From positions 1 through 31,931 of the forward strand of contig JBFHUT010000001.1 in the NCBI GenBank assembly GCA_041589935.1: a stretch of 31,931 nucleotides of DNA, given 5' to 3'. Source of the stretch: Minisyncoccia bacterium. GTDB taxonomy: Bacteria; Patescibacteriota; Minisyncoccia; Phycocordibacterales; UBA918. The translations under genes and the position numbers were made by a program. The notes under the pieces were generated by a model. The model had not been told where the DNA came from, did no database searches, and was given only the letters and a program-made list of their open reading frames with translations. How positions within the stretch are numbered: position 1 is the stretch's first letter; each line of letters begins with the position of its first letter. Shown in pieces: positions 1 to 31,931 of the stretch.

Positions 1-1
1 G

Positions 2-622
2 ACTTGTCTAGCGGTGGTTGGAGGTTTGGTCTTGTCGGTCTCCGCTACCTATGCCCACGAAGGTAAGGGTTGGCGACCGCAAGCTCATTTTCACATTGGA
101 CGTTTGGTTGGCTTCTTTATTTTAGGTGGTCTTTTGGGAGTAATAGGGGAAGCCATGCAAATTGGCGTCTACGGCAGTGCCGTCTTGGGAATACTAGCCA
201 GCTTGGTGATGTTGATACTTGGTATACATCTGCTTGATATCAACAAGAAAGTGAGGTTGTTTACCCTGCCTAAAGGAGTTTCTGACTTCTTCACCCAAGC
301 TGCCAATAAGGCCGGGGCAGCGACTCCACTACTCTTAGGAGCCGCCACCTTCTTCTTACCCTGTGGTTTCACGCAGTCAATGCAGATCTTAGCTTTGTCT
401 TCTGGTAGCTTCATATCGGGTGCCTTAACCATGTTGGTGTTTGCCCTTGGTACTCTACCTGTACTAGGGTTACTTTCTTTTGGGTCGCTCGATCTCGCTA
501 AAAGCAAGTTCCGTAATGTTTTCTTCAAAGCTGCTGGTATGATCGTGATCCTGTTTGCCTTGTTCAACCTCCACAACGGATTAGTTATTTTTGGTATTAT
601 TAACCCGCTCATAAGCTTTTAA
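2..622 (+). CDS. TauE/SafE-like (DsbD_2) membrane protein, 5' end truncated by the window edge
   Basis: The frame is open from base 2 (T-C-L-A-V-V-G-G-L-V-L-S). It has several TM helices and the LPCGFTQSMQ motif typical of DsbD_2/TauE-like heavy-metal-associated permeases. Confidence 0.8.
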   Translation, partial: TCLAVVGGLVLSVSATYAHEGKGWRPQAHFHIGRLVGFFILGGLLGVIGEAMQIGVYGSAVLGILASLVMLILGIHLLDINKKVRLFTLPKGVSDFFTQAANKAGAATPLLLGAATFFLPCGFTQSMQILALSSGSFISGALTMLVFALGTLPVLGLLSFGSLDLAKSKFRNVFFKAAGMIVILFALFNLHNGLVIFGIINPLISF

Positions 623-626
623 GATC

Positions 627-1046
627 ATGCAAAATAAACTCACCATTGCCGCTATTATTTTTGTCGCTGGTTTTTTGAGCTGGATCATTGTCTCTACCAA
701 AGAACCGGTAAATGACACCGGGATACAAATTGACTCAGCCAAGACCGCTACAGGAAGTGGGTCCGCTACCATCGAAGACGGTGTCCAATACATAGATATC
801 ACCGCCCAGGGTGGATACTCACCACGAGTGACTAAAGCTCAAGCTGGTGTACCAACTATTATCAGAATGAAGACCCAAAATACTTATGATTGTTCGGCAG
901 CTTTAGTAATCCCTGACCTGAAGTACCAATCCTTCCTTTCTCCCACTTCGGTTGAAGAAATAACCGTGCCTGCAGACAAGGCAAAGGGGACACTACGCGG
1001 CATGTGTTCAATGGCAATGTATCATTTCCAAATTGACTTCGAGTAG
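627..1046 (+). CDS. Membrane-anchored cupredoxin-domain protein
   Basis: N-terminal TM anchor. GGYSP...AGVP...CSAALVIP...GMCSMAMY resembles Cupredoxin_1 domains. Starts 4 nt after the DsbD_2-like gene. Confidence 0.8.
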   Translation: MQNKLTIAAIIFVAGFLSWIIVSTKEPVNDTGIQIDSAKTATGSGSATIEDGVQYIDITAQGGYSPRVTKAQAGVPTIIRMKTQNTYDCSAALVIPDLKYQSFLSPTSVEEITVPADKAKGTLRGMCSMAMYHFQIDFE

Positions 1047-1052
1047 AAAAGT

Positions 1053-1643
1053 ATGAAAAAGCCTGTCATAGCTGTTGATTTTGATGATGTGATCGCTGAC
1101 TTTAATCGGGCATTTTTGGCACATCATAATGAGCAATTTGGCAGTAACGTTTCCTACGATAACATCGTCCAGTTTGACCTGGGTGAGATATACAAAATAG
1201 ACCGCGATACGTTTGTTAAACGCGCTAAAACTTTTTGTCATGCCTCTCATGATGAAATTGAACCTATAGCTGGAGCCAAGGAAGCCTTACAAAAACTCAG
1301 TGGGAAGTATGAATTGCACGTAGTAACTAGTCGCTGGGATTCATTGGCTGCCATCACTGAAGGCTGGATCGAGAGACATTTTCCTAATGTTTTTTCTGGT
1401 ATACATTTTGTAAATAAAGACACTGACGAGCAACACAATAGTAAGTCTAATACTTGTCATGAAATAGGAGCTTTGGCACTAATCGACGACGCTTTGCACC
1501 ATGTCATTGATGCAGTCGAAAATGATTTAAAAGCGGTTTTGCTTGACCGCCCCTGGAATCAGGAGATTCTTCCAGATGGAGCAGTGCGCGTCTACGACTG
1601 GGCCGAAGTAGTGGCTTGGGTAGAGAATAATGTACCTACCTAG
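1053..1643 (+). CDS. HAD-superfamily 5'(3')-deoxyribonucleotidase (NT5C-like)
   Basis: HAD motif I IAVDFDDVIADF, motif II VVTSR, motif IV LIDD. Confidence 0.8.
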   Translation: MKKPVIAVDFDDVIADFNRAFLAHHNEQFGSNVSYDNIVQFDLGEIYKIDRDTFVKRAKTFCHASHDEIEPIAGAKEALQKLSGKYELHVVTSRWDSLAAITEGWIERHFPNVFSGIHFVNKDTDEQHNSKSNTCHEIGALALIDDALHHVIDAVENDLKAVLLDRPWNQEILPDGAVRVYDWAEVVAWVENNVPT

Positions 1644-1645
1644 CC

Positions 1646-1674
1646 TTGACCCAAGAAGGTTGCTGTTCTAACAT
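1646..1674 (+). promoter_or_regulatory. sigma70-type promoter for ORF 1712
   Basis: TTGACC (1646-1651), 17 nt, TAACAT (1669-1674). SD AAGGAG at 1698-1703. Confidence 0.55.
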
Positions 1675-1711
1675 CAAACTCGGACTTATCACATGATAAG
1701 GAGATACCGTC

Positions 1712-1927
1712 ATGTACAAGAAATCAAGCACTTGTCCGATGTGTCATTCTGATACACCGATCAAGAAGGTCATCGGGGCCAAAAGTGCAATCGCAGAATG
1801 TAACCACTGCCATATCAGCTGGCACAGCACAATCGAACCGATATCAAAAATGCCCAGATACGCCCTTGGCTGTACAGGGAACAACGAGTCGACCCTGCAA
1901 CAACAATGGGTCGCGGACCCAGCCTGA
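1712..1927 (+). CDS. Small hypothetical zinc-ribbon protein (71 aa)
   Basis: CPMC...CNHC Cys pairs. Has its own promoter, an SD 8 nt upstream of the ATG and a downstream hairpin. Confidence 0.6.
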   Translation: MYKKSSTCPMCHSDTPIKKVIGAKSAIAECNHCHISWHSTIEPISKMPRYALGCTGNNESTLQQQWVADPA

Positions 1928-1933
1928 CAAACA

Positions 1934-1961
1934 ACCCGCCCAGTTAGTTATCTGGGCGGGT
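1934..1961 (+). terminator. GC-rich hairpin, probable terminator
   Basis: ACCCGCCCAG-ttagttat-CTGGGCGGGT, a 10-bp stem 6 nt after the stop; the U-tail is weak. Confidence 0.6.
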
Positions 1962-1990
1962 CATTATTTCTAGTTTTGCACCATTCAATA

Positions 1991-2020
1991 TTGACGAATG
2001 TTTCGGTGTGGTATTAGAGT
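1991..2020 (+). promoter_or_regulatory. sigma70-type promoter for ORF 2062
   Basis: TTGACG (1991-1996), 18 nt, TAGAGT (2015-2020). Strong SD AAAGGAGGT just upstream of the ATG. Confidence 0.5.
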
Positions 2021-2061
2021 ATTTAAGGACATAGTAATGTACCACTGAAAGGAGGTGCATA

Positions 2062-2379
2062 ATGACAACATTGGCAGAAGGCAGACCAATGATGCTAGAG
2101 CAATATCCACTCGACGATGACCTGGATGAGGAAACCTATGAGTACCGACTAAAAATACGGGCTCAGATCATGGCTGTTATGACCGGCCCGCATCCATATC
2201 ACACCTTTTGGTTTTTGGTTGGTATTGGTTCACTGGAACCATACGAATCTCTAGAGCACCATCCTATAGGCGCAGAAATTTGTTGGGAAAATTGGGACGA
2301 CCAAGCGGCATCAACCTGGACCAAAGACTACGATGAAAGGCGAAAGAGGGAGCGAGAGAAAATCCAACAAGCAGCATAG
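2062..2379 (+). CDS. Hypothetical acidic protein (105 aa)
   Basis: Strong SD, own promoter and terminator. No recognisable domain. Confidence 0.7.
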   Translation: MTTLAEGRPMMLEQYPLDDDLDEETYEYRLKIRAQIMAVMTGPHPYHTFWFLVGIGSLEPYESLEHHPIGAEICWENWDDQAASTWTKDYDERRKREREKIQQAA

Positions 2380-2401
2380 TTGGTAAAAAAATATTTACTA
2401 G

Positions 2402-2430
2402 AGCGGGTAGCGATACCCGCTTTATTTTTT
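2402..2430 (+). terminator. Intrinsic terminator
   Basis: AGCGGGTA-gcga-TACCCGCT followed by TTATTTTTT. Confidence 0.75.
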
Positions 2431-2457
2431 TCTCGTGATACACTCAATATTAAATTT

Positions 2458-3105
2458 ATGAAACTCACCAAGTACGGGCATTGTTGCCTATTAATTGAGA
2501 TAAAAGGTAAGCGGGTACTGACCGACCCAGGAGCTTTTAGTGATGGATTTAAAAATATTACCAACCTAGACCTTATCCTTATCACCCACGAACACGCTGA
2601 TCATCTACATACCAGCTCACTACAGAGACTCCTTAGCCTAAATCCGCAAGCAAAAGTAATAACTAATGCGGGAGTAGGGAAGATCTTGGATGAACTAGGG
2701 ATTGATTACACCGAGCTGCCTGATCGAGAAGAAGCTACGGTGTCTGACCTAAAGTTAAAACCTTACGACGGTAAGCATGCAGAGATCGTTAGAGATTTTG
2801 GCCAGGTGCAGAACACCGGCTTTGTCTTGGAAGGAGGAGAGTTTATGTATCCGGGTGATTCATACATAGTGCCTGATGAGAAAATCAATCTCTTAGCTGC
2901 GCCGGTAGCTGGACCGTGGTGCAAGGTATCGGAAGCTATCGCGTATGTACTAGAAGTAGGTCCCAAGCAGGTGATACCCGTACATGACGCAGTACTCTCA
3001 GAAGCAGGAAAGCATGTCACATATCCGCATTTTGAAAGGGAGTTGGGTGAGAAAAAGATCCACTTTATCCCAATTGATGATCAGAATCCAACTGAAATAA
3101 AATAA
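2458..3105 (+). CDS. MBL-fold metallo-hydrolase (UlaG/Lactamase_B_3-like)
   Basis: YGHCCLLIE...LTDPG, THEHADH metal motif, HPGDS-like YPGDS, IPVHD. Start moved to ATG 2458 because the track's TTG 2380 would span the terminator; TGA-TACACT extended -10 at 2436-2444. Confidence 0.85.
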   Translation: MKLTKYGHCCLLIEIKGKRVLTDPGAFSDGFKNITNLDLILITHEHADHLHTSSLQRLLSLNPQAKVITNAGVGKILDELGIDYTELPDREEATVSDLKLKPYDGKHAEIVRDFGQVQNTGFVLEGGEFMYPGDSYIVPDEKINLLAAPVAGPWCKVSEAIAYVLEVGPKQVIPVHDAVLSEAGKHVTYPHFERELGEKKIHFIPIDDQNPTEIK

Positions 3106-3170
3106 GAAATATTGACCTTTCTCTACATTAGGGTATCTTTCTGGCCAGTTTTGCACACGGAGGAATCAAA

Positions 3171-3455
3171 ATGACACCAGAAAAGATTTTGGCCATTACC
3201 AATCAATACAAAGAGTGCCTTTCGCGACAAGGTATAAAGCCAAAGCGAATAGACCCTTCAAGGTATTTCAAAGACTGCGACCAGAATGAGCTGCTGGCAC
3301 ACGCGGCATATTTATGTGAGGGAATAAAAGAATTTACTCACGATCCCACCAAGTACGGCAAAGCAAACCGTCACTTAGCTGCTATTCAAATGTGCTTAGG
3401 CTTCGCTGGCATGTACACACTAAACCAGCTCGTGGACCACAACCGACCGACGTAA
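3171..3455 (+). CDS. Hypothetical protein (94 aa)
   Basis: Promoter TTGACC (3112-3117), 16 nt, TATCTT (3134-3139); SD GGAGG; terminator. Ends NRHLAAIQMCL...YTLNQLVDHNRP. Confidence 0.75.
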   Translation: MTPEKILAITNQYKECLSRQGIKPKRIDPSRYFKDCDQNELLAHAAYLCEGIKEFTHDPTKYGKANRHLAAIQMCLGFAGMYTLNQLVDHNRPT

Positions 3456-3466
3456 GTCGGGCTTTT
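3447..3466 (+). terminator. Intrinsic terminator overlapping the stop codon
   Basis: CCGAC-GTAA-GTCGG (GNRA loop containing the TAA), then GCTTTT. Confidence 0.55.
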
Positions 3467-3500
3467 CCTTTATTAAGAAACAGCATGCTACAATTTCAGA

Positions 3501-4058
3501 GTGCTTAAAAACATAGTTTTACGGGCCTTTCTGTCGGGCGTTTCAGTTTATCTGATAGTTTCACTGGCAGGCACTTGGAATGTAGATTTTGCGCTCGTCT
3601 TTAATCTCTTTGGAGCCGGAATAATATACGGACTATTCACCCTAAAACCCCTCAAAAACGAGTGCCTATCCTCAAAAAGTAACAAGCTAGTAGTGATCGC
3701 TTGGTTACTAACTTCTACTCTAAGTTTTATCGGTGGGGTTTGGAGTACTGTATTATCTTCTCCAGTTGATCTTTTTCATACTCCAGACACACAAAATTTT
3801 GCTCTTGGGGGCTTTGTTGGGGCATTAATTTTAGTTCTTGGCTACACTTTTGTTACAAAAATCCGCCAAGAAAAACTTAGCCTATCGAACCAGTTATTAA
3901 CCTTGGCAGCTGGTGCCATTGTCCCGGCCATATTGGTATCAGTCTTTGGTGATAATGTATTATCGAGGAATCTTGACGCTCTGAGTTTATTTATTCTATG
4001 GCCTACTATAATTACTGCTGTTTTAGTTAAAGGAACGCATGCAAACGCAAACACTTAA
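3501..4058 (+). CDS. Hypothetical multi-pass membrane protein
   Basis: About 6 hydrophobic helices. The GTG start lies 6 nt after TGC-TACAAT (leaderless geometry). Confidence 0.7.
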   Translation: MLKNIVLRAFLSGVSVYLIVSLAGTWNVDFALVFNLFGAGIIYGLFTLKPLKNECLSSKSNKLVVIAWLLTSTLSFIGGVWSTVLSSPVDLFHTPDTQNFALGGFVGALILVLGYTFVTKIRQEKLSLSNQLLTLAAGAIVPAILVSVFGDNVLSRNLDALSLFILWPTIITAVLVKGTHANANT

Positions 4059-4734
4059 CCAAAAACAACCCAGATACCTTCTCTACATAGCGATTGCTTT
4101 TGTGGCTTTGCTAATGATCTCCAATACCGTCGCGGTGAAGCTGGTCGAGATTGGGCCATTTATCTTAGCCGGCGCCACTTTTATCTTTCCTCTCACTTAC
4201 ATCTTTGGTGATGTGCTGACTGAGGTGTACGGCTACCGCGCTACGAGAAAGATTATTTGGGCGGGGTTTGCGGCGCTCATTTTAATGAGCGCCGCCTACT
4301 ATCTGGTACAGATTCTACCTTCACCAGTGTTTTGGCAGAATCAAGAAGCTTATGAAACAATCCTAGGCTTTGTGCCAAGAATAGTAGCAGGTTCAATAAT
4401 TGCCTTCTTCATTGGTGAGTTCTGTAACTCATACGTCATGTCTCGAATGAAGGTCTGGATGGAGGGGCGCCACCTCTGGATGAGAACCATTGGCTCAACC
4501 ATTGTTGGGGAGGGAATCGACACTATCGTCTTTGTTTTGATCGCTTTTTACGGCACTATGCCAGCCGCTGCCCTCATGACTATGATCGGATCGGGCTACC
4601 TATTTAAAGTCGTTTATGAAGTGCTCGCTACTCCGGCCACCTACTACATCGTACACAAACTAAAAAAAGCCGAGAATCTAGATGTCTACGACTACCAGGT
4701 TGACTACAACCCTCTTCACATATCAGAAAAGTAA
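4039..4734 (+). CDS. yhhQ: Queuosine-precursor (preQ0/preQ1) transporter, YhhQ/VUT family
   Basis: ISNTVAVK, FPLTYIFGDVLTEVYGY, RIVAGSIIAFFIGEFCNSY, RTIGSTIVGEGIDT and YKVVYEVLATP-like segments match the COG1738 family as I recall it. Confidence 0.88.
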   Translation: MQTQTLNQKQPRYLLYIAIAFVALLMISNTVAVKLVEIGPFILAGATFIFPLTYIFGDVLTEVYGYRATRKIIWAGFAALILMSAAYYLVQILPSPVFWQNQEAYETILGFVPRIVAGSIIAFFIGEFCNSYVMSRMKVWMEGRHLWMRTIGSTIVGEGIDTIVFVLIAFYGTMPAAALMTMIGSGYLFKVVYEVLATPATYYIVHKLKKAENLDVYDYQVDYNPLHISEK

Positions 4735-4859
4735 GGAAGGTTGAAAACCCCTTGTGTTTATCTGCCGTTATGTTTTAATGCACCTACGAAACGAAGCTCC
4801 TCTTGAAGCAATGAAGATCAGGTGAAGTGATGTTTTGTTAAAAAGTAATATATATACAT

Positions 4860-5078
4860 ATGAAAGGTTCAGTAGTTCGAAAGCGTGACGAAGGTTACGG
4901 TTTTATCAAGCCAGAGGAAGGTGAGAAGGATGTATTCTTCCACGCTTCATCAGTTGTTGATGTAACATTTGATGATCTTAAAGAAGGTGACGCAGTAACA
5001 TTTGATGTTGAGGAAGGTCCAAAAGGTCCAGCAGCAACTAATGTTAAGAAAGCTGCAGCCGCTCCAGCAACTGCATAG
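4860..5078 (+). CDS. cspA: Cold-shock protein (CSD)
   Basis: RNP1 GYGFI and RNP2 VFFH, then EEGPKGPAATNV. Confidence 0.93.
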   Translation: MKGSVVRKRDEGYGFIKPEEGEKDVFFHASSVVDVTFDDLKEGDAVTFDVEEGPKGPAATNVKKAAAAPATA

Positions 5079-5088
5079 TTAACTTATT

Positions 5089-5119
5089 AAAAACACCCGG
5101 GCATTCCCCGGGTGTTTTT
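5089..5119 (+). terminator. Intrinsic terminator (A-tract/U-tract, potentially bidirectional)
   Basis: AAAAACACCCGGG-cattc-CCCGGGTGTTTTT. Confidence 0.85.
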
Positions 5120-5157
5120 AATTTGTACATACATTCATATGTCATAATAGAGATACT

Positions 5158-5547
5158 ATGCTCTTTCTTTCGATAGTGCACCACTATCTACTTTGGCATT
5201 ACACCCGGGCTTTTGTAGAAATCTCTCATGTCTGGCGCAATTTTTTGTGGTTTGTTGTTCATTTTTTCTCCCTCCCACAACTATTAAGATCTTGGCTCTC
5301 TCCGTGGAAAAGAATAGTCGAAGATCGTGGCGAGGCTTGGAATTTTGAAGACTTGGCTGGCTTCATTATTATTGGCCTTGTCTCCCGCATCATTGGCTTT
5401 ATATTACGCACGATTATCATCACTATTGGTACGATGAGCCTGCTCTTTACAATTGCTGGTGGGATTATCGTTTATCTTTTCTGGATTGTGGCACCAGCGA
5501 TAATCATCGGACTATTGCTGCTAGGAATTAGCTTGCTGCTATTTTAA
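5158..5547 (+). CDS. Hypothetical membrane protein preceding the Clp-like ATPase
   Basis: Aromatic-rich N-terminus (WHY...W.NF...FFS...SPWKR) and a long C-terminal hydrophobic hairpin. Lies 6 nt before the ATPase gene. Confidence 0.75.
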   Translation: MLFLSIVHHYLLWHYTRAFVEISHVWRNFLWFVVHFFSLPQLLRSWLSPWKRIVEDRGEAWNFEDLAGFIIIGLVSRIIGFILRTIIITIGTMSLLFTIAGGIIVYLFWIVAPAIIIGLLLLGISLLLF

Positions 5548-5553
5548 TTATTT

Positions 5554-7995
5554 ATGAAAACCCTAGCTCACAGTATCAAACAGTACCAGCCAGCAATCCG
5601 TCTGACTACTTTTTTAAGTCGCGATAAATTATCGGTCGTGCGCACAATTAGTTTCTTAGGACTGTTTTTCTCAGGCTCGGCAACTGCGGCTACTTACTAC
5701 TTCTTCCAAGGTCAATATACCGCCACATTGTTTGGTATTTCATGTCTCTTTGCAGCTGCCTGGCTTGAGCAAATGATCACTTTTGCTTACCACAATAGCT
5801 ATTACTTTAAAGGCTTGAATTCATTAATCGGCCTGGAGCCAGAAAAGATCGAGGGAGCTACTTACGATGTAGCAGAAGTGGTACTAAAGCACCCGGACGA
5901 TGTCACAGTAGCATTTTGTAATTCTTGGTTTGGCTCTCAAGCTCTCATTCGAAGTGGTCTCACCTCAGAACAAATACACTCTTTCCTTAATTCACCACGG
6001 CAACAAATCACGGCTGACACGGTGATGCTACCAGAAGATGAAATATTTAGCGTCATCGGTTTGGGTAAATATCTCCTTTCACACGACGTACAATTCAAAG
6101 CCCTGTTTAAAGAAGCTGGCATCCAAGATGCAATCTTCCTTGGTTCTTTACGCTGGATCGTTGGGACGCATCACCAGGAAAAACGACGTTTGCGCTGGTG
6201 GAGTAAAGACAACCTATCGCAAACCACCGGCATCGGACGCGAATGGGCTTACGGGGTTGCCTACTTACTAGAAAAGTACTCACGCGACATTCGCACCAGC
6301 GCCGTATTTTCTACTCTTAGTAATGACAGTAGTTTTGCGACTGAGAAAGTTCGGGAGATCGAGTCAGCCCTCGTTCGCGCCAAAGCCTCAAATGTGTTAA
6401 TCATCGGTGAAGCAGGAGTAGGAAAGATAGACTTAGTAATGGAAGTCGCCCGCCGTATGAGACTAGGGCAATCACTTGATGCTATATCAGGTAAACAAAT
6501 TATAGTCCTTGATACCAATCGCTTGTTTGCTACTCACCGCGACAAACAAGAACTTGAGCTGACTATCCTTAAGATGTTTGATGAAGCTGCTGAAGCTGGA
6601 AACATTATTGTGGTCATCGAAAACCTCAGTACTTTCATCAGGGAAGCAGAAGCAATGGGAGTATTCATTCCGGAACTACTAGATCAATACCTAGCTACTC
6701 CCGAGATACAGATTATTGCCACCGATACACCTGGCGCCTACCACACACATCTTGAGACACTTGGTGCCTTTGCTAGAAGATTTGCCGAAATCTTAGTCGA
6801 CAGTCCAGACCTCAGCGCTACCACTCGCGTCCTGCAGAGTATTGCCCTACAGAATGAAGTAAAATACAAGACTCTATTCACCTACGCTGGTTTACATGCC
6901 ATCACTACAGCAGCCGATCGCTACATTGTAGAAGGTGTAATGCCAGATAAGGCCATTGAACTTTTAGTCGACGTCGCCACTAAAGCCGGACAAAAACAAG
7001 TCGCCATCATCACTGAAGATTTTGTTTACGAAGTAGTAAGCGAGAAAACCGGCGTACCGGCGGGACCAATTCAAGACAGCGAAAGAGAACTGCTCTTGCA
7101 CCTTGAAGACCGTCTACACCAACAAGTCATAGGACAACAAAGCGCTCTTGATGCAATCGCTCGCACAATGCGTCGCGCGCGCGCTGGGATTCAGTCTTCT
7201 GAAAAGCCAATCGGTTCCTTCTTATTCCTCGGACCAACCGGGGTTGGTAAGACTGAAACCGCTAAAGCCCTAGCTAAAATCTTCTTCGGTGGAGAAAATA
7301 AGCTGCAGCGCATCGACATGTCTGAGTACAGCGGAGAAGATGCTCTCGAAAGACTAATCGGTGACGGGGAACAAGCTGGTGTACTGCCAACTATGCTGCG
7401 CGAACACCCATACTGTGTACTACTACTAGACGAGTTTGAAAAAGCGACCAGACCAGTTCATGACGTCTTTCTTCAAGTGCTTGATGAGGGTATGTTTACC
7501 GATTCCCGCGGAGGTAAGGTGAATGCACGTAACACCATCATCATAGCGACCTCCAACGCTGGCAGCCAATTAATCCTTCGTACCGTACAACAGCGAAAAG
7601 AATTAGCGACTTTGGCACAAGAGATAATCGACCACATAGTGAGGGAGGGGGTTTATAGACCAGAACTCATTAACCGCTTTGATAGCACCATCATCTTTGA
7701 GCCACTTAAGATCGAGGAGCAGACCGAAGTAGCCAGCCTCATGCTTGGTGGACTATACGAAAGAGTAAAGGAGCGCGGTTATGATATACAAGTCAGTAAA
7801 AATCTACTCGATGTTCTAGTAGAGAAAGGCTACAACCCAGAATTTGGCGCTCGCCCAATGCAGCGAGTCTTGCAAGATGTCATTGAAGAAAAAATTGCCC
7901 AAAAAATTATTTCTGGCGCAGTTAAAAAAGGCGACACTATACCCCTTAGCATGTCTGACTTCACCACAGAAGAACTTAACGTTCAGGGAACTTAG
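5554..7995 (+). CDS. ClpA/ClpB-family AAA+ ATPase with N-terminal TM helices (atypical)
   Basis: Two AAA modules: D1 GEAGVGKI (degenerate) and D2 GPTGVGKT, RIDMSEY, LLLDEFEKA, RPELINRFD, FGARPMQR. Two hydrophobic helices at about aa 33-78. Confidence 0.85.
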   Translation: MKTLAHSIKQYQPAIRLTTFLSRDKLSVVRTISFLGLFFSGSATAATYYFFQGQYTATLFGISCLFAAAWLEQMITFAYHNSYYFKGLNSLIGLEPEKIEGATYDVAEVVLKHPDDVTVAFCNSWFGSQALIRSGLTSEQIHSFLNSPRQQITADTVMLPEDEIFSVIGLGKYLLSHDVQFKALFKEAGIQDAIFLGSLRWIVGTHHQEKRRLRWWSKDNLSQTTGIGREWAYGVAYLLEKYSRDIRTSAVFSTLSNDSSFATEKVREIESALVRAKASNVLIIGEAGVGKIDLVMEVARRMRLGQSLDAISGKQIIVLDTNRLFATHRDKQELELTILKMFDEAAEAGNIIVVIENLSTFIREAEAMGVFIPELLDQYLATPEIQIIATDTPGAYHTHLETLGAFARRFAEILVDSPDLSATTRVLQSIALQNEVKYKTLFTYAGLHAITTAADRYIVEGVMPDKAIELLVDVATKAGQKQVAIITEDFVYEVVSEKTGVPAGPIQDSERELLLHLEDRLHQQVIGQQSALDAIARTMRRARAGIQSSEKPIGSFLFLGPTGVGKTETAKALAKIFFGGENKLQRIDMSEYSGEDALERLIGDGEQAGVLPTMLREHPYCVLLLDEFEKATRPVHDVFLQVLDEGMFTDSRGGKVNARNTIIIATSNAGSQLILRTVQQRKELATLAQEIIDHIVREGVYRPELINRFDSTIIFEPLKIEEQTEVASLMLGGLYERVKERGYDIQVSKNLLDVLVEKGYNPEFGARPMQRVLQDVIEEKIAQKIISGAVKKGDTIPLSMSDFTTEELNVQGT

Positions 7996-8053
7996 CTTGA
8001 ATTATATCCAAACACAGATATAGTTGTTTTAGATTTTTCAAAAGTTCAGTCAA

Positions 8054-8308
8054 ATGAGCAAGGGGTGTGGCATGGACAGGATCAGAAACCTAGATGAACA
8101 AGAAACCCAGTATTATCTAGATGCAGTAAGAGACCGTGATGAGTATTCATTCAAACAACTGCACCACCAAACTTCCAATGAATTTGTTTTTAAGGGGGAA
8201 GCTTACAAGTTACTTTCACCGGAAGAAAAAGAATGGGCTGATGATCTTCTTAAAAAAATAGACAAGGAAAAAGATGTTTGGGAGTCTGACGATGAGTTTA
8301 TCTATTAA
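8054..8308 (+). CDS. Hypothetical acidic protein (84 aa; start may be ATG 8071)
   Basis: Promoter TTGAAT (7997-8002), 16 nt, TATAGT (8019-8024). Followed by a bidirectional terminator. Confidence 0.55.
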   Translation: MSKGCGMDRIRNLDEQETQYYLDAVRDRDEYSFKQLHHQTSNEFVFKGEAYKLLSPEEKEWADDLLKKIDKEKDVWESDDEFIY

Positions 8309-8332
8309 TAGAAACTGGTCCATGAAGACAAT

Positions 8333-8363
8333 AAAAAAACCGCTGCTACACAGCGGTTTTTTT
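8333..8363. terminator. Bidirectional intrinsic terminator between convergent genes
   Basis: AAAAAAACCGCTG-ctaca-CAGCGGTTTTTTT. Confidence 0.85.
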
Positions 8364-8378
8364 CTTGTTCACAAATAT

Positions 8379-9152
8379 CTACACGTTGGCTTGCAGTGCC
8401 ATCTGCTGTTGCAAGAGCTGGATCAAGAGCAGCATCAACTCTTGGAGCTGACGTTGAAGTTCATCTCGGTCAGTTGTCTTTCCGTAATCCTTGTACTTAT
8501 TCTTTAGATCACTTTTATACTCTTTATACTCTTCCTTGTACTCCTTTTTCTTTTCTTTGTAGTCTTCTTTCTTCTCTTTGTATTCGTACTTATCGTGATC
8601 TGCCATTACGTACTCCGCCTTGTCCTCAGCGGCTTCGGCTAGTTCCTCTGCCTTTTTGTAATCACCTTCATCATAAGCTTCTTCAGCTAACGTTAGGTAG
8701 TTACGAGCTTTGTTTAGTCTAGCTTCCAACTCATCTTTCTCATCACCATCCTCCATTCCCTCGAGATAATCATCAGCTTCATTGATGGCTGACTCTGCTT
8801 CATCAATCGCGTCAGCTGCTTCGGATCTGTCATCCTCGTCTTCGTTTTCGTCTTTATCCTCGTCTTCGACTGACTCCACTGCATCTTCAACCTCAGCTAC
8901 AGAAATACCAAGCTCTGCCGCAATGAGAACGTAAACTTCATCAAGGTTAGTAGTTTCGTATTCAAATTCTTTATATTTATCTACACCATCTACTTCGTAC
9001 TCAACTTCAACAACTGTTGACTCTGAGTGCACATCGATCTCGATTTCAAGCTCCTCATAAGCGCTGCCAGCATAGGCAGAAATGGCAGTTCCGAAAACCA
9101 ATGCTATTGCAGCCAGGCTAACGGCGAAATAATTAATAAGGGTTCTTTGCAT
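8379..9152 (-). CDS. Secreted, highly acidic helical/coiled-coil hypothetical protein
   Basis: ATG 9152 gives a classical signal peptide (MQRTLINYFAVSLAAIALVFGTAISAYA). E/D-rich body, YKE-rich tract, C-terminal LQRQLQELMLLLIQLLQQQ. Confidence 0.75.
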   Translation of the reverse strand: MQRTLINYFAVSLAAIALVFGTAISAYAGSAYEELEIEIDVHSESTVVEVEYEVDGVDKYKEFEYETTNLDEVYVLIAAELGISVAEVEDAVESVEDEDKDENEDEDDRSEAADAIDEAESAINEADDYLEGMEDGDEKDELEARLNKARNYLTLAEEAYDEGDYKKAEELAEAAEDKAEYVMADHDKYEYKEKKEDYKEKKKEYKEEYKEYKSDLKNKYKDYGKTTDRDELQRQLQELMLLLIQLLQQQMALQANV

Positions 9153-9239
9153 AATAATTAGAAATTTATGCTTCAATTTGTAAGTGGTTCTTTGCAACAT
9201 ACGTTGTAACCGCATTTTACACATAATTACCTAAGACGT

Positions 9240-9352
9240 AAAAAGACCCGAAGGTCCTCCGTAAAAAATAATTAGGGGTGACCGCCGGGTCTGAGAAAAA
9301 GGGTTTGGGTGCAAGCAATGCCTGCGAAAAAGAACGAATGAAATAAAGAACT
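9240..9352 (-). ncRNA. Candidate ~110-nt small RNA or attenuated leader
   Basis: Minus-strand promoter TTGCTT (9381-9386), 16 nt, TATACT (9359-9364). The putative transcript has no AUG and ends in a long hairpin (9244-9292, containing GACC-UUCG-GGUC) plus U5. Confidence 0.35.
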
Positions 9353-9470
9353 GAATTTAGTATATACCCAACCGCTAGACAAGCAAGGTGGTTATACACA
9401 CTTCTCCAGAGAGACCTTATTTAAAGCCAGATTGGTCAACCTTCTCCGTCTGACTTACAATAGTACTTAT

Positions 9471-10364
9471 ATGAATGCAAAAAATATCGTAATTATTGTC
9501 TTGTTACTCGTTTTAGCTAGCGCCGTTGCTTTCTTATTCATGAAAAGCAGCGATACAATAGTCGAGAATCCGACTACTGAAACAGAGACAAATGTGGAAA
9601 TTTTACCAGTTGAACCTGACGGGGGAATTGGCGACGGAGCTGAGTTCCTACCAGAGGAAACTTTGCAGGAACGAGATAGCAAATCACTTATTGGTACTTC
9701 TGTAGATGGTAGTGAGATTGTCGCTTATCACTTTGGTTCTGGTGATACTGAAATTCTCTTAGTAGGAGGGGTGCATGGTGGCTATTCACCAAACACCAGC
9801 GCTCTCGCTAAGGAGTTTGTAAGTTACTTAGAAAAGAACGAGGTGACAATTCCGGAGGGAGTAATGGTAACGGTTATTCCAAATTTAAATCCTGACGGTC
9901 TTACAAAGAGCGGAGCGGCTGGTCGTTTCAATAGCAACACCGTTGATCTCAACCGAAACTTTGATTGTGAGTGGGCTAAGACTGGAGTATGGAGAAGCCA
10001 GGAAGTGAGTGGTGGTGATGCACCATTTTCAGAACCAGAGGCTGCTTCCTTACGAGACTATGTTAATAAATATAATCCAGAGGCAGCGATTGTGTGGTTT
10101 AGCGCGGAAGGAAAGGTTTACCCTTCAGCTTGTGATGGCGTACCTAGCAAACAATCAGTAGAGCTCGCTGCCACCTTCGCAACCGCTGCTGGTTATGGAG
10201 CAGCCGCTGAGTTTGATGCCTACGCTATTACTGGCGACATGGTGAATTGGATGGCAAAGCAGGACATTTCCGCTATTAGCGTTCTACTCTCTGACCATCA
10301 AAACACCGAGTGGGACAGGAACCTAGCTGGTCTTCAAGCGGTTCTTAAAACTTACGCTGAATAA
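9471..10364 (+). CDS. M14-family carboxypeptidase homolog, probably catalytically inactive, membrane-anchored
   Basis: N-terminal TM. LLVGGVHGGY, PNLNPDG and GRFNSNTVDLNRNF are present, but the Zn-ligand Glu and His and the catalytic Glu positions are substituted. Start moved to ATG 9471. Confidence 0.8.
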   Translation: MNAKNIVIIVLLLVLASAVAFLFMKSSDTIVENPTTETETNVEILPVEPDGGIGDGAEFLPEETLQERDSKSLIGTSVDGSEIVAYHFGSGDTEILLVGGVHGGYSPNTSALAKEFVSYLEKNEVTIPEGVMVTVIPNLNPDGLTKSGAAGRFNSNTVDLNRNFDCEWAKTGVWRSQEVSGGDAPFSEPEAASLRDYVNKYNPEAAIVWFSAEGKVYPSACDGVPSKQSVELAATFATAAGYGAAAEFDAYAITGDMVNWMAKQDISAISVLLSDHQNTEWDRNLAGLQAVLKTYAE

Positions 10365-10366
10365 TA

Positions 10367-11266
10367 ATGAACCAAACTCCTAAAGTAATTCTTGGTGCAC
10401 TATTTCTATTAGTTACGCTTGGTCTTATCTTCATGACCTTTACTGAAGAAGAGCCAGTACTAGAAAGTGCCCCCGTTGAACCAGAACCAGAATTAATCAG
10501 CGCTCCATCAGTACCAACTACCACCCAAAAAACAATTGGTTCTTCTGTGAAAGGTCGATCAATCGAGGCTTACTCTTTTGGTACCGGTGAGACAAACTTA
10601 CTGTTTGTCGGAGGAGTGCATGGCGGTTATGAGTGGAACAGTATCCTACTGGCGTATGAAATGATTGATCACTTTGCTACTGATTCAAGTTCAATTCCTG
10701 AGAACGTAACAGTACATATTATTCCAAACCTCAACCCTGACGGCCTATTTGTGGCCACCCTACTTGAGGGACGCTTCGAGGCAACAGACATCCTCAACAA
10801 CGACATGCATACCAGTGGACTTGGTCGTATGAATGCCAACGATGTAGATCTTAACCGCAACTTCGATTGTAAGTGGGCACCGGAGAGTTCGTGGCGAAGC
10901 AAGACTGTTAGCGCCGGTACCGCTGCCTTCTCAGAACCAGAAGCACAAGCGCTAAAAAACTACGTTGCGGAGATAAGTCCAGCGTCAGTTGTGTTCTGGC
11001 ATAGTAAAGCAAACAACGTCTATGCTTCTGAATGCGAAAATGGAGTACTGCCTGAAACTCTAGCTCTAATGTCTGCTTACGCTGATGCAGCTAGTTACGG
11101 AGCCGTACCGGTCTTTGATGCGTACCCGATCACCGGTGATGCGGAAGGTTGGCTTGCTTCAATCGGCATTCCAGCAGTAACGGTAGAACTTGAAACCCGC
11201 ACCAGTATTGAGTGGGACAGGAACTTAGCAGGCACCACCGCTATCCTTAATATGTACGGCAAGTAG
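10367..11266 (+). CDS. M14-family zinc carboxypeptidase (MpaA/DUF2817-like), membrane-anchored
   Basis: GGVHGGYE, PNLNPDG, GRMNANDVDLNRNF, FSEPE, FWHS, VTVEL. Confidence 0.85.
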   Translation: MNQTPKVILGALFLLVTLGLIFMTFTEEEPVLESAPVEPEPELISAPSVPTTTQKTIGSSVKGRSIEAYSFGTGETNLLFVGGVHGGYEWNSILLAYEMIDHFATDSSSIPENVTVHIIPNLNPDGLFVATLLEGRFEATDILNNDMHTSGLGRMNANDVDLNRNFDCKWAPESSWRSKTVSAGTAAFSEPEAQALKNYVAEISPASVVFWHSKANNVYASECENGVLPETLALMSAYADAASYGAVPVFDAYPITGDAEGWLASIGIPAVTVELETRTSIEWDRNLAGTTAILNMYGK

Positions 11267-11290
11267 TCTTTGCTGGTAACTGAGGTTATG

Positions 11291-11327
11291 AAAAATGCGC
11301 GACTCACCCAAAAGGTCGCGCATTTTT
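11291..11327 (+). terminator. Intrinsic terminator
   Basis: AAAAATGCGCGAC-loop-GTCGCGCATTTTT. Confidence 0.85.
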
Positions 11328-11458
11328 CAACACCCAATCAACACAATACCCCCAACTGTATGCAATAGCTGTGAGCCTTCCTCCCTGTATTAAGGTAACA
11401 AGATATTGGTGATTTTCAGTGATACAATATTTTTACTTACTTAATAACCCTAAGTTTT

Positions 11459-12463
11459 ATGCACCCATTACTTAATAATAAATACGTAAAATTTGGTGGC
11501 ATTGGAGCCATCATCCTTATCGCTCTCTTTATCTTTTTAGTGATTATTAATCTGATGAGTAGCAGCACTGGCCTCTCAATGGATGATAGTTTTAGCGCTG
11601 GAGCCCCCTCTATCAGCATGTACAACCAGGGCATGTCGATGGAAAGAGCCGCTGACTACTACGCGACTTCTGAATCTAGTTACTACCCACAACCAACACC
11701 AGACGGTTACACTTCTGGCTTAGAAGACTACGAAACAAACGAATACCAAATCAGTGCTCGCACGAAAGAATTTGATCAAATGTGTGATGCTCTTACCAAC
11801 CTAAAAACTGATTCGCAAGTTCACTTCAAATACTTAAATACCTCTACAAATAATTGCAACGCTACCTTCTATACTGAAGACACAAAAACCAATTCTGTTT
11901 TAAACACATTAACTGCATTCAATGGAGTCGAAGTCACTCGTAATACCGAATCAGTCACCCGACATAAACAACAACTGGAGAGCCAGACAGACATCATAAA
12001 ACAGCAGCTAGCCCGAATTGAATCTTCTCTCACTGCCGCGGAGACGCAGCTCGACCGGCTCAACCAACTCTTCAACACCAGCGATGATGTGACGAAACTT
12101 TCTCGCGAAGTGACCAACAGCCTGCAATATATTGATCAACTTACCCAGAAGAAAATCAGTTACACAAGCCAGCTTAATAATCTCTACCAGCAAGCGGCAG
12201 ATTTAGCAGAACGTCTTGAGGTAGTTCAATTCACCGTTAATATCAATCGTTCAATAGCCATAAATCCGAATCAAGATTCATACAAGTGGGAACGGGCCTG
12301 GAAAGAACTAAGCGATACTTATACCGAAACTCTCATTGGTCTCTCTGCTTTCTTCGGCATCTTCCTGCTCTGGACACTTCGTTTAGCGATCTACCTCATG
12401 GTATTGATCGCACTCGCTCGAGTAGTTTGGAAGCTAGGAAAATTGATTTGGAATAAGTGGTAA
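11459..12463 (+). CDS. DUF4349-like membrane protein with coiled coil
   Basis: N-terminal TM, S/Y-rich linker, ferredoxin-like alpha/beta segment, long heptad region (LESQTDIIKQQLARIESSL...), C-terminal TM. Confidence 0.65.
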   Translation: MHPLLNNKYVKFGGIGAIILIALFIFLVIINLMSSSTGLSMDDSFSAGAPSISMYNQGMSMERAADYYATSESSYYPQPTPDGYTSGLEDYETNEYQISARTKEFDQMCDALTNLKTDSQVHFKYLNTSTNNCNATFYTEDTKTNSVLNTLTAFNGVEVTRNTESVTRHKQQLESQTDIIKQQLARIESSLTAAETQLDRLNQLFNTSDDVTKLSREVTNSLQYIDQLTQKKISYTSQLNNLYQQAADLAERLEVVQFTVNINRSIAINPNQDSYKWERAWKELSDTYTETLIGLSAFFGIFLLWTLRLAIYLMVLIALARVVWKLGKLIWNKW

Positions 12464-12467
12464 ATAT

Positions 12468-12500
12468 AAAAAGCGCCGGACTAAAGTCCGGCGCTTTTTT
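12468..12500. terminator. Bidirectional intrinsic terminator between convergent genes
   Basis: AAAAAGCGCCGGACT-aa-AGTCCGGCGCTTTTTT. Confidence 0.85.
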
Positions 12501-13455
12501 AATCTGCCACCTGCACATGTTGTCGGTGGAGAGATCCTCTTTTCCACATCACGCTTTCAAGGTAATAATGTGCCATTGAAATTAAAATTGTGATACCAAA
12601 CCCAAGCTCTACGATACTCATCGAGTCGGTCAGTTCACGCGTACCAAAGGCTAGTACATAGGCGAAAAGAGGAGCCAGGAATAACATAGGCAAGGAAGAA
12701 AATTTTAACAGCCGATAAAGCTTGTTTTTAGTCTGCTCATAATTGCGATTATGATCATGGGTTACATAGAAAGCAAAAGCCGAGATGTCATGAACAAAGC
12801 GAAAAGCTAATATCGCAAAAAAGATGTATCCGGCCAGGACAAAAAAGTAATTAGTCAAAAATAGCATTGATACAGCAAATATGTACCAGCGCGCTTTTGG
12901 TAGAGCAGACCAAAGAACACCAATCATGGTTATCAGCATGATTATGATGCCACCAAGCAGTAGCTCATAAAAATAATCATTTACAAACCAACTCGGAAAA
13001 GTGGATGGGCGGAGAAAATAAATATATGCCACCGTGGAAGTAACAAAAGGAGCAAGGGTCCAAAGATGGTGAGTCCAGCCAGGTTTGGCTCCAAGGATTA
13101 GCGCGATCCCTACTTTTTGTTTTACTCCGTGCCACACATCGTTGATTAAGAAAAAAATAACCCCCCAAACAAAGTGATAGTAAAGCAGGGAAGCTGTACC
13201 GACTAAGAGGAGAGGTAACCACAAGAACAAGTGCTGTTTATAGTGAGTGATGTACTCAGAGTCAAAGAAACTAAAAAAACTAGCGATGATATGCGGAAAG
13301 TTGAAGAGGAAAATAAAGGCTGGTAAGAGCAGGGCTTCGATGCCCATATAAGGAAGAAGGTATGAGTCGAAGACAGCATAGTCAGCTAAGGCTATCACTC
13401 CCAAAAAGGGCACGATGAGATACACGAGCAAAAGAAGCTTTCTTGGTATCTTCAT
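12499..13455 (-). CDS. His-rich polytopic membrane protein of unknown function
   Basis: About 9 TM helices with NFPH, WHGVKQ, FVHD, THDH and HYYLE motifs. Start is ATG 13455 (MKIPRK) or 13488, which overlaps the xer stop. Confidence 0.7.
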   Translation of the reverse strand: MKIPRKLLLLVYLIVPFLGVIALADYAVFDSYLLPYMGIEALLLPAFIFLFNFPHIIASFFSFFDSEYITHYKQHLFLWLPLLLVGTASLLYYHFVWGVIFFLINDVWHGVKQKVGIALILGAKPGWTHHLWTLAPFVTSTVAYIYFLRPSTFPSWFVNDYFYELLLGGIIIMLITMIGVLWSALPKARWYIFAVSMLFLTNYFFVLAGYIFFAILAFRFVHDISAFAFYVTHDHNRNYEQTKNKLYRLLKFSSLPMLFLAPLFAYVLAFGTRELTDSMSIVELGFGITILISMAHYYLESVMWKRGSLHRQHVQVAD

Positions 13456-13477
13456 TTCCACTTTCGAAACACTCTGA

Positions 13478-14392
13478 TCACTTACCATGAAACTTTTTGT
13501 GAACCTCCCGCAAATGCTTATCGGTCACATGGGTATACACCTGAGTGGTGCCAATGTTAGCGTGACCCAAGAGAGCTTGCACACTACGAAGGTCAGCACC
13601 ATTAGAAAGAAGGTCCGTCGCAAAACTGTGACGAATGACGTGCGGGGTCACCTTGCGGGTGATGCCAGCTTGTGCGGCATATTTTTTTAGTAGTCGTTGC
13701 ACTGCCCGCGGTGAGAGACGCAAGTCGCCGCCATCGTTCATCTTACGACCATATCGGACGAACATGGCATCGTCCATGTCCTTACGATTTTTTAAATACT
13801 CTTGTAAAGATGATCGTGCATTATCAGAGAGAAAAACCACGCGAACCTTGTCACCTTTACCGCGCACTGAAAACTCATCTCTAGTCATATCAACGTCATC
13901 TATAGAAAGGGAACAAAGTTCAGAAATACGAAGACCAGTTGAAAACAAAAGTTCGAGAATGGCACTATCGCGTTTTCCTTCGATGGTCTTTTTGTCAGGT
14001 GCTGCCATGAGACGCTTCAACTCAGTGGAAGAGATAAGGTCGAGAGATCGCTCTGGTACTTTTGCTAACTCAATTCGCTCAGGCGACAGCGCCTCGACTC
14101 CACGCTTACGCATATACTTGAGAAACGCCCGCAGAGCGATTAGGTAATAATTTTGGGTGCGGCGTTTCATGGGTTCGACACGTCCGCCAACTTTCGTACC
14201 CGGTTGTCGATTAAGATGGAGACGGAACTCACGCACCTGTTCCTCAGTGAGGTCAGATGGTTTTTTTACCTTCGCAAATTCAAAAAACCGCTCGAGATAC
14301 CGATCATAGTTCTCAACTGTCTTCACACTCCTACCCCGCTCGATCTCGAGGTACTCCAAAAACTGACGTTTCAGTTCCACAAGGTTGTTCAT
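13478..14392 (-). CDS. xerC: Tyrosine recombinase, XerC/XerD family
   Basis: Catalytic set TGLRISE (R), GKGDK (K), HVIRH (HxxR), LGH (H), TTQVY (Y), plus an N-terminal SAM-like domain. XerC and XerD cannot be told apart from sequence alone. Confidence 0.9.
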   Translation of the reverse strand: MNNLVELKRQFLEYLEIERGRSVKTVENYDRYLERFFEFAKVKKPSDLTEEQVREFRLHLNRQPGTKVGGRVEPMKRRTQNYYLIALRAFLKYMRKRGVEALSPERIELAKVPERSLDLISSTELKRLMAAPDKKTIEGKRDSAILELLFSTGLRISELCSLSIDDVDMTRDEFSVRGKGDKVRVVFLSDNARSSLQEYLKNRKDMDDAMFVRYGRKMNDGGDLRLSPRAVQRLLKKYAAQAGITRKVTPHVIRHSFATDLLSNGADLRSVQALLGHANIGTTQVYTHVTDKHLREVHKKFHGK

Positions 14393-14500
14393 CAGTTCAA
14401 GTATAGCAAGTTAAGGTAATGTTTTGCGACTAGCAGAAACGGTTTACCTTAAGTGAAAAATGTTGTATGTTCAAATACAGATTAACTCCGGGAGAATAAA

Positions 14501-14806
14501 ATGTATGATTTTTGGATTAAAGTAACTTTTGAATATCCTTTTGATCAACTTGAGTCTTTAGACTTCTACAAAAAATTTTCCTGGGCTACCATACCTCAGC
14601 GACGCGATGTTGTCGGTATACTTGGAGGAATGTTTGAAATTTCAGATGTTTGGCACTATATTGATCGACAACAATACTCTCCTCATGTTCTAGTTGAAGT
14701 CAGATTACCAATCGGTGCCCCTGAGAAAGATTTGGCACCTAGTGAGGGATGGCTGTCACACAAAGAATACATTCAAGAAAACACAATAACCTTTGCAAAA
14801 AACTGA
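14501..14806 (+). CDS. Hypothetical protein (101 aa)
   Basis: SD GGGAG; promoter TTTACC (14443-14448), 17 nt, TATGTT (14466-14471); terminator follows. Confidence 0.6.
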   Translation: MYDFWIKVTFEYPFDQLESLDFYKKFSWATIPQRRDVVGILGGMFEISDVWHYIDRQQYSPHVLVEVRLPIGAPEKDLAPSEGWLSHKEYIQENTITFAKN

Positions 14807-14816
14807 TCTTTGCCTT

Positions 14817-14841
14817 TCCCGCATACTGCGGGATTTGTTTT
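14817..14841 (+). terminator. Intrinsic terminator
   Basis: TCCCGCA-tac-TGCGGGA followed by TTTGTTTT. Confidence 0.7.
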
Positions 14842-14910
14842 ACCAGACTGTGAAACCGGACCCATCGAACACGGGCTTGATTTTTGCTCAAAATATGCTA
14901 TTATTGATAG

Positions 14911-15011
14911 AACCTTCGCAGGTTATTATTCCGCACTAAGTGGTGCCGCCGATGTATGAAATACATATGCGCGGGTATCTACACTGCTAGTCGCGTAAAC
15001 AAATACACACT
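14911..15011 (+). promoter_or_regulatory. Structured rpsO 5' leader (candidate S15 autoregulatory element)
   Basis: Promoter TTGATT (14877-14882), 16 nt, TGC-TATTAT (14899-14904). Hairpins AACCT/AGGTT and ATGTAT-gaa-ATACAT, extended by GTGCCGC/GCGGGTAT. Confidence 0.45.
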
Positions 15012-15278
15012 ATGCTATCAAAGCGAGTAAAGGAAAATGTTTTGAAGAACACTCGTCGTCATGATTCTGACACCGGTTCACCAGAAGCTCAAGTAGCTCT
15101 CTTGACCCGTCAGATCGAGGAATTGTCTTCTCATTTGCGCAAGCACAAGAAAGACTTCCACTCACGACGTGGACTACTTCAGATGGTGGCAGACCGCCGC
15201 AAGCATCTGAAATATCTTCAGAAGAAAGACGAGAAGGCTTACGAAGCTCTTCTTAAGAAACTAGATCTCAAACGATAG
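15012..15278 (+). CDS. rpsO: 30S ribosomal protein S15
   Basis: HDSDTGSPEAQVALLT...HKKDFHSRRGLLQMVADRRKHLKYL. Confidence 0.98.
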   Translation: MLSKRVKENVLKNTRRHDSDTGSPEAQVALLTRQIEELSSHLRKHKKDFHSRRGLLQMVADRRKHLKYLQKKDEKAYEALLKKLDLKR

Positions 15279-15284
15279 GTCTAG

Positions 15285-15321
15285 AAAAACAATCGCTCCG
15301 CTGTGGAGCGATTGTTTGTTT
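15285..15321 (+). terminator. rpsO intrinsic terminator
   Basis: AAACAATCGCTCC-gctgt-GGAGCGATTGTTT then GTTT. Confidence 0.85.
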
Positions 15322-15339
15322 CGCGCTATAGTGTAACCA

Positions 15340-15392
15340 GGCAATGGAGTAAGGTGCCATTGCGTTCGACCCTTACAGAAGGGTACGTTTTT
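15340..15392 (+). promoter_or_regulatory. Candidate switchable RNA leader of the NYN gene
   Basis: TATAGT -10 at 15327-15332. Hairpin GCAATGG/CCATTGC, then ACCCTT/AAGGGT plus U5. Loop GTAAGG is complementary to CCTTAC. Confidence 0.4.
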
Positions 15393-15436
15393 CATAAACT
15401 GAAAACCTTTTTAAAAATTTAAATTTTAATTTTAAT

Positions 15437-16036
15437 ATGGGAGTAATCCGACACCCCGACCAACGCGTCGCGGTAATCATTGATACGCAAAATCTGTATC
15501 ACAGTGCAAAAAATTTATACAAATCTAAAGTTAACTTTGGTGAAGTGGTCAAAGCAGCGGTGCAAAACCGAAAACTTATCCGTGCCACTTCATATGTAGT
15601 TAATACTGAAGGAGGAGAGGAGTCAGCTTTTTTTGACGCTCTCACTAAAGTAGGAATTGAGATTAAAACTAAAGACTTACAGATCTTTTACGGTGGCGCA
15701 AAAAAAGCTGACTGGGATGTGGGTATGGCAGTAGACGCAATTAAACTTGCCCAAAAAATGGATGCGATTATTTTTGCGACTGGTGACGGTGATTTTATTC
15801 CGGCCGTCGAATACATCAAAAGTTTAGGCTGCCAAGTGGAAGCTATTACTTTTGGTCGTTCGTCATCGTCAGGCCTACGCGCTGCCGTCGACGATTTTAT
15901 TGACCTCGATGAGGATCCAAAAAGATTCTTGATTGGCTACAGACCAACTCGCCGCGGTTCTGCTAAGAAGCGTTCTGATGGTAAAAGCAGGGGGGCTGAA
16001 CCAAAGACAGTTGGTTCTGATACTGATCTATTATAG
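15437..16036 (+). CDS. NYN (LabA/DUF88) domain PIN-like nuclease
   Basis: VIIDTQN, KADWDVGMAVD, TGDGDF acidic catalytic motifs, VDDFIDL. Confidence 0.9.
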   Translation: MGVIRHPDQRVAVIIDTQNLYHSAKNLYKSKVNFGEVVKAAVQNRKLIRATSYVVNTEGGEESAFFDALTKVGIEIKTKDLQIFYGGAKKADWDVGMAVDAIKLAQKMDAIIFATGDGDFIPAVEYIKSLGCQVEAITFGRSSSSGLRAAVDDFIDLDEDPKRFLIGYRPTRRGSAKKRSDGKSRGAEPKTVGSDTDLL

Positions 16037-16050
16037 TTGGCGAAAGACGG

Positions 16051-16091
16051 AAAGCCGGTGCGACCCTTTGGGGGCCGCACCGGCTTTTTTT
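16051..16091 (+). terminator. Intrinsic terminator
   Basis: AAAGCCGGTGCG...CGCACCGGCTTT plus a U-tract, with inner CCC-tttg-GGG. Confidence 0.85.
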
Positions 16092-16162
16092 AATCTTACT
16101 TACTTTTAAGAGTGGTGATTTTCTCGCTAGTTTGCTATCTTGATTTCATTACCCATAAAAGC

Positions 16163-16228
16163 AGAGCTGTACACGACGGGATGTTTGCATCAGAAATTTT
16201 GATCAAATATCTAATCGTGTACACCTCT
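16163..16228 (+). promoter_or_regulatory. Long helix in the pnp 5' UTR (candidate RNase III processing/autoregulatory leader)
   Basis: About 28 bp paired by hand (4+9+9+6) with one mismatch, a 2x2 internal loop and a bulge. TGC-TATCTT extended -10 at 16133-16141. Confidence 0.6.
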
Positions 16229-16242
16229 TACATTAAACACAC

Positions 16243-18378
16243 ATGAAGTCACAATCTTTTTCTTTAGACCTTGCCGGCAAAACTTTAACGGCAGAATTTT
16301 CTGATCTTACCGCACACGCTAATGGTTCAGTTTTACTACGCTATGGCGAGACCGCAATCCTGGTCACGGCAGTAATGGGAGATCGTGAGAACACCGGCAT
16401 GAACTACTTTCCGCTATCAGTAGAATTCGAAGAGAAATTTTATGCTGCCGGACAAATCCTCGGTAGCCGTTTCCAGCGTCGTGAAGGAAGGCCGAGTGAC
16501 GAGGCGATTCTATCAGCACGCATCGTTGATCGTACCATCCGACCACTCTTTAACCAGCAGATTAGAAATGATGTGCAGGTAATCATTACCGTTCTAGCAA
16601 TTGGTGAGGATGATCCGGATGTACTCGGTGTGATTGGCGCATCACTCGCTCTGTCAGTTTCAGACATCCCTTGGCGTGGACCAGTGGGCGCTGTTCGCAT
16701 TGCACGCAACAAAGAAACGGGACAAATTATTTTCAATCCAACCTACACTGAACGCTCAGAAAACCTGCTCGACTTTGAGGTTCTGGCTTGTGGTAAAGAC
16801 CAAACCATTAACATGATCGAGACCGCTTCGGAAGAGGTGAGCGAGGGAGACATCATGTCGGTACTAGAAGCCTCAATACAAATTCACCAACAGCTTGAGA
16901 TTTGGCAAAAGGAAATTATCGCAGTAGTCGGGAAAGAAAAAAGACCAGAACCAATTCGAGAAATTCCGACCGCTCTCCAAGAGCTGTTTGATTCTTCTTT
17001 TAGACAAAAACTTTCAGACGTGCTGTTTTCTAACACTGCTGGCAAATCTCACATCTATGAACTTAAAGCTGAGTTTATGTTAGCGATAAAAGCAGCAGAA
17101 CTAGATGAAATTATTGCCGGAGACTTCTTCGAAGAAGCAATCGACACTGAACTTCATCGTGGTGCCATCGAAGATGGTAAGCGAGCTGACGGTCGAGGTA
17201 TGGACGAAGTCAGGTCGCTCTACGCTCAAGCTGGCGGAGTTTCTCCGGTGCTGCACGGTTCCGGTATTTTCTATCGTGGCGGCACTCACATCTTTTCAGC
17301 TCTGACTCTGGGAGGACCGGAAGCAGCCCAGATGATCGACACGATCGAATCATCAGATTTCAAAAAGCGCTTCATGCACCACTACAACTTTCCACCATTT
17401 TCAGTGGGGGAGACTGGTCGGGTTGGCGGTTTCAATCGTCGCATGATCGGACATGGGGCTCTGGCTGAAAAAGCCCTGGCACCTGTAATTCCTACTCAGG
17501 CAGATTTTCCGTACACAATTCGACTCGTTTCAGAAACACTTTCAAGTAATGGATCGAGTTCGATGGGTTCGGTTTGTGCCTCGACTTTAGCACTAATGGA
17601 TGGAGGAGTTCCAATCACCAAACCAGTTGCCGGTATTGCTTCGGGAGTAATGATTAAAGGTGAACAATTCAAACTTCTTACCGACATCCAGGGACCAGAA
17701 GACGAATTTGGTGACATGGATTTTAAGGTAGCTGGCACAACTGAAGGTGTTACCGCTATCCAGATGGACGTAAAAGTGGATGGAGTGCCACTTCATATAT
17801 TAGAGGGAGCACTGGAGAAAGCCCGCTTAGCCAGACTTCAGATTATAGAAGTGATAACCAGTGAAATTGCTGCTCCACGACCAAATATTTCTTCCCGTGC
17901 ACCAGAGATAGTCGTTCTCAAGATTCTCCCAGAACAAATTGGTCTCGTAATCGGCGGCGGGGGCAAGACCATAAACAGCATTAAAGATGACACGGGTGTC
18001 GAGGAAATTACCATCGAGGAAGATGGTACTGTATACATTACTGGCAAGAATGGTTCCGCTGTAGCCGCTGCCGATCGTATCCGCGCTCTGACCAAAGTCT
18101 ATGAGGTGGGAGAACGAGTCGAAGCAACCATCATTAGACTCGCGACTTTTGGCGCCTTTGCCAAGCTTGACGCTTTTAATGAGGGACTTATTCACATTTC
18201 AGAAATCGCACCCTTCAGACTAGAAAAAATGGACGGTGTGCTTAAGGAAGGTGAGGTAGTACCGGTAGTAATATCGAAGGTGGAAGACGGTAAAATCGGC
18301 CTTTCAATCAAACAAGCAGATCCTGATTTTGCTCAAAAACGTGGCCTGACACCACCAACCAAAACTGACAAAAAATAG
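16243..18378 (+). CDS. pnp: Polyribonucleotide nucleotidyltransferase (PNPase)
   Basis: Two RNase PH domains (FQRREGRPS, RRMIGHGALAEKAL, SNGSSSMGSVC, DMDFKVAG), KH domain (IGGGGKTI) and S1 domain. Confidence 0.97.
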   Translation: MKSQSFSLDLAGKTLTAEFSDLTAHANGSVLLRYGETAILVTAVMGDRENTGMNYFPLSVEFEEKFYAAGQILGSRFQRREGRPSDEAILSARIVDRTIRPLFNQQIRNDVQVIITVLAIGEDDPDVLGVIGASLALSVSDIPWRGPVGAVRIARNKETGQIIFNPTYTERSENLLDFEVLACGKDQTINMIETASEEVSEGDIMSVLEASIQIHQQLEIWQKEIIAVVGKEKRPEPIREIPTALQELFDSSFRQKLSDVLFSNTAGKSHIYELKAEFMLAIKAAELDEIIAGDFFEEAIDTELHRGAIEDGKRADGRGMDEVRSLYAQAGGVSPVLHGSGIFYRGGTHIFSALTLGGPEAAQMIDTIESSDFKKRFMHHYNFPPFSVGETGRVGGFNRRMIGHGALAEKALAPVIPTQADFPYTIRLVSETLSSNGSSSMGSVCASTLALMDGGVPITKPVAGIASGVMIKGEQFKLLTDIQGPEDEFGDMDFKVAGTTEGVTAIQMDVKVDGVPLHILEGALEKARLARLQIIEVITSEIAAPRPNISSRAPEIVVLKILPEQIGLVIGGGGKTINSIKDDTGVEEITIEEDGTVYITGKNGSAVAAADRIRALTKVYEVGERVEATIIRLATFGAFAKLDAFNEGLIHISEIAPFRLEKMDGVLKEGEVVPVVISKVEDGKIGLSIKQADPDFAQKRGLTPPTKTDKK

Positions 18379-18425
18379 TGAAAAAGTGGTTTTGGATAGG
18401 GTAAAACCATGCGATACTAGAGCTA

Positions 18426-20144
18426 ATGGCTGTATCCCCTCATAACCAACCATCCAAGATCCGTACCTTCGCGGCAGATTTAGAAGCGGCTAGAGCCAAT
18501 CGATCAGAAGAAACTGAGCCGACAAGTACCGTAGTCGATGATAGAGCTAGTTCTTCAATCGGCAAAAAATCTAAAGAGCAAATTCCTAAAGCTAAGGCTC
18601 CAGCTGCGATGCCAACAGTAAAGCCAGTACCGAAACCCGCAACCACACCAGTCCCACCTAAACCAACCCAGTCAGAAACCGACAAGAAAGCAGTTACAAA
18701 AATTCCAGCTTTTCATGAACTGCAAAAGAAAACTTCGGAGATCGAACAAAATGAGCTAGAAAAACCCACACACAAAAAAAATCAAAATACTGAAGGGGTA
18801 TCTAAGGTACATCTAGGTAGCAGTGCGACGTTTATAACTGACACCAAAACCGACCGCTTCAAGCTTTTTCCGTCTATTATCTCTGCTATTAAGGGTTGGT
18901 TTAATATTCGATCAAAGAAGAAACAACTTAGTAAAGCACCTAAGTATGTAGTCCCTGAGACTAGTCGCCGTAAAGGAATCATTCAAAAGGCTACCTCGAA
19001 GTCAGGTGCCATCTTTACTGCCGACAACGAAGAGCTGCGAGAACGAATCAGACAACGACAACTTACTGCCGATAAAACGGTAGCTGTTTCCAATGATGAA
19101 CCCGAGATGACCTGGACTCCTTATACTGATACTGGCTTCTCTCTTTTGGAAGCACCTGATCAAGCCGAAGAGCCACTGACTCAAAATGTGGTGGTTGAAT
19201 ACAAAGCACAAAGAGGCGTTTCGGAGCCTGACACCGAAAAAACAGAAGTGGCAGAAGAAACTGAACAGCCAATACTAAACGAAGAAACAGTAGATACTAT
19301 TGAGGAAACTGGGACGGAAGAAGAAGCGCCTGATGAAAATGCTCTTGTATATAACAAGGATAACTCCGAAATAGCAGAAGAAATCGAAGAAGATGTACTT
19401 GAAGAAACGGCCAACGAATCAGAAGAAGAAACCTACCGTCAACCGACCGAGAGCTTTATCCCATCGTCTTATCGACTAGTCGACCGCGACACGAATACTC
19501 TCACAGTTATCGCCTTAATGATTGTAGTTGGCTTGGTTGTGCTTATTTTTGTATCAAAAATGGCTTTCCAGTATCTTGGAGAAAACGACAACCCAACCCA
19601 GCAAATAGCAGTGAATGAAACGACACTCTCAAACTCCACTATGGTAGAAACCACCATTTCTAACCTTAGAGGAAAGGTCCTCATTGACAGTCTGGGCCAG
19701 GTAATTGCAGACGCACCAGCTGGATTGATTGAGGTAATAATGACTAGGGAGGATGGTCAGGAAGTTTCTGCCCTCAATCTATTTGCTGCTCTAGACCTAA
19801 GAGCTTCGCTCAATCTCAAGCAAGCGACGACTCAAATTAGGCTAGCTTCAGTAAACCACGAGACTCCATCACTGTTACTAAACTTCACAGATCGCAACGC
19901 TCTCTACGCCGGACTCTTAGACTGGGAGGAAAATATGGCTCAAGATTTATCATACCTTTATGATACCGACGGCATTACCACCGAAACATTTACTGATGAA
20001 AAGGCCTCCGACATCGAAGTGAGAGTCTTGCGGACAACTAATAAAGAAGTGGTTGTCTATGGAATCATCGATGACAATACGGTCCTGATCTCAAACTCTC
20101 TGGCAGATTTTGCTCAGATTGTGGAGCTAGGATTTACCGACTAA
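18426..20144 (+). CDS. Large bitopic membrane protein of unknown function
   Basis: Disordered P/K/E-rich N-terminal region of about 350 aa, a single TM (LTVIALMIVVGLVVLIFV), and a folded C-terminal domain (AGLLDWEENM...FTDEK...VRVLR...YGIID). Confidence 0.75.
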   Translation: MAVSPHNQPSKIRTFAADLEAARANRSEETEPTSTVVDDRASSSIGKKSKEQIPKAKAPAAMPTVKPVPKPATTPVPPKPTQSETDKKAVTKIPAFHELQKKTSEIEQNELEKPTHKKNQNTEGVSKVHLGSSATFITDTKTDRFKLFPSIISAIKGWFNIRSKKKQLSKAPKYVVPETSRRKGIIQKATSKSGAIFTADNEELRERIRQRQLTADKTVAVSNDEPEMTWTPYTDTGFSLLEAPDQAEEPLTQNVVVEYKAQRGVSEPDTEKTEVAEETEQPILNEETVDTIEETGTEEEAPDENALVYNKDNSEIAEEIEEDVLEETANESEEETYRQPTESFIPSSYRLVDRDTNTLTVIALMIVVGLVVLIFVSKMAFQYLGENDNPTQQIAVNETTLSNSTMVETTISNLRGKVLIDSLGQVIADAPAGLIEVIMTREDGQEVSALNLFAALDLRASLNLKQATTQIRLASVNHETPSLLLNFTDRNALYAGLLDWEENMAQDLSYLYDTDGITTETFTDEKASDIEVRVLRTTNKEVVVYGIIDDNTVLISNSLADFAQIVELGFTD

Positions 20145-20160
20145 GATATACTTACATTCT

Positions 20161-20532
20161 ATGGATCAAACAGTAATTAAAGCTCGCCTTGATATGGAGC
20201 TTACAAAAATAATAGAAGAACTTAAAACTATAGCTGTGCAGAGCCCTGACACTGGCGACTGGGTAGCAATCCCTGATACAGATGAAATGGGAAACGCCGA
20301 CGAAAACGTCACTGCCGACACAGTAGAAGACTGGGATACTAAGCGAGCAACCCTTGCCTCACTCGAAACTCGCTACCGTGACATCGTGCGCGCACTCGAC
20401 AAGATCTCAGCTGGTACGTATGGTGTCTGTGAGATTAGCGGGGAAACAATAGAAACCGAAAGACTGGAAGCCAACCCTACCGCACGTACCAACATCGCTA
20501 ACCGCGACCGGGAGAGAGAACTCCCACTATAA
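20161..20532 (+). CDS. DksA/TraR-like protein lacking the 4-Cys zinc finger
   Basis: Coiled coil, ADENVTAD tip, ALDKISAGTYGVCEISGETIETERLEANPTART. Only one Cys. Confidence 0.75.
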   Translation: MDQTVIKARLDMELTKIIEELKTIAVQSPDTGDWVAIPDTDEMGNADENVTADTVEDWDTKRATLASLETRYRDIVRALDKISAGTYGVCEISGETIETERLEANPTARTNIANRDRERELPL

Positions 20533-20539
20533 TGTATCC

Positions 20540-22045
20540 ATGTCTGTCGCGCAGGTACACACCGTTCAACCAGATGTACTTAAAGGTACGGTCGTCACAA
20601 TAGAAGCAGATATTTCGCGTGGTCTCCACGCGTTTTCTGTGGTTGGTTTGGCTGGAAAGGCAGTCGACGAAGCGAAGGATCGAGTCAGTAGCGCAATTAA
20701 GCATTCGGGCTTTCAATCACCAAAATCTAAAAATCAGAAAGTGACGATATCATTATCACCGGCTGACCTTAAGAAAGAGGGTCCGCTATTTGATCTGCCG
20801 ATTGCAATCGCTTATCTCATCGCTGCTGGAGAAATAATTGAAAATGATACTAAGCGTATTTACATTGGTGAACTTGGACTCGATGGGGTACTGCGACCGA
20901 TAAAGGGGATTCTTAATGCGGTCATAACTGCCCAAGCGAGTGGCTATCGGGAAGTGATTGTACCAGTAGCCAACGCAGAAGAAGCAGCTCTAGTATCAGA
21001 AATAGCGATCATACCAGCTCATTCATTATCTGAAGTGATCGAACACATATCAACTAGTGAAACTACTCTACCCACCCAACCTGCCACCAAAATCGCTGAT
21101 GGCTGGTACGAAAGCGCTGTTACTCTCGAAGATATAAAGGGGCAGGAGAGTGCTAAGCGCGCTCTTATTATCGCCGCTGCTGGCAAGCATAATGTGATGT
21201 TGGTTGGACCACCCGGCACAGGCAAGACCATGCTGGCCCGAGCCCTTCGATCACTCCTGCCACCGCTCTCACGAGAAGAAGCTCTGGCGGTTACCGCCAT
21301 TCACTCATTGGTAGGAAATGGTCTTCAGATTTCTACCCGACCACCATTTCGCAGCCCACACCATACCGCTTCTCATACCGCACTCGTTGGCGGTGGCACC
21401 CACCCCAAACCAGGGGAAGTAACCCTAGCTCATCACGGCGTACTCTTTATGGATGAGTTTCCTGAGTTTGAAAGAAGGTCATTAGATGCACTACGTCAAC
21501 CCCTCGAGGATAAGATCGTCTCTATCTCTCGCGTACAAGGAACTGCCGAGTTTCCCGCTGACTTTATCTTGGTCGCTGCGCTAAACCCATACCGAGGCAC
21601 CGAGGACGGCACCACAAACTTAGCGCGAGCCATGCAAGAGACGTATAAAAACAAGGTGTCTGGACCAATCCTAGATCGCATCGACCTTTGGATAGAGGTG
21701 CCACACGTACCTTATGAAACCCTCACAAGCTTACGCAAGACAGCGGGAGAAACAGAGAAAGCGAGACAGCAAATCGTCTCCGCTCGTACACTTCAGCAAA
21801 GACGACTGCGAGATACTGTTACAAATACTAACGCTAGTATGTCTGCACGTGATATCGAAAAACTTATTGTTCTTGATAGCGACGTGAAGGATCTACTCAA
21901 AACTTCTAGCGAGAAATTGAACCTATCACCGCGCAGCTATCACCGCTTGATTAAAGTGTCTCGGACCATTGCGGATTTGGACGATTCATCAGATATCAAG
22001 ACATCGCATGTGTTGGAGGCTCTGCAGTACAGGGTCAGTTTGTAA
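20540..22045 (+). CDS. comM: ComM/YifB Mg-chelatase-like AAA+ ATPase
   Basis: VVGLAGKAVDEAKDRV, LKKEGPLFDLPIA, GPPGTGKT, FRSPHHTAS, PGEVTLAHHGVLFMDE, GPILDRIDL, LSPRSYHR. Confidence 0.93.
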   Translation: MSVAQVHTVQPDVLKGTVVTIEADISRGLHAFSVVGLAGKAVDEAKDRVSSAIKHSGFQSPKSKNQKVTISLSPADLKKEGPLFDLPIAIAYLIAAGEIIENDTKRIYIGELGLDGVLRPIKGILNAVITAQASGYREVIVPVANAEEAALVSEIAIIPAHSLSEVIEHISTSETTLPTQPATKIADGWYESAVTLEDIKGQESAKRALIIAAAGKHNVMLVGPPGTGKTMLARALRSLLPPLSREEALAVTAIHSLVGNGLQISTRPPFRSPHHTASHTALVGGGTHPKPGEVTLAHHGVLFMDEFPEFERRSLDALRQPLEDKIVSISRVQGTAEFPADFILVAALNPYRGTEDGTTNLARAMQETYKNKVSGPILDRIDLWIEVPHVPYETLTSLRKTAGETEKARQQIVSARTLQQRRLRDTVTNTNASMSARDIEKLIVLDSDVKDLLKTSSEKLNLSPRSYHRLIKVSRTIADLDDSSDIKTSHVLEALQYRVSL

Positions 22046-22089
22046 TAAAACACACCCTTTAATAATTATGAGGTTATAGGTGCTGATTT

Positions 22090-22119
22090 TTAGAACGGGT
22101 TCCTAGCGCCGCGGACCTA
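22090..22119 (-). repeat. Diverged direct copy of the last 30 nt of the LysM-M23 gene (22384-22413)
   Basis: 25/30 identical. Reads *VRGARNPF* versus EVRGASNPF* in the gene. Confidence 0.75.
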
Positions 22120-22146
22120 TTCTAAAGTAAAGTAGAGGCGGACAAG

Positions 22147-22190
22147 AAAAAACACCCGACTGGGGCTCGTGCTCCGGGAGGATGTTTTTT
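22147..22190. terminator. Probable bidirectional terminator between comM and LysM-M23
   Basis: AAAAAACA-CCCG...GGGGC-tcgt-GCTCC...GGG...TGTTTTTT. Confidence 0.5.
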
Positions 22191-22383
22191 GTAGTTCAAC
22201 AAAGTAATTTGCCTGGATATTTTGTAATAAGAACTCATTCTAAGATGAGCTGCACAACACAAGATGTTTTTTGTACTAGGGATTAATTTTAATCTGAAAG
22301 ACGAGGCGCGGAGTAAAATAATTACGAGACGTACTGAACGTACGACGAGTAATTATTTATACGATCGCAACAAAGTATTTCAA

Positions 22384-23364
22384 TTAAAATGGGTTGCTGG
22401 CGCCGCGGACCTCAAAGTGTAGGTGTGTCCCTGTCGACTTACCGGTACTTCCCATACCACCAATCACCTGACCTTGTGCGACGTAAGCGCCGACACCAAC
22501 ATCATTGCGCGCTAAGTGAGCATAGAGAGTCTGAGCGCCATTACTGTGCCTAACGACAATATATTGACCATAACCACCATTCCAACCAGAGCTCTTAGAT
22601 ACGATAACCTCTCCTGCTGCTGCTGCTCTAATAGCAGAACCATAACCACCAGCTAGATCTACCGCGTTGTAGCCGTGGATACCTTGGGTCTTAACCGAAC
22701 CTGGAGCTGGATGTGAGAAACCAGCTGACGATGCGCCACTACCAGACACACGTACTGGCTGCGCTGCTGAAGCCACTCGTACTGGCGCCATATGCATCGC
22801 GCCACCTGGAATAATAAGAGTATCTCCAACTGAAAGGTCGTCAGCAGAAGCCAGTTGGTTGTATGAGAGAATCTCATCTACGTCACCTTCGTACTTCTTA
22901 GCAATCGTGCTGATAGTGTCACCACTTTTTACAATGTGACGCACACCAGCAATCGGCAAAATAACAAGGGTGTCACCAGGTTGAATACGAGTAGCCTTGG
23001 TAATGTCGTTAGCCCACATAATTGTGTTGGTGGTGACACCAAACATTTCTGCAATCTGGGAAAGAGAATCGCCCTGACGTACAGTGTAAACACGAATTTC
23101 TCCCATGCCGGTCTTTTGCTCGGCAATTTCGTCTTCACCCACCGGTCCAGTCGAAACCAAGACATTCTCCTCCACTAATATTTCGGCTCCGCCGCGGGCG
23201 TTCATTGGGTTAGGGTGCTGGAGAGCCGTCAAAAGGGGAGTATCAGCCGCAGTAAGACCGACTGAAGTTGGGGCAGTTGCGGTCTCTGCTTCAGCTTTAG
23301 TGAAAAATTTTGCAAAAAAACCAGCGTGTACTGAAAAAGGTACCGCTATGATAACAAGCAACAC
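22384..23364 (-). CDS. Secreted LysM (x2) plus M23 peptidoglycan endopeptidase
   Basis: Signal peptide ending SVHA. LysM repeats YTVRQGDSLSQIA and HIVKSGDTISTIA. M23 motifs HGYNAVD, YAHL and HLHFE. Confidence 0.92.
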   Translation of the reverse strand: MLLVIIAVPFSVHAGFFAKFFTKAEAETATAPTSVGLTAADTPLLTALQHPNPMNARGGAEILVEENVLVSTGPVGEDEIAEQKTGMGEIRVYTVRQGDSLSQIAEMFGVTTNTIMWANDITKATRIQPGDTLVILPIAGVRHIVKSGDTISTIAKKYEGDVDEILSYNQLASADDLSVGDTLIIPGGAMHMAPVRVASAAQPVRVSGSGASSAGFSHPAPGSVKTQGIHGYNAVDLAGGYGSAIRAAAAGEVIVSKSSGWNGGYGQYIVVRHSNGAQTLYAHLARNDVGVGAYVAQGQVIGGMGSTGKSTGTHLHFEVRGASNPF

Positions 23365-23528
23365 TGCTAGTTCACCAATAATGCGTGTTGGAGTTGCTGT
23401 TAATGTCCTGATATATGTAGACCGATGATTCGATTTACCAGTAGTATCATCGGTGTCTTGTGAATAAGGTTGAATAGACTGTTGTTAAGTCGCGCCGCCG
23501 TTCTTCCGTTACGTCCGTACTTGAAATG

Positions 23529-23609
23529 AAAAAGAGCAGGGTTATTGCTCCGTTTCGCACCAACCACTTGGTACGCAGACTATTGTACTAGAGGAAACCT
23601 GATAGGCAA
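23529..23609 (-). promoter_or_regulatory. Promoter and terminator-containing leader of LysM-M23
   Basis: TTGCCT (23604-23609), 16 nt, TACAAT (23582-23587). Then hairpin CGTACCA/TGGTGCG and terminator GAGCA/TGCTC plus U5. Confidence 0.5.
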
Positions 23610-23682
23610 TTGACGAAATACACTTTTCTCGCGGACTAGTGAATAAGTTGTATGGCCCTTAAACAAAGCCCTGTAATTGACC

Positions 23683-23710
23683 TTGACGAAAGTTTTGAGA
23701 ATGGTAAAGT
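23683..23710 (+). promoter_or_regulatory. sigma70 promoter of the GNAT leader
   Basis: TTGACG (23683-23688), 16 nt including TG, TAAAGT (23705-23710). Confidence 0.65.
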
Positions 23711-23716
23711 TTTTTT

Positions 23717-23854
23717 ATGTCTCAATTTGCACACAAATATAAGGATTTTGTCCCAGCCGGATTAGGGTGTGTTTTTGTGGTGTCGCCAGATATGTTTAAC
23801 GACACCCGAATCTCAACCTCTTATAACTGTAGGCAACTTGGTTTAACGACGTAA
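23717..23854 (+). CDS. Candidate 45-aa leader peptide (not in the ORF track)
   Basis: The ATG sits at the predicted +1. Translated by hand: MSQFAHKYKDFVPAGLGCVFVVSPDMFNDTRISTSYNCRQLGLTT*. Confidence 0.4.
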   Translation: MSQFAHKYKDFVPAGLGCVFVVSPDMFNDTRISTSYNCRQLGLTT

Positions 23855-23877
23855 ACTCCAACCGAATTTATTTCCTT

Positions 23878-23916
23878 AAAGCAGCTTGCCTCCGGGTCAG
23901 CTGCTTTTGTTCTTTT
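23878..23916 (+). terminator. Attenuator-type terminator upstream of the GNAT gene
   Basis: AAAGCAGCT-TGCC-tccg-GGTC-AGCTGCTTT then TGTTCTTTT. Lies upstream of the gene's SD. Confidence 0.65.
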
Positions 23917-23940
23917 CAAACCCAACAAAGGAGAGTGGTT

Positions 23941-24543
23941 ATGAGTAACGATATTATCTGGCGTAAAGGGAAGTTGGTTATCCTGCGACCCTTAAATGAA
24001 GTCGACGTGCCTCTGTGTCAACAAAACATCAATGATCCAGAAAACAGCCGGTTCTTGATGCTCACCGGGCCTATCGGTCTGTTACAGGAAATGGAATGGT
24101 ATAAACGGAGTTCTACCAGCAACCCGAGTCACGTTAGTGCGGTCATCTGTACTCACGACGGAAATTTTATTGGTCATATAGGTATGGATATCGACTTTGC
24201 TCGAGGCTGCGCCATAACCGGTACCCTGATTGGTAAGAAGCATCAAGGTAAGGGCTATGGGACTGACGCTAAGATGCTAATCTTAGACTACGCCTTCAAT
24301 TGGCTCGGCTTAAGAAAAGTCACCTCTAAGATCATCGACTTCAATGGTCGTAGTCAAAGCTATGCCAAGAAGTGTGGCTACCGCCAGGTCGCCACCTTGC
24401 CAAAAGAACACTTTAGGCTCGGGAAGTGGCGAGATACGTTGATCTACATGGTCTTTCGCGAGGAGTGGCTAAAAGTGTGGGAAGACTATACTAAGGACTG
24501 GACTCCGGAGTGGGAAGATGAGGAAGGCTTAGATTTAAGTTAA
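23941..24543 (+). CDS. GNAT acetyltransferase, RimJ/RimL (Acetyltransf_3) family
   Basis: LRPLNEVD, FIGHIG, HQGKGYGTDA, YAFNWLGLRKV, N.RS...KKCGY. SD AAAGGAG; start ATG 23941 or GTG 23935. Confidence 0.88.
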   Translation: MSNDIIWRKGKLVILRPLNEVDVPLCQQNINDPENSRFLMLTGPIGLLQEMEWYKRSSTSNPSHVSAVICTHDGNFIGHIGMDIDFARGCAITGTLIGKKHQGKGYGTDAKMLILDYAFNWLGLRKVTSKIIDFNGRSQSYAKKCGYRQVATLPKEHFRLGKWRDTLIYMVFREEWLKVWEDYTKDWTPEWEDEEGLDLS

Positions 24544-24558
24544 GTCGACCGGACACTG

Positions 24559-24590
24559 GCCGGCGCGAACTTCGTTCGCGCCGGCTTTTT
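24559..24590 (+). terminator. Intrinsic terminator
   Basis: GCCGGCGCGAAC-ttc-GTTCGCGCCGGC plus TTTTT. Confidence 0.88.
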
Positions 24591-24626
24591 CTACCCCAAC
24601 CACCCCTGTGTTATGATGTGCCACAC

Positions 24627-26585
24627 ATGTCTCCCGCACCATATCTTGAAGGACTAAACGAACCACAAAAACAAGCTGTTCTTCACACCGATGGACCGCT
24701 GATGGTACTGGCTGGAGCTGGCTCTGGAAAGACTCGCGTCATCACGCACCGTATCGTTCACCTCATTCACCAAGGGGTCGCGCCACACAATATCCTCGCT
24801 GTTACTTTTACCAACAAAGCCGCTAAAGAAATGCGTGAACGTGTGATCAACCTCACTCAACAATACTTTCCTTCTGATCGGGCAGTTATTGATAGTCATC
24901 CGGTCGTTACCACGTTTCACTCCCTCGGTGTACGTATTTTACGAGAGTTTCACGACGTCTTAGGACTGCGCCGTCACTTCACTATCTACGACCGCAGCGA
25001 CAGCCAGAAAGCTGTTAAGCAATCAATCGAGCAAGCTGGCTATAACCCAAAGGAATTCGAACCCCGAAAGATTCTCTCCATCATTTCGCGCGCTAAAGGG
25101 GACGCGATGACTGTACTCGAGTTCAAAGACGCCGCCAATTCATTTCCCGAACAAGTCGCGGCCGAGGTATGGGAGAAATACGACGAGATCCTAAAGAATG
25201 AACACGCCCTCGACTTTGACGATCTCTTAGCCAAAACTCTACATCTCCTCAAGACTTACGGTCACGTCCGTGAAACCTTGCAACAACGCTACAAATACAT
25301 TCATGTTGATGAGTACCAGGACACCAACCGAGTGCAGTTTTCGATCATGGAACTGTTGGCTGGTGACGCTCAGAATGTTTGCGTAGTAGGGGACATCGAC
25401 CAGAACATCTACTCTTGGCGTGGGGCAGATATTAAAAATGTCCTACAGTTCGAACGTCATTTCCCCCGCGCTACTACCATTCTTTTGGAAGAAAACTACC
25501 GTTCAACCCAGACTATCATTGCCGCTAGTAACGACATCATTAAGAAGAACCAAAACCGCGTCGAAAAAACTGTCTTTACCAACAACCACGAGGGGGAAAA
25601 ACTAACACTCTACGCTGGTATGACGGGAACGGATGAAGCCGAGTACGTGGCTCTGACCGCCAAGTCACTAATCGCTGATGGCGCTGACCCAGCCTCAATT
25701 GCAGTACTTTACCGCACCAACTTCCAGTCCCGCTCACTGGAAGAGGCGTTTCTAAATTTCGAAGTACCCTATCAACTCCTCGGTACTAAGTTCTTTGAAC
25801 GAAAAGAGATTAAGGACGTCCTTTCGTACCTACGCTTAGCACTCAACCCTGGCAGCAACGCCGACCTTACTCGTATCATCAACTCACCAGCGCGAGGTAT
25901 CGGCAAGGTAACCATGCTTAAAGTAGTAGAAGGGAAGCGAGGTGATCTCAATGCTGGTGCAGCTGCTAAAGTGAAAGTGTTTGATGAAATCATGACCGAC
26001 ATTGCCAAGACTGCGACAGAAAAACCTTTATCTGACACTATAAAATTCATCATGAAGCGTAGCGGCATTGAAGCCGATCTGAAGGAAGAAGGGACTGAAG
26101 AAGCCCTCGAGCGCATAGAAAACTTGCGTGAGCTCGTTACTCTCGCCAGTCGCTTTAATGACCTCGATCCAAGCGAAGCTGTAGAACAACTCCTGGAAAA
26201 CGCGGCTCTCCAAAGCGACCAAGATGAACTAAAAGAAAAAGAGGAACAAAACGCTGTGCGCCTCATGACCATCCACGCCGCTAAAGGTCTAGAATTTTCT
26301 TACGTGTTTATTACCGGCCTCGAAGAAGGCCTCTTCCCCCACGAGCGCCTAGACGACGGTCGCACTGACCAAGAAGAAGAGCGTCGTCTCTTTTATGTAG
26401 CACTCACTCGGGCGGAGAAAAAAGTTTTTCTGACCTACGCCCACATGCGCACTATCTTTGGCAGCCAGCGCATCAACGTCCCGTCATCTTTCCTCAATGA
26501 CATCAGCACCAAACACGTCGAACAAGCCGAGCCAGACGGCCGGGGGCACAACTCAGGTTACGAAACCACAATTTATCTGGATTAA
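24627..26585 (+). CDS. uvrD: UvrD/PcrA superfamily-1 DNA helicase
   Basis: LNEPQ, AGAGSGKT, FTNKAAKEM, VDEYQDTN, VGDIDQNIYSWRGA, LEENYRS, TIHAAKGLEF, EERRLFYVALTRA. ATG 24627 is preferred because TGT-TATGAT at 24609-24617 overlaps the track's GTG 24618. Confidence 0.95.
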   Translation: MSPAPYLEGLNEPQKQAVLHTDGPLMVLAGAGSGKTRVITHRIVHLIHQGVAPHNILAVTFTNKAAKEMRERVINLTQQYFPSDRAVIDSHPVVTTFHSLGVRILREFHDVLGLRRHFTIYDRSDSQKAVKQSIEQAGYNPKEFEPRKILSIISRAKGDAMTVLEFKDAANSFPEQVAAEVWEKYDEILKNEHALDFDDLLAKTLHLLKTYGHVRETLQQRYKYIHVDEYQDTNRVQFSIMELLAGDAQNVCVVGDIDQNIYSWRGADIKNVLQFERHFPRATTILLEENYRSTQTIIAASNDIIKKNQNRVEKTVFTNNHEGEKLTLYAGMTGTDEAEYVALTAKSLIADGADPASIAVLYRTNFQSRSLEEAFLNFEVPYQLLGTKFFERKEIKDVLSYLRLALNPGSNADLTRIINSPARGIGKVTMLKVVEGKRGDLNAGAAAKVKVFDEIMTDIAKTATEKPLSDTIKFIMKRSGIEADLKEEGTEEALERIENLRELVTLASRFNDLDPSEAVEQLLENAALQSDQDELKEKEEQNAVRLMTIHAAKGLEFSYVFITGLEEGLFPHERLDDGRTDQEEERRLFYVALTRAEKKVFLTYAHMRTIFGSQRINVPSSFLNDISTKHVEQAEPDGRGHNSGYETTIYLD

Positions 26586-26695
26586 TTTGGTCTGAATAGA
26601 ACCAGCATGCGTTTCTGAAGACCTTGCGGAAGCTGTCTCCTAAACAGCTGAGCAGAGAACTTGATTCGTGTCTGAAGAAATGTATGCTGGTTCTT

Positions 26696-27520
26696 GTGAA
26701 AGAAAAGTTTCAACATAAAAAATCATTAGGGCAACACTTTCTGAATAGTGACTACGTGCCAAAACAGATGTGCGACGCGGCCGAACTGCAAGCAGGGGAT
26801 ACTGTGCTGGAAATTGGCCCGGGCACCGGCATTCTCACCAAGGAGATTTTGGCATATGGAGCCAAAGTTGTAGCAATTGAAGCCGACCAGCGCGCTATCG
26901 ACTCACTACAAGAAACTTTTGGCACAGAGCTAGCTAACGGCCAACTCACCATCCACCACCACGATGCTCGAGAATTAGATCCATCTCAATTTAACCTTGT
27001 AAAACAAGGCTATAAAGTAGTGTCTAATATCCCATATTACCTTTCCGGACGACTTTTTCGCAGCCTCTTAGACACCGACTGCCGACCAAACACCCTGGTC
27101 TTTCTTATTCAAAAAGAGGTGGCCGAACGAATTGCACGCGATCAAAAAGAATCCCTCCTCTCGCTCTCGATCAAAGCCTTCGGTGATCCTACATATATAT
27201 GTACAGTCAAAAGAGGGCACTTTACTCCGCCGCCCAAAATAGACTCTGCGGTTGTAAAAGTAGCAAATATTAATACCGAACGACTAAAAGAAGTCGACCT
27301 GCAGCACTTCTTCCGTCTACTCCACCTCGGCTTCGGCCAAAAACGCAAACAGCTCTTAGGTAATTTGTCTTCATCCTTCCTACGATCCGAACTAGAAACA
27401 CTATTTGCATCTTTAGCACTACCGCTTACTATCCGTGCGGAAGATGTTTCTCTTGCGCAGTGGGTGGAACTTTGTCAAAAAATCCCTTTTGAAGACAATC
27501 CACATCGCACCAACAGTTAA
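26696..27520 (+). CDS. rsmA: 16S rRNA m6,2A1518/1519 dimethyltransferase
   Basis: KKSLGQHFL, VLEIGPGTG, VVSNIPYY, QKEVAERI, FTPPPKIDSAV, FGQKRKQL. Start is GTG 26696 or ATG 26684 rather than TTG 26624. Confidence 0.95.
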   Translation: MKEKFQHKKSLGQHFLNSDYVPKQMCDAAELQAGDTVLEIGPGTGILTKEILAYGAKVVAIEADQRAIDSLQETFGTELANGQLTIHHHDARELDPSQFNLVKQGYKVVSNIPYYLSGRLFRSLLDTDCRPNTLVFLIQKEVAERIARDQKESLLSLSIKAFGDPTYICTVKRGHFTPPPKIDSAVVKVANINTERLKEVDLQHFFRLLHLGFGQKRKQLLGNLSSSFLRSELETLFASLALPLTIRAEDVSLAQWVELCQKIPFEDNPHRTNS

Positions 27521-27561
27521 TACACAAGTTATACACAACTCAGCTACAGGTGTGTGTAAAT
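27518..27561. promoter_or_regulatory. Cluster of DnaA-box-like 9-mers
   Basis: TTATACACA (27529-27537, fits TTWTNCACA), TAATACACA (27518-27526) and reverse-strand ATTTACACA (27553-27561). Confidence 0.4.
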
Positions 27562-27603
27562 AATCATAAAGTGCCACTTCTATGCTGCTATACTTAATAA
27601 CGT

Positions 27604-28506
27604 ATGCAGGGGCAGATTAACCCGAAGATTGTTGGCGCTACCGTAATTGGCTTTGCGTTGGTTGCTGGCGCCTACACCCTAACCAACTTTAGCAAGCCAC
27701 AACAAGCCAATACTCAACCCGCAGCGGTTAAGCAAGCCGCTGACGCACCGGTGAGAGTCGCTATTCCAGTCACAGACGCTGACAACAACGGTCTGGAGGA
27801 TTGGCGTGATGAATTTTTCACCACTCCTAAGCAAACCACTCCTACTATAGCCCACGCCACTTACACCCCACCTGATACTCTGTCTGGCCAAACTGGTATT
27901 GATTTTATGGTTGACGTAATTCGCAACAAGATGCTCGGACCAGCTGCCCAAGCCAATGAATACATTATCGATAAACACATCGACAGACTAGAAAAGGTAT
28001 CGGCCGTGACCTTGTATGACACCAAAGATATTTCTGTCCTTGAGGAGTGGGGAGATGAAGATATCGTTAATTACGCTAACACGCTGGCCACTATCTTCAT
28101 ATCCAATAGCGATGCCAGCTTAGATCATGAGCTAGATATTCTTGTTGATATTACACAGAATGGGAACACCGATCGTACCCCGGAACTAACAAGAGTTGCT
28201 GAAGTGTACGCTAAATACCGAGATGACGCTCTGCTTCTGCCGGTACCAAAGGAGTTTGCTAAGGAGCACCTAGACCTTATTAATACCTCTCATGCTGTCA
28301 GTGCGGATATTGAAGCCATGACACAAATTAACAACGACCCAATGGTCACTCTACTACGCCTCAAACGCTACGATGATGACATCGCCGGCCTGGTGACAGC
28401 TTCTAAGAATATGTTTTTGGCACTAGAGCCACATGCTGATTTATTTACCGTAGAGGACCCGGCTGTATTTTTCATTTTATTTAGTCCTGATTTACAAAGA
28501 CAATAA
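27604..28506 (+). CDS. Membrane-anchored hypothetical protein, first gene of the VirB6-like cluster
   Basis: N-terminal TM, D.DNNGLEDW.DE (EF-hand/Ca-loop-like) motif, helical C-terminal domain. Confidence 0.7.
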   Translation: MQGQINPKIVGATVIGFALVAGAYTLTNFSKPQQANTQPAAVKQAADAPVRVAIPVTDADNNGLEDWRDEFFTTPKQTTPTIAHATYTPPDTLSGQTGIDFMVDVIRNKMLGPAAQANEYIIDKHIDRLEKVSAVTLYDTKDISVLEEWGDEDIVNYANTLATIFISNSDASLDHELDILVDITQNGNTDRTPELTRVAEVYAKYRDDALLLPVPKEFAKEHLDLINTSHAVSADIEAMTQINNDPMVTLLRLKRYDDDIAGLVTASKNMFLALEPHADLFTVEDPAVFFILFSPDLQRQ

Positions 28507-28516
28507 CCATTTACTT

Positions 28517-29482
28517 ATGGATAATTTTTTTAACATTTTGAAAAAGGGAGTAGTAGCAACTGTTTTCTTCATGTTCGCTACTGTGATGGTCTATGTTCCC
28601 CAGGACTGGAACAGCATCAAAGAAGCCCAAGCGGGTGGTGCTACTGGCGGTGCGCTCGAAGTCACCCAGATGGCACAGTGGGCAGAAGACATTGCTTTTC
28701 ACGCTTCTCAACTAGCCCAACAAACCATCGTAGCGGTCTCAACCGCAGCTCTCCATGCTAAGGACTTGGTTGGGGACGGACTAGCTTGGGCTGCGCTTAA
28801 GAGCCTACTCAATACCATGGTGCAGGACCTAATCGCCTGGGCCCAAAGTGGTTTTGAGGGCAGACCCGCTTTTGTGAGCGACTTAAGGGGATTTTTAACT
28901 GCGGAAGCTGATCGTATGGCTGGAGAGTTCATCAGCAACGTCTCCCCGTCGCTTTGTTCTCCCTTCCGCTTAGATATTCAAGTGGCCCTCAATCTACACT
29001 ACAACCAGGTTGTACGCGAACGTGTGCAACCAGAATGTACCCTAACGGATGTGATAGATAATATCGAAACTTTCACCTCTGGCGCTCGCGGCAGCTTCAG
29101 CTCTGGTGGCTGGGACGACTGGCTAGACATCTCTGCCAATCCGGCCTCTTACTCTAAATACGGCGCTTATCTGGCCGCTGAGAGTAACTTAGAAATTGCT
29201 GTGGCTGAAAAGAAATTCGAGCAACATTCTCTTCTTGGCTTTGCTGACGGCTTCTTCTCGACCCGACAGTGCGAAATGATAGACAATGGTGATGGTACCT
29301 TTAATGAACATTGTGAGGTGGTCACTCCAGGTAAGTTGGTACAAGAAGCCCTTTCCTTCAACCTCGACACCGAGAGACAAATTCTCATCGAAGCTGATGA
29401 AATTCAAGAGCTTCTCGGCGCCTTTATCGCCGGTTTAGTACAACGAGCCTTTGAAGGGGCTGATGGTATCCTCGGACTCTAA
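28517..29482 (+). CDS. Exported/membrane hypothetical protein with paired Cys
   Basis: Signal-like N-terminus ending EAQA, W..GF.GRPAFV, LCSPF, CTL, GGWDDW, and QCE...HCEVVTPG. Confidence 0.72.
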   Translation: MDNFFNILKKGVVATVFFMFATVMVYVPQDWNSIKEAQAGGATGGALEVTQMAQWAEDIAFHASQLAQQTIVAVSTAALHAKDLVGDGLAWAALKSLLNTMVQDLIAWAQSGFEGRPAFVSDLRGFLTAEADRMAGEFISNVSPSLCSPFRLDIQVALNLHYNQVVRERVQPECTLTDVIDNIETFTSGARGSFSSGGWDDWLDISANPASYSKYGAYLAAESNLEIAVAEKKFEQHSLLGFADGFFSTRQCEMIDNGDGTFNEHCEVVTPGKLVQEALSFNLDTERQILIEADEIQELLGAFIAGLVQRAFEGADGILGL

Positions 29483-29503
29483 TCCTTCAATTGTATAAAT
29501 CCT

Positions 29504-31774
29504 ATGAAAAACCAACTACCAAAAAACTTCCTCCCCTTCAGCCTACTGGTTTTGGTTTTTATTGGCGTCCCTAACATATCCTTTGCTTTTACTGGTATTC
29601 TTTGGGATTTAGTTAGTGGTGTCTTTGGAATGTTTACCGCCATCGGTGGTTATCTCTTAAATTTTGCTGTGGGGAATTTAGTTGTTGGTTTTGGTGACTT
29701 TTACACACCCTTCGGGGATGCTGTTAGGGTAACCTGGAGCACTGTACGCGATGTCTTTAACCTGACATTTATTTTTGGCTTGGTCTACCTTGGCTTTAAG
29801 ATGATCTTAGGCAGTGACGATAGTGGTAGTCGTCGGTGGTTAGTACATATTATTCTAGCTGCTCTCCTTGTTAACTTCAGCCTTTTTATTACCCAGTTTA
29901 TTGTTGATGTTAGCAATATCCTCGCATCAGAAATTGTTACTGAGGCCTTCGAAAGTACAGATATATCAAACCTTTGGATGAATGAATGGGGCCTTAATGA
30001 GATGTGGGGATCAGGCGTACAAGGACAGGATACGGCAGGAGAGCTTGGTTTTATTTTTGGAGCCATGATCTTCTTCGTGGTAGCAGGCTTTGTCTTTGCG
30101 GCTGGAGCTTTTTTGCTCATCGTTCGCTTTGCCATGCTTTTGCTATACATGATGCTGTCACCTTTCATGTTCCTAGGCTGGGTATTCCCTGGTCTGCAGC
30201 ACCTTTCTTCTTCGTACTGGCGCAACTTCCTCAAGCGTGCTTTCTTTGCCCCGGCTTACATGTTGCTTCTTTATATGTCATTTGAAGTCCTCACGGGATA
30301 CTTTTCAACATTAGGTAACCCCGATTTTAGTGGCATATCTTCAGGAACATCCGTCGATAAAGGAGTCTCGTTTGCAAATACTTTTCCTCCATTCATACTA
30401 TCTGTGATCTTAATGTTCGCCTCGCTCTTTATCGCGCAACAAATGGGTGCCGAAGGCGCCAACGGAGCGATGAGATTTGCCCGCCGCGGCTCACAACTAG
30501 CCCTTACCCGCACCGGCCTTGGCCAATCAGCTCGAGCAATATCATACACTGGTGGTAAATACACAAAGCGATATATCGACCGTGCCCAAACTTCAAACAA
30601 CCGATTTGTGCGCGGCTTTCATCGCTGGAGCCCAGTATCAGACACACTAAATTCAGCCTCCTCTGCCATGAAGAATGCTAAGATGGGCACTTCTCGTACC
30701 TTAACTGACGCCCGGGCTCACCAACAAGGCATCAACAGAGAAGCCGACGACCGAAAAAAGCGCCGGGAAGCTTACGACGATTACAACACGGCTAACACTA
30801 AAGCTGAAGCTAATCGTCGTTGGGGTATGGAGAATGTTGCAAAACAAGCTGATAAGCAACGTCAGGATGCCGCCAACGTATTAGCGGCTAAGGTGCCTAA
30901 GATGTCGGATGAGGAGCTATTAGCCACCCCAGCCAAGGTTCTAGCTTCACCAGAATTTGCGCGAAACTTGACTGATGCGCAGATGAAGACTCTTGAAAAA
31001 TCTGGTGTTGTTAACACAAAGACATTCGCTGGAGTTAGAGACAATAGAGGTATCGGTACCTTTGCAGAGGCAATCGCTGGCTTAGAAAATATGTCGGCTA
31101 CCACCGATGATCTGGCTAAACACATGAACGATCTAGGTAAAGTTATAGGCAGTCTTTCCAACGAACGTAAACAAAGCCTAGCTGACGCGCAGCTATCTGA
31201 TCCTCGTATTGCCATGCACTTAACCGAGAAGGATCTAGAGAACTTCCAAGCGGCCGGCTTTGATAGTGCCAAACTAGACAGTATCAGGAAAGCGAAGGAA
31301 GATGGTCTAATGGCGATTGCCAGCGGCAATTACTCAGCCCTTAAACTCAAAGTTGATCCAGCTACCATTACCAATGAATTTAAGGATAAGCAACGGGCCG
31401 CGTTGATGAGCCAAAACACGGCCGTCGCTGGTCAATTACCGGTCAAGGTCTTCACCACGAAAGAAATGGCTCCGTTTATCACTCCTCAGGCTCTAGAACA
31501 ACGCATGCGCAACGGTGAAGTAACAAATAAAGACATCGAAGATATTGAGAAGCATGCCAACGAGTATATAGCCAACAAGGATAATAGGGTGGGGGACTAT
31601 TACAAAGTAGAAAACCGAGAACGTTACGCTAATCGAATGAAAAAGTGGAGTAGTAACAGCTTATCTGGAGGCAGTATCAAGATTAATAGTGTTCCAGGCA
31701 CCAAGGCTAAGACAGAAACAACCACTACAGACAACCCCCAAACCTCTGTACCCGAAGGGCCAAAATTGACATGA
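29504..31774 (+). CDS. TrbL/VirB6-like polytopic membrane protein with long soluble C-terminus
   Basis: W..VRDVFNL.FIF.L..., I.LAALLVNFSLF and LIVRF..LLL..MLSPF.FL..VFP...YW..F.K.AFFAP segments resemble VirB6/TrbL-like proteins of CPR. About 430-aa charged tail. Confidence 0.65.
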   Translation: MKNQLPKNFLPFSLLVLVFIGVPNISFAFTGILWDLVSGVFGMFTAIGGYLLNFAVGNLVVGFGDFYTPFGDAVRVTWSTVRDVFNLTFIFGLVYLGFKMILGSDDSGSRRWLVHIILAALLVNFSLFITQFIVDVSNILASEIVTEAFESTDISNLWMNEWGLNEMWGSGVQGQDTAGELGFIFGAMIFFVVAGFVFAAGAFLLIVRFAMLLLYMMLSPFMFLGWVFPGLQHLSSSYWRNFLKRAFFAPAYMLLLYMSFEVLTGYFSTLGNPDFSGISSGTSVDKGVSFANTFPPFILSVILMFASLFIAQQMGAEGANGAMRFARRGSQLALTRTGLGQSARAISYTGGKYTKRYIDRAQTSNNRFVRGFHRWSPVSDTLNSASSAMKNAKMGTSRTLTDARAHQQGINREADDRKKRREAYDDYNTANTKAEANRRWGMENVAKQADKQRQDAANVLAAKVPKMSDEELLATPAKVLASPEFARNLTDAQMKTLEKSGVVNTKTFAGVRDNRGIGTFAEAIAGLENMSATTDDLAKHMNDLGKVIGSLSNERKQSLADAQLSDPRIAMHLTEKDLENFQAAGFDSAKLDSIRKAKEDGLMAIASGNYSALKLKVDPATITNEFKDKQRAALMSQNTAVAGQLPVKVFTTKEMAPFITPQALEQRMRNGEVTNKDIEDIEKHANEYIANKDNRVGDYYKVENRERYANRMKKWSSNSLSGGSIKINSVPGTKAKTETTTTDNPQTSVPEGPKLT

Positions 31775-31853
31775 GCACAGATGTCAATGTCGCCGTTAAA
31801 GACCGCGATCCACAAAAATAACCGATAAATAAAACTAGCCAATTAAATTATTT

Positions 31854-31931
31854 ATGTACGATTGGGAAACCCTACAAAAAGCTTTACAGCAAGCTACACC
31901 TGAGCAGCTAGCAGCCCTTGATGAAGCTAAA
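31854..31931 (+). CDS. 5' fragment of a hypothetical protein running off the window
   Basis: ATG after AT-rich ATTATTT. MYDWETLQKALQQATPEQLAALDEAK stays open to the window end. Confidence 0.55.
   Translation, partial: MYDWETLQKALQQATPEQLAALDEAK

What the first reader, a model, noticed from the sequence alone, without database searches (positions are those of the whole stretch)
5158..7995. Membrane-tethered ClpA/B-like ATPase lacking its unfoldase motifs, with a small membrane partner gene
The protein keeps the Clp two-ring layout but lacks most motifs needed for threading. D1 Walker A is GEAGVGKI (Thr to Ile, 6406-6429) and Walker B is VVIEN instead of hhhhDE (6610-6624). The D1 pore-loop Tyr (KYRG) is replaced by THRDKQ. 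D2 is catalytically intact (GPTGVGKT, LLLDE), but its GYVG pore loop is deleted (RLIGDGEQAG, 7351-7380). There is no ClpB/C middle domain and no IGF/IGL ClpP-docking loop. The N-terminus has two TM helices, and the D1 Arg finger (FARRF) is retained. A 129-aa aromatic-rich membrane protein gene lies 6 nt upstream. This looks like a two-component membrane AAA+ machine with a function other than classical proteolysis or disaggregation, for example remodelling, extraction or envelope assembly. It is the best candidate here for an undescribed system.
Basis: partly seen in the sequence, partly recalled or inferred. Interest (0 to 1): 0.7.

Follow-up and report, generated by a model that had tools for sequence, protein, structure and literature searches.

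The report
Membrane Clp-like ATPase with obligate partner
Two adjacent genes encode a small membrane protein and a membrane-anchored relative of the ClpB/ClpA protein-unfolding motors; the motor keeps only one working ATPase ring and lacks the usual substrate-gripping loops, and the pair is found (sometimes fused) in about a third of sampled ultra-small CPR bacteria, so it is probably an undescribed membrane machine and not the Clp protease subunit it is annotated as.

Summary
The ORF at 5554-7995 (813 aa) has a hydrophobic helical hairpin, a divergent Clp_N fold, a degenerate D1 (GEAGVGKI, VVIEN, no pore Tyr) and an intact D2 whose GYVG loop is shortened by six residues. It has no M-domain and no ClpP-docking loop. 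ORF 5158-5547 (129 aa) lies 6 nt upstream.

This is not one-off decay. About 300 clusters at 50% identity share the N-region. D2 motifs are nearly invariant, D1 is degenerate in many different ways, and no member examined has GYVG.

In a 401-genome phylum sample the partner profile hits 134 genomes. In 47 of 47 unfused loci that could be assessed, the family ATPase lies directly downstream. In 15 genomes the partner is fused to the ATPase N-terminus. A complex prediction gave weak support (0.41 against a best control of 0.00). ClpP was not found in this genome.

A probable ortholog pair in cultivated Southlakia (SEML1_0700/0701) is non-essential, and insertions in both genes are depleted on passaging. 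Function remains inferred: a D2-driven, ClpP-independent membrane remodeller, possibly linked to the envelope.

This scan has noted the same family before on other genomes, with two follow-ups that reached the same reading. I found no paper describing it.

The parts
5093..5119 (+). Intrinsic-terminator-like hairpin (9-bp G+C-rich stem, 5-nt loop, T5) that ends the upstream cold-shock-domain gene. It places the partner and ATPase genes in a transcription unit of their own.
   Evidence: Read directly from the sequence. The CSD gene at 4860-5078 was identified with Pfam.
5158..5547 (+). Partner gene, 129 aa. It is a small hydrophobic, aromatic-rich protein. The family signature is W-[WH]-Y ... 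FS.P.LL.TLF.PWKR ... NL.SR.IG...R, followed by a hydrophobic stretch of about 44 residues containing W109, P113 and G123.
   Evidence: No Pfam or NCBIfam hit. 222 close homologs of about 129 aa. Alignment A2. AF2 model with pLDDT 92.6. Hydropathy. Only uncharacterised structural neighbours.
5554..7995 (+). Membrane-anchored class-I Clp/Hsp100-like ATPase, 813 aa.
5563..5805 (+). N-terminal amphipathic helix (aa 4-20) and helical hairpin (aa 23-50 and 56-84), read as the membrane anchor. TM2 carries the clade-conserved W-[LIV]-E-Q motif.
   Evidence: AF2 model m2347b50fdf3b, pLDDT above 90 in this part. Hydropathy. WLEQ-type motif in 108 of 119 clade members.
5851..6192 (+). Divergent Clp_N-like helical domain (aa 100-213).
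   Evidence: VIA-align Z 9.4 (106 residues aligned) to the N-domain of a Plasmodium Clp/Hsp100-family chaperone (4xbi), Z 8.9 to 4iod and Z 8.1 to the Hsp104 NTD 5u2l. Foldseek gives ClpB NTD 1khy with probability about 0.5. No Pfam Clp_N hit.
6193..6279 (+). Family signature RWWS[KR]DNL..(G)IG..WAYG..Y.L.KY (aa 214-242), lying between the Clp_N-like domain and D1. It is the most conserved part of the N-region and has low pLDDT in the monomer model.
   Evidence: Alignments A1 and A3. Low pLDDT at aa 215-260. The pattern scan of 185,579 species genomes returned no record named outside CPR/Patescibacteria; a few carry only generic names.
6355..6993 (+). D1 AAA+ module (aa 268-480), degenerate. 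Walker A is GEAGVGKI (nt 6406-6429), Walker B is VVIEN (nt 6610-6624), the pore loop is THRDKQ in place of KYRG, and the Arg-finger pair RR is kept (FARRF).
   Evidence: The only Pfam signal is a sub-threshold AAA_lid_9 match at aa 421-476.
7009..7953 (+). D2 AAA+ module with its D2-small domain (aa 486-800), catalytically intact. It has GPTGVGKT (nt 7231-7254), LLLDE (nt 7420-7434), ATSNAG, NRFD and GARPMQR. The pore loop is shortened to RLIGDGEQAG (nt 7351-7380). There is no ClpP-docking tripeptide.
   Evidence: Pfam AAA_2 142 bits and ClpB_D2-small 76 bits. Also.

Best explanation
The two genes encode the subunits of one membrane-bound AAA+ machine that is specific to Patescibacteria (CPR).

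The large subunit derives from a class-I Clp/Hsp100 ATPase of ClpB/ClpA type. It is held at the cytoplasmic face of the membrane by an N-terminal helical hairpin. It keeps a Clp_N-like domain, and D1 and D2 are joined directly with no M-domain.

D1 is a pseudo-ATPase ring. In this clade the P-loop Lys and the Arg-finger pair are kept, but the Mg-binding Thr is Ile or Met and the catalytic Glu is Asn. This resembles a natural Walker-B 'trap'. D1 therefore most likely serves as an assembly or scaffold ring that at most binds nucleotide.

D2 is the only motor. It has lost the GYVG Tyr loop, so the machine probably does not grip and thread polypeptides in the canonical hand-over-hand way. It does not feed ClpP.

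The 129-aa partner is a hydrophobic hairpin protein with a conserved aromatic and basic cytoplasmic head (FS.P.LL.TLF.PWKR). It binds the ATPase's N-terminal region, meaning the hairpin and/or the RWWS...WAYG motif. It acts as an obligate co-anchor or client-selecting subunit.

Inferred working model: ATP turnover in D2 drives rigid-body movements of the ring. These movements remodel or dislodge membrane-associated clients held by the Clp_N-like domain, the RWWS motif and the partner head. Cell-envelope and division proteins are the most plausible clients.

Shown here: the anatomy, family-wide conservation, strict gene linkage, natural fusions, the lack of ClpP-docking features (ClpP absent in some carriers), and restriction to CPR. 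Inferred: hexamer formation, D1's nucleotide state, non-threading action, and client identity.
For: Family-wide pattern. In 95 diverse full-length members, D2 Walker A is GPTGVGKT in 86, and the DE, sensor-1, Arg-finger and GAR motifs are kept. The D1 P-loop Lys is present in only 27 of 95 and Ser/Thr in about 4 of 95. The second Walker B acid is N in 35, D in 32, H in 13 and E in 3. Column conservation is 0.65 for D2 against 0.44 for D1. None of 47 further genome-derived members has GYVG.

The degenerate state is itself conserved within the window's clade.

The D1-D2 linker is 27-31 aa in the 95 family members, against 160 aa in this genome's own canonical ClpB. No ClpP tripeptide is found in 94 of 95.

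ClpP was not found in this genome (97.7% complete). It was also not found in five other carriers of the pair: G003, G066, G106, G128 and G133. A canonical ClpB with an M-domain, KFRGEFE and GYVG coexists in this genome, so the protein is not a ClpB replacement.

Partnership. The partner ORF lies directly upstream in 27 of 27 unfused loci that could be assessed and in 20 of 20 further partner-positive genomes. 42 of 43 genomes positive for the N-region are also positive for the partner. There are 15 single-ORF fusions with the order partner, RWWS, D1, D2, spread over at least nine GTDB families. One 726-aa fused form is in AFDB.

Complex prediction gave weak support: score 0.41 against a best control of 0.00. 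That mark was reached by 58 of 80 solved complexes and 2 of 110 mismatched pairs, but a pass at 0.60 or below is weak. The runs agreed on at least 77% of contacts and partner pLDDT was at least 72.

Structure models.

CPR restriction.

Neighbouring genes differ between lineages but often belong to the envelope or divisome: FtsQ, DivIC, MraZ/MraW, YkuD, S11 and M14.

In the Southlakia Tn-seq table (PMC10633639, Table S1), SEML1_0700 (860 aa, same Pfam layout) and the overlapping upstream SEML1_0701 (127 aa) are both called NE, NE, GD. Reads fall from 4124 to 2517 to 1638 and from 258 to 157 to 51.
Against: There is no experimental datum on this protein, and no RNA data.

About half of the wider family keeps one aromatic in the shortened D2 loop (GSF/GSY). 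Some lineages keep a D1 that looks intact (GKT/GKS with DE, loci L101-L103). 'No threading' and 'dead D1' are therefore not family-wide rules.

The hairpin in this protein is only moderately hydrophobic.

The AF2 partner model draws aa 63-128 as one long helix, so the hairpin topology is inferred from the positive-inside rule and from the fusions, not from the model.

The link to envelope genes is qualitative. In genomes of roughly 800 genes such neighbours are not rare by chance.

Orthology of SEML1_0700/0701 rests on length, Pfam layout and gene order. I did not test it by sequence.
Confidence: 0.6

Rival explanations
1. It is still a threading unfoldase or extractase. In this reading it is a membrane-tethered ClpB-like machine that pulls membrane or aggregated proteins through its pore with non-canonical loops. 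The partner acts as an adaptor, and FtsH might act downstream.
For: The D2 catalytic apparatus is under strong purifying selection. A Clp_N-like substrate-binding fold is kept. Roughly half of the family has one aromatic in the shortened loop (GSF/GSY). FtsH is present in the genome.
Against: This clade's loop ([DN]GE..G) has no aromatic or bulky hydrophobic residue. The D1 pore Tyr is Asp. From established knowledge of ClpB/Hsp104, substituting the pore-loop Tyr abolishes translocation. None of 47+95 members keeps GYVG.
Confidence: 0.25
2. It is a mechanotransmission device. D2 ATP hydrolysis would be relayed through the two hairpins to membrane-anchored cell-wall or divisome enzymes, in the manner of FtsEX or MacB. 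No polypeptide would enter the pore.
For: The pore loops are lost while the motor is intact. Both subunits are membrane-embedded. Neighbours recur from the envelope set: FtsQ, DivIC, MraZ/W, YkuD, S11, and a tandem of membrane-anchored M14 peptidases that is syntenic in this clade. MurT/GatD lie next to the probable Southlakia pair.
Against: The extracytoplasmic turns of both hairpins are only a few residues long. No neighbour other than the partner is conserved across the phylum. Enrichment of envelope genes was not tested statistically.
Confidence: 0.1
3. It is what public annotation calls it: the ATP-binding subunit (ClpA/ClpC) of a ClpP protease.
For: Source names on close homologs. Best NCBIfam hits are ClpB and ClpA. 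ClpP is present in 354 of 401 sampled genomes of the phylum.
Against: Scores fall far below the curated cut-offs: ClpA 357 against 993, ClpB 423 against 1232. There is no IG[FL] docking loop. ClpP was not found in this genome or in five other carriers.
Confidence: 0.03
4. It is a decaying ClpB/ClpC paralog with no function of its own, and the small ORF upstream is incidental.
For: D1 motifs are degenerate. The probable Southlakia ortholog is non-essential.
Against: About 300 clusters at 50% identity keep the full length. D2 is nearly invariant. Gene linkage is strict and there are 15 fusions. Insertions in both Southlakia genes are depleted on passaging.
Confidence: 0.02

Closest known systems
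ClpB / Hsp104 (class-I Hsp100 disaggregases)
   Same: Two tandem AAA+ modules plus a D2-small domain. It is the best sequence match: E. coli ClpB D2 gives 268 bits and D1 84 bits, and TIGR03346 is the top NCBIfam hit. The N-domain has a Clp_N-like fold. Neither has a ClpP loop.
   Different: No M-domain, so no DnaK-coupling element. Both pore-loop tyrosines are lost. D1 Walker A and B are degenerate. It has an N-terminal membrane hairpin and an obligate small membrane partner. Its score is a third of the ClpB cut-off. A canonical ClpB coexists in the same genome.
ClpA / ClpC (ClpP-coupled class-I unfoldases)
   Same: D1 is joined directly to D2 without a long M-domain, giving a single collinear HMM match (TIGR02639, aa 268-797). 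There is an N-terminal Clp_N-type domain.
   Different: No IG[FL] ClpP-docking loop, no pore tyrosines, D1 is dead, and it is membrane-anchored. ClpP was not found in this genome.
Torsins with LAP1/LULL1 (eukaryotic; from established knowledge, not tested here)
   Same: This is a working analogy only. Torsin is an AAA+ protein of the Clp/Hsp100 D2 lineage that lacks aromatic pore-loop residues, sits at a membrane and depends on a membrane-protein partner.
   Different: Torsins have a single ring, lack their own Arg finger (the partner supplies it) and act in the ER lumen. Here D2 keeps its Arg finger, and the partner is a small hairpin protein with no AAA-like fold. No homology is implied.
Pex1/Pex6 with Pex15/Pex26, and FtsH (membrane-tethered AAA+ machines; from established knowledge)
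   Same: Pex1/6 is a double-ring AAA+ with a degenerate D1 and an active D2, recruited to a membrane by a small membrane protein. FtsH is a bacterial AAA+ anchored by two N-terminal TM helices per subunit.
   Different: Both Pex1/6 and FtsH keep aromatic pore loops and thread their substrates. FtsH also carries an M41 protease domain, which is absent here. They belong to the classical AAA clade, not to the Hsp100 family.

Membership tests
Clp/Hsp100 class-I superfamily (two-tier AAA+) | An AAA_2-type D2 module with a ClpB_D2-small domain, preceded by a D1 AAA+ module | tested here: met
   PF07724 scores 142 bits (cut-off 27) and PF10431 scores 76.2 bits (cut-off 21.9). D1 aligns to ClpB residues 160-400 at 84 bits.
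ClpB (TIGR03346 equivalog) | Whole-protein score above the curated cut-off | tested here: not met
   422.8 bits against a cut-off of 1232.1, matched in two separate stretches.
ClpB | Coiled-coil M-domain between D1 and D2 | tested here: not met
   aa 477 aligns to ClpB 400 and aa 485 to ClpB 530. The linker is 30 aa here against 160 aa in this genome's own ClpB, and 27-31 aa in all 95 family members.
ClpB / ClpA / ClpC | Pore-loop tyrosines (D1 K-Y-R, D2 G-Y-V-G) | tested here: not met
   D1 has Asp in place of Tyr. The D2 loop is six residues shorter and has no aromatic. None of the 95+47 members has GYVG.
ClpB / ClpA / ClpC | Catalytically competent D1 (GxxGxGK[ST], hhhhDE) | tested here: not met
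   GEAGVGKI and VVIEN. This state is conserved within the clade.
ClpA / ClpC / ClpE (ClpP partners) | IG[FL]-type ClpP-docking loop in D2, and a ClpP gene in the genome | tested here: not met
   No [ILVM]G[FLM] between sensor-1 and the Arg finger in this protein or in 94 of 95 members. PF00574 was not found in the 97.7%-complete assembly, while the control rang in 12 of 14 reference genomes. TIGR02639 scores 357 against a cut-off of 993.
ClpV / TssH (T6SS) | Score above the TIGR03345 cut-off | tested here: not met
   318.3 bits against a cut-off of 884.95. I did not look for T6SS sheath genes.
Clp_N (double Clp-N) N-terminal domain | Pfam PF02861 match, or the Clp_N fold | tested here: inconclusive
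   No Pfam hit. The AF2 model of aa 100-211 aligns to Clp/Hsp100-family N-domains with Z 8.1-9.4 over 106-107 residues. For all-helical folds this lies in the range where chance resemblance is possible.
FtsH | C-terminal M41 peptidase domain | tested here: not met
   No peptidase domain appears in the Pfam scan. The genome's FtsH is a separate gene on contig C68.
The CPR partner-linked membrane Hsp100 family proposed here | N-terminal hydrophobic hairpin or fused partner domain; RWWS...WAYG motif before D1; intact D2 without GYVG; partner gene directly upstream | tested here: met

The most novel reading that the evidence does not exclude
This would be a new functional class of Hsp100 machine that does not thread substrates. 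A D2-only motor ring, clamped to the membrane by 12 or more hairpin helices from itself and its partner, would convert ATP hydrolysis into movements within the membrane plane. Those movements would switch or assemble cell-wall and divisome enzymes in CPR bacteria. It would be a bacterial counterpart of the Torsin/LAP1 logic and a missing piece of the reduced CPR division and envelope apparatus.
Probability: 0.15. Interest if true: 0.85.

Novelty: new variant of a known kind. Interest (0 to 1): 0.62.

Why it matters
Patescibacteria make up a large share of bacterial diversity, yet their envelope biology and proteostasis are poorly understood. About one sampled genome in three carries this pair (134 of 401). 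[quoted passage not shown]

For AAA+ mechanism, the family is a natural experiment. It is an Hsp100 under strong selection that has discarded the pore-loop tyrosines, the M-domain and D1 catalysis, and has gained a membrane anchor and an obligate partner. How such a ring does work is an open question.

The question can be tested. A probable ortholog pair exists in genetically tractable Saccharibacteria and tolerates transposon insertions, so knock-outs, tagging and substrate trapping are feasible.

Tried and rejected
- Pfam and NCBIfam on the partner gave no family. The protein atlas and the AFDB fold search returned only uncharacterised CPR proteins, plus a weak resemblance to YggT (TM 0.66, 14% identity) that I do not rely on.
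- Foldseek of the N-region against the PDB gave no hit at E <= 0.001. VIA-align was needed to see the Clp_N resemblance.
- Literature searches (Patescibacteria/ClpB/membrane-anchored; candidate phyla radiation/Hsp100/AAA+; Saccharibacteria/Tn-seq/Clp) found no paper describing the family. The main text of PMC10633639 does not mention it.
A motif sub-alignment, A3, worked.
- Sequencing runs: no RNA holder is listed, only four DNA runs from one marine metagenome study. I did not lay reads.
- Complex prediction was unreachable twice before it ran. It returns no contacts, so the interface is unknown.
- One of the 16 long-frame partner hits (G182) proved to be two overlapping ORFs and not a fusion.
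- I considered that SEML1_0512 might be the Southlakia ortholog. It is a canonical ClpC with Clp_N and UVR domains, so I rejected it.
- I did not build a D2 phylogeny against canonical ClpB/ClpC. Whether the family descends from ClpB or from ClpA/C is left open.
Full report
OBSERVATION

The window carries two co-oriented ORFs: 5158-5547 (129 aa, P0002) and 5554-7995 (813 aa, P0001). They are separated by six bases (TAA ttattt ATG). They follow a clear terminator hairpin (5093-5119) that ends the upstream cold-shock-domain gene. The pair therefore looks like its own transcription unit with translational coupling.

Pfam finds only the D2 half of the large protein: AAA_2 at aa 551-711 (142 bits) and ClpB_D2-small at aa 719-796. 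NCBIfam ranks ClpB, ClpA, ClpK/G and ClpV highest, all far below their curated cut-offs.

- D1 has GEAGVGKI where ClpB has GEPGVGKT.
- D1 has VVIEN where ClpB has LFIDE.
- D1 has ATHRDKQELE where ClpB has AGAKYRGEFE.
- The D2 loop is GD--G----EQAG where ClpB has GAPPGYVGYEEGG.
- D1 (ending at ClpB residue 400) joins D2 (starting at ClpB residue 530) directly, so there is no M-domain.
- D2 keeps its Walker A and B, sensor-1, Arg finger and sensor-2.
- No ClpP-docking tripeptide is present.

N-TERMINAL REGION

An AF2 model built on a 40-sequence alignment reaches pLDDT 87. It gives an amphipathic helix (aa 4-20), a helical hairpin (aa 23-50 and 56-84) and a helical domain (aa 100-213).

The helical domain aligns to Clp/Hsp100-family N-domains: Z 9.4 to 4xbi, 8.9 to 4iod and 8.1 to 5u2l, with 106-107 residues aligned. 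Foldseek gives ClpB NTD at probability about 0.5.

In this particular protein the hairpin is only moderately hydrophobic (1.29 and 1.52). However, 83 of 95 family members have two segments at 1.6 or more on the Kyte-Doolittle scale.

Between the Clp_N-like domain and D1 lies the most conserved N-terminal element, RWWS[KR]DNL..GIG..WAYG..Y.L.KY. It has low confidence in the monomer model.

NOT A ONE-OFF

A word-indexed search with aa 1-480 returned 720 hits. The top 120 are all about 810 aa, 60-76% identical, and labelled Kaiser-, Nomura-, Pace- or Parcubacteria. An exhaustive HMMER search with aa 1-275 found 300 clusters at 50% identity, 183 of them at E <= 1e-10.

In 95 diverse full-length members:
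- D2 Walker A is GPTGVGKT in 86, and the other D2 motifs are nearly invariant.
- The D1 P-loop Lys survives in 27 and the Ser/Thr in about 4.
- The catalytic-Glu position of D1 is N, D or H in 80.
- The D2 loop between the two flanking glycines is 5-7 residues, against 11 in ClpB.
- Column conservation is 0.65 for D2 and 0.44 for D1.

A further 47 genome-derived members show the same pattern, and none has GYVG. Two qualifications follow. About half of the family has one aromatic in the short loop (GSF/GSY). A few lineages keep a D1 that looks intact (GKS with DE).

In the window's own clade the degenerate state is itself conserved: at least 80 of 119 have GE[AP]GVGK[IM], 104 have IEN and 107 have RRF. 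With Lys and the Arg fingers kept, Thr changed to Ile or Met, and Glu changed to Asn, D1 looks like a ring that at most binds nucleotide without hydrolysing it.

THE PARTNER

P0002 has 222 close homologs of about 129 aa and no family assignment.

I built a profile from diverse members (A2). Invariant positions are F37, S38, R77 and P113; nearly invariant are W13, F47, P49, W50, G80, W109 and G123. This profile hits 134 of 401 evenly sampled genomes of the phylum. The stricter N-region profile of the ATPase (A1) hits 43 of the 401, and 42 of those 43 are also partner-positive.

In 30 ATPase-anchored loci:
- the partner is the ORF directly upstream in 27;
- it is cut off by a contig end in 1;
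- it is fused to the ATPase in 2.

In 20 further partner-positive genomes that the strict A1 threshold had missed, a family ATPase (RWWS region, D1 and D2) lies directly downstream in all 20.

Of 16 partner hits lying in long reading frames, 15 are true single-ORF fusions with the order partner, RWWS region, D1, D2. They are spread over at least nine GTDB families. In the two examined in detail (L051, L060) the partner domain replaces the ATPase's own hairpin. AFDB independently holds a 726-aa 'AAA+ ATPase' with the partner fold at residues 10-117.

These Rosetta-stone fusions also constrain topology. The partner's C-terminus must be cytoplasmic. By the positive-inside rule its conserved head is cytoplasmic too, so the 36-44-residue hydrophobic stretch is most simply a hairpin. 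The AF2 monomer model, however, draws it as one long helix, so this point is inferred.

A complex prediction of the ATPase N-region with the partner gave weak support. The score was 0.41 against a best control of 0.00. That mark was reached by 58 of 80 solved complexes and 2 of 110 mismatched pairs, but a pass at 0.60 or below is weak. The runs agreed on at least 77% of contacts, and partner pLDDT was at least 72. Given the strong prior from linkage and fusion I count this as mild corroboration.

CONTEXT

Apart from the partner, no neighbour is conserved across the phylum. Neighbours do recur from one functional area:
- FtsQ-type POTRA protein directly upstream in two sister families.
- A YkuD plus S11 carboxypeptidase fusion.
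- MraZ/MraW.
- DivIC.
- YkuD with PG_binding_4.
- In the window's own clade, a syntenic tandem of membrane-anchored M14 peptidases.

This suggests an envelope or division connection. It was not tested statistically, and in genomes of roughly 800 genes such neighbours are common.

The genome (918 kb, 97.7% complete) has a canonical ClpB and FtsH. ClpP was not detected and neither was DnaK. ClpP is present in 354 of 401 sampled genomes. That tally includes one unpublished genome, G154, and no other claim here rests on it. ClpP is missing from at least six carriers of the pair, so the machine does not depend on ClpP.

A pattern scan for the RWWS motif over 185,579 species genomes of bacteria and archaea confirmed 90 loci. 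None of the 80 listed records is named outside CPR/Patescibacteria; a few carry only generic names such as 'bacterium' or 'uncultured bacterium'.

EXPERIMENTAL HOOK

The Southlakia epibionticum Tn-seq tables (PMC10633639, Tables S1/S2) list SEML1_0700, an 'AAA family ATPase' of 860 aa with the same Pfam layout as this family: AAA_2 at 544-706, D2-small at 713-792, AAA_lid_9 at 415-471. Overlapping it upstream is a 127-aa hypothetical gene, SEML1_0701, and both lie next to MurT/GatD.

Both genes are called non-essential at P0 and P1 and 'growth defect' at P2. Normalised reads fall from 4124 to 2517 to 1638 for SEML1_0700 and from 258 to 157 to 51 for SEML1_0701. Orthology is inferred from layout and gene order only. 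If it holds, the pair is dispensable, contributes to fitness, and its two genes behave alike.

INTERPRETATION

Shown here:
- A CPR-restricted, strongly conserved two-gene module (sometimes one fused gene) encoding a membrane-anchored Hsp100 derivative and a small hairpin protein.
- D2 is the only conserved motor.
- The canonical pore tyrosines, the M-domain, ClpP docking and (mostly) D1 catalysis are lost.

Inferred:
- Hexamer formation, with D1 as a scaffold ring.
- A ClpP-independent remodelling action at the membrane that does not rely on canonical Tyr-loop threading.
- Envelope or division proteins as plausible clients.

The main rival is a threading extractase with non-canonical loops. 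It remains viable, especially for the GSF/GSY lineages. The public annotation as a Clp protease subunit is contradicted for this genome, and simple decay is contradicted by the conservation data.

PRIOR NOTES

This scan has noted the same family on other genomes at least eight times. Two follow-ups (e1-703648, e1-703601) reached the same reading. They are not independent evidence. New in this report:
- the fusions;
- the phylum-wide one-in-three distribution seen through the partner profile;
- the ClpP co-occurrence test;
- the CPR-only motif scan;
- the structure models;
- the complex prediction;
- the Southlakia Tn-seq link.

Noticed in passing
own genome (G000), contigs C17, C7; loci L001, L198, L199: The assembly (97.7% complete, 89 contigs) encodes a canonical ClpB with an M-domain and intact pore loops. 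Neither ClpP (PF00574) nor DnaK (PF00012, TIGR02350) was found; only MreB/FtsA-like weak hits appeared. A ClpB without its Hsp70 partner would be unusual if it is not an assembly gap.
   Followed up: partly
window 9432-11266: A tandem of two M14 carboxypeptidase-like genes lies downstream. The same tandem follows the pair in close relatives (L007, L009, L011). In this window it is separated from the pair by an 84-aa ORF and a minus-strand gene, so it is syntenic but not in the same operon.
   Followed up: partly
window 8054-8308 and 8379-9224 (minus strand), 8333-8363: An 84-aa ORF with no family and a 281-aa very acidic, Lys/Glu-rich membrane-anchored protein (weak DUF4398 match) converge on a bidirectional terminator-like hairpin. 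Neither gene is present at this position in relatives.
   Followed up: no
window 5120-5157: Only about 38 nt separate the terminator of the CSD gene from the partner's ATG. There is a CATAAT/ATAATA -10-like box 8-10 nt before the ATG and no Shine-Dalgarno sequence. The operon mRNA may be leaderless or nearly so.
   Followed up: no
L033:2872-4263 (G324), directly downstream of the ATPase: A single 464-aa protein combines a YkuD L,D-transpeptidase domain with an S11 D-Ala-D-Ala carboxypeptidase domain. This fusion of two cell-wall enzymes is uncommon.
   Followed up: no
L065, L066, L068, L069, L070 (five genomes of other families): A CsoR-type metal-sensing repressor (PF02583, about 80 aa) sits one or two genes upstream of the partner in several lineages. 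A YkuD/PG_binding_4 protein, a CAP-domain protein and DivIC lie downstream in most of these loci.
   Followed up: partly
L101-L103 (G017, G237, G174; one GTDB family): A sub-lineage has longer ATPases (904-907 aa) with an apparently intact D1 (GE.GVGKS, LYIDE[MI]) and a long D2 loop without tyrosine. Its partners match the profile mainly in their N-terminal half. This may be the least derived branch of the family.
   Followed up: no
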